From contig OZ245011.1 in NCBI GenBank assembly GCA_965223665.1, positions 3,264,001 to 3,328,000 of the forward strand: 64,000 bases of DNA, given 5' to 3'. Positions 1-64,000 of the stretch are shown piece by piece; position 1 is the stretch's first letter; each line of letters begins with the position of its first letter. The notes beneath the pieces are model-generated. The model was given only the letters and a program-made list of their open reading frames with translations, was not told where the DNA came from and did not search any database. The DNA is from Nitrospinaceae bacterium (lineage in GTDB: Bacteria > Nitrospinota > Nitrospinia > Nitrospinales > Nitrospinaceae). The position numbers and the translations under genes are program-made.

Positions 1-327
1 AGAAGCGTGGATATTCATGCAAAAATTTTTTGGGACATTTAGTAAGTTTTCTCGCAAAATTTGCCCGTAGGCAATGACAATAATTAAGTCAGGTTTTAAC
101 TGATTCAATACTTCCACAAACTCTTTTGAGCTGGCTTTTTCTGGTTGGAAGACAGTGATTCCTTCCCTTAAAGCAAATTGTTTTATTGGCGGAGCCTGGA
201 GTTCTCTTCCACGACCCTTAGGACGATCAGGTTGTGTAACTACAGCCTGAACAAAATGTTTAGAACTGTGAAGGGCTTTTAAAGTAGGTAAGGCAAATTC
301 AGGAGTTCCCATGAAGACAATGTTCAT
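1..327 (-). CDS. fmt: Methionyl-tRNA formyltransferase, N-terminal part (runs off window start; not in ORF track)
   Basis: Manual translation MNIVFMGTPEFALPTLKAL...VVTQPDRPKGRGRELQAPPIKQ...; ATG overlaps the def stop codon (ATGA). Confidence 0.95.
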   Translation of the reverse strand, partial: MNIVFMGTPEFALPTLKALHSSKHFVQAVVTQPDRPKGRGRELQAPPIKQFALREGITVFQPEKASSKEFVEVLNQLKPDLIIVIAYGQILRENLLNVPKNFCMNIHAS

Positions 328-836
328 GTCTTCATCTCTTTAAGCTTTTTTTTGAACTTTCTTTTTAAAAGGTCTCTTTTTATTTTTCCCAACATATCCC
401 AAAATAATTTTCCATTAAGATGATCCATTTCATGTTGAAAAGCCCGTGCTAAGTAATCTTCGGCTTCAATTCGTAGGTCTTTGCCATCCAAGTCTACTCC
501 TTTTATTTCTACATGTTTAAAACGTTTTACATCAGCAAACACTTCTGGAATGCTTAAGCATCCTTCTTGTCCAATTTGAGTGTCTTCAGATGCGGTAATT
601 TCAGGGTTTACAATAACTAAGGGTTTACGTTCTTGCGATTCAAAACCCAGGTCAACCACAATTAATTGTGAGGGTAAGCCAATTTGGTTTGCAGCCAATC
701 CCACCCCCTTGGCATCGAACATAGTTTCGATCATATCTTCAGAAAGATCAACCAGTTCCTGATTAATATTGGCAATTAGGTCGCATTTTTTTCTTAAAAC
801 AGGGTCTAAACAATTTCGAATAGGTAATACGGACAT
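324..836 (-). CDS. def: Peptide deformylase
   Basis: GVGLAANQIG, EGCLS and QHEMDHLNG motifs; adjacent to fmt. Confidence 0.97.
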   Translation of the reverse strand: MSVLPIRNCLDPVLRKKCDLIANINQELVDLSEDMIETMFDAKGVGLAANQIGLPSQLIVVDLGFESQERKPLVIVNPEITASEDTQIGQEGCLSIPEVFADVKRFKHVEIKGVDLDGKDLRIEAEDYLARAFQHEMDHLNGKLFWDMLGKIKRDLLKRKFKKKLKEMKT

Positions 837-873
837 AAACTATTTTTTATAGACAATTTAAGGAAGAAATTTT

Positions 874-1566
874 TTAAAACTTTGGATACAAGGGTGTTTC
901 GTCAATATCATCCTCATTTTTCCAGCATTCGAATTCGGTTTCTGAGACCCACTTGATTTTAATATAAGCTGGAATCCGGGTTTCTTTATCCACTAATGCT
1001 GACTTTAATTGTTCACAGGATAAATCTTCAGCTCCTCGCATGTCTGCGCCTTTCAAGTTTGCTCCCGATAAATCAGCATTAGAGAATTTTCCCCCTTGCA
1101 AAATAGTCTGGGACAAATCTGCATTGGAGAAATCTGAATCCATAAAAATGGAACCGTACCCAATATCTGCACCGGCAAATTTAGCACCACCCGCTTTTAC
1201 CTCAGAAAAGTCGACCTTTGCTAAATTTGCTCCGGTAAAATCAGAATTGGTTATGTCTGCATCAAAAAAGTTTGTTCCTCCTAAATTGGATCCTCTTAAG
1301 TTTGCATCCATAACATCGGCCTGTGAAAAAATAGCCCCAATTAATATTGCCTTACTAAGATTTGATCCGCATAAATCTGCATAAGTAAAATCGGCTCCAC
1401 ATAAATCTACACCGGGTAATTGAAAGTTTGCAAGTGAAGGCAGGCCGACACCCTTTTTTAATAATTTTAATATAATTTCACCTTTTTCCACTATGAATTC
1501 TTCCGCGGTTGACTGGCGGTATTTTTCTAAGCGGTTTAAAAGGTCTTCTTTAGAAAAATCACTCAT
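874..1566 (-). CDS. Pentapeptide repeat protein
   Basis: Tandem A(D/N)(L/F)xx repeats (ADFTY ADLCG SNLSK ... ADLSG ANLKG ADMRG). Confidence 0.9.
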   Translation of the reverse strand: MSDFSKEDLLNRLEKYRQSTAEEFIVEKGEIILKLLKKGVGLPSLANFQLPGVDLCGADFTYADLCGSNLSKAILIGAIFSQADVMDANLRGSNLGGTNFFDADITNSDFTGANLAKVDFSEVKAGGAKFAGADIGYGSIFMDSDFSNADLSQTILQGGKFSNADLSGANLKGADMRGAEDLSCEQLKSALVDKETRIPAYIKIKWVSETEFECWKNEDDIDETPLYPKF

Positions 1567-1708
1567 AATTTTTTACTGGTAAATAAATTAAAAAAATTTT
1601 GAGAAACCCCTTTCCTCAAAAACAATTAAACACAATAATAAACCGTAATGGTCCTTTAGTGAATCAATATTTCAAAATATTAAAGGAATATTATAAAAGA
1701 GAAAATTA

Positions 1709-2680
1709 TTATTGTCCTAATCGTTTTTTTGGTAACAGGAAATTCTTAACATAATCTTGAATACTATCTTCAAGACTTAATAGAGACTCATTAAAGCCGG
1801 CGGCACAAATTTTTTTGATATCGGCTTGAGTATAATATTGGTATTGCTCTTGAATGGACTCTGGCATTTCAATAAACTGAATGGTAGTGTCTTTTCCTAT
1901 GGCAGAAAAAATTGAAACTGCCAGATCTTTCCAAGTGCGAGCTTTTCCAGTCCCCACATTATAAATTCCATTTATGTTTGGATTGTCCATAAAAAACAAA
2001 GTCATTCGAACCGCATCTTTTATATAAATAAAATCTCTTTTTTGGCCTCCATGAGAGTAATCAGGACGGTAAGATTTAAATAATTGGATGTATCCTTGAT
2101 CACGGGCTTGGAAATAACCTTTCAATACCATGCTTCGCATATCTTCTTTATGATATTCATTGGGACCGAAAACGTTAAAATATTTTAACCCTACTATACT
2201 TGATAGCAGACCCTTTTCCTTTGCCCATAAATCAAAATTGTGCTTACTTTTTCCATATAAATTTAATGGGTGATATTTATCAAGGTATAACTCATTATCT
2301 GAATAGCCTTGCTTGCCATTTCCATAAGTAGCTGCGCTGGAAGCGTAAATAAACCGCACATCTTTTTCCATGGCAAATAATGTTAATTCCTGTGTGTACT
2401 CGAGGTTGTTTTTATTAAGAAAAGTTTCATCGGTTTCGGTTGTAGAAGAGCAAGCGCCCATGTGAAAAATTGTTTCAACTCCCTTTAGTTGACGGGTTTG
2501 AACTTTTCTTAAAAAATCTTCCCGATCCATAAAAAAACCATAACGTAAGTAAGTTAAATTTTTTTCTTTTTCTGGGTGATCTTTTATATCTACGATAAGA
2601 ATATCAGTGATGCCTCTTTGATTTAAGGTGTGTACAATTGCGCTTCCAATAAATCCGGCTCCCCCGGTAACTACTATCAT
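1709..2680 (-). CDS. hldD: ADP-L-glycero-D-manno-heptose 6-epimerase
   Basis: MIVVTGGAGFIGS, HMGACSSTTE, YASSAATYG, YGKSK, YFNVFGPNEYHK. Confidence 0.93.
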   Translation of the reverse strand: MIVVTGGAGFIGSAIVHTLNQRGITDILIVDIKDHPEKEKNLTYLRYGFFMDREDFLRKVQTRQLKGVETIFHMGACSSTTETDETFLNKNNLEYTQELTLFAMEKDVRFIYASSAATYGNGKQGYSDNELYLDKYHPLNLYGKSKHNFDLWAKEKGLLSSIVGLKYFNVFGPNEYHKEDMRSMVLKGYFQARDQGYIQLFKSYRPDYSHGGQKRDFIYIKDAVRMTLFFMDNPNINGIYNVGTGKARTWKDLAVSIFSAIGKDTTIQFIEMPESIQEQYQYYTQADIKKICAAGFNESLLSLEDSIQDYVKNFLLPKKRLGQ

Positions 2681-2704
2681 AGGAAAGCCCTAAAAAGATT
2701 TTGT

Positions 2705-3898
2705 TTAAGAAGATTCTTCCTTTTTAGGAGGGCTGTGCATAACTTCCCAATCAAAGTTAGGTAGCAAAGGGCTTTTTTTGGAGGGGGTTTTACGAGAAAG
2801 TCTTTTGAGATGGACCAATCGATTGCGACTTTCGGGGTGAGTTGAAAGAAATTCCTTCCATTGAAGTTCATCTTCCCCAGTTTTTTTATTTTCTTGACCC
2901 GTGTCATTTTGCCCTAACAATTCTTTTTCTTTTTGACCAAACTTTTCAAAAATTCCAATCATTCCCTCGGGATCAATTTGGGCCGCCAGGATCATTTTCA
3001 TTCCTTCACGGTCTGCTTCTGATTCCATTTTACGATTGTAATTCAGGGTTTCCAACTGATTCGCGGCGCCCATAATTGTATCCATGACTCCGTTGGTATC
3101 CCCTACGACGATGGCTAACAGAGCACCTGCAATGAACTGTCGAATAATACCGCGTGTTGAATGACGAAGCAATACATGTTGAAACTCATGTGACAAAACA
3201 CCCGCTAATTCCTCAGGAGATTCTGTTAAATCAATTAACCCTTGAAACACCACTATTGTTCCACCGGGTAGTGCCATGGCGTTAACCGTTTTACTGGGTT
3301 GAATATAAATTCGAAAGTCATAAGGCTGGTCTGGAAGAGTGGATAATAAACGCTCTTCGATTTGATCTAACGCAGCCTGAACCTGAGGAGAAGGTTCCTC
3401 GACCGGTTTAGGAAACATGGCTTGATATACTGTGTCCCCTAACTTTTGTTCCCACTCGGGAGGAACTTTTTGGGCAATTGTTTCCGTAACCTTAGGTAGA
3501 CCATAGTTCCAAAGGCCAAATAGAAAAGGAGGTATGGCTAATAAAGCCAAAACAATGACAATTACCCGAAAAGGCCGATTTTTAGGACGTTTCCAAAAGG
3601 AAACTAATGCACCCGGTGCAGCTTCGTAGGCTTTATTCAAAAATTCTTTGTCATGGATTAGTAGAGAAGGATGTCCGTAATTGGGACCTGAGGAAGACTT
3701 ATAATCTAACCGAATAGTCTCATTTTTACTCCCAAAATGGGTCAAACGGATATCTGAGTAATTCCAGGATCGACGGCGATTATCGGGAAAATTAAGAATT
3801 AACCGTTCTGGAGTAAACCCTACAACAACTTCAGTTTTGTTGGGACTTATTCCATCAAAAAATGTACCGGTAAATTCATACTTAGAAAATGTGGCCAC
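2705..3898 (-). CDS. M48 family zinc metallopeptidase with N-terminal domain and one TM helix
   Basis: VNAMALPGG, HEFQH (HExxH), ESEAD, LSTHP. Confidence 0.9.
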   Translation of the reverse strand: MATFSKYEFTGTFFDGISPNKTEVVVGFTPERLILNFPDNRRRSWNYSDIRLTHFGSKNETIRLDYKSSSGPNYGHPSLLIHDKEFLNKAYEAAPGALVSFWKRPKNRPFRVIVIVLALLAIPPFLFGLWNYGLPKVTETIAQKVPPEWEQKLGDTVYQAMFPKPVEEPSPQVQAALDQIEERLLSTLPDQPYDFRIYIQPSKTVNAMALPGGTIVVFQGLIDLTESPEELAGVLSHEFQHVLLRHSTRGIIRQFIAGALLAIVVGDTNGVMDTIMGAANQLETLNYNRKMESEADREGMKMILAAQIDPEGMIGIFEKFGQKEKELLGQNDTGQENKKTGEDELQWKEFLSTHPESRNRLVHLKRLSRKTPSKKSPLLPNFDWEVMHSPPKKEESS

Positions 3899-3921
3899 TT
3901 AAAGATCCTTAGATACTTGTT

Positions 3922-5226
3922 TTAAAAGATGTCCATTTGAACATCAAACATATCTAAGGCGCCTTCTCCAATAGCTCCGCTCTTTTGGATTTCTTGAATG
4001 ACCTTGTCTAAATTAACTTCCCCTTCCATGGTCAAATGATCGGCAATAAATTTTTGGTTTCTTACCATTATCCAGGGGAAAGCGAGACCTATAGTAACGA
4101 TTAATAATAATAAGTTGACTATGTATAACTTGTAAAATTCCCAACCTGTAGCGGTGAATTTAAAGGTCCCTCCTGCAAAATGGGTTTTAGACCAAGTATA
4201 CCGAGCCAGATAAGCTTTATACCAAACAAAATAAATTCCAAACGTTACAATGGTTAATAATAAGGAAATTAAAAACTTCTTAAATATTTCTTTTCCTTCT
4301 CCAGTAAATTTGAAACTTTTATTCCCAAAGTGAGAGTTGCCTATCCAAAATTTGGCCATTTTCATTTGGAAAAAAGGAGTGTATAAGCCCAGAGTCAAGA
4401 AACTTAATAACATACCTTTAAAGTTCACCCATATGGCTTCTTTACGGGTGCCCCGAAAAGAGAATCGGATTCCTCGCCAGGAGCTTCGAGATAGCCGGTA
4501 ACGATAGGCCCCTACCATTAGCGCGGGGAGGCCAATGATAAAAACTATAGTCAGTATAGTTTCCATTAATTTGCCCATGGCTGGTCCTAACCAAGTATTT
4601 ACTGCTGCTAATACCGATACCATTGCCGCAACAATGAAAATAAAGAACAACCAACCTTTAAATAATTCTTTTCCGGTTCCATGATAAGAAAAACGATCGC
4701 CGGCAAAGGAGGTCTCTTCAAATAAATAACGGCGGACTTTTGTCTTTCCCCAAAAGTAAAAAATACCTAAAGTAAATACAGTAAGAATCCAATTGACTAA
4801 CATTACTTTTGCCAACTCCATTCCTGCTCCATGGAATTCAACCTTCATTTTCTTAAAAGGCATTTTGGGGGGGATGGGTACTACAGATTCGGTGCTTTCG
4901 ACTCCTTCATCTTTTGAAATATTTTCATCACTAGGAGATTCATTTGAACTCATTTCAGCAACTGAATCATTTATGGGGTAGGTTTCCGGCCTGGATTCCG
5001 CCAGAGAGCGTTCTACATCAAAACCCATACTTCGCAAATATTTTTCTGCGACTTCGGCTTTGCGGTTTGATATTGTTTTTTCAAACTGCCAAGGATTACC
5101 TTCCAAAAGCTTTTTGACAATTTCACCAGCTTGTTGGATTTCCATACGAAACATCATAGCCAACCTTGTCGCGGCTTGTTCTTCGTTTTGGCCGTCCCAT
5201 GAATTTAATACAATATAGTTGCTCAT
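3922..5226 (-). CDS. YjgN/DUF898 family inner-membrane protein with extra N-terminal soluble domain
   Basis: Repeated F.G.G.E ... LLTIVT(L/F)GI(Y/F)..W units; typical pairing with a downstream M48 peptidase. Confidence 0.85.
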   Translation of the reverse strand: MSNYIVLNSWDGQNEEQAATRLAMMFRMEIQQAGEIVKKLLEGNPWQFEKTISNRKAEVAEKYLRSMGFDVERSLAESRPETYPINDSVAEMSSNESPSDENISKDEGVESTESVVPIPPKMPFKKMKVEFHGAGMELAKVMLVNWILTVFTLGIFYFWGKTKVRRYLFEETSFAGDRFSYHGTGKELFKGWLFFIFIVAAMVSVLAAVNTWLGPAMGKLMETILTIVFIIGLPALMVGAYRYRLSRSSWRGIRFSFRGTRKEAIWVNFKGMLLSFLTLGLYTPFFQMKMAKFWIGNSHFGNKSFKFTGEGKEIFKKFLISLLLTIVTFGIYFVWYKAYLARYTWSKTHFAGGTFKFTATGWEFYKLYIVNLLLLIVTIGLAFPWIMVRNQKFIADHLTMEGEVNLDKVIQEIQKSGAIGEGALDMFDVQMDIF

Positions 5227-5275
5227 CCTTCACCTCAAAAACCCAAATTAATTTGTGCTTTTCATTAATAATTTA

Positions 5276-5614
5276 TTAGCGCTTTTTTGTTAACGCTCCC
5301 CACATTTTTGAAAACATTCCAGGTTTTTTTCCATTAGTTTCGACTTCATCTTCAATACTGCTATCAAAATCGAAATCATCCTCAATGATTGGAATTCTTT
5401 CTACTTCAAATCCTAGGCTATTTAAGTAAGTTTCGGCCACTTCCGATTGGTCATTAGATACTTGATGTTCAAACTGCCAAGGATTTCCTCCTGATAAGTT
5501 TTCTACGATATCGGATGCTTGATGAGGATCCATGCGAAACACTTTGGAAATTTTTTCAGTGACATGATCCTGGTCTTCACCTTCCCATTTATTAAGCATT
5601 AAGTAATAGCTCAT
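5276..5614 (-). CDS. Small protein, paralogue of the N-terminal domain of the downstream DUF898 protein
   Basis: GAGGAG SD upstream; clear alignment with residues 1-73 of 3922..5226. Confidence 0.8.
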   Translation of the reverse strand: MSYYLMLNKWEGEDQDHVTEKISKVFRMDPHQASDIVENLSGGNPWQFEHQVSNDQSEVAETYLNSLGFEVERIPIIEDDFDFDSSIEDEVETNGKKPGMFSKMWGALTKKR

Positions 5615-5957
5615 GGCTGACAGATGCTCCTCATAAAAGTTGTGATTGAGATATTTCCAGTATCAAGGAAAGATGAATAAAAATAAAGTGAATTCTAATG
5701 TAAATCTATAGATATTGTTATTTGGAGACCAAATGTTAGGATTGGGGTAACTAATTTGGATTTAATTTTTATTGAATATGATTAAAAATTCTTATTTTGA
5801 GAAAAATTTTACAATTTTTGCCTGGAAATAAAGGGAGGAGTGATAAAAACAAAGCAAAATTTGGTTAGTAAATAGTGCTTGCTTCGAAGATTAAGGAATT
5901 CAAACCAATGAATTAGAGAATAATGAACCGAAAAAGAAGATACCAATACCAAAAGGT

Positions 5958-6158
5958 TTAAAACGGTGTTTGATAATACCGCATGGCTTTTTTTCGTTTT
6001 TTCATTGCCTCTTTAATTTTGCGCTTTTTCTTTAAAGAGGGTTTTTCATAAAATCGACGGGCCTTCAGTTCTTTAAATAGTCCCTCTTTATTTAATTCTC
6101 TCTTTAAAGTTTTTAGAGCTCGGTCAACCTGATTCTGATAAACAATGATTTGTAAAAT
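5958..6158 (-). CDS. rpsU: 30S ribosomal protein S21 (66 aa; non-canonical ATT start; missing from ORF track)
   Basis: Manual translation (I/M)LQIIVYQNQVDRALKTLKRELNKEGLFKELKARRFYEKPSLKKKRKIKEAMKKRKK...; AAGGAG 5 nt before the ATT. Confidence 0.92.
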   Translation of the reverse strand: MLQIIVYQNQVDRALKTLKRELNKEGLFKELKARRFYEKPSLKKKRKIKEAMKKRKKAMRYYQTPF

Positions 6159-6316
6159 ATAAACTCCTTTTGGAGTGAATTTTGATTATTTGGTAATTGA
6201 TCGAACTTCAGGAGTTTTAACTGAAGTTTTTTCTCCGGTTGTTTTGAAGGCTTTCTATTAAGAGGAAGTCAACCGGTAGAGTTTTCACCCTACCGGAGAA
6301 AGCATTTTGGTTGCAA

Positions 6317-6517
6317 TTATTTGGGAATTACATTGGATGCCTGAGGGCCCTTTTGTCCCTCTGTTTTTTCGAATTCTACAGTTTGACCCTCAACCAAAGT
6401 TTTAAACCCATCACTTTGAATTGCGGAAAAATGAACAAAACAGTCTTCTCCATCGTCAGATTCTATAAAACCATAACCTTTGCTTTCATTAAACCATTTT
6501 ACTTTACCTACTGACAT
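6317..6517 (-). CDS. csp: Cold-shock protein, CspA family
   Basis: [15 protein letters not shown] (RNP1), FVHFSAI (RNP2), KGPQA; AAGGAG SD. Confidence 0.97.
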
Positions 6518-6626
6518 GCTGTTACTCTCCTTGAGTTTTGGGTCAGCTAATCAAGTTGTCCTTAAATCAGCGTCTCCTAATCGTTAAGCAATAATTGATT
6601 TATTGGACATTTAAAGTTTTAATCGC

Positions 6627-6652
6627 AAAAAAAAACCATCCAAAGGATGGCT
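6627..6652 (-). terminator. Intrinsic terminator-like hairpin about 110 nt upstream of csp
   Basis: Minus strand GCCATCC-TTT-GGATGGT followed by a long T tract. Confidence 0.7.
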
Positions 6653-7396
6653 GGGAAAATAAAATTCTTTAATATTTTATTTACTCTGAGCAATTTAAAC
6701 TAAAACAGTAAATGGCAAATCAACCAACTTATTAACGTCACTGTATCATAATTAGACGTTTTACCCAAACTGTAATTAAAAATTAGGACTAAAGATTCAC
6801 TATAAATAATCTTCCTTACCTTACCGAAAATCCTAAATTCCAAAAATTAAAAGAATTAAATAATTGGGTTTGGCAAAAAGCTCAACAAATTACCAATGGC
6901 AATTCAATCGCCAAGTAAAAAAATCTAATCTTGCAAGCTAAGCATTTAATTGGTAGTTGATTTGGTTGTGCTTAAAAAAAAATATTCATGGAAGGGTTAA
7001 AGAGAATTATTCTAAATTATAATGTCTAAAAATTCTTGTTTTTAGCTTATTTAAGCATTTTCTTGTCAACCTTTTTCGAGTAGCAGGATCCTCGATTTTA
7101 GATTAGATAAGCTGACCAAAGATCGAAAGGTTCTTAAATCAACATGGAATTAAGAAAGGAGTCTAATCAAAACCAAAACTTTGGGAACGGATTTTTCCTT
7201 TACCTAATTGAAATCAAACTCGGCAGATTCATCATTATCTTTTACAATTGAGCCTGTTTGATTTAAAATAAGCCTAAGTTAAAAATAAACCGATCACTTC
7301 TTCCCTAAAAGCGAATCTACCTTTTAATTTCTCTTTTTAATTTAAGCTGTTTTCTAGAAAAAGAAAGCAGAGGGTTTTATTATTAGGATTGGAACC

Positions 7397-8335
7397 ATGA
7401 GTGAAAGAAAAAATATTGAGTCCATGTCCTTGGCAGAACTAAGGCAATATGCGAAGGACCATAAGATTTCCGGGGTTTCTAAACTAAAAAAATCCGATTT
7501 ATTGGAATTTCTCAAACAGGAAACATTACAAGTTTCAAAAAGTAGAAAAACAACTTTGGCTAAAAAATACATTGGAAAAAAATCAAAATCTGTTGAAAAA
7601 AAACCTGTAAAGCGGAAAAAATTTGGAAGCCGGAAACTAAAAGCCCGATCTGTTGATAGTAAGAAAAAGTCGGATAAAGACAGATTCGAAAATATTCCTA
7701 ACCAAAAAGAAACTATAAAAATATCACATCCGCTTCAAGTAGAAGAGGATTTAGCTGCAAAGTTTATTATTGGAGATCCGCAAATTCATGATGAAACTTA
7801 TTCCGAAGAACCCGGTGAATTTCCGCTTCGCTATGGAGATCATAAATTATTTGCATTTCCAAGGGACCCGGAATGGGTTTTTATATACTGGGATTTGCAG
7901 GAGGGACATATTCAAAAGGGGTTAAACCAGTTAAATTGTAGCAGGGAAGAAGTGCGATGGGTATTAAGAGTGTTACCTTTGGAAGCAGAGGATCACAATT
8001 CATCTTTTTTTGATGCGAATATTCACCCTGACGCCCAAAGTTGGTATTTGCAAATAGCACCTCCCGGAAAAAGTTTCTATATAGAATTAGGTTTAATTAA
8101 CTCTGAAGGTTCTTTTTATTCTTTGATTAGATCCAATAAATTTACCTTGCCTCCTAATAGTCCGAGTGAAAATATAAATAAAGATTGGATGTTGAACCCA
8201 GAGCAACACAAGCAACATTATTCTAACTGGAGTTTTCCAAAAGGATCGACTCTTCAAAATAAGAATTCGCCAGAACCAAAAACCGGATATGGTCTCAGTA
8301 GTTATCAATTTTCATCTTCTTTATCCAATAAATAA
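7397..8335 (+). CDS. DUF4912 protein with N-terminal Rho_N-like domain
   Basis: SLAELRQYAKDHKISGVSKLKKSDLL (Rho_N-like); LP-like/YG..FPRDPEWVFIYWD...SWY...RSN; precedes a GH57 gene. Confidence 0.8.
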   Translation: MSERKNIESMSLAELRQYAKDHKISGVSKLKKSDLLEFLKQETLQVSKSRKTTLAKKYIGKKSKSVEKKPVKRKKFGSRKLKARSVDSKKKSDKDRFENIPNQKETIKISHPLQVEEDLAAKFIIGDPQIHDETYSEEPGEFPLRYGDHKLFAFPRDPEWVFIYWDLQEGHIQKGLNQLNCSREEVRWVLRVLPLEAEDHNSSFFDANIHPDAQSWYLQIAPPGKSFYIELGLINSEGSFYSLIRSNKFTLPPNSPSENINKDWMLNPEQHKQHYSNWSFPKGSTLQNKNSPEPKTGYGLSSYQFSSSLSNK

Positions 8336-8355
8336 GTAGAAAGTAGACCAACCTT

Positions 8356-9936
8356 ATGTCAAAAGGATATCTTTGTTTAGTCTTGCACGCTCATCTTCCA
8401 TTTGTACGCCACCCAGAATACGAGGAATTTCTTGAGGAAGATTGGTTATATCAGGCTATTACTGAAACCTATATTCCCTTAATTAGAGTGTTTGGGAATT
8501 TAATTAAGGATGACATACCTTTTAAAATTACTATGTCTTTAAGTCCAACGCTTCTTTCAATGTTGGGAGACCCCTTACTTCAATCCAGATATATTCGGTT
8601 TTTAGATAGATCCACAGAATTAGCCGAAAAAGAAATTAATAGAACAAAGAAAGATCCAAATTTTCATTCTGTAGCCTGGATGTATAAAGAAAAACTTCAG
8701 GAAGCAAAGGATATATTTGAAAATCGGTATACGGAAAATTTAGTTGAAGCTTTTAAAAACTTTCAAGATCAGGGGAATTTGGAAATAATTACCTGTGGTG
8801 CCACCCATGGATACTTACCTTTAATGCATTTATATCCTGGTGCCATGCGGGCACAGATACAAGTGGCGGTCCAAACCCATGAAAAATTTTTAGGAAGAAA
8901 GCCAAAAGGTATTTGGCTTCCAGAATGTGCTTATGAGCCCGGGATTGAAAAATTTTTAAAGGAAGCGGGAATTGACTTTTTCTTTTTGGATACACATGGA
9001 ATTTTACATGCGAACCCAAGGCCAAAACATGGTGTTTATGCTCCTTTATATTGTGAAAATGGAGTGGCGGCATTTGGAAGGGATATTGAGTCTTCCAAAC
9101 AGGTATGGAGTTCAAAAGAGGGCTATCCAGGAGATTTTAGTTATCGAGATTTTTATCGGGATATTGGTTTTGATTTGGAATATGAATATATTCGTCCTTA
9201 TATAGCAACCACCGGTGATCGTAAAATGACAGGTTTTAAGTATCACAGGATTACTAATGAAGGTAATTATAAAGAAGTTTATTGCCAAAAAATGGCCTTG
9301 GAAAAAGCTGCGGATCATGCAGGTAATTTCATGTTCAATCGTGAACGGCAAATAGAGCATTTAAATTATGTTATGGGTCAACCCCCCATAGTAGTGGCAC
9401 CCTATGATGCTGAATTATTCGGGCATTGGTGGTACGAGGGGCCAGACTGGTTGAATTATTTAATTCGACGGGCTGTATATGATCAAAACGTATTCGAGCT
9501 TATAACCCCATCAGGCTATTTGGAAAAACATACCCAAAATCAGGTATCGACCCCGACCATTTCAAGTTGGGGGTTCAAAGGATTTCATGAGCATTGGTTG
9601 AGTCACAAGAATGATTGGATATACCGTCATTTGCATAAGGCTACTGAACGGATGATCGAATTATCAAGGCAATATTCGGATGCCCATGGCTTAGTAGAGC
9701 GCACCCTAAATCAGGCAGCCAGAGAATTATTATTAGCACAAAGTAGCGATTGGGCGTTTATAATGTTTGCAGAAACTATGGTAGAATATGCAATCAGAAG
9801 GACCAAGGGGCACCTACATCAATTTAACAGGTTGTATGATGCAATTAAAGCGGGGTCCATAGATGAGCGTTTTTTGATTTCTCTTGAGGAAAAAAATAAT
9901 ATTTTTCCTGATATAAACTTTCGAGTATTTAGTTAA
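8356..9936 (+). CDS. GH57 family 1,4-alpha-glucan branching enzyme (DUF1957 C-terminal domain)
   Basis: HAHLPFVRHP, GIWLPECAY, PYDAELFGHWWYEG, AQSSDWAF. Confidence 0.92.
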   Translation: MSKGYLCLVLHAHLPFVRHPEYEEFLEEDWLYQAITETYIPLIRVFGNLIKDDIPFKITMSLSPTLLSMLGDPLLQSRYIRFLDRSTELAEKEINRTKKDPNFHSVAWMYKEKLQEAKDIFENRYTENLVEAFKNFQDQGNLEIITCGATHGYLPLMHLYPGAMRAQIQVAVQTHEKFLGRKPKGIWLPECAYEPGIEKFLKEAGIDFFFLDTHGILHANPRPKHGVYAPLYCENGVAAFGRDIESSKQVWSSKEGYPGDFSYRDFYRDIGFDLEYEYIRPYIATTGDRKMTGFKYHRITNEGNYKEVYCQKMALEKAADHAGNFMFNRERQIEHLNYVMGQPPIVVAPYDAELFGHWWYEGPDWLNYLIRRAVYDQNVFELITPSGYLEKHTQNQVSTPTISSWGFKGFHEHWLSHKNDWIYRHLHKATERMIELSRQYSDAHGLVERTLNQAARELLLAQSSDWAFIMFAETMVEYAIRRTKGHLHQFNRLYDAIKAGSIDERFLISLEEKNNIFPDINFRVFS

Positions 9937-10001
9937 GTGTTTTTAGGTATTAGAAATTAGTTTTAACCATTTTATTAACAATTTAGACCCCAAACTAGAT
10001 T

Positions 10002-10571
10002 ATGAAAATTCAAACTATTCACGATTATGTAGAAAGATTAGGAAATCTTGTTCGTGTGCAAGCGCGAAAATCAGGAAGTAGTCACGATTTACAACCAGTG
10101 CAAGTAGAAGCGTTACATTATTTGTCCGTATGTAATAAGTACTCTGATACTTTGTTGACGGTTGCAGAGTACTTGGGTTTAACAAAGGGCACCACTTCAC
10201 AGACGATAAAAGTTTTGGAGACAAGAGGTTTCCTGACTAAAAAGCCTGATAAAAAAGACGGGCGCGTGGCTCACTTAAAAGTAACATCTAAAGGAAAACG
10301 GTTTATTGATAAAGCCATTCCTGCTCCAGTTTTAAAAGAGGGAACAAAGCTTATTTCATCTAAAAAACAAGATGATATCATTTCGAGCTTAAAGCTTTTA
10401 TTAGATTCCTGCCAAAAAGGAAATAAATTAAAAACTTTCGGAAGTTGTCATTCTTGCCGACACTATTTGAAATCTGGTAAAAGCAGTTATTGCCAGCTTT
10501 TTGATGAGCAGGTAACTAAGGAAGAAACTAATCAAATCTGCCGCGAGCATGAATACGTTGTAGGGAAATAA
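10002..10571 (+). CDS. MarR-family transcriptional regulator with C-terminal Cys cluster
   Basis: wHTH (VAEYLGLTKGTTSQTIKVLETRGFL..D..DGR); CHSCRH...C...CREH tail. Confidence 0.85.
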   Translation: MKIQTIHDYVERLGNLVRVQARKSGSSHDLQPVQVEALHYLSVCNKYSDTLLTVAEYLGLTKGTTSQTIKVLETRGFLTKKPDKKDGRVAHLKVTSKGKRFIDKAIPAPVLKEGTKLISSKKQDDIISSLKLLLDSCQKGNKLKTFGSCHSCRHYLKSGKSSYCQLFDEQVTKEETNQICREHEYVVGK

Positions 10572-11088
10572 TCTTTTAAACTTTACCCTAAGTAAAATTG
10601 GAAGGTTTTTAATAGTTGTGACTTCTGATTAGAAAAATGTAAATTCTTCAATTCCTAATTTAGGAAAGAGATGTCGATTACTTTTTCTTTTAAAAATATC
10701 TTTCATGGGAACATTATAATTAATTTCTCACAATAAAAGACTTGCAAAACTTGAGCAGAATTAATTTGATAAAAGTTTGAACATTTGAGTTTTTATAGCA
10801 TCGGAGATTTTCTGACTAGATATGTGAGTGAATCTCCGTTGCTTTCAAATGTGGTTAGATTTTAAGAATACTTAGAAAGGATGTTTTATTTATAAAAATG
10901 GAAATATTTCCCCAGATTATTGCAATAAAAGTATTTAAATAGTCTTGTTTTACTTGATACCCATTTATTTGAAAAAATACCTCTATTTTTTTTAAGTTCC
11001 TTAGCTTTACCCACCTTTGGCTCTAGAATTCCTCTAATTTTAGGCTATAATTCTCACATTATTACATATCCAAATAGCCATTTATAAA

Positions 11089-12300
11089 ATGAAAAAATAT
11101 TTTATTGTTATTTGTAACGGATTATCAGATGAACCTTTTGCGGAAAAGGACAATCTTACGCCTCTACAAATGGCAGATATTCCAAATTTTGACAGATTAG
11201 CTTCAGAGGGGAGATGTGGTTCTGTTCAAACTATTCCTGATGGATTGGCAGTAGGAGAAGAAATTTCTTATCTTTCATTATTGGGGTTCGATTCTGAAAA
11301 ATATCAAGCCGGAACAGGCAACTATTTAGCTCGAGCCTTAGACCTTGAATTAAATTCTGGAGAAATAGCTTTGGTTTGTGATTTTGTGATACTTCAATCC
11401 AGCCATAATGACATGATAATGAAAGATTATACTGCTGGTCAGATTTCTTCAGAAGTGGCCGAATCTTTGCTGAAAGCTTTAAATGAGCAAATCGTTGATG
11501 AAAACTTAACTTTTCACTATGGAGCCGGACATCAGCATTTATTAGTCTTAAAACATTCTCCTTTTAAAGGAAAATTAATTCCTCCCAATGAATTGATTGG
11601 GGAGGGGATTAGACAATATATGCCTCAAGGTTTAGAGTACAAAGAGTTAGTGTATATAATGAACCAAGCACAAATCATTTTGCATCATCATCCTTACAAT
11701 AAAAAAAGAATGCAGGATGGAAAGGATGCTATCAACAGTATTTGGATTTGGGGGGAAGGAGAAGAGCCTTCAGAACCATTACCATCTTTTTTCAGTCGAT
11801 TTGAAAAAAGAGGCTGTATTATCACTGCTTCGCTTGTAATGAAAGGGCTTGGAAAAACCGTTGGTTTAGAAGTTAAAACTGTAGAACAAGGAACAGGATA
11901 TATCGATTCAGATATTGAGACTAAAACTCAAGCTGCCATCAAAGCATTAAAAGATCATGATGTTGTTTTTTTACATATTGCTGGGGGTGAGCATGTTTCT
12001 TTGCAGGGTAATATTGACGATAAAATACAAATGATAGAAGAAATTGATCAAAAAGTGTTAGGCTCGATATTTGAATTTATAGAAACCAGAAGGGATGTCA
12101 ACTTGCTTTTGGTAGAGCCACATAGGAGTTCCGCGAATTTAATGAAATACAATAATGTAGCTGTTCCCTTTGTTACTTTCAACTCAGAAAACAAACCGGA
12201 TTCAGTAGAAAAATTTGATGAAGAAATATTAAGAACAGGATCTAATCATTTAAAAAATGGAACTAATTTGATTGAGGAATTTCTTAAAAATACGTTATGA
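11089..12300 (+). CDS. ApgM-like (cofactor-independent phosphoglycerate mutase family) protein with degenerate active site
   Basis: [41 protein letters not shown]; typical position before lysC-cimA. Confidence 0.8.
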
Positions 12301-13580
12301 CCACGAATTTAATTGTCCAAAAATACGGCGGAACTTCAGTTGGAAGTATTGACCGAATAAAAAAAGTTGCTGAACGAATTAAAGAAACTCGAGAGTTGGG
12401 AAATAACGTTTTGGTTGTAGTATCCGCCATGGCTGGTGAAACTGATAAATTGCTCACTATGGCTCGAGAATTGTCCGACCAACCCCAACGTCGTGAAATT
12501 GATCTTTTGCTTTCATCCGGTGAAAGGGTTTCAAGTGCCTTATTGTCTATTGCGTTGCATGAAATCGGATGTCCTGCAGTAGCATTGACGGGTCGCCAGA
12601 TGGGTCTGTTGACAGACAGTACCCATACTAGAGCAAGGATAAAAGAAATCAATTCAGGGCGTGCCAAAAAAATTCTAGATGAAAACCATGTAGTTGTTTG
12701 TGCAGGTTTTCAAGGAGTAAATGAATTTGGGGATGTCACAACTTTGGGACGGGGAGGGTCTGACACTTCTGCGGTTGCATTAGCGGTTTCCCTTAATGCG
12801 GACCAATGCGAAATTTATACCGATGTCAAAGGAGTTTATACGGCTGATCCCAGAGTAGTACCTAACGCGAGAAAATTAAATATGGTATCCTTTGATGAAA
12901 TGCTGGAAATGGCTAGTTTAGGGGCAAAGGTTTTACAAATTCGTTGTGTAGAATTTGCTAAAAAATATCAAATGCCCCTGGTGGTGCGGTCTTCCTACGA
13001 AGAAGATCAGGGCACTCAGATTTGTGAGGAGAATCTAAATATGGAACAACCCGTAGTATCTGGAATTATGTATGACAAGGATCAGTCAAAAATTACCATT
13101 AAAGGGGTCCCGGATCAGCCTGGAATTGCCGCTAAAATATTTGGAGCTCTTGCTGAAGCATCCATATCTATAGATATGATCATTCAAAATGTAAGCGCTG
13201 AGGGTCATACAGACATTTCATTTACTTTACCAACAACATTCCTGCAAGAGGCTATAGAATTAATGAATGATTCTGCGAATGAAGTGAAGGCCATGCAAGT
13301 TTCTTCAGATTCAGAAATTGTAAAAATTTCTGTGGTAGGGGCGGGAATGAGGAGTCATTCAGGAGTTGCAGCAAAAATATTCAAAGTTCTTTCGGATGAA
13401 TCCATTAATATTATTATGATAAGTACATCGGAAATTCGCGTTTCCTGCATCATAGATAAAAAATACCTGGAACTTGCGGTCCGCGCTTTGCATAAAGGAT
13501 TTGATTTAGAAAATGGTCCTGAGTATTTTTTGGAACCAGGCAAAACTGAAAAACAAATAAAAACCCATAAAGCGGGTTAA
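12297..13580 (+). CDS. lysC: Aspartate kinase
   Basis: [43 protein letters not shown]; two ACT domains. Confidence 0.96.
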
Positions 13581-13582
13581 AA

Positions 13583-15169
13583 ATGAGTTCAATAAAAATT
13601 TACGATACTACCTTAAGAGATGGTTCTCAAGCTGAAGAAATATCCTTCACGGTGGAAGATAAAATCCGTATAGCCCATAAACTAGACGAAAACGGAATCC
13701 ACTTTATTGAGGGTGGCTGGCCTGGATCAAATCCCAGGGATGTAGAGTTTTTTAAGCGAGCCCAACATTCTAAATTCAAGCAATCTCGACTTGTTGCCTT
13801 TGGAAGCACGCGGTCTCCAAAAAATACGGCTGAAGACGATCCCAATTTAAAACAGTTAATTGAAGCCCAAACTGAATCAATCACCATTTTTGGAAAAAGT
13901 TGGGATCTTCATGTTCATGAAGCTCTTTCCGCAAGTTTAGAAGAAAATTTGAAAATGGTTGCTGACAGTATCCAATTTTTAAAGAAGCATGTGTCTGAAG
14001 TTATTTTTGACGCAGAGCACTTTTTTGATGGTTATAAAAACAATCCGGATTATGCCTTAAGGGTCATTAAGGAAGCTGAAAATGCAGGTGCTGATTGGCT
14101 GATTCTTTGCGATACCAATGGTGGATCTATGCCTTGGGAAATATTTAGTATTTTTCAAACAATTAAAGAATCAACCAAAGTCAAAATGGGTATACATACT
14201 CACAATGATTCTGAACTTGGGGTGGCCAATGCTTTAGCTGCTGTCCAAGCTGGCGCCGAACAAGTTCAAGGAACAATAAATGGTTATGGAGAGCGGTGCG
14301 GAAATTGTAATTTAGTTTCAGTGATTCCGAATTTAAAATTTAAAATGGGCTTGGACTGTATAAATGAAATTCAAATCAAAGGACTAAAAGAATTATCATC
14401 TTTTGTTGACGAATTAGCCAATAGGGCTCATTGGAATCATCAACCATTTGTAGGAAAAAGTGCCTTTGCCCACAAGGGAGGGGTGCATGTGAGCGCAATT
14501 AGGAAAAACCGTGCCACCTATGAACACATTGACCCTGCTTTAGTAGGCAACCAAACTCGAATTTTGGTTTCTGATTTGTCTGGGAAAAGTAATATTGTAT
14601 ATAAAGCCCAGGAATTCGGAATCGATGTAGATTCGAAGGACCCCAAAATCCAAAATTTATTAACGAAATTAAAAGAGTCAGAAAATTTGGGATTTCAATT
14701 TGAAGGGGCCGAAGGTTCTTTTGAATTAATGATGAGAGAGGCGATGGGGCAAAAAAAGCAACATTTCGAGTTCATCGGTTTTCGAGTGATAGTTGAAAAG
14801 AGAATGGAAGATGAGGAACCGATTTCTGAAGCGACTGTTAAGCTTAAGGTGAATGGAGTTCAAGAAATTTCTGCGGCAGAGGGTAATGGGCCTGTAAATG
14901 CTTTAGATAAGGCAATTCGAAAGGCGCTAATAAAGTTTTATCCTGAGTTAGAAGAGGTAAGTTTAATCGATTATAAGGTAAGAATATTAGATGAAAAAAA
15001 AGGAACACGAGCAAAAACCCGGGTTCTTTTGGAATCGGGAGATCACCACTCCAAATGGGGGACAGTAGGTGTTTCTCAAGATATCATTGAAGCCAGTTGG
15101 CAGGCATTGATTGATAGTTTGCAATATAAACTCAATGCGTTTTCAAAAGGAAAGTCACCCCTCAGTTAA
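13583..15169 (+). CDS. cimA: Citramalate synthase (LeuA-like family)
   Basis: [47 protein letters not shown]. Confidence 0.9.
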
Positions 15170-15277
15170 TTTTAGATTTTTCGTTTATAATAAAAACTTA
15201 GTTGACAGTAGAAAACTATTGATTTTTCGCGAAAAACTCTTACCATTGTAAAAGTGAAAACTTGAAAATGGGAGACC

Positions 15278-16831
15278 ATGCAAGGCTTGCCTACTACCCC
15301 AATGGGGGAGATCCCACACCAGCTCCCTCTAAAAATTTTACTGGTTGAAAGTAACGATGAAGATGCAAACTTACTGAAGCTGCTCTTAGGTCGTTTACAG
15401 AACCCCCCTTTTAGTTTGGAAGTAGTTTCCACACTAAAGGAAGGAATTAATTGTTTAGAAACTGGATCCATTGATTTAGTCATTTTAAACTTATTCCTTA
15501 AAGACAGCCAAGGGTTGGGAACTTTTAATGTTATTAATCAAAAGTTTCCCCATGTTGCTCTTGTGGTTTTTAGCACTGACCATAATGAAGATCTTGCCAT
15601 AAAAGTGATTCAAAAAGGTGCTCATGATTATTTGGTAAAAGAAAGTTTGGACTTAACCCATATCGTCCGCTCCATGCGTATTGCCTTTGATAATAAACAA
15701 ACGAAAATGGCATTACGAGCCCAGGAAGATCAAATAAAATCTGTTTTGAACCATTCCTTTGATACAATAGTCGTCTTTGATTTTAATGGGATTATCTTTT
15801 CAATAAATCCTTCGGGCGAAAAAACGTTTGGTTATAAAGCAGAAGAGGTCAGAGGTAAGCATATTAGCGAACTTTTACCAAATCCAATTTCCCAAGGGAA
15901 TGGGTCAGCTACTTCACAAAAAACACCATTTCCAAATATAAACTTTGCTATAAGTGACCAATTGATTGAATTTGTTGGCAAACATAAAGATGGGAACCGA
16001 ATTTCATTAGAAGTTTCTTTTAATGAAATTTTTCAGAATGATTGTAAATTAATAATGGGCATTTTTAGAGATATTACGGATCGTAAATTAGCGCAAGAAA
16101 AGTTAATCAAAGCTCAAAACGAATTAATACGTGCAGGAAAATTAGCTATATTAGGTGAAATGTCGGCAGAAATTAGCCATGAATTAAACCAACCTCTAGA
16201 GGCTATTCAAGCATACATAGACAATATTAATTTTTTGTTGGAACACAAGAGATATGAAGATGTGCAAAATAATTTTGAAGCGGTTTGTGATCTGACACAA
16301 CGAGCTGGAAATATTATTGATAATATAAAAAATAGATTATGTGATCAGTCATATGTTCCAGAATCTATTTCTGTCCAGGAAACATTGGAATCAACTCTTT
16401 CTTTATTATCTTTAGGAAATCGATTAAAAGATGTAGTGGTGGAAAAAAAATTCCCAAAAGAAATGTTGATTACCCAAGCGAATTCCCTAAAATTAGAACA
16501 AGCATTTTTAAACTTAATTACAAATGCCTTAGATGCAATGGATGGGGAAAAAAATAAAGTATTAACCCTATCGTTAGAAAGCAATAAAAATGAAATTTTA
16601 TTAAGCTTTAAAGATTCTGGCAAGGGTTTAAGTGAAAATGAACTTCCACATGTTTTTGAACCGTTTTTTACAACGAAAAACATCAAGAAAGGGTTGGGCT
16701 TGGGGCTTTCAATTTCTTCAAATATAATCAAAGAATTTGATGGTAGTATTGAAGTAAATAACAAATCCAATCGAGGGGCAGAGTTTATTGTCAGGCTACC
16801 TCTCCTATCTGAGCCTGTGAAAACTATTTAA
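15278..16831 (+). CDS. Soluble sensor histidine kinase: pseudo-receiver, PAS, HisKA, HATPase (DctB/NtrB-like)
   Basis: REC fold at N-terminus, PAS (NPSGEKTFGY...RDITDRK), HELNQPL H-box, N/G1/F/G2 boxes; no TM helices. Confidence 0.88.
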   Translation: MQGLPTTPMGEIPHQLPLKILLVESNDEDANLLKLLLGRLQNPPFSLEVVSTLKEGINCLETGSIDLVILNLFLKDSQGLGTFNVINQKFPHVALVVFSTDHNEDLAIKVIQKGAHDYLVKESLDLTHIVRSMRIAFDNKQTKMALRAQEDQIKSVLNHSFDTIVVFDFNGIIFSINPSGEKTFGYKAEEVRGKHISELLPNPISQGNGSATSQKTPFPNINFAISDQLIEFVGKHKDGNRISLEVSFNEIFQNDCKLIMGIFRDITDRKLAQEKLIKAQNELIRAGKLAILGEMSAEISHELNQPLEAIQAYIDNINFLLEHKRYEDVQNNFEAVCDLTQRAGNIIDNIKNRLCDQSYVPESISVQETLESTLSLLSLGNRLKDVVVEKKFPKEMLITQANSLKLEQAFLNLITNALDAMDGEKNKVLTLSLESNKNEILLSFKDSGKGLSENELPHVFEPFFTTKNIKKGLGLGLSISSNIIKEFDGSIEVNNKSNRGAEFIVRLPLLSEPVKTI

Positions 16832-18198
16832 TGAGCGCGCAAGGCAAAGTCATTTTTGTAGATGACGAGAAGCATATCCGTCACTCCAGAAAACAGACCT
16901 TAGAATTAGTGGGTTATGAGGTTTCCTGTTTCTCCAACCCTAAAGACGCTCTTGCCATGATCTCCCCTAGGTGGGCCGGTATCATTGTGACTGATATAAA
17001 AATGCCTGATATGGATGGGTTTGAGTTTTTGCAACAGGTCATAATGATTGATAAAGAAATCCCAGTTGTGGTAATGACAGGGCATGGTGATGTCCCAATG
17101 GCAGTCAAAGCGATGCGTTTGGGAGCCTATGATTTCATTGAAAAACCCTGTTCTTCTGAACATTTTTTAGAAGCCATCAACCGAGCCATCGAAAAAAGAA
17201 AATTAATTTTAGAAAATCGTATCCTTCGCTCAGAAATTGAATCTCAAAAATCACCAGGAGTAAAAATTATCGGTAAGTCACCTTCCATTGAACAACTTAA
17301 ACAAGTCATAAGGAATGTTGCAGATTCCAATGTCGATGTATTAATTCAAGGTGAAACCGGTACAGGTAAAGAGTTGATTGCACGGTATTTGCATGACCAA
17401 AGCAAAAGGAATAAAAAAAGCTTTGTTCCATTAAACTGTGGAGGGTTTCCGGAAACTATTATTGAAAGTGAACTTTTTGGTCACGAAGCTGGAGCTTTTA
17501 CAGGTGCAGAAGCTCGGCGCATTGGCAAGTTTGAGCATGCGGATGGTGGAACTATTTTTTTGGATGAAATTGAAAGCATGCCCCTTAACTTACAAGTAAA
17601 ATTGTTAAGAGTCATTCAAGAAAGAGTTATCGAAAGATTAGGATCCAATGAAATTATACCTGTAGACATACGTGTAGTGGCGGCTACTAAGGTGGATCTT
17701 AAAGAGGCCAGTCAAAAAAATGAGTTTCGAGAAGATTTATTTTATAGACTCAATGTTGTTAAGGTAGACCTGCCCGCTTTAAGAGAGCGGAGAGAAGATA
17801 TTCCTCTTCTGTTCCAGTTTTTTGTCGCCGAAGCTTGTGACAGATATAATTATGAAGTTCCGATCATATCCCGAGATACCATTCAAAATTTAATGCTCAG
17901 GTCTTGGGAAGGGAATGTTCGTGAATTAAAAAATGAGGCTGAAAGGTTTGTTTTGGGGATGTCATTGAAGACAATTAACGAAGGAGTGAATTTACCAAAA
18001 TTTACTTTAAGTCCGCAGCAGGAAAAAACTTTGAGTTTGGCTACACAAGTGGATATGTTTGAAAAAACTGCAATTGAACAAGAATTAATTCGGCAAAAAG
18101 GTGATATTAAAAAAACCTACACTGCTTTAGGTATTCCAAGACAAACTTTATACGATAAAATGAATAAGTATGGCCTTAAACGTAAAGAATTTATTTAG
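16831..18198 (+). CDS. Sigma54-dependent response regulator, DctD/NtrC family
   Basis: REC (VDDE, TDIKMP), GETGTGKE, ESELFGHEAGAFTGA, FREDLFYRLNV, C-terminal HTH; start overlaps the kinase stop. Confidence 0.93.
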   Translation: MSAQGKVIFVDDEKHIRHSRKQTLELVGYEVSCFSNPKDALAMISPRWAGIIVTDIKMPDMDGFEFLQQVIMIDKEIPVVVMTGHGDVPMAVKAMRLGAYDFIEKPCSSEHFLEAINRAIEKRKLILENRILRSEIESQKSPGVKIIGKSPSIEQLKQVIRNVADSNVDVLIQGETGTGKELIARYLHDQSKRNKKSFVPLNCGGFPETIIESELFGHEAGAFTGAEARRIGKFEHADGGTIFLDEIESMPLNLQVKLLRVIQERVIERLGSNEIIPVDIRVVAATKVDLKEASQKNEFREDLFYRLNVVKVDLPALRERREDIPLLFQFFVAEACDRYNYEVPIISRDTIQNLMLRSWEGNVRELKNEAERFVLGMSLKTINEGVNLPKFTLSPQQEKTLSLATQVDMFEKTAIEQELIRQKGDIKKTYTALGIPRQTLYDKMNKYGLKRKEFI

Positions 18199-18256
18199 TC
18201 CTTTCTATTTTATGAATAAATTTACTTAATGAGCTGGACTTTCGTTCCAGTTTTAA

Positions 18257-18293
18257 CAAATAATGTACGAATTTCCAGATTGTACATTATTTG
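18257..18293. promoter_or_regulatory. Perfect 12-bp inverted repeat; candidate enhancer (UAS) or terminator
   Basis: CAAATAATGTAC-N13-GTACATTATTTG, about 65-100 bp upstream of the sigma54 -24 box. Confidence 0.5.
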
Positions 18294-18357
18294 ATCTTTC
18301 CCGCCTCTAAAAAATCATTAAAAAACCCTTCTTTAAAAGACTGTAATTAAACAGTTT

Positions 18358-18374
18358 TTGGCACTTCTTTTGCT
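18358..18374 (+). promoter_or_regulatory. Sigma54 (-24/-12) promoter upstream of cheA
   Basis: TTGGCAC-TTCTT-TTGCT with exact GG-N10-GC spacing. Confidence 0.85.
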
Positions 18375-18479
18375 TGTTCCTAAAGTACCCATTCCATTAC
18401 AATTACAGAAAATTTGAAGAAAATAGAGTTTCAAATTTCTTGAAATACTGGGAAAAATAAAATATTTAAGGAGATTTCC

Positions 18480-21224
18480 ATGGACGATATGTGGCCGATT
18501 ATCAATGAATTTTTAACGGAAAGCTACGAGAATCTTGATCAGTTAGATCAAGACTTAGTAGAGTTAGAGGCCCATCCGGATGAACAAAGCTTATTAGCTA
18601 GTATTTTCAGAACTATTCATACTATAAAAGGAACTTGCGGGTTCTTGGGATTTACAAAATTAGAATCTGTTGCCCATGTCGGAGAAAATCTTTTAAGTAA
18701 ACTTCGAGATGGTGAATTGAGTATGACCCCTGCAATTGCAAGCGCCCTTCTTTCAATGGTTGACGCAATTCGACAAGTTTTATCCTGCATTGAAAAAGAC
18801 CAAAATGAAGGAGATGTGGATTATTCTGCCTTGGTAGAAACTTTAACTCGACTACAAGCTGGAGAAGATGTTGAGCTTGATAAGGTATCTACGCCTCAAG
18901 CGCCAACAGATAAATCCGACTCATCCCCCGAAGAATCAAAAAGTGAAGAACTGGGAGTGGCGGTTTCAGCCGAAGAAAAAACAGAAAACGCTTCATCATC
19001 TACTTCAGATTCCTCTGGAAAATCTCCCTTAGAACAATTGGGTGGACATGTTTTTATCGAATTAACAGTAGATATGCTCTATGACAAATTAATTAAAGAT
19101 GAAAGAGTAAATCAATTTTTTGAAGGATTGGATTTAGTTGTCCTTCGCCGGAATATGCGGGAATTTCTTGTTGGTTCACTTAAAGAACCTTCTGAAGATC
19201 TAAGCTCAGAATTGAAGGATTCTCATCAAACCTTGGCGGAAAAAGGGTTTGCCGATTCCCATTTTGAAGTTGTAATGGAAAACTTGGGAACTACCCTCCA
19301 GGCATTAAATATGAAAGAAGAGTTTGCTAGCTTGGTTACAGCAAAAGTCCTTTCAGTTAAGGATAAACTTCTAAATAAAGGAGATTCAAAAAGTACTTCT
19401 TCAGAACAACCCAATTCGGCAATTGTTTCTAGTGAAAGTGTGCAATCTGGCCAAGAATCCAAGCCAACGCAAGAAATTCAAAAAGTATCTGAAAAAAATG
19501 AAAATCCTTCCTCTTCCAGTGAAAGTAAACCTTCCAATCCGGGAACTCCTCCAAGTCGATCTTCTGAGAGTATACGTGTCGATGTAGAAATGTTGGATTC
19601 CTTAATGAATTTAGTTGGAGAACTTGTTTTAGCACGAAATCAAATAATGCAGTTTACAACAACCGAAAAAGATGCGACCTTTATTGCCACAACTCAACAT
19701 CTTAATCAATTGACAACAGAGTTGCAGGAAGGGGTTATGAAAACTCGGATGCAACCCATTGGGAACATTTGGAATAAGTTTCCTAGGGTAGTAAGAGATT
19801 TATCCCATTCTGTAAATAAACAGGTCCGTTTGGAAATGGAAGGAAAAGAGACGGAGCTTGATAAAACACTAATTGAAGCGATTAAGGATCCTCTAACACA
19901 TATTGTACGTAATTCAGTGGATCACGGAATTGAATCACCTGAGGCCCGGCAATCAAAGGGAAAAAATCCGGAGGGAGTATTAAAGCTTCGTGCGTATCAT
20001 GAGGGTGGTCAGGTTAATATTGACATCATTGATGATGGGGGTGGAATTGATCCTGAAAAGATCCGTCAAAAAGCGCTATCCAAAAATTTAATCACTCAAC
20101 AGCAATCTACAAAAATGAGTGACCGGGAAGTCGTCAATTTGATTTTTAACCCCGGTTTTTCTACCGCCGAAAAAGTTTCAAATATTTCGGGTCGCGGCGT
20201 AGGAATGGATGTTGTCAAAACTAATATAGAGAAGATTGGTGGAACAGTTGATATTCAAACAAAAGTTAATGAAGGTACTTCCTTAAAAGTTAAAATCCCT
20301 TTAACTTTGGCAATTATTCCAGCTTTGGTGGTGAAATGCGGAGGTTGGCGATATGCCATTCCACAAGTAAGTTTAGTTGAATTAGTAAGATTAGAAGCTG
20401 ACCAGGCGACCCACGGTATTGAGGAAATCCAGGGAGCTCCTGTTTACCGGCTTAGAGGAAATTTACTTCCGTTGGTTTATCTTCATCAAGAATTAGATGT
20501 TAAACAACAATTAGAGGAAGCAGGGGTGGTTAATATTGTGGTCCTCCAAGCAGACAAGCGGCAGTTTGGCCTCGTAGTAGATGGAATTCTTGATACTGAA
20601 GAAATTGTTGTTAAACCTTTGGGTAAGCAATTAAAAGGAATTACTGCATTTGCCGGAGCAACAATAATGGGAGATGGAAAAGTAGCTTTAATTCTAGATG
20701 TGATGGGTTTAGCTCAAAAAGCAAGGGTTCTTTCAGAAGCTTCTCACGGACAATCTGCATCCGACGCAACAGAAAAATCAACATCGAGAAATGGAGAATT
20801 ACAAACTCTATTGATTTTCTCTTTGGGACAAGAAGGACGTATGGCGGTCCCGCTATCCATGGTGGCCCGTTTAGAAGAATTCAAACGAGGTACCATAGAG
20901 CATTCGGGTGATCAAGATGTGGTCCAATATCGCGGTGAGATAATGCCATTAATTTATTTATCCGATGTTTTTGGAGGAATGCGACCTGAGACCGAAGAAA
21001 TGCAAGTTATAGTTTACTCTGCACAAGGTCGCAGCGTAGGGGTTGTAGTAGGAGAAATAATTGATATTGTCGAAGAGATGGTTACAGTTAAGCAGGGTTC
21101 TGGTGGGCAAGGTGTATTAGGATCGGCCGTTGTCCATGGTAAGGTTACAGATTTATTGGATGTCGAAGGGGTAATACGTTCTGCGGATCCAAGTTTTTAC
21201 GATGAATCATTGATGGTGGGTTAA
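18480..21224 (+). CDS. cheA: CheA-family kinase: HPt, truncated globin, dimerisation domain, HATPase, CheW, second CheW
   Basis: IFRTIHTIKG (His47), IRVDV..LD.LMNLVGELVLARNQ, HIVRNSVDHGIE, SGRGVGMDVV, two CheW-like domains; AAGGAG SD. Confidence 0.93.
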   Translation: MDDMWPIINEFLTESYENLDQLDQDLVELEAHPDEQSLLASIFRTIHTIKGTCGFLGFTKLESVAHVGENLLSKLRDGELSMTPAIASALLSMVDAIRQVLSCIEKDQNEGDVDYSALVETLTRLQAGEDVELDKVSTPQAPTDKSDSSPEESKSEELGVAVSAEEKTENASSSTSDSSGKSPLEQLGGHVFIELTVDMLYDKLIKDERVNQFFEGLDLVVLRRNMREFLVGSLKEPSEDLSSELKDSHQTLAEKGFADSHFEVVMENLGTTLQALNMKEEFASLVTAKVLSVKDKLLNKGDSKSTSSEQPNSAIVSSESVQSGQESKPTQEIQKVSEKNENPSSSSESKPSNPGTPPSRSSESIRVDVEMLDSLMNLVGELVLARNQIMQFTTTEKDATFIATTQHLNQLTTELQEGVMKTRMQPIGNIWNKFPRVVRDLSHSVNKQVRLEMEGKETELDKTLIEAIKDPLTHIVRNSVDHGIESPEARQSKGKNPEGVLKLRAYHEGGQVNIDIIDDGGGIDPEKIRQKALSKNLITQQQSTKMSDREVVNLIFNPGFSTAEKVSNISGRGVGMDVVKTNIEKIGGTVDIQTKVNEGTSLKVKIPLTLAIIPALVVKCGGWRYAIPQVSLVELVRLEADQATHGIEEIQGAPVYRLRGNLLPLVYLHQELDVKQQLEEAGVVNIVVLQADKRQFGLVVDGILDTEEIVVKPLGKQLKGITAFAGATIMGDGKVALILDVMGLAQKARVLSEASHGQSASDATEKSTSRNGELQTLLIFSLGQEGRMAVPLSMVARLEEFKRGTIEHSGDQDVVQYRGEIMPLIYLSDVFGGMRPETEEMQVIVYSAQGRSVGVVVGEIIDIVEEMVTVKQGSGGQGVLGSAVVHGKVTDLLDVEGVIRSADPSFYDESLMVG

Positions 21225-21235
21225 GGAGGAAATAA

Positions 21236-21682
21236 ATGTCAAGCACTACCAAACAATATTGTACTTTCTATTTAGATAATCACTATTTTGGAATTGATGT
21301 ATTAGACGTACAAGAGGTATTTCGTTTTCAAGAAATGACTACTGTGCCTTTAGCCCCTAAAGTAATACGAGGATTAATCAATTTGAGAGGTCAGATCATT
21401 ACAGGAATTGATTTACGGCAAAGGTTGGCTATGGAAGAAAATGCTGACGAAAAACCCCCAATGAATGTTGTGGTTCGTACTCAAGAGGATGTGGTGAGTT
21501 TGTTGGTGGATGAAATTGGTGATGTAATGGAAATTTCTGACGATCATTATGAATCACCACCTGATACTCTTGATGAAAAAATTCGAGAATTGATCACCGG
21601 GGTATATAAACTTGATGGAAAACTACTTTTAGTATTAGACATTAATCGTGTTATGGATTTAAAAGTAGCCATTGCAGCATAA
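21236..21682 (+). CDS. cheW: Chemotaxis coupling protein CheW
   Basis: FGIDVLDVQE, VPLAP..IRGLINLRGQI, LLVDEIGDV; AGGAGG SD. Confidence 0.93.
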   Translation: MSSTTKQYCTFYLDNHYFGIDVLDVQEVFRFQEMTTVPLAPKVIRGLINLRGQIITGIDLRQRLAMEENADEKPPMNVVVRTQEDVVSLLVDEIGDVMEISDDHYESPPDTLDEKIRELITGVYKLDGKLLLVLDINRVMDLKVAIAA

Positions 21683-21697
21683 TTGTTTTTGAAATGT

Positions 21698-21734
21698 TTA
21701 TTTGCTGAAGTGCTTTAAAGGCTTCAGTGAATAA
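21698..21734. terminator. Hairpin between convergent cheW and glnE
   Basis: TTATTTGCTGAAG...CTTCAGTGAATAA inverted repeat. Confidence 0.6.
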
Positions 21735-21741
21735 CTTTCTA

Positions 21742-24700
21742 TTAAAGGGCGGTTCTTAAAAAAGTATCCATTGAATCCCTATAAAGTGACCTAACCTTTT
21801 TGGTCACTTTTAAATATTCTTCCATAAATAAATTTCCTTGTTCTTCAAAATCCTTTCCGGGGAAATTTAACATTCTGCCCAGTACTCCCAAAGTTTCTTT
21901 ATCTTGGGGAAGATAATTTGAGTACCGCGAATTTAGGAGTCTTAACGCGCACTCTAAATTACGAAGAAAATGATAGTATTTTCCGAGTTCTTCTCCCTGT
22001 TCGTAAGGTAAAATTCCATAGGAGGACAAATTCTGAATTAAATGGAATACATTTGTTTCCCGAAGCTTAGGGTAACGATGTCCATGCATCATTTGTAGAA
22101 TTTGTACCATGAATTCGATATCTGCCAGACCCCCAAAACCTAATTTTACATTTTTCCCCTTCTTTATCTCCTGACCAATTTCTTTTTCCATTCTTTCACG
22201 TAATCTTGCAATTTCAATTAAGGAATCGTATTTAAATTTTTTGGGGTAACTAAATCCCTGTGCAATTTCAATAAACTTTTTTCCCACCTCTGGATTACCT
22301 GCCACAAAGCGTGCACGGGTCATCGCCTGTTGTTCCCAAATTTGACCTCGATGGTTAAAGTAATCTTTATAACCATTCAAAGAAATTACTAAAGCCCCAC
22401 GACTTCCTTCAGGTCTAAGATCAGTATCGATTTTGTAAGCAAGGCCTTCAGAAGTCATTTCTGTGGAAAGTTGATATACTTTTTGTGCGAGAGACGAGTA
22501 CCAACTCACTAAATCTCCTTCAATGTATTTTTTAAAATTTTCATTTTCCTCATAAACAAATACAATATCTAAATCCGAACCAAAATTTAATTCCTTTCCC
22601 CCTAGTTTTCCTAATCCAATGATTGCAAATTGATGAGAAATCGGATTCAAAGAATTTTGAAATGCCTTATGTGTTAAAGCTAAATTTAAAACATTTTTTA
22701 AATAAATATCTGCCAAGTTCGATAAATCTGCCAAAGTCTCCGGCAGTCCTGTTTCACCTATTAAATATTTGATTCCAATTCGCAATTCTTCTCCGTTTTT
22801 AAACTTTCGGAGAAAAACATTTTTATTATTTTCTCCATCTTGTTTTTCTAAAGCATCGTTAAGATCTTTGGTCATTTCCTCCGGAGTTTTAAATCGGTAA
22901 ATTGACCCTGGATTAGACAATACATCAATTAAATAGGGCCGTTTTACCAGAAGTTGAGAAAGGACTTCACTTCCACCAAATAAAATTAAAAGTAATTCTA
23001 AAAACTTTTCATTTTCAGTAAATATAGCCAAAAAGGCATCTCGGGATTGACTTGCTTCCACAAACTTGACTAAATTTTCTATTGCAGAATTTGGATTGGG
23101 TACTTTTTTACAAAATTCTAATAGTGTTGGAAGCATCGAATAGAAGTCTCGAATACTACGTTCACTCGGATGAGAAAACTTGGGGCCATCGCGCAAATTT
23201 TTCAAGAAAGTAAAAGTTCTTTCTGGGTCTTTATAGTTAAAATCATTTAGCAACTCTGGACTGAATCTGGATTCTAGTTTTTTTTGGGCATCCCACTTTT
23301 GAAAAGTATTGTCTGCCGCTTTCTGATCTTTATCTTCTTTAAATAAATTAGCAAACATTTTAGCGACATATTCTGTATGTCTTTCAAATTCTGAGTTCAA
23401 AGCTAATACTAAGGCTTCATTGGTAGTACCTTTTAACCCCATTTTCCTTGCCAACACGGCTAAGTCGGTTTCATTTTTTGGTAGATGGTATGTTTGTAAA
23501 CCAAATGATATTTGAACTCGATTTTCTAAATTTCTCAGGAAAATATAAGCTTCTTTTAATTTTAAATATTCTTCTTCATTTAGAAAATCACGATTTCTTA
23601 ATTTTTTTAATACGTTCAAAGTATTTGCTTCTCGAAGTTGAATGTCCTGACCTCCAAATAAAAGCTGATATGCTTGGACAATGAATTCGACTTCACGGAT
23701 TCCTCCTGGCCCGAGTTTAATATGTCCTTTTTCTAACTTTTTCTTTTTTAAATCCAGGTCTACCTTTTTTTTAAGATTTTTAATTTCTTCAATGGCATTG
23801 AAATCCAAGCTTTTTCGATAAATGAAAGGTCGGATCATTGAAAAAAACTCTTCTCCTAAAGTTTCACTACCTGCTGAAACCCGAGCTTTAATTAAAGCTT
23901 GCCGTTCCCAGGTTCTTCCCCAGGATTGATAATAAATTTCGCAACTTGCCAGTGAGTTTACAATTTCCCCACTTTTTCCTTCCGGTCGAAGGTCGAGATC
24001 GACCCGAAAGACGTTTCCTTCTGAGGTGATCTCATTTATGGTTTGTGTGACTAACCTTGCAAACTTAGTATGATATTCGTGGTTGCTGATAGATGTGGTA
24101 GATGTATTATGGGGATCTTGAGACTGAGTTTCTCCCATACTGGAACCGTATATATAAATGAGATCAACATCTGAGCTGTAATTAAGTTCTTTTCCGCCAA
24201 GTTTTCCCATTGATAAAACTGTAAATTCAGATTCTAAAATTTTTCCATTTGGGTCTTTGAAAATGGGAGTTCCATATTTCTTTTTTAAAACTTTTTCCGA
24301 GTAATCGCAGGCAATTTGTAAACAGACATCTGCTAAATCAGATAAATTCTCCACATTTTCTTTCAGGGAGACTAAGCCCATTAAGTCACGCAAACCTATC
24401 CTTATATATTCACGTTTTTTAAACTTTCTTAAAAGCGATGGGATTTGTTCGTTTGAATAATTGAGGCCCGCCATTTCGTAAAACTCACGATAAAGCACGT
24501 TCTTGGTTTTAGAAACGGTTAGCATTCCTTCTTGGCTAAGCCAGTCAATATAAGAAGGATTACTTAAGAGAGTGTCTGTAAGGACTTGGCTTCCAGAGAA
24601 TAGTGTTATTAATGTTTTTAAAAATTCAGGAGAAAGAGCTAAAAGAGAATATAAATGTTCTTTATCTAATATTTTTTCCGTTAATCGGTCAAAATTATTT

Positions 24701-24921
24701 AAGGCGGTATCCGCTTTGTAAGAATTTTTTAGACAGTTAAAAAGTGAAGGAAAAAATGTTGGGTATAAATCTCTGAAATTTGCTTGGAGGGAGATGTTAG
24801 AAAAAATTTGCCAAGCTTTTTGAGGCTCGTCAAGATTTAGTTGGCGAAGAACATCATCAAATTGTTCTTCCCAAGGTGTTTTTTCAAAAATAAGATGAGG
24901 TAAGTCCGTAAGCTCAATCAT
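21742..24921 (-). CDS. glnE: Glutamine synthetase adenylyltransferase/adenylyl-removing enzyme
   Basis: Two NT domains (MGKLGGKELNYSSDVDL and LGKLGGKELNFGSDLDI), D.DLRPEG, KLG.GG..E/D.EF; downstream of glnA. Confidence 0.93.
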   Translation of the reverse strand: MIELTDLPHLIFEKTPWEEQFDDVLRQLNLDEPQKAWQIFSNISLQANFRDLYPTFFPSLFNCLKNSYKADTALNNFDRLTEKILDKEHLYSLLALSPEFLKTLITLFSGSQVLTDTLLSNPSYIDWLSQEGMLTVSKTKNVLYREFYEMAGLNYSNEQIPSLLRKFKKREYIRIGLRDLMGLVSLKENVENLSDLADVCLQIACDYSEKVLKKKYGTPIFKDPNGKILESEFTVLSMGKLGGKELNYSSDVDLIYIYGSSMGETQSQDPHNTSTTSISNHEYHTKFARLVTQTINEITSEGNVFRVDLDLRPEGKSGEIVNSLASCEIYYQSWGRTWERQALIKARVSAGSETLGEEFFSMIRPFIYRKSLDFNAIEEIKNLKKKVDLDLKKKKLEKGHIKLGPGGIREVEFIVQAYQLLFGGQDIQLREANTLNVLKKLRNRDFLNEEEYLKLKEAYIFLRNLENRVQISFGLQTYHLPKNETDLAVLARKMGLKGTTNEALVLALNSEFERHTEYVAKMFANLFKEDKDQKAADNTFQKWDAQKKLESRFSPELLNDFNYKDPERTFTFLKNLRDGPKFSHPSERSIRDFYSMLPTLLEFCKKVPNPNSAIENLVKFVEASQSRDAFLAIFTENEKFLELLLILFGGSEVLSQLLVKRPYLIDVLSNPGSIYRFKTPEEMTKDLNDALEKQDGENNKNVFLRKFKNGEELRIGIKYLIGETGLPETLADLSNLADIYLKNVLNLALTHKAFQNSLNPISHQFAIIGLGKLGGKELNFGSDLDIVFVYEENENFKKYIEGDLVSWYSSLAQKVYQLSTEMTSEGLAYKIDTDLRPEGSRGALVISLNGYKDYFNHRGQIWEQQAMTRARFVAGNPEVGKKFIEIAQGFSYPKKFKYDSLIEIARLRERMEKEIGQEIKKGKNVKLGFGGLADIEFMVQILQMMHGHRYPKLRETNVFHLIQNLSSYGILPYEQGEELGKYYHFLRNLECALRLLNSRYSNYLPQDKETLGVLGRMLNFPGKDFEEQGNLFMEEYLKVTKKVRSLYRDSMDTFLRTAL

Positions 24922-24956
24922 TGGTTTCCTAAAACTGAACCCCGGTAAAATAAATT

Positions 24957-24986
24957 ATAACCTCCCTGAATTTTCAGGGAGGTTAT
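24957..24986 (-). terminator. Strong hairpin after glnA (terminator or mRNA-stabilising stem)
   Basis: ATAACCTCCCTGA-ATTT-TCAGGGAGGTTAT perfect 13-bp stem. Confidence 0.7.
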
Positions 24987-25025
24987 TTTATTATGAACAA
25001 AAGATAATTTTAACAAGAATTTGGA

Positions 25026-26438
25026 TTAAGCATCATAGTATAAGAAAAACTCATAAGGATGCGGTCGGAGACGAATTTCATCCAATTCAGTTTCCTGTTT
25101 ATAGGAAATCCATCTGTCCACAACATCTTGAGTAAAAACATCTCCTTTTAATAGAAACTCATGATCCTGTTCCAATGCACCCAAAGCTTCCTCGAGAGAA
25201 CCGGGCAACCGGGGAATGTTAGCAAGTTCTTCAGGTCCCAAAGCATAAATATCTTTATCCATTGGTTCGCCAGGATCAATTTTGTTTTCAATTCCATCTA
25301 AACCTGCCATTAACATTGCGGTAAAAGCTAAATATCCATTACTGGTCGGATCTGGAAATCGACATTCTAGTCGTTTGGCTTTTGGGCTTGGCGAATACAT
25401 TGGAATTCGAACCGCCGCACTTCTATTTCGACTACTATAAGCTAAGTTCACAGGAGCCTCAAAACCTGGAACTAATCGTTTGTAAGAGTTTGCTGTTGGA
25501 GCAACAAAAGCTGCTAAGGCCCTTGCATGTTTCAGTATTCCTCCAATGTAGTGCAATCCCATTTCACTAAAACCTGCATAACCATTCCCTGCAAATAATG
25601 GATTGCCATCCTTCCAGATACTTTGATGAACATGCATTCCGGATCCATTATCTCCATAGATTGGTTTCGGCATAAATGTAGCAGTTTTATTATGTTGTCT
25701 TGCTACATTTTTAACAATGTATTTATACCACATTAAATTATCACCACATTTTACTAGTGGAGAATAACGCATATCAATTTCACATTGACCGCCAGAAGCA
25801 ACTTCATGATGGTGACATTCCATATCGATGCCTACCTTTTGCATTAGCAAAGTCATTTCTGTTCGCATATCTGCCAGGCTATCACTTGGGGAGACAGGAA
25901 AGTATCCCTCTTTATACCTTGGTTTATAACCCAGGTTAGGGCCTTCATCACGACCTGTATTCCAGTTTCCTTCTTTAGAATCTACATAATACGCAGCCAT
26001 ATTGATATCGGATTCATATCTGACATCATCAAATACAAAAAATTCTGGTTCAGGACCAAAATAAGCAGTATCGCCCAGACCTGTTGACTTTAAATAAGCC
26101 TCAGCCTTTTGCGCAATATTCCTGGGGTCACGTGTATATTTTTCTTTTGTAATTGGGTCCACAATATTACAAATCATACTTAGAGTGGGGACTTGGAAAA
26201 ATGGATCCATGACAGCGGTTTCACCATCTGGGATAACAAGCATATCGCTGGCATTAATTGCCTGCCAACCCCGGATACTCGAACCATCAAAACCTAACCC
26301 CTCCTCGAACATATGTTCTACAAGTTCACTGATCGGCACTGCAAAGTGTTGCCAGCTTCCAATGAGGTCCATAAATTTAAGGTCCACCATTTCCGCATTA
26401 TTTTGTTTTGCAAAATCAATTACCTCTTTTGGTGTCAT
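25026..26438 (-). CDS. glnA: Glutamine synthetase type I (beta)
   Basis: [38 protein letters not shown], adenylylation site PMDKDIY. Confidence 0.97.
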
Positions 26439-26540
26439 TAGACCCTCTCCTCCTTCTTTTTAGTTTGACCGTTTATCAAAGTTATTTATATAAATTAATT
26501 TTCTAATTGAAGAAATGGGAAACTGAATAAGCATTTGCTT

Positions 26541-26888
<348 letters not shown>

Positions 26889-27073
26889 TCATTTTTGTTC
26901 CGGCCATTAAATTTTTCGCACTAATATGCCAGTACAGTGTTAGAACTTTTCAATAAAATATAATCTTTGGAAGTTGCCTTAAATCACCAAGGCAAAACCC
27001 TACCATAAATTCCAAACATTACAAAGATTTTTGCAATTCGGAACTTATAGAGCTGATCGTTTCTAAATATAGA

Positions 27074-27090
27074 ATCAATTATCATGCCAA
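27074..27090 (-). promoter_or_regulatory. Candidate sigma54 promoter for glnB-glnA-glnE (GA variant at -12)
   Basis: Minus strand TTGGCATGATAATTGAT, GG-N10-GA. Confidence 0.55.
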
Positions 27091-27204
27091 TAAGAACGTA
27101 TTTTTCCTTATTAGCCATGAGAATCGGAGGCGTTTAATTTTAAGGGTTTAGAAAAATTCCGGTTAATTATGTGATAAATTAAGGAAAAACTCAATCTTAA
27201 TTAT

Positions 27205-27251
27205 TGCCAAAAAAATCATCATTTCAGAAAACCCTGCCTGAAAATATAGCA
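27205..27251. promoter_or_regulatory. Two tandem NtrC-like binding sites
   Basis: TGCCTGAAAATATAGCA (TGC-N11-GCA, 27235-27251) and weaker TGCCAAAAAAATCATCA (27205-27221), 30 bp apart. Confidence 0.5.
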
Positions 27252-27255
27252 GTGC

Positions 27256-27897
27256 TTAACTTGAGCAATCTTCGGTAATTTTACAAAGAATTTCCGTTAA
27301 TTCGTTTTGTTTTTGCTCAATTTGTAGAGAATTTGCTTTTGAGGGAAGTATTATGGGAGAAGCAAATTTTACGGTACAACGTGAGAATGGCAAAGGGAGC
27401 ACTGAACGATCCCAACTTTGAAACTCATATTTTGGATGCGCGTCATAGGTTATTGGAAAAACAGGTGCTCCTGTGATTCTGGAAAGTTGCATGGAGCCCG
27501 CTTGCGCTTGATGTCTAGGGCCCCTTGACCCATCGGCCACGATTCCTACCCCCAAATCTTTTTTTAGTAACTTAACCATTTCCCTGGAGCCCCCAAATGT
27601 GTTTTTAAATGAAGATCCTCTGACAACTTTATAACCAAACAATTGGCAAAGTCTTGCAATCAGGTCCCCATCATGGCTGGGACTTACTAAAACCGTAAAG
27701 TTTTTTAGATTTCGAAAATAGAAAAATAAGTAAAAAAGTCGGCTATGCCAAAACACCAGGACGTATCTTCCAGTTTGGTTCCTAATAATTTTTTCAATTT
27801 CGGGGCTTAAATTTCTATGGCGTAAGGTTAAATACCAAAGGTAAAGAATAAAATACAATAGGGGTGGAAGAATGTAATTAAAGAGAAATCTTTTCAT
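27256..27897 (-). CDS. DUF374 / lysophospholipid acyltransferase family protein (LpxJ-like)
   Basis: FWHSR, VSPSHDGD, VRGSS, ADGSRGP, SWDRSVLPLPFS; overlaps the lpxB end. Confidence 0.8.
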   Translation of the reverse strand: MKRFLFNYILPPLLYFILYLWYLTLRHRNLSPEIEKIIRNQTGRYVLVFWHSRLFYLFFYFRNLKNFTVLVSPSHDGDLIARLCQLFGYKVVRGSSFKNTFGGSREMVKLLKKDLGVGIVADGSRGPRHQAQAGSMQLSRITGAPVFPITYDAHPKYEFQSWDRSVLPLPFSRCTVKFASPIILPSKANSLQIEQKQNELTEILCKITEDCSS

Positions 27898-29050
27898 TAG
27901 AAGTTCGATTAGGAAGGTTTAAAGCTGTAATAATACTATTTGCAATTCGGTCCAAAACCCCTGGTTGGCCGAGTGAACTTCTAACTTCCAACAAACGAGA
28001 ACGAACTGATTTAGATTTTTCAGGATCTAATAGTATTTTTTTTGCTTCCTGAAAAATATTTTCAGGATTTACCTGCTCATTTAAAAGTTCTGGAACTACA
28101 TCCTCCTCTGCCACAATATTAATTAATCCAAATCGAGTGATATCGGTCATCATTCTCCCAATTCGATAGGTTATGGGATGAACTCTGTAAATAATAACCA
28201 TTGGACAACCTAACATTCCTGCTTCCAAAGTTGCTGAACCTGAAGCCATTATAAGGAAATCACTGCAATTCATTACATCATAATTTCTGCCTGACAAAAG
28301 AGAAATGTTGAGAGGGTTTTTTCCCAGTCGTTTCCGAATAACATTAACATCTATGCTGTCGGCAACCGGTAAGAGAAACTGGCTATTTGGCAACTGTTCT
28401 TTGATACGCAATGCAGCTCCTAAGATATCTTTCAAAAGATAATTAATTTCACTCATTCGGCTACCCGGGAACAGCCCAATAATAGGTTCTTCGGGGTTTA
28501 GTTTGAAATCCCGTATGGCTTCTTCTCGAGAAACAGATGGTTTGACAATATCAACAAAAGGATGGCCTAAGAACTCTACATCCATTCCGGTTTCTTTGTA
28601 AATTTTTTCTTCAAATGGAAGTATTACATACATTTTTTTTCCTGTTTCATGAATTGTATGAATACGACTCATTCGAGAGGCCCAAATTTGGGGGCTGATA
28701 AAATAAAAAACGGGACAATTATATTTTTTGCAGTATTTGGCTAATCTTAAATTGAAAGCCGGGTAATTAACTAGAATGGCGCCAATATATTTCTGCTTTT
28801 TTAATTCTTTGACTAAAGTCCTAAATATTTTTATATGATGCCAAAGGGTGCTAAAAAATTCGAATAGGCCCATTCCTCCCATGCGATCAATGTTAAATTG
28901 AGTCTTAACTCCTGCGGCCTGCATTTTACTGCCCCCAACTCCTTCGAATTCTAAAGCAGGATAATTTTTTTTAAGGGCAGTGACTAAGTTTCCTCCATGC
29001 AAATCACCAGAAGCTTCCCCGGCTACAACTAGTATTTTTTGTGCGGACAT
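27878..29050 (-). CDS. lpxB: Lipid-A-disaccharide synthase
   Basis: VAGEASGDLHG, YPAFNL, YFISPQIWA, ILPFE, GHP, PGSRMSE, SGSATLE. Confidence 0.93.
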   Translation of the reverse strand: MSAQKILVVAGEASGDLHGGNLVTALKKNYPALEFEGVGGSKMQAAGVKTQFNIDRMGGMGLFEFFSTLWHHIKIFRTLVKELKKQKYIGAILVNYPAFNLRLAKYCKKYNCPVFYFISPQIWASRMSRIHTIHETGKKMYVILPFEEKIYKETGMDVEFLGHPFVDIVKPSVSREEAIRDFKLNPEEPIIGLFPGSRMSEINYLLKDILGAALRIKEQLPNSQFLLPVADSIDVNVIRKRLGKNPLNISLLSGRNYDVMNCSDFLIMASGSATLEAGMLGCPMVIIYRVHPITYRIGRMMTDITRFGLINIVAEEDVVPELLNEQVNPENIFQEAKKILLDPEKSKSVRSRLLEVRSSLGQPGVLDRIANSIITALNLPNRTSNEKISL

Positions 29051-29065
29051 TGGTTGATAAAATTT

Positions 29066-29881
29066 TTAAACGGAAATAATGGAAAGCCCAGCACGATTAG
29101 CAACTTTGAGAACTTCTTCTCTATTTATTATCATGACTCTTCCCGCTTCTATTGCCAAAACGGAGGCTCTGCCGTTTATTAATCCTTGGATGGTTTTTGG
29201 GCCAATTCCAGGGCTATCGAATCGATAATCCTGATTGGTCCGACTGACTTTGATTATTGTACATTTACCTTTAGAAAACTGGCAGCCACGTTCTATAGTC
29301 AAATCTGTTCCCTCAACAGCTTCTACGGCAATTACTGATTTGTTTTTGACTACTATAGTTTGACCGATTTCTTGGTCTGCCATATATTTTGCAATGGGGA
29401 GCCCATACTCAATGTCTTTCATCTGTTTATCGGTTGGAGTCTTTTTAGTAAGAATTCCTTTCTCCGGATATAATTCTTTCATGAAATCCATTTGATCTAA
29501 AACTTTAAAACCTCTTTTTTCGATTTCATCAATGATGTGCATCATTACTGTTTTATCTTGGTTTGATTTCACGGCCATGAATGCCTTCAAAGTTTCCAAG
29601 TCAAACATTTGGGGTTTAAATATCATTTTCTTTTCAACTTTGCCCATAATAATTAAGTTCTTTACATTCTCATTTGCAAAAGTTTTTACAATTTTTCCCC
29701 CTTTGGCCATATTAATGTAATAACTACTATCAACATAGGGTTTTAAATCTTTGTGAATATCCTCCGTTAGCCCAATTGAAACAATGGAAATACCTTTTTC
29801 TTGAGCTTTTTTAACAAAGTAAACGGGAATTTCACCTGCTCCAGCAATCAATCCAATTTTACTATTTATTTGGTCTGTCAT
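29066..29881 (-). CDS. lpxI: UDP-2,3-diacylglucosamine diphosphatase LpxI
   Basis: IGLIAGAGEIP, IGQTIVV, AVEAVEGTD, QDYRFD.PGIG. Confidence 0.88.
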   Translation of the reverse strand: MTDQINSKIGLIAGAGEIPVYFVKKAQEKGISIVSIGLTEDIHKDLKPYVDSSYYINMAKGGKIVKTFANENVKNLIIMGKVEKKMIFKPQMFDLETLKAFMAVKSNQDKTVMMHIIDEIEKRGFKVLDQMDFMKELYPEKGILTKKTPTDKQMKDIEYGLPIAKYMADQEIGQTIVVKNKSVIAVEAVEGTDLTIERGCQFSKGKCTIIKVSRTNQDYRFDSPGIGPKTIQGLINGRASVLAIEAGRVMIINREEVLKVANRAGLSIISV

Positions 29882-29959
29882 AATGATTCAGCAAAAAAGT
29901 TTCGTTTTTGAAATATGGTTTCCCAGGGAGGGAGATTTGGTAGGAAAAAAACGAGGTGA

Positions 29960-30925
29960 TTATGCGACTTCGGCTCGTTTTAATGCATCCACAATTTCAA
30001 GGGCAATTTCTAAAGAATATAATTCCTTATCTACTGCCACCATTCTGGGAGAACCATTTTTCGCACAATCAAGAAAGTGTTGGAGTTCAAGTTTTAAAGG
30101 ATTTTCTTTATGAACAAAAATCCTTTCCACAAGGGACTCTTGTTTATAACGAAGGGCATCCTTACTTAAAATATGTTCTGAAGAGGAATGTCGATGTACA
30201 TAAATTTCCTGGTCAGTGTAATCCAAGATTACATAGGAGTCTTTTTGAGTAACCGACAAGGTTCGGACTTTGTTTTGAGATGCACGGCTAGCCACAATGT
30301 TAGCAATACATCCATTTTCGAACTCCAACTGGACAGAAACTAAATCATCTTTTTCGGTGAAAACTGATTTCCCCATGACTTGCATGCGAACCACCTTGCT
30401 TTGAATGAGATTCAATAAAATATCTATGTCATGGATCATTATGTCCAAGACAACGCCATCATCCTTCATTCGTTGCACAAAAGGTCCCATTCGTTTGCAT
30501 TCAACAAAAATAGGATCTGTAACCAATTTATCCAATTCCTGAACTGCGCCATTGAAGCGTTCGACATGGCCAATATGTAAGGTAAGCCCTTTACCATTTG
30601 CTAAATTGAATAACTCCCGAGCCTGGTCAAGATCGTCGGTACAAGGTTTTTCTAATAATACGTGAATTCCAGAGGATAAAAATTCTTTTGCAATGGGGTA
30701 GTGCAATTTTGTAGGAACCGCTATCACCACAGAATCTACTTTATCAAAAATTTCACGATAATCATTTACAAAAGGAATGCCAAATCTTTGGGATATATGG
30801 TTGCAACGGTTTTGATCCACATCCGCTACACAAACAAGTTCAACATCTCTCGTCTCACTCAGGGCGCCTACATGATACTCTCCCATTTTCCCAATTCCGA
30901 CCACTCCAATTCTAGAATTCTTCAT
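29960..30925 (-). CDS. Gfo/Idh/MocA oxidoreductase (GnnA-like, inside the lpx cluster)
   Basis: GVVGIGKMG, HVLLEKP, GHVERFN, LDIMIHDID. Confidence 0.85.
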   Translation of the reverse strand: MKNSRIGVVGIGKMGEYHVGALSETRDVELVCVADVDQNRCNHISQRFGIPFVNDYREIFDKVDSVVIAVPTKLHYPIAKEFLSSGIHVLLEKPCTDDLDQARELFNLANGKGLTLHIGHVERFNGAVQELDKLVTDPIFVECKRMGPFVQRMKDDGVVLDIMIHDIDILLNLIQSKVVRMQVMGKSVFTEKDDLVSVQLEFENGCIANIVASRASQNKVRTLSVTQKDSYVILDYTDQEIYVHRHSSSEHILSKDALRYKQESLVERIFVHKENPLKLELQHFLDCAKNGSPRMVAVDKELYSLEIALEIVDALKRAEVA

Positions 30926-31710
30926 TTACCAATAAACCCCCGTTCTGAATTCTTCATGAAGTCAATAAGGTATCTGATTTCATCGCACATTTCAATTTCA
31001 CTTTCAATTTTTTCGATTACTTGAGAATTATTTAATCCTGACTCTTTAATGATTTTAAAAGCGCTTTTAATTGCCAATCGAACATTGGCTTTTATATTTC
31101 TTCGTCGCATACCTACAGAATTAATACTTAACAATCGGGCTGGAGCTCCCGAGACCGTGGAAAAGGGTAAAACATCCTGGTTTACACCCGACATTCCACC
31201 AACCATAGCACTTTGGCCAATTCGAATAAACTGATGTAGGCCTACCATTCCGGAAATAAAAGCAAAATCATCAACTATAATGTGTCCTGACAAACCCGTG
31301 TAATTAACTACAACAACAAAATTACCCACTTGGCAATCATGAGCGACGTGGGAATAGGCCATAAACATGCAATTGTCGCCAATTAAAGTTTTTCCATTTT
31401 CATTACTGGATCGATGGATTGTCACAAATTCACGAACCGTAGTATTATCCCCTATTTGTACAGAGGAAGAAATGTCTTTATCAAACCCCAAAATTTGTGG
31501 TTCGCCTCCTATGGATGCACCTTGAAATATTTGACAATTCTTTCCAATAACCGTATTGCCTTCAATATTAACGTGAGCGGCAATATTTGTTCCGTCCCCA
31601 ATTTTTGTATTGGGTCCAATTACGGAAAAAGGAGCAATACTCACATTTTTACCCAATTGAGCTGTATCGTGAATAATAGCAGACTTCGAAATTTCCATTA
31701 AATGTACCAT
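30922..31710 (-). CDS. lpxA: UDP-N-acetylglucosamine acyltransferase (start may be MEISK at about 31698)
   Basis: Hexapeptide repeats, REFVTIHR, MAYSHVAHDC, LHQFIRIG. Confidence 0.93.
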   Translation of the reverse strand: MVHLMEISKSAIIHDTAQLGKNVSIAPFSVIGPNTKIGDGTNIAAHVNIEGNTVIGKNCQIFQGASIGGEPQILGFDKDISSSVQIGDNTTVREFVTIHRSSNENGKTLIGDNCMFMAYSHVAHDCQVGNFVVVVNYTGLSGHIIVDDFAFISGMVGLHQFIRIGQSAMVGGMSGVNQDVLPFSTVSGAPARLLSINSVGMRRRNIKANVRLAIKSAFKIIKESGLNNSQVIEKIESEIEMCDEIRYLIDFMKNSERGFIGK

Positions 31711-31816
31711 TACTGGGTTATTAAGTTATATGCTTGGGATATCCAGTGAGGATTAGTGAGATAAGCCACTGATTACAAATATATAATTTGATATTAAACT
31801 GGAATCAATAATATTT

Positions 31817-32248
31817 TCAAGCTTTTCCTAGAATAGCTTGCAGTGTCCCCTGGGTAGCTAACTCGTCATCAACAAAGGCTGAACCCTCAAACCGGAATAG
31901 TTCTCCTCTTTGCTTGATTTTTAATAACTCTAAGCGTAACACATCTCCAGGCACTACTGGCCTTCGAAACTTAACGCCATCTACCCCAGTAAATAGAATT
32001 GAAGGATGCCCTTCTTTTTTCAAAATTCTTAAGGCCAAAATACAGGCTACTTGCGCTAAAGCTTCAACAATTAAGACCCCAGGCATGACTGGGTAATCCG
32101 GAAAATGTCCCTGAAAAAAAGGTTCATTTAAAGTAACATTTTTTATTCCAACAATTCGCTTATCATCATCACATTCGATCACTTTATCCACTAGCAAAAA
32201 TGGAAATCTATGGGGAATGATTTTTTGGATTTCGTTGACATCTAACAT
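31817..32248 (-). CDS. fabZ: 3-hydroxyacyl-ACP dehydratase
   Basis: PHRFPFLLVD, NEPFFQGHFP..PVMPGVLIVEALAQ. Confidence 0.96.
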   Translation of the reverse strand: MLDVNEIQKIIPHRFPFLLVDKVIECDDDKRIVGIKNVTLNEPFFQGHFPDYPVMPGVLIVEALAQVACILALRILKKEGHPSILFTGVDGVKFRRPVVPGDVLRLELLKIKQRGELFRFEGSAFVDDELATQGTLQAILGKA

Positions 32249-32312
32249 AATTATCCTCGTTAGAAAGGTTGCCGGATGGGAGATAGTGTTACATACGAAA
32301 ATCTAATTAACG

Positions 32313-32861
32313 TTACTTATGTTTTTTATTATAAGCAATAATTGCTTGAGACGTTAAATCCAACGCATCATCACTATAAAAAAGAGCTTTTTTCTCTAAA
32401 ACCATTGTCATTTTCTTTTGTTTGCCCATAACTTTTAGAACCTTTAGCATTTTCTCTAAAATTTTATTCATCATATCCTGGCGTTTTTTCTCAAATTCTT
32501 CATTACGATCCTGTACATACCGTTCAAACTTTTTCTTTTCTAATAAAAAGCTTTCTTCTTTCTTCTTTTTTAACTCGGGTGTCAAAACAAAACCCTGCTT
32601 ATTGATTTGCTCCAGCATTTTTTTTATTTTTTCTTCACGGGCGGCAATGACACTTTTCTCTTTTTGAAATTCTCGATTAAAATTAGCAATTCCTCTTTTA
32701 AATTCTTTGGTTCCAACGACGGCTTTTTCCATATCTACGAAACCGATTTTGGTAATGGCAAATGCTGAATTTGAGCAAAACAATCCTAATCCAATAACCA
32801 AAGAAAAAATTAATAGAAAGTAACGAAATTTCATTATATTTTTTATCATAATCTCTCTCAA
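32313..32861 (-). CDS. skp: OmpH/Skp periplasmic chaperone
   Basis: Signal peptide, KIGFVD, coiled coil, DLT near C-terminus; lies between bamA and fabZ. Confidence 0.85.
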   Translation of the reverse strand: MREIMIKNIMKFRYFLLIFSLVIGLGLFCSNSAFAITKIGFVDMEKAVVGTKEFKRGIANFNREFQKEKSVIAAREEKIKKMLEQINKQGFVLTPELKKKKEESFLLEKKKFERYVQDRNEEFEKKRQDMMNKILEKMLKVLKVMGKQKKMTMVLEKKALFYSDDALDLTSQAIIAYNKKHK

Positions 32862-32872
32862 TTCTTTTTAAG

Positions 32873-35206
32873 TTAAAATGCCTTTCCAGCAGAAAAGTGA
32901 AATTCTCCAGAGGATTCCCCGGTTTGTTTATCTAATTTGAATCCATAGGCTACCGAAATGGGGCCAAATGGACTAAAGAAACGCATACCAATTCCAACAC
33001 TTTCTCTCATATTGAAAAAATCAATAACTTCTTCAGTAGAGGAAAGATCAGCTCCACTTCCAAAAACATTTCCGCGATCGTAAAAAGTATAAAACAAGAA
33101 TTGTTTGTTTAAGGGGTATTGGAGTTCTAAATTGATTAATAAAGAATGATCTCCTCCTATTGGATCACCCGTTGAAGTTTTTGGACCCACCTGCCTTATA
33201 GTAAAACCACGTAAAGAGTTGGCTCCCCCTAAAAAGTAATGTTCAAAAACAGGCATTACCTCACCACCATATCCCTGGCCATAATTAATTGCAGCATGAA
33301 CGACCCCAACAAGCTTCCTATTAAAAAACTTAGCTATTGGACGGTAGTAAGAGACTTCATAACCTGCCTTGAAAAAATCGGATCCTCCTAAAATATTACC
33401 CGCAATTTCAAATCGTATCACATGCCTCCAACCCTGTGTAGGGTTAATAAAATTATCCCTGGTGTCTCGAATAAAAGTAGGGCCGATACGGCTGGTAGTC
33501 CGAGTTCCATCCATTAATAAAGGAGTTGCATTTTGTGGTAACACGTCAGAAATTTCAACTCTTGAGAACCTGTATGAAATTCCAATCCAATCCGTTTCAG
33601 AAAGATTTTTACCAAACCGAACACCACCACCACGCGACTCGCTATCAAAACTAAAAAAGTTAGATCGGCTGTTAAATGCATCGACACCAAAAGATACTTC
33701 TGAATCAAATATTCTGGGTTCAGTAAAATTTAAGTCAAAATTTGTTCTTCTAGAAGAAAGATTGGTTGACAAATTCAGTCTTTGCCCACGGCCAAATAAA
33801 TTATCTTGGGCAATAGATGCATTAAATATTAAGTTTTCTACAGAACTAAATCCGATTCCAAACGAAATTGAACCGGTAGGTCTTTCTGTTAAAGTAGTGT
33901 CTATATCAATTAAATCCGGTTCCTTACCCCTGCGGGTATCAATTTTAACATCTGCAAAATAGCCTAAATTATTTATTCTTTGTTTGGATCGTTTTAGTTT
34001 TTTGCTGTTAAATAACTCACCTTCTTTGATTCGGAATTCTCTTCGAATTACATTGTCCCGAGTTTTTAAATTTCCTAAGACGTTTATTTTCCCAACATAA
34101 ACCTTACTTCCAGGGTCAATAACAATTTTTAAATTAACAAGACGTTTTTTATCATCTATTTTACTAGTGGGATTTATATCTGCATAAGCGTATCCTTTTT
34201 GAGAATACAATTCAGTTACATTTAATATATCTTGTCTTAATTGAGAAACATTGTAAATGGCTTTTGGTTTAGTTTCTAGAGTCTTTAAAATTTCTTTTTT
34301 CGAATAGGTTTTATCCCCTTCAACTTCTATTTTTCCTACCCGATACTGGTCACCTTCTTCGACTCTAATAGTGATATAAATTTCTTTACTTGCACGGTTA
34401 ATTTCGATGGAAGGATCATGGACTCGAATTCTCAAAAATCCTCTATCTTGATAGTAGGCTTCCAATCGTAAAACATCGAGTTTTAAAATATCTTTTTTGT
34501 ATACTCCAGAGTCATTAAAAAATGTAAGAAGGTTCTCTTCTTTGGTTTCCATTTGATCTTGCAGATCATCAGCTCGAATATATTTATTTCCAATAAATCG
34601 AATTTCTTCGATTTTAATTTTTTCTCCTTCGTTTATTTTGATAGTAATGTTAACCAAACCATCGTTCGTGTTTATTTTATCAACTGCAATTTGGACCAAA
34701 AAATAAGCCTTTTCATGATATTTTGCTTTTATTTTTTCTACAGTATCTGTGATTAAGTGATCATTAAAAGTGGCTCCACGTCGCAGAGATATTTCTTCCA
34801 ATAAATCCTTAGCTTCATATAAGTCATTTCCAACAAAGGTAATATCCCCAATAGATGGGATTTCAACCACCCAATATGTTACTGATACACCTTCGTCCAG
34901 GTCCTCCGTTTCGACATGAATATCTGAAAACTGACCCAAACGGTAAATTTCTTTAATATCTTTTCTCACGAGAAGTCTTGAAAGTGGTTTCCCAACTTCT
35001 GTTTTGATGTAGTAGAGGATAGTTTCTGAATCGACTCGTTGGTTTCCTTTAATACCAATAGATTTAACAATCTTTCCATCTTGTTGACCAAATACGGGAT
35101 TTACCCAACCTAGTACAAGTACAAAGAAAATTAAAAAAGGAGCCCATCCAGTTTTAATTCCTTTTAGCAAAGGAATAAAAATTTTTGAATTAAATAAGGA
35201 AGTCAA
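32873..35206 (-). CDS. bamA: Outer membrane protein assembly factor BamA
   Basis: POTRA repeats (GNQRV, GNLKTRDNVIRRE), LRGF motif, C-terminal Phe. Confidence 0.94.
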   Translation of the reverse strand: MTSLFNSKIFIPLLKGIKTGWAPFLIFFVLVLGWVNPVFGQQDGKIVKSIGIKGNQRVDSETILYYIKTEVGKPLSRLLVRKDIKEIYRLGQFSDIHVETEDLDEGVSVTYWVVEIPSIGDITFVGNDLYEAKDLLEEISLRRGATFNDHLITDTVEKIKAKYHEKAYFLVQIAVDKINTNDGLVNITIKINEGEKIKIEEIRFIGNKYIRADDLQDQMETKEENLLTFFNDSGVYKKDILKLDVLRLEAYYQDRGFLRIRVHDPSIEINRASKEIYITIRVEEGDQYRVGKIEVEGDKTYSKKEILKTLETKPKAIYNVSQLRQDILNVTELYSQKGYAYADINPTSKIDDKKRLVNLKIVIDPGSKVYVGKINVLGNLKTRDNVIRREFRIKEGELFNSKKLKRSKQRINNLGYFADVKIDTRRGKEPDLIDIDTTLTERPTGSISFGIGFSSVENLIFNASIAQDNLFGRGQRLNLSTNLSSRRTNFDLNFTEPRIFDSEVSFGVDAFNSRSNFFSFDSESRGGGVRFGKNLSETDWIGISYRFSRVEISDVLPQNATPLLMDGTRTTSRIGPTFIRDTRDNFINPTQGWRHVIRFEIAGNILGGSDFFKAGYEVSYYRPIAKFFNRKLVGVVHAAINYGQGYGGEVMPVFEHYFLGGANSLRGFTIRQVGPKTSTGDPIGGDHSLLINLELQYPLNKQFLFYTFYDRGNVFGSGADLSSTEEVIDFFNMRESVGIGMRFFSPFGPISVAYGFKLDKQTGESSGEFHFSAGKAF

Positions 35207-35230
35207 CTTTTACCAGGAGCAATTAAAGAC

Positions 35231-35283
35231 AAAAAAAAAGTATCAACCTCTAAGCCTTGAGAAGGCTTAAAGCTTAATACTTT
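35231..35283 (-). terminator. Long hairpin with U-tract after clpC
   Basis: Minus strand AAAGTATTAAGCTTTAAGCCTT-CTC-AAGGCTTAGAGGTTGATACTTTTTTTTT. Confidence 0.65.
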
Positions 35284-35337
35284 AACTGTGCTTTTGTCAA
35301 AGGAATCCTTTATAAAAAGGACTCAAAGTTTTCTATT

Positions 35338-37767
35338 TTAGGAGACCGTGTCTAAGGCGCTGGATTTTTCAGTAAAAGTCAATTCATCTCCATCCAGGCC
35401 AACCTCAATTACGCCATTTGATTTAAATCTACCTTTAAGCATCTCATCAGATAAAACATCCTCTAAATGCTTTTGTATAGCGCGTTTAAGCGGTCGGGCT
35501 CCAAAATTTTTATCATATCCTTTCTCAGCCAGCCATTTTTTGGCTTCATCAGAAATATCAAGAGTTAAGCCTTGTTGAATTAACTGCTGATTCAGCTGTT
35601 GAATTTGAATATCCAAAATTTGGGTCACATTTTCCAAAGTTAATGGCTTAAATACGACTATATCGCTTAATCGATTCAAAAACTCTGGGTTGAAAGTCTT
35701 CCTGAGATCCTGTTTGAGGTCCTTTTCCATTTTATCAAAGCTCATATCCATGTCGTTATTATGGAATCCCAAAGAACCTTTATCTAGCATTTTGGAGCTA
35801 ATATTGGATGTTAAAATGATCACTGTATTTTTAAAATCTATATTACGCCCATAGCTATCAGTCAATCTACCATCATCCATAATTTGTAGAAGTAAATGGT
35901 AAACATCAGGGTTTGCTTTTTCAATTTCGTCAAAAAGAACAACAGAATATGGTTTTCGCCGCACTTTTTCTGTTAATTGACCCCCTTCTTCATAACCAAC
36001 ATAACCAGGAGGGGCACCCGTTAACCTTGAAACATTAAATTTCTCCATATATTCTGACATATCCAACCGAATTAGTGCGTCTCTCTCGCCAAATAAAAAT
36101 TCAGCGAGGGCACCTGCCAGTTCAGTTTTACCCACCCCAGTGGGTCCTAAAAAGAGAAAAGTTCCAATGGGACGGCGCATATCCTTTAAACCAGAACGAG
36201 ATCGGCGAATTGCCTTTGTAATTGCCTCGATGGCTTCTTCCTGTCCAACAATTTTACCTGCAAGTTCCTCACCCATATTGAGCAAGCGAGATGATTCCTT
36301 TTCCTCGATACGGTTGAGAGGAATTCCAGTCATACTGGATACAACAGATGCAATATCTTCTTCCGTAATGCAGGGTTCTTGTAATTGATTTTCTTCATCC
36401 CATTTTGCTTTTGCTTGATCTAACTTGGAACGAAGATCTTCTTCTTTATCTCTTAACTCAACTGCTTTTTCAAATTCCTGATTTTCGATTCTAATTTTCT
36501 TTTCTCGAACCAAAGAATCAATTTCACGTTGAATATTTTTCATTTCTGGAGATTGGGTTGCTTTACGTAACCTTACACGCGAACCAGCTTCATCAATTAC
36601 GTCAATGGCTTTATCAGGCAAAAATCGATCACTAATATATCTATCAGCAAAACGGACTGCAGTTACAATGGCATAATCAGTGATTTTTGCTTTGTGGTGA
36701 ACCTCATAAGGCACCTTGAGTCCGCGAATAATTTCGATCGTTTCATCCACGGAAGGTGGATTAACAATAATTGGCTGGAACCTTCGTTCGAGAGCTCCAT
36801 TTTTTTCAATATATTTTCTGTATTCTTCCAAAGTGGTTGCACCAATGCACTGAATTTCACCGCGAGATAATGCTGGTTTCAGCATATTCGAGGCATCTAC
36901 GGAGCCTTCGGCAGCGCCTGCGCCCACCAAAGTATGGAGTTCATCAATGAATAGGATAACGCTTTCATTTTGGATGATCTCCTTCATGATTCCTTTTAAC
37001 CTTGCTTCAAATTGACCACGGTATTTGGTTCCAGCAATTAGAGAACCTAAATCTAAAGAAACCACACGCTTATCAAATAAACTGTCCGGAACTTCTCGCT
37101 CTACAATAAGTTGAGCAAGTCCTTCTACAATGGCAGTTTTACCTACACCAGGCTCACCAATCAAAACCGGATTATTTTTTGTGCGGCGACTTAAAATTTG
37201 AATCACTCTTTCAATTTCTTTGCTGCGGCCAATTATAGGATCAAGCTTTCCAGCTAAAGCCATTTGGGTTAAATCACGACTAAACTCATCAAGAGTGGGT
37301 GTTTTGCCGGCTTCCCGGGTGGTTTCCCCAGGTTCTTTAAACATTTCAACAAGTTTTTCTTTTACATCATCGAAATACATACCAAAGCTATTTAATACTC
37401 GGCAAGCCACTCCTTCTTTTTCTTTTAACAAACCAAGCAATAAATGCTCGGTTCCAATATAATTGTGGTTAAGGGAACGCGCTTCTTCCACCGCAAATTC
37501 GAGCACTTTTTTTGCTCTGGAGGTAAAAGGAATATCTCCTATTACTAAGGAGTTTGAACTGCGCGGGAGGTTTTTCTCTAACTCTTGCTTGATTTGACTT
37601 AAGTCCACCCCAGATTTTTGAAGTAGTGCAACGGCAATTCCTCCCCCATCCTTGATTACTCCCTGGAGGATGTGTTCCGTTCCCAGATACTCATGTCGAT
37701 ATAATTCCGCTTCTTCTCGGGCTAAAATGATGACTCGGCGTGCTCTTTCTGTAAATCGCTTAAACAT
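35338..37767 (-). CDS. clpC: ATP-dependent Clp protease ATP-binding subunit ClpC
   Basis: [12 protein letters not shown], Clp-N repeats, GEPGVGKT and GPTGVGKT Walker A motifs, UVR-like middle domain ([12 protein letters not shown]). Confidence 0.94.
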
Positions 37768-38103
37768 ATTCGGTAGATTCCCTAGAAGTCTATTCTTAAT
37801 AAAAGGCTAAAATAAAGATTTTTCAAACACTTCTTCAATTCAAAGAAAATTTTTTTTAGCTTAGTTTCCTTATTGCATTTTAGCAAACAGGAGGGATATT
37901 ACAAGTTTTAAATTTGTCATATTGGAAGGGTTGTAACTTATTAATAAATAACCCTTTAAGTGATTTTTTGTGGCTGAAATTTTTGCGGTTTTTTACCCTT
38001 TGAAAGACATTATAAAACCTTTACATAAACATTTTTAAGCCAGAGCTGTGCCGAGTTTTTCGTCGATGAAAAATTTATGGTTGGGTTTTGCGATTCACCC
38101 CTC

Positions 38104-41100
38104 CTAAAAATAACCTGCATCTGGGTGGAAGCAAACCAAAGCTGCTGTTGTACTTGGAGGATCAAATTCGTTCGCTTCTGTGAGGGAGATTCCCAGATCC
38201 TGAGGCTGCAATATTTCATAAATTACTCGATTATTAACTAAATCTTCTAAGGAAGGGTATCCAGGACTGTATCGGTTTCCCTTCTCATCTTTTTTCCGGC
38301 CTGTTCGTACTTTAAGCAACTGATGAATGTATTCCGCAAAATCTTCTGCGACTCGGTCGCCTAGACCTTGTAAATATAAGGCGGACTCGGTGTCATTTTC
38401 TTTTTTAAAATTGTCCACTGCTTTTTCTAAGCTTTGTCCTGCGGTCGTGATTTGTAATCCAACCACATCCATAATTCCCGAATCTTTGGAATGGAAGTAC
38501 TGAGCAACAGAAAATATATCTTTTTTCCCTTGACCCACACATACGTTAAAATTGATTCGCTTCAGTTCATTGTCCGGTTGGTTAGGGTCGTAAATAACTA
38601 AATCATCTCCATCGGATTGTGCAGGTAATAGGGCAAACCTTGCTTTTGGAATTATCCAACTATTGGCTTGAGACTTTTCCAGCCAATCTTTTTGAAGCTC
38701 TTTTAATTGCTCAAGTTTGACTCCTTTTTTGGCCCAGGAAGACTTTTTCCCAAATTTCCAATTCAGTGAATACAAACTTTTGGTATCAATGGAAGAGGCT
38801 AATTTATCTAACTTAAATTCTATTTTATGGACTCCGTAACCGTTTTGACGAACCTGATATTTTTTGAAATTCACTTTCCTTCTTTTTAATGTAGAAAGCA
38901 GTTTCTTTTTATCTTCTTCTATTCCTTTGGCTCGTTGGTAACTATGAATAAGTTTTTCACGGTTCTTATCTAATACTTCTGCTTTCTGTTGTTGGTCGGC
39001 TAAAGAGTTCATGGTATTAACTCCGTCCATGCCGCTTTCACAATAAAAAATATTAGGAATAATATTTTGCAAATCGTCTTGCCCATGCATGGCGACATAA
39101 CCTGCATGCCGGTCATTGACCGGAGCTCCACCAATAAGTATTGGAATTTCGTATTTTTGTTCTTTGAGCATGCGCGCCACAGTGATCATATGATTTGAAG
39201 TCTGAACTAAAAGTGCACTCATTCCAATAGCGTCAGCCTTTTCTTTTCGCGCAGTCTCAACGAAATTTTCCAGGGGTACTTGAACTCCCAGGTCCACAGC
39301 TCGATAACCATAATTTTCCAATAAAGTTTTAGCCAGGTCCTTACCAATGCTGTGAACATCTTGGTACACGGTTCCAATGACCACCGTGCCTTTGTAGTCA
39401 ATGGCTGCCCCTGGTTCAACTCCACTTTGATGTCGCATATAGGCTTCTAAAAATCCCATCACGTTACGCATTACATCGGCACTTTTTAATAAATGTGGCA
39501 AACTCACTTCGCCTCGGCCGAACCCATCGCCTAGTTCCCGCATGGTTTTCATTAAGTAATCACTAATAAAACTAAGGGGTTCATGTTTGTCAATCACCTG
39601 AGTTGCTTGTAAAACAATTTTATCGTGGTAGGTGTATACCAACCCATTTTTCTCAATAGTTCCTTCAGATTTTTCTTTGACACCATCCAGAATTTTTCTA
39701 CAAATACTTTCTTCAAGTTCCAGGGCATTGTAGTCAAATTTTTTCGAGACTTTTCCGGTTTTCTTTTTGAGCGCAACTTCTTCCAGCTTTTCAAATGCCT
39801 CCATGTCATGATCTAAGATTATTTTCTTTGCTAAATCGACATCTTCAGGTGGAAGACTTTCTTTGGGGACAAAATGGTTGGGGTTTAAAATGGCGCAATC
39901 CAATCCCCTCTGGCGTGCTTCATCTAAAAAAACACTGGTTAAGACTTTTCGCATATAGGGTTTTTGTGCCAAGCCTGCTGTTAAATTGCCTACTCCAATG
40001 CTGGTTTTTAAATCAGGATGAATTGATTTTATTCTAGGCAAACTGTCCAAGGCTTCTTTACAAAAATTCATTCCCTCTTTCGATTCGCTTCCAATTGGAT
40101 ATGCATTGATATCTACTAAAATTTGATCAGGGGTGACACCATGTTTGTTTAGTGACTGTTGAACAATCTCACTTGCCAATTGATATTTTTCATCTGCAGT
40201 AATCGCAGGTCCTTCCGGGCCATTTACCAAGGCAATGTAAACCGGATGGTGGTCCTTGGTGGATGATAAGACTGCATCAAGTTTAGATTCACCGGGACGG
40301 TATTCTTCTAAGCTGATTGAATTGATAATAGGGCGACCCGGATAAGTGGTTAGACCTTCTTCCAATGCTTCTACAGAGAAAGAGTCTATACACATGGTGG
40401 CTTTAAAGTCACTGGTTAGGTCATGGATAACTTTAGGAAGGATTTTTTCCGTTTCTACAATATTACTGTCCATGCATACATCAATAATTTCCATTCCTAA
40501 ATCTGCGATCTGTTCATGTACAACCTCTTCGAGAATATCAAGTTTTACACCTTCATCCTGTTCAACCGCATCACGTACTTTTTTACTGCCACGAACATTT
40601 AGACGTTCTCCAATACAAATCAACCCGTCTTTACTGTCTAGAACGACGACTTCCTGTGGGCCCGAAATATAGGTTCTATTATCCGTTTCCCGTGGTTTTG
40701 GGATAGCATTTCCTATCATCTTTCGTAAGGATCTGATATGGTCTGGCCGGGTCCCACAACATCCGCCAACTATTGACACTCCATATTCTTTGACAAATGA
40801 TTCCATAATATTGGCCATTTCATTAGGCTCTAATTTATAGCAGGTTTGTCCATCCTCTGAGACCGGTTGGCCTGCATTTGGAACTACAGAAATAGGATGA
40901 GGGCAAATCTGGCTGAGTCGCTTTACGGTGTCTACTAATTCTAAGGGTCCCACATTACAGTTCATTCCAAAGGCAGAGATTCCCATTCCAGCTATGGCTG
41001 TATAGGCGGCATGTATATCAGTATTAAAAATTTGCATTTTTGAAAATGTATCGACTGTTACTTGAGCAATCACGGGCAAAAATTTGTTTTTCTTTTTAAA

Positions 41101-41721
41101 AGCTTTTCGTGCACCAATAAGAGAGGCCTTTGTCTCAAGAATATCCTGCTGAGTTTCGAACAATATTAAATCTGCGCCACCGTCTATTAATCCTTCGATT
41201 TGCACCTGATTATTTTCAACAATTTGATTAAAAGTTGCTTGGGCTAAGTTTGCTTGTGTACTGGAAATCACATAATTGGAAGGGCCAATGGAACCTGCGA
41301 CAAACAAGGGGCGTCCATCGTAATCATTTGAGCTTTTATACTTATCAATAGCTCGGCACCCGACTTCACAACCAAAGCGACTCATCTGATAAGCGATAGC
41401 ATTTAAGTCCCCTTGTTTTAAATCTAAACCCTCAGGAATAGCTGACATTTTACTTGAGTCGATTTGATTCCAATCAAATTCCTTGAGACGCAATGGGGAA
41501 GCCCCAAATGTGTTGGTCTCAATAATATTAGCGCCCGCCTGCAAATACTCCCGATGGATATTCTCTATGTCTTCTGGGCGGGAAAAAAGTAACAAGTCAG
41601 TCATCATACGAAATAGAGAGCCACCAAAATCTTCATCGGTGACATCTAAATTTTGCACCATGGTGCCCATGGCTCCATCAAGCAGCAGTACTTTTTGTTT
41701 TAAAATATCTTCAAATTTCAT
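38104..41721 (-). CDS. metH: Cobalamin-dependent methionine synthase
   Basis: LDGAMGT, GMNC, GGCCGT, IGERLN pterin domain, DVHSIGK B12 motif, RYSPGYP. Confidence 0.93.
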   Translation of the reverse strand: MKFEDILKQKVLLLDGAMGTMVQNLDVTDEDFGGSLFRMMTDLLLFSRPEDIENIHREYLQAGANIIETNTFGASPLRLKEFDWNQIDSSKMSAIPEGLDLKQGDLNAIAYQMSRFGCEVGCRAIDKYKSSNDYDGRPLFVAGSIGPSNYVISSTQANLAQATFNQIVENNQVQIEGLIDGGADLILFETQQDILETKASLIGARKAFKKKNKFLPVIAQVTVDTFSKMQIFNTDIHAAYTAIAGMGISAFGMNCNVGPLELVDTVKRLSQICPHPISVVPNAGQPVSEDGQTCYKLEPNEMANIMESFVKEYGVSIVGGCCGTRPDHIRSLRKMIGNAIPKPRETDNRTYISGPQEVVVLDSKDGLICIGERLNVRGSKKVRDAVEQDEGVKLDILEEVVHEQIADLGMEIIDVCMDSNIVETEKILPKVIHDLTSDFKATMCIDSFSVEALEEGLTTYPGRPIINSISLEEYRPGESKLDAVLSSTKDHHPVYIALVNGPEGPAITADEKYQLASEIVQQSLNKHGVTPDQILVDINAYPIGSESKEGMNFCKEALDSLPRIKSIHPDLKTSIGVGNLTAGLAQKPYMRKVLTSVFLDEARQRGLDCAILNPNHFVPKESLPPEDVDLAKKIILDHDMEAFEKLEEVALKKKTGKVSKKFDYNALELEESICRKILDGVKEKSEGTIEKNGLVYTYHDKIVLQATQVIDKHEPLSFISDYLMKTMRELGDGFGRGEVSLPHLLKSADVMRNVMGFLEAYMRHQSGVEPGAAIDYKGTVVIGTVYQDVHSIGKDLAKTLLENYGYRAVDLGVQVPLENFVETARKEKADAIGMSALLVQTSNHMITVARMLKEQKYEIPILIGGAPVNDRHAGYVAMHGQDDLQNIIPNIFYCESGMDGVNTMNSLADQQQKAEVLDKNREKLIHSYQRAKGIEEDKKKLLSTLKRRKVNFKKYQVRQNGYGVHKIEFKLDKLASSIDTKSLYSLNWKFGKKSSWAKKGVKLEQLKELQKDWLEKSQANSWIIPKARFALLPAQSDGDDLVIYDPNQPDNELKRINFNVCVGQGKKDIFSVAQYFHSKDSGIMDVVGLQITTAGQSLEKAVDNFKKENDTESALYLQGLGDRVAEDFAEYIHQLLKVRTGRKKDEKGNRYSPGYPSLEDLVNNRVIYEILQPQDLGISLTEANEFDPPSTTAALVCFHPDAGYF

Positions 41722-41890
41722 TTTTTAGGCAATAAATTATTAGGAGTTGGATAATTTTATTCTACTTAATATTCCCGGTTTTGATGAAAAATACGAAGAA
41801 AAGGTTTAAATTCAATGTAAATTGGGAGTAATACTTTATTTTATGGGATATTAATATAATAACCTACTTCTAAATTTAAACTATTAATTT

Positions 41891-43036
41891 ATGTTCTATT
41901 TAAAAAGCTTTGGTTTAACTCTAATTATAATTTTTTCTTTTTTAAAGGGTACCCTTAATGGTGAAACCCAACGTATTGTATCTTCCATTGAAGAAATGCA
42001 CCTAACGTATCCCAAGGACATACAAATCAACATATTTGCCAGCCATGTGCCGAGAGCCCGTCATATGGCTTTTGATGACCAAGGTATTTTATTTGTTACT
42101 CAAACAAGACAAGGAAATGTTTCAGCTTTGCCTGATCTAAATCGGAATGGAAAAGCGGATCAAATCGTTTCAATACTTAAAAACCGAAACTCTCCTCATG
42201 GAATAGCTTTTACGCAAATCGGAAATGATTATTTTTTGTATATTGCTGAAGAGGATCAAGTGGTCCGATTTAAACGTCTCAAAAAGCCATTTCACTATGG
42301 AGAGGAACAGGTCATTGTTGCTGGAATTCCAACGGGAGGACATTTTACTAGAACAATAAAAATAAAAAATGACAAACTTTATCTTTCTGTAGGTTCTTCT
42401 TGTAATGTTTGTATTGAGGAGAATCCCTTGCGTGCGGCAATCTCAAGTTATAATTTAGATGGGACCCGACATGAGATTTTTGCCGAAGGGCTCCGAAATT
42501 CTGTTGGTATTGAGTTTTCTCCTTATTCAGGTGAACTGTGGGGAGTCAATAATGGCCGTGACTGGCAAGGCGACGACCACCCACGAGAGGAATTGAATAT
42601 CATTAAAAAGGGTAAACATTATGGTTGGCCTTATTGTCATGAAAAAAATGTGCCTGACCCTGAATACGGGAGAATAATGGATTGTAAAATAACTGAACCT
42701 CCTGCCTATACATTTACTGCACATATGGCACCTTTAGGTCTCGAATTTTATCTGAGAGGTAATTTGCCCGAGAAATACATAAATAGTTTGTTCATTGCTT
42801 TTCATGGGTCCTGGAACCGTTCCCAACCCGCCGGGTATAAAGTTGTAAGGGTGATTCTCGATAAAGCCGGAAAAATTTTATCGCATGAAGATTTTATTTC
42901 GGGGTGGCTCCGTCCCAACGGAAAAAAAGACGGTCGTCCAGTGGATCTTCAGCTTTCACCCCAAGGGGATTTGTATCTATCAGATGATTATGCAGGAGTG
43001 GTTTATAAAATTTCCTCAGCGCTAGGGAAAAAATAG
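41891..43036 (+). CDS. PQQ-dependent sugar/sorbosone dehydrogenase family beta-propeller protein
   Basis: GGHFTRT, SVGSSCNVC, GLRNSVG, YGWPYC, AHMAPLG, HGSWNRS, GRPVD. Confidence 0.85.
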   Translation: MFYLKSFGLTLIIIFSFLKGTLNGETQRIVSSIEEMHLTYPKDIQINIFASHVPRARHMAFDDQGILFVTQTRQGNVSALPDLNRNGKADQIVSILKNRNSPHGIAFTQIGNDYFLYIAEEDQVVRFKRLKKPFHYGEEQVIVAGIPTGGHFTRTIKIKNDKLYLSVGSSCNVCIEENPLRAAISSYNLDGTRHEIFAEGLRNSVGIEFSPYSGELWGVNNGRDWQGDDHPREELNIIKKGKHYGWPYCHEKNVPDPEYGRIMDCKITEPPAYTFTAHMAPLGLEFYLRGNLPEKYINSLFIAFHGSWNRSQPAGYKVVRVILDKAGKILSHEDFISGWLRPNGKKDGRPVDLQLSPQGDLYLSDDYAGVVYKISSALGKK

Positions 43037-43121
43037 ATCCATTAAATTTAGACGAGGAAAAGGGGGAAACCCAGTGGGGGGCTAATCTATTAAAGCCGAG
43101 ATAACCCCCGCAAAGAATTTG

Positions 43122-43922
43122 TTAATGACCTGAATGCATGGTGCTAATTTTCTTTCTTTGGTCATCGGTTAACAATTTTAATAAGCTGATTTTTGCCTCA
43201 ATCATCGTACGAATTTTTTCTGTCTTAATTTTAACGATCTTTTCTCCAACACTTCTAATTTGAGATTCGTCAACATTACCTGAATGAACCAATCTGTCTA
43301 ATTCCATATGAGCAATAGTATGATCTGCTCGGAGTTGGATATTCGTCTTGGCAAAGGAAAATTTCATTTCTTTAATTTTTTCGATTTGATCTTCATTTAA
43401 TCCCAGTTTCTTGGAAAACTTTAAAATATGGCTGAAGGGATTAGTTTTACCATGACTTCTATGATGACCCCCATGGCCACTGTGCTTTCCATGACTGCCT
43501 CCTTTATAGCCGTGTCCTCCATAGCCATGTTTTTTTGCGCCGTGTTTTGAATAACTGCCTGAGGGTTTGCCATGCCCTGGTTTATGAGGATATCCCTTAC
43601 TTCCATGGGAGTAACCATGCGGGCTGTGATGGCCGGATTTATATCCTTTCCCGGTTTTATATTTTGATCCTTCCTTCTTTTTTATATCTGGATGCTTTGG
43701 TGGTTTGCCTTTGCTTCCCTCTTTCATTTTCATTCCGAGGGAAGACGGAGATTTCCCGGGTTCTTCAAGGGAAGGGTGAACATAACTCCCTGAGGTTTCT
43801 GCAAAAATAGAAACCGGGGTAACTGTTAGCCAGGTAATAGCACTTATTAAAGACAAGATGAGGAATAGTTTCTTTTTATGGGTAATTTTCATAATGATTT
43901 CCTTTTCTAATAAATCCCTCAT
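43122..43922 (-). CDS. Exported Spy/CpxP-like protein with His/Gly/Lys-rich linker
   Basis: Signal peptide; LGLNEDQ and LLTDDQ (LTxxQ-like) motifs. Confidence 0.75.
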   Translation of the reverse strand: MRDLLEKEIIMKITHKKKLFLILSLISAITWLTVTPVSIFAETSGSYVHPSLEEPGKSPSSLGMKMKEGSKGKPPKHPDIKKKEGSKYKTGKGYKSGHHSPHGYSHGSKGYPHKPGHGKPSGSYSKHGAKKHGYGGHGYKGGSHGKHSGHGGHHRSHGKTNPFSHILKFSKKLGLNEDQIEKIKEMKFSFAKTNIQLRADHTIAHMELDRLVHSGNVDESQIRSVGEKIVKIKTEKIRTMIEAKISLLKLLTDDQRKKISTMHSGH

Positions 43923-44007
43923 ATGGCTGCTTTAATAAGTTTGGAGTTCGGTTTAAGAGCCTAATAAGGGGATATCCGGTTTGAAATTCAAAAATTCATT
44001 TGAAAAC

Positions 44008-44084
<77 letters not shown>

Positions 44085-44441
44085 ATGTTTATTTATCAAT
44101 CAGTTATAAATAATATATCGTTTATTTTATAAATGACTCTTAGGTAAGAATTTGAAATATTTTTTTAAAGGATATCAAAAATTTTGTTTAAACAATATAT
44201 CAAAATTTAAAAGTCTTTTCCCAAAAAAACCTGGTAACGGAAAATAAAAATATTTGGAAATGAGTGGAAGGATATTGTTTTTTTTCAATAAACAAAAATA
44301 TAAATGGGGTGGCAAAAAATCATTTTTATTCTTTGGCTTTGATCTCAATCATTAACTGTTATTTAGTCATGTTTTTAATAAAAACAGGTTTTTAGAATTT
44401 TGATAATACTATTTTGAAATCCGCTTTAGTAATTTATCCAT

Positions 44442-46097
44442 TTAATCTCTGACGGCTTTTCTATATAAATAACCGCCTGCAAAAATAAGGGCACCCATGA
44501 TCAATAAAGAAAGTACTTGTTGTCCCCCTCTGAGTTCAGAAAAATCCAAAATGAGAAAACGACCAAGTCCGATTAAAATGAGAGGAATTGCTCCCTTAGC
44601 CATATCTTTATCTTTTGTTGTTTTAGCCCAAAATAGTATTCCAAAAGCGTAAGCAATCCAAAGTGGAGCGATGGCAAAATACCCGATTAACTTTTTCAAT
44701 CTAAAAAGTGTGACAAATACCTGAGCGTGTCCTAAGGATAAAGTTAGGTTGGACATCGACCCCCTTATCTTATTAGACAAAATTAGAAAGATTGCTCCAA
44801 ATATTGCACCAAAAATCAATAGAAATTCAAAGTTGACTTGGCTTACACCAAAAAAGACGGTGAGATAGCTATAAAGAAGTATTAAACCCGAAACTACAAT
44901 CAGGCCAATAAAATTTTTATTGTCGATTATTTTTTTGTGAATTATTCCGAAGAGAAGTGTTAGCCCAAAAGAAAAAATGACCCGGGCAAAATCATTCATT
45001 TGGACAATAAATATTGAGTGAGCAAAAATTAAACTACAAGTCGTATAGACAACCCCTCCACTATCAAGTTCTTTTTGTTGCAATTTTCTTTGAGCTAATG
45101 AATAAATTGATAAAAAGAATACTGCAAAACCGATCGAAAAAAGAGTTGCCCAGTTCTCAGATATTTGGTCTAAGAAATAGTACTCTTGACCGTAGAAAAA
45201 AATAATCACAGGGAAAAATGCCCAAGCTTCTTTTTCTGTAAGACGTAATTTGTTTTTTAAAGAAAATAGTAGAGTTCCTATAGCGAATATAGTTAACTGA
45301 ATACCTTGAATTATAATTATTTTTGAATTTAAATCCGGATCGTTTATCTCTTTTACCATTCCAAAAAAAGCGACCAGTCCGAGAGCAAGATAAGACGAAA
45401 CAGCAATTATGAGTCTTTTTTTCAAATTTATGGAAAATAAGGAAAAAGCAATATCCCAAACTATTAAATACAGTCCCATAAGAGAAAGCTGAGAAAAAGA
45501 TTTATGAAAGAAAAAAGCTCCTAGATAGGTTCCAAAGATTGCAAGGACCGCGTAGGTTTCCTCCTCTAATTTCGTTAGCAACCACAGGGATAATAAACCA
45601 ATAATAGAAACAGACAATAATCCCAATGTGGGATCCAGGAGTTTGTGGTAAAAAACAGCTCCATAGATTGTTAAATGTAGAATGGTGATTCCAAGGGCGG
45701 GTAACAGGCTGGTGTAGCTTTTTTCTTTTAGCAAAGTGAAAAATGGGAGTGCAACCAGTCCACCTGCAAATATGGAAGCTAATATGCATTGTCTAATGGG
45801 AGTTAACCAACCACTATCTATAGAAAGTTTAATGAGTAATATAGAAGCTAAAAGGATACAGGCAGAGCCAACATATCCCAAAAAATGACTTTCCTTTTTT
45901 GAGGATGTTGGATGGGTTTGGAAAACAGGTTTTACTTGGGTATTGAACTTCATGCTCGGTTTAGGTTTTTCTATAGCGGAAGATTTTTCTGGGATATTTG
46001 ATTTGGGAAATTCCACTTTTGTCTTTTCAAGGGTGTCGATTCGTTTTTCAAGCTTTTTTAAACGATTTAGTATTTCATTTAGTACTTTGGAGCTCAT
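44442..46097 (-). CDS. DUF2339-like polytopic membrane protein
   Basis: N-terminal coiled coil (RLKKLEKRIDTLE), SIDSGWLTP.R, many TM helices, C-terminal Y.YRK. Confidence 0.75.
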   Translation of the reverse strand: MSSKVLNEILNRLKKLEKRIDTLEKTKVEFPKSNIPEKSSAIEKPKPSMKFNTQVKPVFQTHPTSSKKESHFLGYVGSACILLASILLIKLSIDSGWLTPIRQCILASIFAGGLVALPFFTLLKEKSYTSLLPALGITILHLTIYGAVFYHKLLDPTLGLLSVSIIGLLSLWLLTKLEEETYAVLAIFGTYLGAFFFHKSFSQLSLMGLYLIVWDIAFSLFSINLKKRLIIAVSSYLALGLVAFFGMVKEINDPDLNSKIIIIQGIQLTIFAIGTLLFSLKNKLRLTEKEAWAFFPVIIFFYGQEYYFLDQISENWATLFSIGFAVFFLSIYSLAQRKLQQKELDSGGVVYTTCSLIFAHSIFIVQMNDFARVIFSFGLTLLFGIIHKKIIDNKNFIGLIVVSGLILLYSYLTVFFGVSQVNFEFLLIFGAIFGAIFLILSNKIRGSMSNLTLSLGHAQVFVTLFRLKKLIGYFAIAPLWIAYAFGILFWAKTTKDKDMAKGAIPLILIGLGRFLILDFSELRGGQQVLSLLIMGALIFAGGYLYRKAVRD

Positions 46098-46360
46098 TCT
46101 TATTCCTCTATGTATTTAAAAAATCTTAAACGGAAAAACCAATTGCGCTACTTCATTAAAATCGCTTTTACAGTAATAGTATTAAGTCTCTTAACGGTAA
46201 GGAAAGGAAACTACTGAAATGGATTGAATTTAGAATTATTTGCTTATTTTGGAGTTTACCAAATTTCTAAAATACCCCTAGTTTCTCTAGAGGTGGAATT
46301 TTTAATGAAAAACCTGAAAAGTAAGGGGGGCTATAACGGAGATATCAAGAAAATGAAATT

Positions 46361-46437
46361 TGGGGTGAGCGACGGGATTTGAACCCGCGACCGCTGGAGC
46401 CACAATCCAGAGCTCTACCAACTGAGCTACGCCCACC
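46361..46437 (-). tRNA. tRNA-His (anticodon GTG) including G-1
   Basis: GGTGGGCGTAGCTCAGTTGGTAGAGC-TCTGGA-TTGTGGC-TCCAG...GGTTCAAATCCC...CTCACCCCA. Confidence 0.95.
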
Positions 46438-46549
46438 GTTATATTGGTTAAGCGTTGCAGTTTAAACTATCTGGGGATGATTTGTAAAAGAAAATATTAT
46501 TGCCCTCATTACTATTAGCCCAAGCTCAAAAGAGTTTCTTTTATTAAGT

Positions 46550-47008
46550 TTACTTTATGACCCGTAAGTGGCTTCGGTCACGTTTGGGTTTGTTGGAAGC
46601 CCCAGAAGACTCTGTGGTTTTAGGGGAGGTTTGGGCCGCTTTTGGGGTGGTCTGGGTTGTTTGTTTAGTTTTTTGTAAATGTTCAATTAGATCGATATCC
46701 TGAGGGACACTTTCTTCCCATACTTGGCCTTTTTGAGTGGAGGGCTCATAAATAGCCCAAATAGCTTCAAAAGGAATAATGCACTTATGAGGTCTACCAG
46801 CAAAGGATAGGGTGGCATAAATTCCTTCTTCATCTATTTCGATGGGCCGTCTAAAATTCAAATTAAAAATCAAATTCAAGATAGGGTTATTCTTGTGAGA
46901 TTTGGGTACGTCCACCATCGAATTTCGAGCATCCAGGCAAACCATTGCGTCTCCTTGACCCAGTAATAGATGGAGAAAATCGTATTTTTCTTTTTTTATA
47001 TCACTCAT
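46550..47008 (-). CDS. SspB-like ClpXP adaptor
   Basis: ATLSFAG....IPFEAIWAIY core, disordered tail, C-terminal RSHLRVIK ClpX-binding-like motif. Confidence 0.8.
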   Translation of the reverse strand: MSDIKKEKYDFLHLLLGQGDAMVCLDARNSMVDVPKSHKNNPILNLIFNLNFRRPIEIDEEGIYATLSFAGRPHKCIIPFEAIWAIYEPSTQKGQVWEESVPQDIDLIEHLQKTKQTTQTTPKAAQTSPKTTESSGASNKPKRDRSHLRVIK

Positions 47009-47388
47009 ATCAATACCTTAACATAAAACAGTGGCTCCTAAAAGCCATTCAATGTTAACATGCACAGCATTTCCTCTAGTTAAAAAAGATTGATATTTAT
47101 TTCCATTATTTGAAATAAATGGTTAAGGGGATTTAGGTTTTTTTATTTTAACCAGAATTTTCTATGAAAAAACTTCTCTCTATTTAAAGGGTATCGGGAT
47201 AAACTTTGTTGCATCTTTTATGGGTTGGAATTTTTCGGAGAAGATAGATTTTATTGGACCGGATGTGCATTTGTTAGCCAATAAGTAGAAAAACTTGGAA
47301 AGTAAAATCTTCCCTGCTGTACAAACCAACAAATAATATTTTTACGGGATTAAGATCCTCTTAAATGATTAAGGATGGGTGAAAAAGT

Positions 47389-48261
47389 ATGAGCAAAACA
47401 GGAATTTTAAATTGGGGTATTTTTCTTGGGATTTTATTAATCTTTGCCTCGGCTGAAGCGCAAGATGTGCGTACGCGGGAAGTTTTACCAAACATCTATA
47501 CAGTGGTTTCATCTTCCACTGAATCAGCTAATTCTACTTTTATTGTTACTAAGGAAGGCGTGATTATTATCGACCCAAGTAAAGTTAAAGGGGATTCAAA
47601 AGGACTTAAGGCTCGAATTCAAGAAATCACCCAACAACCTGCAGTTTATTTAATGAACTCCCATTTTCATACAGAAAATCTTTCAGGAAATTCGGAATTT
47701 CCCGATACGAAAATCATTGTTGCGCATTCTAAAACACAAAAAACCTTATTAAATCTATTAGCAGCCAAGAAAATTGAAGCGCGTGTTCCTAATGTTATAT
47801 TTCAAACCGGTATGGAAGTGGCCTTGGGTGGGTATCAGTTACAACTGAAACACCACGGGCCTGGGCATACTCAAGGGGATTTTTATGTTTATTTGCCTTC
47901 CTGGAGGATAATCATCACTGGAGGGTTAGTTTATAATGAAATTATTCCAGATTTAAAAGATGCTTATATTGATTTATGGATTGACACCCTGATTGAAATG
48001 GAAGATTTAGATGCTGAGATTATTGTGCCGGGCCATGGAAAACCAGGAAATAAACCCCTGGTAACTCAAACGAAACATTACTTGATGCGACTTCGCGATT
48101 GGGTTAAAGAAGGATTAGATAAGGGATTGAAATTACCTAAAATTATTGAAACAACAAAACAAAATATTCAAAAAAAATATGGAGATTGGGCGAATCAAGA
48201 CCGCATTGAAGACAATATTATTCGCGCATTTTTGGAATACAGTGCGAAAAAAGGGACATAA
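47389..48261 (+). CDS. Exported metallo-beta-lactamase-fold protein with degenerate metal site
   Basis: Signal peptide; NS..I...GVIIID, NSHFHTEN, PGHTQGD, VPGHG. Confidence 0.82.
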   Translation: MSKTGILNWGIFLGILLIFASAEAQDVRTREVLPNIYTVVSSSTESANSTFIVTKEGVIIIDPSKVKGDSKGLKARIQEITQQPAVYLMNSHFHTENLSGNSEFPDTKIIVAHSKTQKTLLNLLAAKKIEARVPNVIFQTGMEVALGGYQLQLKHHGPGHTQGDFYVYLPSWRIIITGGLVYNEIIPDLKDAYIDLWIDTLIEMEDLDAEIIVPGHGKPGNKPLVTQTKHYLMRLRDWVKEGLDKGLKLPKIIETTKQNIQKKYGDWANQDRIEDNIIRAFLEYSAKKGT

Positions 48262-48314
48262 TCTAAAACTATAGAAACATAGAAATCAATTAGGTTTAAG
48301 CACTCTAAATTATT

Positions 48315-50111
48315 TTAAAATTCAACTCCCTTTTCTGTCCAGTAATCTCTTAGGTTAGTGTCTTGGTTTAAGATCGTATCCAGGTAAGTGTGTCCACCCG
48401 GGATCATAGGAATTACATGTCCGTGGCTCTTGTCATTGTAGGGGTATTTAACGTCTAAAACATAAGGACCTTTGTGTTTTAGCATTCTTTTAAGTGCAGG
48501 GACTACTTCCTCTGGCTTACTAATGCTTTCTCCCTTTATGCCAAATGCATCGGCAATTTCGGAAAAATTGGCATCTCCAATAAAAGTATGGCCTCGTAAG
48601 GATTTATAAAATCGATCTTCCCATTGAGCAACCATCCCCAAATGCGCGTTATTGAGAACAACATTTTTGACTGGGATGTTTTCTATCTTTAAGGTTTGTA
48701 ATTCTTGAATGTTCATCAAAAAAGAACCATCTCCTTCAAAATTAATAACCTGTCGATCTGGAAAGGCGACTTGGGCACCCATTGCTGCAGGAAGTCCGTA
48801 ACCCATAGATCCTAATCCGGAAGAGCAAAGCCAGGTTCGGGGTGTATGAAACCGCCAAAACTGTGCTGCCCACATTTGATGCTGTCCGACCCCAACCGAG
48901 ACGATGGAATCCTTTTCAGCAAGTTTTTGTAATTCAGAGATTACATGTTGAGGAACAATAGCTTTTTCGTTTAATTGATAGGTCAAGGGAAACTCTTTTT
49001 TCCATTTTTGAGTTTGTTTCACCCAAGGTCCAATATTTTCCTGGGGAACTACCAATTCGTTCATCATTTTCAGGGCTTGTTTGACATCCCCCTGAATAGG
49101 TACATCAATGGCGATATTTTTATTGATTTCCGAAGGGTCGATGTCAACATGGATGAATTTAGCTCCTTTACAAAATTCAGAGAGCTTGCCTGTTACACGG
49201 TCATCAAACCTTACCCCCAGGGCAATAACCAAATCCGCTTGATTAATTGCAATATTTGCGTAAACGGCACCATGCATTCCTAACATATGCAAGGACAGGG
49301 GATCATCCATAGGAAAAGATCCCAATCCCATGACGGTATTGGTAATAGGAATACCGGTTTTCTTTACAAACTTTCTCAACTCGTCCGAGGCTTCGGCAGC
49401 CAAAATCCCTCCACCAGCATAAATTACCGGCCGCTTGGCTTCTTTAATAAAATGCATAGCCTTTTTAATTTGCTGGTTTGATGGTTTCAGGTTGGGTTTA
49501 TAGCCAGGGATATTTAAAGAAACGTTAAAGTTGGGTATTGTTTCTTGCTGTTGAATATTCTTAGGGATATCAATTAAAACAGGTCCCGGTCGTCCTGTGC
49601 TTGCAACATGGAAAGCTTCCTTCACCACTCGGGGAATATCGTTAATATCCTGGACTAAATAACTATGCTTAACCAAAGGAAATGTTGCACCAACCACGTC
49701 GGCTTCCTGAAAGGCATCACTTCCCATAACAGCGGTGGGTACTTGACCCGTAATGGCTATAATAGGAATCGAATCTAATTTTGCATCCATAATTCCTGTA
49801 AGTAAATTTGTTGCTCCCGGACCCGAGGTTGCTAGACAAACTCCTGGCCGACCGGTAGCTCGCGCATATCCACCTGCTGCAAAAGATCCCCCTTGTTCGT
49901 GCCTAGGTAATACGTGCCTGATTTTTTTACTTAAAGTGAGTGCTTGATGAATTTCCATTGAAGCACCACCAGGATATCCAAAGATAGTATCTACGCCTTC
50001 ATTTTCCAAACTTTGGACTAGAATTTCCCGTCCTTTCATAGGTTTTTGTGAAGACTTTTTGGCTTTATCAATACTGATTATTTTCTTTGCAGTGGTTTGC
50101 TTGCGGGACAT
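48315..50111 (-). CDS. ilvB: Acetolactate synthase large subunit (biosynthetic)
   Basis: FGYPGGA, RHEQG, TSGPGATN, MLGMHG, RFDDRVTG, GQHQMW, GDGSF..N. Confidence 0.95.
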   Translation of the reverse strand: MSRKQTTAKKIISIDKAKKSSQKPMKGREILVQSLENEGVDTIFGYPGGASMEIHQALTLSKKIRHVLPRHEQGGSFAAGGYARATGRPGVCLATSGPGATNLLTGIMDAKLDSIPIIAITGQVPTAVMGSDAFQEADVVGATFPLVKHSYLVQDINDIPRVVKEAFHVASTGRPGPVLIDIPKNIQQQETIPNFNVSLNIPGYKPNLKPSNQQIKKAMHFIKEAKRPVIYAGGGILAAEASDELRKFVKKTGIPITNTVMGLGSFPMDDPLSLHMLGMHGAVYANIAINQADLVIALGVRFDDRVTGKLSEFCKGAKFIHVDIDPSEINKNIAIDVPIQGDVKQALKMMNELVVPQENIGPWVKQTQKWKKEFPLTYQLNEKAIVPQHVISELQKLAEKDSIVSVGVGQHQMWAAQFWRFHTPRTWLCSSGLGSMGYGLPAAMGAQVAFPDRQVINFEGDGSFLMNIQELQTLKIENIPVKNVVLNNAHLGMVAQWEDRFYKSLRGHTFIGDANFSEIADAFGIKGESISKPEEVVPALKRMLKHKGPYVLDVKYPYNDKSHGHVIPMIPGGHTYLDTILNQDTNLRDYWTEKGVEF

Positions 50112-50314
50112 GATTTGGATGCTATTTAAAGGGTTATTAAAAAAACATATATTATATACCTGGGGATGTCAAACGGAAAGCTTTATACCCATTTACAAGT
50201 TTAATAATTACGATTTTGATAATAGGTTGAGAAAACTTCTTATGGATTTATCAGGGCAGGACATTAATCCTAGAACTTTTATATCCCCAATTTTAGCTTC
50301 AAAGCGGGTGAAAA

Positions 50315-50932
50315 TTATTTTTCGATTTTTATGCTTTTTAGAATTTGTCGAAAGTAATTTTCTGAAACATCTGGACCTTCACCAGGGCTGGACATGCTTA
50401 TTAGAAACATATATGCCCCACGTGGAACAATCCACATTCGAGACAGAGTGGGAAACTGTTGCCCCTCTTGGTTTGCCACAGTGTACCGGGCTTTCATATA
50501 AGCGGCCGGGAGACCACTGATTTGGGTCTCTTGGACTTCATGGATTAGATGAAAATCAGAAAAAGCACGTTCCATAGCCTTAACAGAAAAATTAAGGACA
50601 TTTTTTGCGGGCATTCCTTGAAGAGGGCCTAAGGGTCTAAGAATTACTTGAACGCTGGGATTGAGACTTTCGTGTGGCTCAGGGTACCTGGTAAAAGCCA
50701 CTAAGGGAGCATTTGCTTGTTTTTGCATAAGCTCTTGTAATTTTTGATCCTCTAACTGGACCCGGGCTCTATTAGCTTCAATAGCCTGAGTTGAAATGAA
50801 ACTCCATTCTGAGGGTTTAGTGATAGAAAACCCTGAGGTGGGATTGAAAAAGACATTGCTATCCTCCTTTGCAAACAGCAAAGAAGCTGGAAAACAAATA
50901 AAACAAATGAGCAAAATTGAGATTCGCTGCAT
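50315..50932 (-). CDS. Exported hypothetical protein (possible PsbP/Mog1-like fold)
   Basis: Signal peptide, GFSITKPSEW, ISGLPA, FRQILKSIKI; GGAG SD. Confidence 0.65.
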   Translation of the reverse strand: MQRISILLICFICFPASLLFAKEDSNVFFNPTSGFSITKPSEWSFISTQAIEANRARVQLEDQKLQELMQKQANAPLVAFTRYPEPHESLNPSVQVILRPLGPLQGMPAKNVLNFSVKAMERAFSDFHLIHEVQETQISGLPAAYMKARYTVANQEGQQFPTLSRMWIVPRGAYMFLISMSSPGEGPDVSENYFRQILKSIKIEK

Positions 50933-51236
50933 ATCATTTTCTCCATAAAAAGCGGAGCAGCAAATATGGAACCCCCGACCAGTCCATAGCTGGGGAAAAG
51001 CCTAATCCATAAAATTACATTGAATAAAAATATAAATCAAATAGAATCTCATCTAAAAATGAAAAAAGTATCTTAAGAGTAAGGAAATCAATAGAAATAA
51101 ATTTAGATATATTTTCGGCGTTGGTTATTATTGGATTTCTACATTCGAAATTAATGTTTTGATTGTTGAAGGATGAAATGGCTGGAAATTACGTTGAAAA
51201 AAGAAATTATTGGAAAAAAATTTTTTGTGAAATTAT

Positions 51237-52844
51237 TTATAAAAACTTTTGTATTGTCCGATGGAATTCATCCATATTAATTGGTTTTGTTAGATAGGCA
51301 TCGAAACCTGATTCTAGTGCCTGTTGTATATTTTCTTCCATCGCAAATGCGCTGCAAGCAATGACTGGAATTTTTTGAGTCTCCTTTTGTTGTTTTAATA
51401 TTTTTAGTGCAGAAAAGCCATCTAATTCCTCAAGATCTAAATCCATGATTATTAAATTCGGTTGTAATTTTTTGGCTAATTCAATTCCTTTATAAGCATT
51501 CAGTGACGAATGAAAGCTTATATTAGGATGCTCTGAAAGTATTCTTTCGACGAGTCGAATATTTGATAAATTATCTTCAATGTAAAGTACATGTTTGGCT
51601 TTTTTTACGATGGGGTGACCAGTTTCAATTTTTTCTTTTAATAGATATTCTTTTGAATCTAAAACAGGTGTTTTTTTATCGCCAGGCAATTCAATGGTAA
51701 AGCAACTTCCTGCACCTAATTTGCTTTCAACCATTATTTTCCCATTCATTATTTCTAATAGTTTTTTAGTGACCGACAACCCAATGCCCGAGCCTTCGAT
51801 TTCTCTTTCACTATTTCTCAATCGAGTGAAAGGTTCGAAAATGTGATGGATTTTTTCAGGTTGGATTCCCACCCCCGTGTCCTTAACGTGTAGTTTGACC
51901 AATTGATTCTCTACAAGTACCGCTTCAACAGTCACACTACCTCCTTTAATGTTGTACTTAATTCCATTGGAAATCAAATTGAGTAAAACCTGTTTTAAGC
52001 GGACTCTGTCAGCTAAAACTACAATTTCATCTTTCAAGATCTGATCAATAAGTTGGATTTCATTTTTTTCCGCTAAAGGGGACATCATCCCCAGAATACT
52101 CTTTAGGAAATGGTTAATTTCGATTCTTTCAATTTTTAAGTCATAGTTTCCTGCCTCAATACGGGCAAGGTCCAAAGATTCATTTATTAAATCAAGTAGA
52201 TGATTTCCACTTTGTATGATTTGATCAACAGATTCATTCAGTTGATTATCTGATCGGATTTTAGGATCTTTATCTAGTAACTGAGCAAACCCAAGAATAG
52301 CATTCATGGGAGTCCGCAATTCATGGCTCATCCTAAAAAGAAATTGAGATTTAGCCAAGCTTGCTTTTTCTGCAGCTTCTTTAGCCTTCAGCAAGTCATC
52401 TTTTAGCTTCTGGAGATGAAATGTTTTCTCTTCTACACGAAGTTCAAGATTATCCTTATAATCCTTCAATTCTTGTTCCATTTTTTTTCGACTGGTAATG
52501 TCGGTAGAAATTCCTCCAATTCCAAAAATTTTTCCTTCTTGATTGTGGACAGGAAATTTTACTGAGATATAAGTATGCATTCCATCTTTATGAGGGGCCG
52601 TTTCTTCTATCTCCATTACCTTTCCAGATTTTAAAACCAGGTGGTCGTTTTTCATGAATTTTTCTGCAAAGTCTAATGGGAAAAGATCTAAATCTGTCTT
52701 CCCTTTCACTTCATCATTTTTAACAGAAAATAATTTTTCATATTGTTTATTGATCAAAATGTATTTTCCCTCTAAATCTTTTATATAAATTACTGCGGAC
52801 GTATGATCAGCAAGTGTTTTTAGAAGGTCTTCGTAAAGTTTCAT
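51237..52844 (-). CDS. Soluble PAS-domain hybrid sensor histidine kinase (PAS, HisKA, HATPase, REC)
   Basis: IYIKDLEGKY..IN, TDITSRK, MSHELRTPMN, NGIKYN, GSGIGL, C-terminal REC (YIEDN, IMDL, YLTKP). Confidence 0.92.
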   Translation of the reverse strand: MKLYEDLLKTLADHTSAVIYIKDLEGKYILINKQYEKLFSVKNDEVKGKTDLDLFPLDFAEKFMKNDHLVLKSGKVMEIEETAPHKDGMHTYISVKFPVHNQEGKIFGIGGISTDITSRKKMEQELKDYKDNLELRVEEKTFHLQKLKDDLLKAKEAAEKASLAKSQFLFRMSHELRTPMNAILGFAQLLDKDPKIRSDNQLNESVDQIIQSGNHLLDLINESLDLARIEAGNYDLKIERIEINHFLKSILGMMSPLAEKNEIQLIDQILKDEIVVLADRVRLKQVLLNLISNGIKYNIKGGSVTVEAVLVENQLVKLHVKDTGVGIQPEKIHHIFEPFTRLRNSEREIEGSGIGLSVTKKLLEIMNGKIMVESKLGAGSCFTIELPGDKKTPVLDSKEYLLKEKIETGHPIVKKAKHVLYIEDNLSNIRLVERILSEHPNISFHSSLNAYKGIELAKKLQPNLIIMDLDLEELDGFSALKILKQQKETQKIPVIACSAFAMEENIQQALESGFDAYLTKPINMDEFHRTIQKFL

Positions 52845-53064
52845 GAAAAAATTGTTAAGTAAATTTTTGTTGAAATGGAGGTTAGTTGTTTAAAAGAATA
52901 TTGTAAAACAAAAAAGCTTTTGTTTTTTGATTAGGATAAAATTTTTCAATCTAATTAGGGAAATACCGCTTTACCTTTTTACCTTTTTTTGATGATTTAA
53001 GTAGGAAGGATAAAAATGAATCATTCAGGACGAGATTGGTTCGGGTTAAGGATAAAATTCTAAT

Positions 53065-53586
53065 TCATTTTCTATCCCCCGTCGCCGGAGCAATTATATT
53101 TTGATTAGACAAAATCCACTGATATTGTTCTTTGGTATCCGGTACTGTCACGCCTCTTTTTAAAGAAATGTGAGAAAATGCTTTGTCTACATTAAACCCG
53201 TAATGAATTAGAATAGCTGCTGCTACCATGCCAGCACGGCCAATACCTGCACGACAGTGAATCAAAGTATTTTTCCCACTTAAAATTTGCTGAAAAAGAG
53301 TTTTTGTAAAGTTTCCAAATTTTTCCACTGAATTTGGTAAGCCTCTATCTTGAATGGGAAAAGATAAAAAATGCATTTCGTATTTCTCAGTTAAACCTTT
53401 TTCTTTTTGCAGACCAACTTCAAATTCTTCACTGGGTTCAAGTAGAGAAACTATTTGATTAATGTTTTCATTGGCAATATTTGCAAATTCTTCTTCAATC
53501 CAATCTCCGGCAGTGGGTTTAGCCATTATGGCCATAAAACCTTTTCCGATGTTTTCAATTCTATAAATGTTAGGTTTAAATGGCAT
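53065..53586 (-). CDS. Dual-specificity / tyrosine phosphatase family protein
   Basis: P-loop HCRAGIGR; FPIQD; PDTKEQ. Confidence 0.88.
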   Translation of the reverse strand: MPFKPNIYRIENIGKGFMAIMAKPTAGDWIEEEFANIANENINQIVSLLEPSEEFEVGLQKEKGLTEKYEMHFLSFPIQDRGLPNSVEKFGNFTKTLFQQILSGKNTLIHCRAGIGRAGMVAAAILIHYGFNVDKAFSHISLKRGVTVPDTKEQYQWILSNQNIIAPATGDRK

Positions 53587-53658
53587 AAGAGAATTATTAC
53601 AAGATAAATGGTAAATAAAGAGATTTTAAAGGCAGGAAAATTTGACTTTAATAGGAAA

Positions 53659-53739
53659 TATTTTGTTGAGAAGGCCAGAGCCCCCAGATCAAGAACCCCT
53701 TCAAAACCCTGAAGACTAAGGCCCCTTCCCAATAAAATA
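53659..53739. repeat. About 80-bp imperfect inverted repeat / long hairpin
   Basis: TATTTTGTTGAGAAGG...CCTTCCCAATAAAATA arms enclosing a GC-richer core. Confidence 0.55.
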
Positions 53740-53816
53740 AACCCCATAACTATTTTTGTAGTATAGAGGATATATATAATTTACATTGATTTTCCTAATA
53801 AATCAAATAGAAAATT

Positions 53817-54746
53817 TTATTTTGAATGATTGTAAGCATTTAATAAAATTCCTTCCCGTAGACTGTATTCGCTTACTGTCAATAAGGGACATTGGAAAGC
53901 CTGCATGGTTGCAAGGACTATAGCGGTCCCAGCTATGATTAAATCTTCTCGACCTCGTTCCAAGGCGTTTATTTTTAACCGCTCCTCCAGGGATTTACTT
54001 TTGAGATTTTCCATCAATTTTTGAATATTTTCTTCAGGGAGAAGCATTCCATGAACTTTATCCGGATCATAAGGAAAAATATTCTGATCCATAGCAGCTA
54101 AGGTGGTGACAGTGCCTGCAGTTCCTATAAGTACTTCTGGTTGGGGAAGATTCAGTTTTTCTTTTATTACTCGAAATTCATCGGTCAAAAAGTTTTCTAA
54201 TTGGTAATATTCTTCGTCCAAGATTGGATGTTGAGTAATAAACCGCTCAGTAAGACGAACAACGCCAAGAAAGGTCCCATAGGAAGAAACAATCTTTTTA
54301 CCCTTAGAATAAATAAATTCGGTGCTACCTCCACCTATATCAAAAATAATGGTAGGCTTTCCTTCATCAGGAAGTTTCCAGAAAACTCCTTGTAAAGTCA
54401 GCTGTGCTTCTTCTTCCCAAGAAATGACATTTACATTCAGTCCAGTTATTTCTTTAACCTTTTCAATAAACGAATTTTTATTAGATGCTTCACGAACTGC
54501 ACTGGTGGCAACTACCTGAATTGGAATGTTTCCATGAGTTTTGCATTTAGCTTTAAAGTCATTTAAAACGTCAATGACCATCTCCATTCGATGTGGAAGA
54601 AGTCGCTTATTTAAGTGAATACCTTCTCCTAATCTGCATATAACACGCTCAGAATCAATTTCCCTAAAGTTTTCATGGGAATCTACCTCCATGATTATTA
54701 AGCGGACCGTATTAGTACCAATGTCAATGGCGGCAAATTGCTTCAT
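53817..54746 (-). CDS. ppx: Ppx/GppA exopolyphosphatase (short form)
   Basis: AAIDIGTNTVRL, ATSAVREASN, EEEA, DIGGGSTE, LREG. Confidence 0.92.
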   Translation of the reverse strand: MKQFAAIDIGTNTVRLIIMEVDSHENFREIDSERVICRLGEGIHLNKRLLPHRMEMVIDVLNDFKAKCKTHGNIPIQVVATSAVREASNKNSFIEKVKEITGLNVNVISWEEEAQLTLQGVFWKLPDEGKPTIIFDIGGGSTEFIYSKGKKIVSSYGTFLGVVRLTERFITQHPILDEEYYQLENFLTDEFRVIKEKLNLPQPEVLIGTAGTVTTLAAMDQNIFPYDPDKVHGMLLPEENIQKLMENLKSKSLEERLKINALERGREDLIIAGTAIVLATMQAFQCPLLTVSEYSLREGILLNAYNHSK

Positions 54747-54749
54747 AAA

Positions 54750-55853
54750 TTAAATTGGCAAGATGGAGTCGCTGTCTACAGTTAAAAGAAGATATAAACC
54801 GATGCAAATAAATAAAAGGTTGGGACCCCAGGCAGCTAAAATTGGATGAAAAGTTCCCCCCTTGCCCAATGAGATTCCTAACCCATAAAATAAACTGAAC
54901 CCAAAACCCATAACCAGACTAGCTGCAATACAATACAGAAGACCGCCCCGCCGACTTGAAATAAGGGCGACAGGGATTCCCAAAAAAGCCATGACAACTC
55001 CAATGAAGGGGTAAGAAAGTTTTTTGTTCAAATCCACCCAATAGGGGGAAGTGTCTACTCCCTCGCTTTCATAACTCTGAATAGTATGGAACATTTCACG
55101 TGCAGACATTTCTTCGGGTCGTTTTTGAATTTTTTGAAAATCATGAGGTTGCTCAGAAACTCGAATAACTTTTCTCTCAAAAGGTTTTGTTATATTTGTC
55201 CCATCCGCAAGAAACGATCTTGTAAAACCATTAGAAAACTCCCATCGACCATCTTTCCATTGTGCTTCTTTTGCATCTACTCTTTTAAATAAATTAGAGT
55301 ATGTACTGTCATAAAAAAGAATACTGATTCCCTTCATTTTAATTTCGTTGGGATCAAAGTAATTAATGTTCCAAATCGCTCCATTTGGAGATCGGTACCA
55401 TAAGTTATCTCGAGCAAGCTTCGCTTGGTCTGGAATTCCTCTAACTTTTACATAAAGAATATAGTTCATTTTTTGGCTGGTTATAGGTGCAATAAATTCA
55501 TTGAGAATCACAATGCATAAAGAAATTATTAAAGACATGCTCAGGATTGGCATGGTGATTCCAGTAACACTAATGCCGCAGGCTTTCATGGCAATAAACT
55601 CGTTATTACGAGAAAGTGTGGCAAGCGTAATCACGGTAGTTAAAAGTACAGATTGCGGAGCCATGTAGAACAAGATAAATGGAATTTTGTAAATGTAATA
55701 AAATAAAAAGTCACTTAATGGAGCTTTTTTTATTAAGAAATCATCCATTCTTTCAAATGCATCAATGAAAACAAATATCCCCACTAACCCGCCGAGAATA
55801 AGAAAATAGTTTTGGAGGAATTGTTTTAGAACGTAGCGTTTGAGAAGTATCAT
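54750..55853 (-). CDS. lptG: LPS export ABC transporter permease, LptG/LptF family
   Basis: LKRYV, LSRNNEFIAMKACGIS, periplasmic domain, AAWGPNLLF. Confidence 0.85.
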   Translation of the reverse strand: MILLKRYVLKQFLQNYFLILGGLVGIFVFIDAFERMDDFLIKKAPLSDFLFYYIYKIPFILFYMAPQSVLLTTVITLATLSRNNEFIAMKACGISVTGITMPILSMSLIISLCIVILNEFIAPITSQKMNYILYVKVRGIPDQAKLARDNLWYRSPNGAIWNINYFDPNEIKMKGISILFYDSTYSNLFKRVDAKEAQWKDGRWEFSNGFTRSFLADGTNITKPFERKVIRVSEQPHDFQKIQKRPEEMSAREMFHTIQSYESEGVDTSPYWVDLNKKLSYPFIGVVMAFLGIPVALISSRRGGLLYCIAASLVMGFGFSLFYGLGISLGKGGTFHPILAAWGPNLLFICIGLYLLLTVDSDSILPI

Positions 55854-55859
55854 AAAAAT

Positions 55860-56954
55860 TTAAATAGTTTTATTTGATGCAGTAAGATCAGGAATAATAT
55901 TTTCTAATGCCTTTTTTAAACTTGAAAGTTCTGGTTGTCGATTCAATGTCCGCTTCACATAACCCAGGGTGGGTTGAATATACTGAATATAACGATTATT
56001 TTGTTTGCACACACTCTGATAAGCAAATGTGCCAATCGCTTTAAGATTTCTTTGTATAGCCATATAGTCGAATATTTTTATAAATTCTTTTTTATCAATA
56101 TTATTTTTTTCTAATTTTTCTTTATTATGAATAAAACGATCAATTAAATTATCTACCCAGGGCTCAGGTAATTGAACATAAGAATCTCGCAAAAGCGATA
56201 CTAAATCATATTGGCAAGGACCCATTCGAGCGTCTTGAAAATCAATAACTACTAATTGATTATTTTGCACCATAAGATTTCGGCTGTGAAAATCCCGATG
56301 AGTAAACCAAAGTGGCTGGGATTCTAACTCCCTGCAAAGTTCAAGAAAATGACTCTGGATTTCATTTATTCGGGTATCAGACAATTTAGCTTGTAGAAGT
56401 CCTTTTACAAAGTGTTCAAGCATAAAATTTAATTCCCAAGTCAACTTTTCTGTATCGAACCGGCGATGATAAGCAGGGCAATGGCTATCGATTTTTTTTG
56501 TAGAATAAAATTGCAAATTTGAAAGCAGGTCAATTGCTTTCTCATACCAAACGAGTTTTTCATTAGAGTTTAAAGGTTTAACAAAATCCTCAAAAGTAGA
56601 ATTTCCACAATCTTCCAAAAATAACAATCCATTTTTTACATCGTAATGAAATAGCTTGGGAACTAGAATGTGATTATTTTTTAGGAATTTTAATAAAAGT
56701 GTGAAGTCAATTTCATTCTTGTCTGGTTCAGGTTTCTCTAATTGCATGAGAACCAGAGAGGTGGGTTCAGTGGAAATTTGTTCAGAGCTTGGTGTTAACC
56801 GGAAATATTGACGTGTCGAAGCATCTCCCTGAAGCAATTGAATCTCAAACTGGTCGACATCGTTTTTGAATATGTGTAACCATTTCTTTGAAAGGTAGGC
56901 GGTATCAAACCCATATTTTAATAATTCTGGGTCATTTAAAGGAGCATGTTTCAT
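55860..56954 (-). CDS. Aminoglycoside-phosphotransferase-family kinase (AmgK-like anomeric MurNAc kinase)
   Basis: GDASTRQYFR, LEDCG, HRDFHSRNLM, IDFQDA..G...YDLVSLLRD, QRNLKAIGTF. Confidence 0.85.
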   Translation of the reverse strand: MKHAPLNDPELLKYGFDTAYLSKKWLHIFKNDVDQFEIQLLQGDASTRQYFRLTPSSEQISTEPTSLVLMQLEKPEPDKNEIDFTLLLKFLKNNHILVPKLFHYDVKNGLLFLEDCGNSTFEDFVKPLNSNEKLVWYEKAIDLLSNLQFYSTKKIDSHCPAYHRRFDTEKLTWELNFMLEHFVKGLLQAKLSDTRINEIQSHFLELCRELESQPLWFTHRDFHSRNLMVQNNQLVVIDFQDARMGPCQYDLVSLLRDSYVQLPEPWVDNLIDRFIHNKEKLEKNNIDKKEFIKIFDYMAIQRNLKAIGTFAYQSVCKQNNRYIQYIQPTLGYVKRTLNRQPELSSLKKALENIIPDLTASNKTI

Positions 56955-57160
56955 TTATATTTATCTTTTGGGTGCAGACTTCTATTTGTTTGCTTCAGGA
57001 TAGAAACACAGAGTCAAAAAAATATAGTATACTACCCACCCCCTAAAGGGATCAACTAAGTGTCTTAGAAACTAAAGACCTTTGGGGGTAACATTAATTA
57101 ATCCAAAGCAAGTAGACTTTTAGCTTTGTATAGAATTTTACGAAATTTTTGGAGGAAAAA

Positions 57161-57487
57161 ATGCCGCAACCGTCTAAACATGTTTTTGTTTGTGTTAATC
57201 AACGTCCACCGGGACATCCACGCGGTTCTTGTGGGGAAAATAAGGCTATGGAGGTTTATGAGAAATTTTCCATGGGAATTGAACAAAAAATGTTGTTCGG
57301 AAAAGTATTATTAACTAACGCCGGTTGTATGGGACCATGCTCCATGGGGCCCGTAGTGGTGGTGTATCCTGATGGAATTTGGTATCGACAAGTAAAACCT
57401 GAAGATGTGGAAGAAATAATAGACTCGCACATTGTGAATGGAAATAAAGTAGATCGTTTGGAAATTCCTCAGGATCTTTGGGGTTAA
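57161..57487 (+). CDS. Thioredoxin-like [2Fe-2S] ferredoxin (start reassigned to ATG 57161)
   Basis: HVFVC.N.R..GHPRGSC, GCMGPC..GP.VVVYPDGIWY; GGAGG SD precedes ATG 57161. Confidence 0.9.
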   Translation: MPQPSKHVFVCVNQRPPGHPRGSCGENKAMEVYEKFSMGIEQKMLFGKVLLTNAGCMGPCSMGPVVVVYPDGIWYRQVKPEDVEEIIDSHIVNGNKVDRLEIPQDLWG

Positions 57488-57525
57488 TTTTCCTTATTAT
57501 TAGAAAAGCCTTTCTTGATAAAAAA

Positions 57526-58122
57526 TCAAGAAAGGCTTTCTTTTATGAGTTTCCCTAAATGTCCCCATAACTCTTTCCGGCCCAAATTTTCCTTACTGGA
57601 ATAAGAAATCATTTCAAGAGCTTTCTGGTTTAAAAAGACCTTCTTAATAATTTTTATTTGTTTGGACCGTTCCGCCTGGTTTAATTTGTCTGCCTTAGTG
57701 ATTACCAACGAGTAAGGGATTTCGTGATTTTCCAACCATTCTTGCATTTGCAAATCTAATTCGGTTGGTTTTCTCCGGTAATCTAAGATTAAGATGACTA
57801 GTATTAAATTTTTGCGTTTTAGCAAATATTGTTCAACCATATTTTGCCATTTTGCCTGAGTTTGTTTTGCTACCTTTGCGTAGCCGTAACCGGGAAGGTC
57901 CGTGAAAATAAACTGATCATTGATATTAAAAAAGTTAATTAATTGAGTTTTCCCTGGAGTGGCGCTGGTTTTAACTAGTTTTTTTCGATTGAGTAGAGAA
58001 TTGATTAGAGAAGATTTGCCGACATTGGACCTTCCCACAAACGCCAGTTCTGGATAATCCAGATGAGGATATTGTTTAGGAGTGACCGCACTAGTGATAA
58101 ATTCAGCGCTAATTATTTTCAT
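57526..58122 (-). CDS. engB: Ribosome biogenesis GTPase YsxC/EngB
   Basis: GRSNVGKSS, TPGKT, DLPGYG, TKADK. Confidence 0.95.
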   Translation of the reverse strand: MKIISAEFITSAVTPKQYPHLDYPELAFVGRSNVGKSSLINSLLNRKKLVKTSATPGKTQLINFFNINDQFIFTDLPGYGYAKVAKQTQAKWQNMVEQYLLKRKNLILVILILDYRRKPTELDLQMQEWLENHEIPYSLVITKADKLNQAERSKQIKIIKKVFLNQKALEMISYSSKENLGRKELWGHLGKLIKESLS

Positions 58123-59414
58123 GACCGAAAGGGATTAATCACCAAACCGGAAAGTAGCTTTGGATAAAAATAGGTCGCTTTTTGCGGAAGTCGAATTCCC
58201 TTCTCCGCTAAGCTGCGCACCTGATCAATTTGAGTCGCATTCATAAAAAACGCCAAATCAAATTTTCCAGCGTCCAAATTGTCCATAGTTTCTTCAGTAC
58301 GAACATTATATGAAATATATTTTTGGTGGTCAGGATTTTTGGTATCTATTTCTAATAAATGTTTAAGCACTAGGGAATGTAATTGGCAAACGTCTAATAC
58401 TTGAAGTTCATCAGGATCATCCTTACCTAAAAAGGGAATAATGTTTTTTGTATCTTTTAACCTTATGAATACACCTTCTCCCTTACCAAAGTAGATTCCA
58501 AAACTTATTTGTTGTTGTCCATATTTTTCTAAGATTTCAATCCATTGATCTGCAGATTGATTGGGCTTAGAAGGCTCTATTTCAAAAAAAGGCTCCAGTT
58601 GTTTGAGGAAATTTTTCCGATCAAAGGGTTTGGGACATTTCACTTGCCGATGAATGGGATAAATAGTGAGTGATTGCGCATCTAAATTTGTAAGAAACAT
58701 CATTACATGAGCCGCATCAGGAACTTCATGGCCATGTTCTTTAAAGTAACCAAGAGAGGTTTCGTAGCGGTGGTGGCCATCGGCTATATACACTTTTTTA
58801 TCACCAAATTGTTTGGAAATAAAAGTAACAAGCTCCTTATCTTCGATGCGCCAGACCCGATTGGTGATTGTGTCGTCCTGAATGGTGGCTAATGGGGGAT
58901 TTTTTATAACTTCATTTAATTTTTTATCGATAATTCCTTCCGGATCAGAGTACAGGCCAAATACAGGACTAAAGTTTGCCCGACATGCACGAATTAGTTG
59001 AGCACGATCTTTTTTGGCCTTAGATAGAGTGAATTCATGAGGACAAATGTTACCTTGGCTGAAATCTTCTAATTTGACTCGACCAAAAAAACCAATTCGA
59101 TGATTAGTTTTTTCATTAAAGGTGAACTCTTGACTATAAACGTAAAAGCATTGAGAAGAATCTTCCTTTAAAATTTCTTGATCCATCCATTCGCGAAAAT
59201 ATTTTGCAGACCGCGAATACCGGTTATTACCTTCTTTGTCATCAGTGAATTCCTTGCCCAAAATTAGACGGACCACGTTGTAAGGATTTTTAGAATATAA
59301 TTCTTCCTGCATATCCGGGCGAATGACGTCATAAGGTGGCGCTATCAACTCAGTCAATGAACCAGCTTTGGACTCATTATATAAGAGCCCCTTAAATGGA
59401 ACGACTTCAACCAT
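58119..59414 (-). CDS. DUF1015 family protein
   Basis: PPYDVI, PHE.T, IADGHHRYET, PQKATYFYPKLLSGL. Confidence 0.9.
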   Translation of the reverse strand: MVEVVPFKGLLYNESKAGSLTELIAPPYDVIRPDMQEELYSKNPYNVVRLILGKEFTDDKEGNNRYSRSAKYFREWMDQEILKEDSSQCFYVYSQEFTFNEKTNHRIGFFGRVKLEDFSQGNICPHEFTLSKAKKDRAQLIRACRANFSPVFGLYSDPEGIIDKKLNEVIKNPPLATIQDDTITNRVWRIEDKELVTFISKQFGDKKVYIADGHHRYETSLGYFKEHGHEVPDAAHVMMFLTNLDAQSLTIYPIHRQVKCPKPFDRKNFLKQLEPFFEIEPSKPNQSADQWIEILEKYGQQQISFGIYFGKGEGVFIRLKDTKNIIPFLGKDDPDELQVLDVCQLHSLVLKHLLEIDTKNPDHQKYISYNVRTEETMDNLDAGKFDLAFFMNATQIDQVRSLAEKGIRLPQKATYFYPKLLSGLVINPFRS

Positions 59415-59523
59415 GGTCGGTTTCCTACATTTAAAGTTTATGAATAGTTTTACGAATTTTATGTTGGGCTAAATATACCTTCTTTGGAAGTATATGACAA
59501 TATTCGACATTTAATTAAAAATA

Positions 59524-60057
59524 TTATAATGCTTCACATTTGCAGAGTTCCCGAATATAACGGACGAGAGATTGTATTACCGTATCATCTAGTGTATTCC
59601 CCCAACTAGGCATGCAAGGTGCTCGTCCCACTGAAAGTCCCCCATGTTTTATAGCTGTAAATAATTGTTCATCGGTTCGTGTTTCCAAATAAGAGGCTTT
59701 AGTATGATCGCGTGGGGGTACGGTCAAAAAAGGTGCATTAATGCCATTTCCTTTTCCTTTAACCCCATGGCATTGGGCACAATAGAATTGATAAGTATTA
59801 CGAGTTTTTTGAGATACAGGTAGGGTCTCTTTATTCGAGGGAGATTGGGGTTTAGGGATTTCGGTATTTAAGGGAGGAGTTGATTCTTTATTCTCTTGTT
59901 TATCCTGGCCACAGGAAACTAAAAATAATACTATAAAAAATAGAATTACAGTAAGAGGCCGATATGAATTTAAAAATGAAGAGATTTTTTTTAAAGACCC
60001 TTCAAAAAAATTCAACTTCATGGAATTAGATTTGCTCCCTTTATTATTTTCATCCAA
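59524..60057 (-). CDS. Monoheme c-type cytochrome, probable lipoprotein
   Basis: Lipobox-like LVSC; CAQCH; MPSWG axial Met. Confidence 0.85.
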   Translation of the reverse strand: MDENNKGSKSNSMKLNFFEGSLKKISSFLNSYRPLTVILFFIVLFLVSCGQDKQENKESTPPLNTEIPKPQSPSNKETLPVSQKTRNTYQFYCAQCHGVKGKGNGINAPFLTVPPRDHTKASYLETRTDEQLFTAIKHGGLSVGRAPCMPSWGNTLDDTVIQSLVRYIRELCKCEAL

Positions 60058-60097
60058 ATTTTTAAAAAACTAAATATAGAGAAACGGACTGAATAGT

Positions 60098-60808
60098 CTA
60101 ATCATCCTCTGATTTTTTATGAGAAATAATGTATTTTGTTAACTGCATTAAAGTGTCTTCATCCAATTTGAAAATGGGCATCCTGCCTTTATTGAGGAAT
60201 TTTTTAGGATTCTTCAACCAATGATACACCCAGGAAGCTTGTAATCGATTCCCTGCATTTAATAATGATGGTCCAGACACTCCCCCACGCGGTAATCCTG
60301 CTAAATTAACGCTTTCATGACAAGCAATACAACTATGATCACGTTCAAACTTCATTTTTGCTTTTACTTTTCCAACTTTTGAGAGAGGAGCGGGATCAAT
60401 TTCAATGGAAGGTAAATCTTTTAATTTTAGGGTCATTAAATAATTAGTCATTAATTTGGCATTTTGAGAATTCATGGTCGGATGAGGTTCTTTAAATTGT
60501 GGCGATCCTTTTAGAAATCCTGGATCTTCAGTATGTCCTGCTTTCCGAATAATGTGGGGTTTTTGAAGAAATTTTTTTACCCATGTGGGTTGTAACTTGT
60601 CACCCGAATAAAATAAATCCGGTCCAATAAATTTTTTTTCTGATGGGGTGATCGTTAATTGATGACACTCCCCACAGCTATATTTTTCGATTATTTGAGA
60701 AGGATTTGCATTTATCTGAATAGGGCTAAAAATAAAAAATATAAATAAAGCCGACCCGTAGAAACTTTGAGAAACAAATTTTAATTTCCATTTAATCCTA
60801 TTTTTCAT
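60098..60808 (-). CDS. Diheme c-type cytochrome
   Basis: Signal peptide; CGECH and CIACH, each followed by GP.L...G..LQ..W. Confidence 0.85.
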   Translation of the reverse strand: MKNRIKWKLKFVSQSFYGSALFIFFIFSPIQINANPSQIIEKYSCGECHQLTITPSEKKFIGPDLFYSGDKLQPTWVKKFLQKPHIIRKAGHTEDPGFLKGSPQFKEPHPTMNSQNAKLMTNYLMTLKLKDLPSIEIDPAPLSKVGKVKAKMKFERDHSCIACHESVNLAGLPRGGVSGPSLLNAGNRLQASWVYHWLKNPKKFLNKGRMPIFKLDEDTLMQLTKYIISHKKSEDD

Positions 60809-60814
60809 AATTCA

Positions 60815-63730
60815 TTATTCGCCATGTTGGTAATAGTTGGAATTGGGTAAATTAGGGTCATTCCCGTAAAATGGGACTTGTTTGTTGTCGAATGGAATAG
60901 AAGGATTGGCGCTAGAGTTGCTTTCTGGTTCAAATAATTTTTTGGTATCTTCTCGATTGAAGACATCTGTCGAAGGTTTGGGTTTATAGGAAAAGATTTG
61001 GTTTTGGTTTAGGTCATAATAAAAAAGTTTTTCTTTTCTGGAAGGATCTCCAAATTTCTTTTCGTTTTTCTTATGAAGATCATCAAATGGAAAAGTATTT
61101 CTATTTAATAGTCTTGGAAATCGTTGGTGTCTCAAGTCTAAAAAGCGATACGCTTTATATTTGTCTTTTTGGGTGGTTAATCTTTTTATTTCATTTAATG
61201 TTAAAAATCTGGATTTTCCCTCTGGTAAAATGGTTTGTATGGGAATTCCATCAGAGGCGATCATTTGTTTAATTTGAAACTTGGGGAGGACTCTATTTTT
61301 GGTTTTTAGCTCTTCGAGAAAATGGTTTCCTTCTTCTACCATGAGTAAATTTGAATCGCCCTGGCCTGTCGCAGTTGTGTTTTCATGACAACCTTCGCAG
61401 GTGCGTCCCTTTGAGCGAATCGTATGTGGTGAGTGAGGGGTCATGATCAATCCTGGAGTACCCTTTTGGGTAATGGGAACACCTGCTCTTAATCGGGGGT
61501 TGGATGATTCCGGTTGAGTAATAAAAAATTGATACCGGGGTTTTAATATAGAATAATTATTCCTTTGGTTTTTCCCCAAAATTATTTTATCCCAAGTGGA
61601 CTCGGTAATTAAATTCCACCAAATTCCAGGTTTCCATTCTCCTGATATTCCGTTTAAATTAGATTTTGCGGTTCGCCAATTGATCATTCCAGGGGGATCT
61701 TGTTTTCCAGTAGAAATCCCTCCCTTTTGAATAAATTGTAAGGTTGGGTCTGCAAAACTCCAATCCTTCCATTTTTTCAAATTTACATCATTTTCTCGAA
61801 TTGAATGTAATCCCCATTCGCTGGCAGACCAACGGGCATGGCAGGCCGAGCATTCAACTTGGATCATATGTTTCGGAACCTGATGGCTTAAAGGCATAGA
61901 TTTGAGTTCCTTTAGTACAGGAATTTTATGTTCATTTCCTGTGACTTTTGAATATAAGATCCATTCTCCCTTCTTGTATAGGATATGAGGTAAAGGACTT
62001 CCATTGGGACCCGCCATGACGGTATCACCCATTTTAATTTTTTTCTTTAAGTTGGGATTGAGTTGATTTTTTTTAACTAGCTCTTCAGATTCCAAATCTG
62101 TTTCAATTAATTTATATCCCTCTGGGGGTTTGGAGTTGGTCCCATGGCATGTTTGACATCGAATTCCAATTGCGTCATGTTGTGTAGGGTAGGCGTTGGC
62201 ATTGGCTTTTATTTCATCCGAACTATGGCAATCAATGCAATGTAAACCCTTTTCTCGATGAATATCAGGAGTTAAAAACTCATGCTCACTTCCATATAAT
62301 ACGGGGTTATTTTTATCAGTAATTTGTCGAACAGGTTTATGTTCAGGTGGAAGTGCAAATAGTCCTTCATATTCATTGCCGACCCCGTTATGATTGTGGC
62401 AATGTTCACATTGAATACTGGGAATGGCCACTGTAAATTGATGAACTACCGGATAACCACGTGGATTTTTTAAGTTATTCATCGAGAAATTTTTTGAAAA
62501 TCGATTGCGATTTTTTTTTAATGAATCTTTTTGTGTTTTCTGAATAGCTCGATCACGGCTTAATGTAATTCCATCATTCGAATAAATCATATGACAACCC
62601 GCACATCCGGTTGCACGATAATCACCCGGTCGGTGCGGGGAAGGGCCCTGAAGATGGCACCGTAAGCATTTTTTTTCTAAAAAGTCATCAACAGGGTGTT
62701 TTTGACTTTGGTAAACCCAAGGAAAAGACAATAAATCATCTTCTCCATTTTCTTCTTCCTCAGAGGTTTTTTCCTTTGTTTTTTTGGCCTTCTTTTTAAC
62801 AGGAGTTTTGCTAATCTGGGTTTGAGGTTGTTCTAACGGAGGTGCTCCCCAGGCATTCCGGGTAGTTTCAATGAGGCCTCTATTGGTGGTCATTAAAGAA
62901 TTGGCCATTTTTTCAATTTGCTCTTCATGACATTTACCACAATATTTTGGAGCATTTTCTAAGTCTGAAGGGTTGGAAATCATTCCCTTATGAGCCTTTT
63001 TCATAGTCGAGGCTCTAGGGTTTCCTCCATGACATTTTTTACATTGAAAGGGGTGATTGGTGCTGATTTGCTCAATCCCTCTGTGGCAAATCAAACAACC
63101 TCCTTCATTATTGTCTAATAGGATTCTTCCAAACACATCTTCCAATTTGAAATTGGAATCCCTGTAGTAGTTTTCAATGAACCCCTTGGAGTCTATATAG
63201 GAATTAAAGCGCAGGCCGTCAATTGTTGTTCCTGGTCTTAAAGAATTTTCGCTATTTATTGCATTACCCCGAATATAAAAAAATGGATCGCGAAAATCCC
63301 CCGCATCAATTCTATCTTTTACCGGGGCGGGAGGGGTTTCTACCATTTTCTTTTCGAAGGTATCTTGCGATTGAGAACCAGGACTCGGTTCGGAAAAATT
63401 TTCAGATTCCGGTTGGGGAGAGGGAATGGGGGGAGTGTGGGTTTCGTCAAATGGACTTAAAGGATCAGGGTTAGTGTATTGCGAAATATCTGGAATATCA
63501 CCTTCGGTGGATTTTTCTTCTTCAAATACTTCTAAGGGTTCTTCTAAAGAATTTTCTTCTGGGTTTACTATGGGCTCGTCGGATGTTTTCTCTGATTTTT
63601 CTGGGACTTTAGGAAGAGAAAAAAAGTCGAATATACTTTCAGCATTAGGTTGAGAAACTAAAAGAACACAAAAGCAGAAAGAAAATAGAAATGATAAAGA
63701 AATTTTAGGTATCAAAGGTTTAATTTCCAA
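60815..63730 (-). CDS. Large multiheme cytochrome c (10 CxxCH), TTG start
   Basis: CLICH, CKKCH, CGKCH, CLRCH, CAGCH, CEHCH, CIDCH, CQTCH, CSACH, CEGCH; N-terminal signal sequence and acidic Pro-rich linker. Confidence 0.88.
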   Translation of the reverse strand: MEIKPLIPKISLSFLFSFCFCVLLVSQPNAESIFDFFSLPKVPEKSEKTSDEPIVNPEENSLEEPLEVFEEEKSTEGDIPDISQYTNPDPLSPFDETHTPPIPSPQPESENFSEPSPGSQSQDTFEKKMVETPPAPVKDRIDAGDFRDPFFYIRGNAINSENSLRPGTTIDGLRFNSYIDSKGFIENYYRDSNFKLEDVFGRILLDNNEGGCLICHRGIEQISTNHPFQCKKCHGGNPRASTMKKAHKGMISNPSDLENAPKYCGKCHEEQIEKMANSLMTTNRGLIETTRNAWGAPPLEQPQTQISKTPVKKKAKKTKEKTSEEEENGEDDLLSFPWVYQSQKHPVDDFLEKKCLRCHLQGPSPHRPGDYRATGCAGCHMIYSNDGITLSRDRAIQKTQKDSLKKNRNRFSKNFSMNNLKNPRGYPVVHQFTVAIPSIQCEHCHNHNGVGNEYEGLFALPPEHKPVRQITDKNNPVLYGSEHEFLTPDIHREKGLHCIDCHSSDEIKANANAYPTQHDAIGIRCQTCHGTNSKPPEGYKLIETDLESEELVKKNQLNPNLKKKIKMGDTVMAGPNGSPLPHILYKKGEWILYSKVTGNEHKIPVLKELKSMPLSHQVPKHMIQVECSACHARWSASEWGLHSIRENDVNLKKWKDWSFADPTLQFIQKGGISTGKQDPPGMINWRTAKSNLNGISGEWKPGIWWNLITESTWDKIILGKNQRNNYSILKPRYQFFITQPESSNPRLRAGVPITQKGTPGLIMTPHSPHTIRSKGRTCEGCHENTTATGQGDSNLLMVEEGNHFLEELKTKNRVLPKFQIKQMIASDGIPIQTILPEGKSRFLTLNEIKRLTTQKDKYKAYRFLDLRHQRFPRLLNRNTFPFDDLHKKNEKKFGDPSRKEKLFYYDLNQNQIFSYKPKPSTDVFNREDTKKLFEPESNSSANPSIPFDNKQVPFYGNDPNLPNSNYYQHGE

Positions 63731-63733
63731 AGA

Positions 63734-64000
63734 TTAACGTTTTCTTAAAATTTTTTTTCTTAAATTTCTGTGGGCATTTTTACGTTCAAACTTATAACTA
63801 GCTTTTAAATTTTTATAAATTGAGTCACCATATTTATCATGACATGGAATGCAATTTCCAACTTTTAATATTTTTGTGATTTCTTCTTGATTAAAAGGTC
63901 GCGCATTTACTTGGGAAGTGCCAGCGAGGGGCGATCCACTTAATCCAACTTTTGCATCCGGACTGAAAGGAGACTTGCCCTTGATTTTGTTAGATCGATT
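63734..64000 (-). CDS. C-terminus of another c-type cytochrome (runs off window end; not in ORF track)
   Basis: Open frame of 88 aa: ...ARPFNQEEITKILKVGNCIPCHDKYGDSIYKN...KR*; stop 3 nt before the next start. Confidence 0.85.
   Translation of the reverse strand, partial: NRSNKIKGKSPFSPDAKVGLSGSPLAGTSQVNARPFNQEEITKILKVGNCIPCHDKYGDSIYKNLKASYKFERKNAHRNLRKKILRKR

Follow-up and report, generated by a model that had tools for sequence, protein, structure and literature searches.

Organization of the cheA locus

The window, that is, the whole stretch of 64,000 nt that was analysed, comes from a Nitrospinaceae genome and contains a cheA gene preceded by a two-component pair and followed by cheW. The 914-aa CheA reads, in order, P1, linker, truncated haemoglobin (trHb), linker, P3, P4, P5 and a second CheW-like domain. 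The features considered here are as follows.

15278-16831, + strand: REC-PAS-HisKA-HATPase hybrid kinase, upstream of cheA (Pfam)
16831-18198, + strand: NtrC-type sigma-54 activator, upstream of cheA (Pfam)
18480..21224, + strand: cheA, 914 aa (ORF list, Pfam; single PF02895 match in the genome)
18480..18869, + strand: P1/HPt domain, aa 1-130 (Pfam Hpt 8-99; helices 5-126 in the full-length model)
18870..19025, + strand: linker 1, aa 131-182, Ser/Glu/Pro-rich, predicted disordered (model pLDDT, composition)
19026..19370, + strand: group-I truncated haemoglobin (trHbN) domain, aa 183-297 (Pfam, PDB search, AlphaFold2/Foldseek)
19371..19562, + strand: linker 2, aa 298-361, Ser/Glu/Pro/Lys-rich, predicted disordered (model pLDDT, composition)
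19563..19745, + strand: P3 dimerisation domain, aa 362-422 (Pfam H-kinase_dim, E 9.1e-19)
19887..20306, + strand: P4 ATP-binding kinase domain, aa 470-609 (Pfam HATPase_c, E 8e-17)
20322..20720, + strand: P5, CheW-like receptor-coupling domain, aa 615-747 (Pfam CheW)
20808..21185, + strand: second, C-terminal CheW-like domain, aa 777-902 (Pfam CheW, E 7.1e-16 with aa 760-914 scanned alone)
21236..21682, + strand: cheW, 148 aa, 12 nt past the end of the cheA ORF (Pfam CheW, E 3e-33)

The assignment to CheA rests on the presence of P1 (HPt), P3, P4 and P5, all recognised by Pfam and in the expected order. The NCBIfam CheA models gave strong scores of 466.6 and 425.6 bits, yet below their equivalog cut-offs of 950 and 793, and their top-scoring stretch was the core of the protein (aa 280-746). 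P1 showed 100% identity with that of the sister species, and its phospho-acceptor is presumably His47 (nt 18618-18620), as assigned from an H-T-I-K-G motif.

An assembly artefact was ruled out with a contig from the sequencing run of a second sample (X4, 1145 bases, 0 differences; the contigs compared come from one study), which spans positions 18745-19889 and thus bridges the end of P1, the first linker, the globin, the second linker and the start of P3. The joining of these domains is thus no product of chimeric assembly. A frameshift or a separate globin gene was likewise discarded, because the frame is continuous and 12 full-length orthologues carry the same fusion with an intact reading frame.

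This is the sole CheA in the 98.6%-complete genome of a flagellated, Nitrospinaceae-type bacterium. The genome also encodes eight MCPsignal matches, CheY, CheX, CheB and FliG. It had been proposed that a haem ligand could modulate the kinase without a receptor. This part of the original prediction is unsupported, since the only CheA retains P5 and a second CheW-like domain, adjoins cheW and coexists with eight MCPs and the remaining components of the pathway. The cheA-cheW order recurs in G014 (Pfam), and an ORF of matching size follows cheA in G001 and G012 (judged by size, with no profile scan). The hybrid kinase and NtrC-type pair also lies ahead of the cheA-trHb gene in G002 and G014 (Pfam), and G001, G009 and G012 have ORFs matched by size and order at the same place (no profile scan). 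The upstream two-component pair is thus syntenic with cheA across the family. In relatives belonging to family f2, the order is cheY-cheX-cheA(trHb), with cheB alongside.

P1 and P3 flank a complete group-I truncated haemoglobin

The region that had been singled out as a globin, nt 19023-19376, corresponds to residues 182-299 of CheA. We found that the domain between P1 and P3 is a genuine, complete group-I truncated haemoglobin. The Bac_globin profile (PF01152), for which the cut-off is 21 bits, scored 21.1 bits in the whole protein (aa 185-284), 25.7 bits (E 1.4e-5) on aa 172-314 taken in isolation and 25.5 bits on the same globin in a genome-wide scan. In contrast, a Pfam scan of the protein with the Protoglobin profile gave no match anywhere in CheA. 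When the PDB was searched with phmmer, the 20 best matches were all truncated haemoglobins, headed by Synechococcus 7002 GlbN (2ksc, E 1.6e-15), which aligned ungapped over ~110 residues. AlphaFold2 modelling of the domain from a 43-row alignment gave a pLDDT of 82.7 and a pTM of 0.74, and the top 25 Foldseek matches of this model were all trHbs (target TM 0.70-0.86), that is, proteins of the 2-on-2 alpha-helical fold. Both the profile match and the fold thus bear out the presence of a truncated globin within CheA.

The assignment to group I, also anticipated from the trHbN/GlbN pattern of the sequence, held as well. Every PDB match with E < 1e-3 was a group-I protein (phmmer), and the top Foldseek matches were the group-I trHbs THB1 (6cii), 1dly, M. 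tuberculosis trHbN (1idr/2gkn) and Paramecium 1dlw, with a target TM of 0.77-0.86. Group-II structures ranked lower, with an E value of 0.27 in phmmer and from rank 29 onwards in Foldseek.

The haem pocket is conserved around the proximal histidine

Residues were called through a gap-free alignment to GlbN, whose numbering we take as the basis of the helix-position labels. The pocket comprises TyrB10 (Y201), PheCD1 (F214), LeuE7 (L222), MetE11 (M226) and the proximal HisF8 (H249, codon at nt 19224-19226), and Phe E14, Phe G5 and the G-helix His-Phe are also kept. The alignment thereby confirmed the earlier placing of Y201 at B10, F213-F214 in the CD region, H249 at F8 and the HF..V stretch in the G helix. 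H249 is the sole invariant column (43/43) of the 43-sequence globin alignment, and the AB Gly-Gly, Phe CD1, Leu E7, His F8 and Phe G5 are invariant in the 12 CheA-embedded globins (12/12). On the strength of these conserved pocket residues, we infer that the domain binds haem b.

Positions E7 and E11 had been described as altered, but they fall within the normal variation of the family: Leu occupies E7 in 12/35 single-domain homologues and in 12/12 CheA-embedded copies, and Met occupies E11 in 9/35 single-domain homologues. Among the 12 CheA-embedded orthologues, B10 is Tyr in nine and Phe in three, and E11 is Gln in five, Glu in three, Met in two and His in two; with distal residues that differ among orthologues, ligand chemistry may vary by lineage.

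Gly-Gly hinges at AB and EF are a hallmark motif of group-I truncated haemoglobins. The AB hinge is present in the CheA globin (G188-G189). The change noticed earlier in the EF loop is real: the EF Gly-Gly has given way to ..SLKEP.. in the window's copy and in that of the sister species, though it is retained in the other 10/12 CheA-embedded copies. In 11/35 single-domain homologues the second Gly of this motif is replaced.

The globin is held by tethers predicted to be disordered and is under purifying selection

Over aa 133-180 and 301-371, the full-length model lacks secondary structure and its pLDDT stays below 50. Both flanks are of low complexity, the residues S/T/P/E/D/K/Q/N/G making up 81% of linker 1 and 88% of linker 2 (aa 298-355). 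Composition and predicted disorder therefore agree with the Ser/Glu/Pro-rich linkers initially noted between the HPt and dimerisation domains, and the globin sits between tethers of ~50 and ~60 residues.

Selection and identity were calculated for one pair, the window's genome (G000) and its sister species (G001). In this comparison, the globin core showed a dN/dS of 0.038 at a dS of 0.79, with 93% identity. Values for the flanks were 0.27 for linker 1 (71% identity) and 0.084 for linker 2 (62% identity over aa 298-355), and the whole CheA gave 0.039. The globin is thus under strong purifying selection, equal in strength to that acting on the whole protein.

The globin is an insertion into a linker that lacks P2

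In classical CheA (E. coli, T. maritima), the P2 domain, which binds CheY and CheB, occupies the same chain position as the globin, carried from P1 to P3 on two flexible linkers, although its fold is unrelated. The P2 profile PF07194 gave no match in the window's CheA (E up to 1) or in the genome (E up to 0.1), nor in any of the 13 relatives scanned (0/13), in each case with a profile that also misses the E. coli control. P2 is not universal among CheAs, so its absence does not exclude membership. The slot between P1 and P3 holds a linker alone in the nearest CheAs of other phyla and in several Nitrospinota, and a second HPt (P1) domain in Nitrospina-type CheAs. As to the idea that the globin stands in place of P2, the position between P1 and P3 was right but replacement was not: with relatives that carry a bare linker or a second P1 and no matched P2, the globin is an insertion into a P2-less linker. 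Because linker-only members (L037, L051 and L061) and second-P1 members belong to the same CheA clade, the globin is dispensable for chemotaxis as such.

Distribution of the fusion and relationships of the globins

The CheA-trHb fusion was found in 14/120 Nitrospinota genomes, distributed over two families and seven genera. In one relative (G090) the frame is cut after the globin. The fusion is inherited within the Nitrospinota CheA clade. Other trHb-bearing CheAs elsewhere share 37-41% identity with the window's CheA.

A single clade of 13 CheA-embedded globins was not rejected: the tree constrained to it had a lnL 18.6 higher (p-AU 0.77), whereas the unconstrained search placed these globins in five groups and scored below it. 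The globin tree is poorly resolved, with 125 columns and 41/74 inner branches open, and we do not use it to order events. Of the embedded globins, the window's copy diverges most, and its branch is long (stem 1.28).

Nine further Nitrospinota genomes encode MCPsignal-trHb fusions, with the globin at the MCP C-terminus. Seven CheA-embedded and nine MCP-fused globins share a cluster of 18 rows (SH-aLRT 87), the closest same-phylum relatives of the CheA globin being fused to chemoreceptor C-termini. Outside Nitrospinota, trHbs were found fused to CheW, PAS-MCP and HisKA-HATPase-REC proteins. Joined through linkers to CheA, to CheW and to MCP C-termini, the trHb fits a module that needs only to be present at the array. 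Two homologue searches, one with the window's globin (retrieving itself and the sister species only) and one with the canonical globin of G038 (itself and one HAMP-MCP-trHb only), relied on a word index too coarse for this domain and so say nothing about rarity.

Comparison with known globins and sensors

The CheA globin resembles Synechococcus/Synechocystis GlbN, M. tuberculosis trHbN and Chlamydomonas THB1 in fold, His F8, Tyr B10 and Phe CD1, at 24-33% identity, and shares Leu E7 with M. tuberculosis trHbN. Those proteins stand alone as enzymes or ligand binders, whereas the CheA globin is internal to a 914-aa kinase, has lost the EF Gly-Gly and carries Met at E11. Globin-coupled sensors typically have a helical connection from globin to transmitter. 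In HemAT-type sensors this connection is helical, whereas both flanks of the CheA globin are predicted to be disordered; moreover, in HemAT a 3/3 sensor globin (Protoglobin) stands N-terminal to an MCP signalling domain, while the CheA globin is a 2/2 group-I globin inside the kinase. The likeness lies in the association of a haem globin with the CheA-CheY pathway, into which HemAT and other globin-coupled sensors feed O2 information (PMC13401364). On the receptor side, the Bac_globin-PAS-MCPsignal protein Cc_4972 of Corallococcus coralloides was proposed as an aerotaxis sensor on in silico grounds (PMC6194562). In both cases Bac_globin is joined to a chemotaxis component and the case is sequence-based, but the partner is a receptor in Cc_4972 and a kinase here. 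The architecture of Cc_4972 also occurs in P0085, P0090 and P0107.

Fusion of a 2/2 globin to unrelated domains has a parallel in chimeric trHbs such as the trHbO-ABM monooxygenase of Streptomyces. A 2020 review (PMC7475203) restricts bacterial chimeric T globins to T2/O and T3/P and T1 chimeras to eukaryotes, and the CheA globin, a bacterial T1/N chimera, differs from these classes. In agreement with the original prediction, which knew of no characterised CheA-globin fusion, we found no description of one in the literature searched; the survey of multidomain trHbs by Hade et al. 2017 lay beyond that search and may list such proteins.

Possible functions of the embedded globin

The globin might be an enzyme merely tethered to CheA, namely a NO dioxygenase, a NO scavenger or a nitrite/O2-handling haem protein that is anchored to the polar array or protects it with no effect on phosphotransfer. 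Its nearest sequences and folds are single-domain group-I trHbs, for which NO detoxification is the established activity, flexible tethers suit a passenger domain, and three further Bac_globin matches elsewhere in the genome indicate that globin chemistry is in wide use in this organism. However, an enzyme has no obvious gain from residing inside the P1-P3 linker of the only CheA, and the sampled trHb fusions are repeated, involve almost exclusively signalling proteins (CheA, CheW, MCP, PAS-MCP and HK-REC) and cluster together in the tree; we regard a purely enzymatic role as unlikely.

A role independent of haem, in which the globin fold would either bind CheY, CheB or CheX in the manner of a P2 domain or set the length of the P1 tether as a spacer, agrees with the topological place of the domain, with the loss of the EF hinge in this genus and with the acceptance of other fillers (second P1, bare linker) by the slot. 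We consider it quite improbable, as a haem-less scaffold would need neither the invariant His F8 nor the Phe CD1, Phe E14 and Phe G5 that the window's copy retains, and relatives function without any P2-like module; in addition, the non-haem globins RsbR and photoglobin constitute separate families (PMC8717448). The divergence of the window's copy, a whole-protein Pfam score barely above the cut-off and the interrupted frame of G090 could also point to an insertion that is neutral or in decay and serves no function today, but the low dN/dS of the globin next to that of the neighbouring linker, the intact frame of the 12 full-length orthologues and the confident AlphaFold2 fold already disfavour this idea to the point that we give it hardly any credence.

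The reading that we prefer, and to which we assign about an even chance, is that the globin feeds O2, NO or redox information, sensed through haem, into the signalling array to which it is tethered, and does so by ligand-dependent docking. The domain would bind haem b and report cytoplasmic O2 and/or NO, or the redox state of the haem. It would be tethered rather than rigidly joined to the kinase, and thus could not signal through the backbone; most likely it would dock, depending on ligand state, on an element of the core unit (P1, P4, P5/CheW or CheY) and so alter how often P1 reaches P4 or passes phosphate to CheY. Swimming would thereby acquire, at the level of the kinase, a bias of the aerotaxis or NO-avoidance kind that adds to the input of the eight MCPs. 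Such a bias would be well matched to a nitrite oxidiser in a habitat with steep O2 gradients. Complex prediction of the trHb domain (12-row alignment, with haem) with CheY (12 sequences, 11 rows counted) gave a score of 0.03, which speaks neither for nor against docking; CheY was the only partner tried.

Several observations weigh against a sensor. The group-I trHbs studied so far act as enzymes or bind O2 avidly and are not sensors (e.g. the NO dioxygenase trHbN of M. tuberculosis), and disordered linkers are unlike those of globin-coupled sensors. Also, the module is dispensable, its distal residues vary and the window's copy is long-branched and devoid of the EF hinge.

A further proposal, which is possible but which we rather doubt, is that of a gas sensor embedded in the kinase that works by tethering instead of chain allostery: the haem state would govern docking of the domain to P1, P4 or the P5/CheW ring, thereby gating P1 traffic and giving a nitrite oxidiser receptor-independent aerotaxis or NO-taxis, and the same principle of an array-tethered trHb would explain why several phyla have linker-borne trHbs at CheA, CheW and the C-termini of MCPs.

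Implications

In the textbook view of chemotaxis, receptors do all the sensing and CheA relays the signal. If the sensor reading is true, the haem domain in this lineage's sole CheA would clearly exemplify sensory input that enters at the kinase. For bacterial group-I truncated haemoglobins, so far known as enzymes or ligand binders, this would also be the first role in signalling. Within the literature searched, a small haemoglobin domain on flexible tethers inside a chemotaxis kinase is an arrangement not yet studied, and the bare linker, the second P1 and the trHb found within one CheA clade offer a natural comparative series on the function of the P1-P3 tether. Among marine nitrite oxidisers, Nitrospinaceae are the principal group, and they inhabit O2 gradients, so that swimming tuned by O2 or NO would bear on how they hold their position near oxygen-minimum zones.

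The globin domain of CheA

The gene under study encodes a CheA of 914 residues, in which Pfam placed the following domains.

Domains of the window CheA (plus strand; Pfam)
window 18480..21224, +: cheA ORF, 914 aa
aa 8-99: Hpt
aa 185-284: Bac_globin
aa 362-422: H-kinase_dim
aa 470-609: HATPase_c
aa 615-747: CheW-like domain 1
aa 777-902: CheW-like domain 2 (tail scanned alone)

The Bac_globin score was barely above the Pfam cut-off of 21 bits for the whole protein (21.1 bits) and clearly above it for the excised segment (25.7 bits, E 1.4e-5). When the segment was compared with all PDB chains using phmmer, the top matches were truncated haemoglobins (trHbs) only, the best being Synechococcus 7002 GlbN (E 1.6e-15), with ∼110 residues aligned gap-free. 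An AlphaFold2 model of the domain, built from 43 sequences (pLDDT 82.7), matched group-I trHbs in Foldseek with TM scores of 0.77-0.86 on target. The support from PDB, AlphaFold2 and Foldseek is much stronger than the whole-protein Pfam score. The original observation of a trHb embedded in CheA was therefore correct, and the identification is near certain; the assignments of Y201 to B10, F214 to CD1 and H249 to F8 were also right.

The full-length model showed folded P1, globin, P3 and P4 domains plus two beta-rich CheW-like domains. Residues 133-180 and 301-371 had pLDDT < 50 and no secondary structure, and the two stretches flanking the globin consist of polar or small residues to 81% and 88%; the globin is therefore a bead on two strings. 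Across 12 orthologues, linker 1 measures 16-53 residues and linker 2 45-69.

The fusion is a real, conserved feature: it is common to the 12 full-length orthologues, and a 1145-base contig from a second sample's run spans P1-linker-globin-linker-P3 with 0 differences. Comparison with the sister species yielded a dN/dS of 0.038 in the globin core (dS ∼0.8; 93% amino acid identity), 0.27 in linker 1 (71%), 0.084 in linker 2 (62%) and 0.010 in P3-P4 (99%). In this genus the globin is divergent but maintained; it is not decaying.

The haem pocket

His F8 was the sole invariant column in the 43-sequence globin alignment, while the 12 CheA-embedded globins share an invariant AB Gly-Gly, Phe CD1, Leu E7, His F8 and Phe G5. 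Distal positions E7 and E11 had been read as altered, but they are ordinary for the family, with Leu E7 in 12 and Met E11 in 9 of 35 single-domain homologues. The altered EF-loop glycine motif, also pointed out from the sequence, is truly unusual: of the 12 embedded copies, this one and that of the sister species have lost the Gly-Gly hinge, which the other 10 retain. In cyanobacterial GlbN, His E10 is the distal haem ligand. Because residue 225 at E10 (window 19152-19154) is Asn in this genome but His in that of the sister species (locus L015), the two species may coordinate haem differently.

Distribution of globin fusions

A trHb match was present in 55 of the 120 Nitrospinota genomes, and a globin inside CheA was verified in 14, covering 2 families and 7 genera. 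These comprise G000 (the genome of the window), G001 (the sister species), G002, G009, G012, G014, G038, G040, G050, G066, G089 and G098, together with G018, whose gene is interrupted by a contig end, and G090 (L130:3917-4885, minus strand), whose frame stops after P1 and globin at 323 aa, which may reflect a frameshift, a split gene or an assembly error.

Nine further ORFs examined, large or small, combined MCPsignal with a C-terminal trHb. Short forms occur at L016:8930-9655 (−), L017:7009-7728 (+) and L129:4148-5110 (−), and long forms at L119 and L121-L124; some of the Nitrospinota proteins are only 240-320 aa, little beyond the hairpin tip and the globin. In G014, the gene directly upstream of cheA-trHb (L012:7067-10168) encodes an MCP of 1034 aa that carries trHb units in tandem at its N-terminus.

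An exhaustive HMMER search with the globin segment retrieved 720 proteins at E <= 1e-3, from which 52, picked by length or architecture and not at random, were scanned with Pfam. Three were CheA-type: in P0092 and P0146 the globin lies between P1 and P3, and in P0117 it comes after P5. There were also one CheW-trHb, seven MCP fusions and one HisKA-HATPase-REC-trHb, the rest being mostly tandem multi-globin proteins. Since the three CheA-type relatives are only 37-41% identical to the window CheA and the P0146 record is labelled as an alphaproteobacterial MAG, the architecture probably arose more than once, judging from these sequences.

Other arrangements were also seen. Giant proteins of up to 1882 aa carry 6-11 tandem trHb units (P0004, P0005, P0008, P0010, P0011), and P0017 and P0045 combine multiple globins with ankyrin repeats. 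At six loci from Acidobacteriota, Planctomycetota and Eisenbacteria MAGs (L056, L081, L084, L090, L095, L105), the CheA relative is followed directly by an ORF that starts with a trHb, ∼4.7-5.2 kb into the locus.

The P2 slot in related CheAs

We surveyed the 80 closest CheA loci in a species-representative genome collection. Five contained the globin, all from Nitrospinota genomes that duplicate ones counted above. A long insert occupied the slot in 14 Nitrospina-type CheAs, and the remaining loci had a low-complexity linker. The insert was a second complete HPt in all 8 inspected; 13 Nitrospina-type CheAs contained two Hpt motifs, and Pfam found two Hpt stretches in both of the 2 scanned. 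Loci with this second P1, bearing its own His box, are L038-L043, L045-L047, L049, L052, L053, L057 and L070 (for example, L043:1923-4790). The P2 profile matched none of the 13 relatives scanned. Thus, the proposal that the trHb takes the place of P2 holds for position but is not supported as a replacement, the slot in relatives being linker or second HPt.

A FastTree of the core from P3 to the C-terminus (65 rows; 22 of 75 non-duplicate loci omitted after a failed motif search or for a core of < 480 aa) recovered a Nitrospinota clade of 29 rows with support 98, comprising 12 trHb, 13 double-P1 and 4 linker-only CheAs, the latter nested among trHb forms. Twelve second-P1 Nitrospina-type CheAs formed one well-supported clade, and outgroup CheAs were linker-only in 36 of 36 cases. 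When the 13 embedded globins were constrained to one clade in the globin tree, the likelihood exceeded that of the unconstrained quick search (p-AU 0.77). The simplest history, on trees not rooted by data, would be one trHb insertion into a P2-less linker early in this CheA clade followed by losses, with the Nitrospina P1 duplication occurring in the same slot.

The same CheA class includes another sensor-type module, CZB (chemoreceptor zinc-binding), among the C-terminal CheW-like domains at L058:472-3306, L068:1842-4817 and L096:1887-4850. These records are labelled as two Acidobacteriota/Terriglobia and one Alphaproteobacteria, and all group with Acidobacteriota rows in the core tree.

Genomic context

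The genome, 98.6% complete, contains one CheA by PF02895, 8 MCP signalling domains, one CheB and FliG; a CheY-CheX pair adjoins CheB ∼2.1 Mb from cheA. In the window, cheW directly follows cheA, which is preceded by a REC-PAS hybrid kinase and an NtrC-type activator, an order common within the family; relatives of family f2 show cheY-cheX-cheA(trHb) with cheB alongside. Given these MCP domains, partners and conserved gene order, the trHb-bearing CheA is a receptor-coupled kinase, and its pathway is the ordinary flagellar one. The suggestion of sensing without a receptor found no support.

Convergent to cheA-cheW, on the minus strand, are glnE (adenylyltransferase, 1059 aa), glnA and a P-II gene (window 21742-26879); together with the upstream NtrC-type pair, they place the che genes in a neighbourhood of nitrogen regulation. 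Elsewhere on own-genome contig C1, at ∼1.669-1.672 Mb (minus; L022:152-3420), an apparent operon encodes a 672-aa cytoplasmic MCP rich in PAS domains, a 116-aa PilZ protein and a single-domain Bac_globin of 140 aa that stands alone. At ∼3.792-3.795 Mb (L141:1429-2391, L029), a 337-aa open frame (320-aa ORF) matches the Protoglobin family of 3/3 sensor globins; it is not among the MCPsignal matches, and another Bac_globin match, a weak one, lies ∼2 kb away.

Possible role of the embedded globin

Taken together, the sole CheA of the genome contains, on flexible tethers, a trHb that is conserved, under selection and intact in its haem pocket. As read from sequence, a sensing role is plausible: the trHb would bind haem and report O2, NO or redox state, docking on P1, P4, P5/CheW or CheY depending on its ligand state and thereby altering P1 access or phosphotransfer. 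Docking is the likely mode because a conformational signal cannot pass through disordered linkers. The occurrence of the same trHb on linkers at MCP C-termini and on CheW suggests that what matters is its presence at the signalling array. The domain could instead be a tethered NO-handling enzyme, which we consider unlikely, or a haem-free docking or spacer module, a quite improbable reading; that such a domain is a neutral relic is hardly credible.

The candidate CheA-embedded sensor would work like HemAT, the globin-coupled aerotaxis sensor, without being a member of that family: its fold is 2/2, the globin lies inside the chain and Protoglobin gives no match. A Bac_globin-PAS-MCP receptor has been proposed in silico in Corallococcus (PMC6194562), and the accessible text of a 2020 globin review places bacterial chimeric T globins in the O and P groups only (PMC7475203). 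Truncated globins go unmentioned (0 occurrences of the term) in a 2026 aerotaxis review (PMC13401364). Our literature search for a CheA-globin fusion found no paper, although one 2017 multidomain-trHb survey may list such fusions, and proteins of this type carry automatic labels from database annotators. The CheA-embedded trHb would add a new form to the haem-based inputs of chemotaxis.
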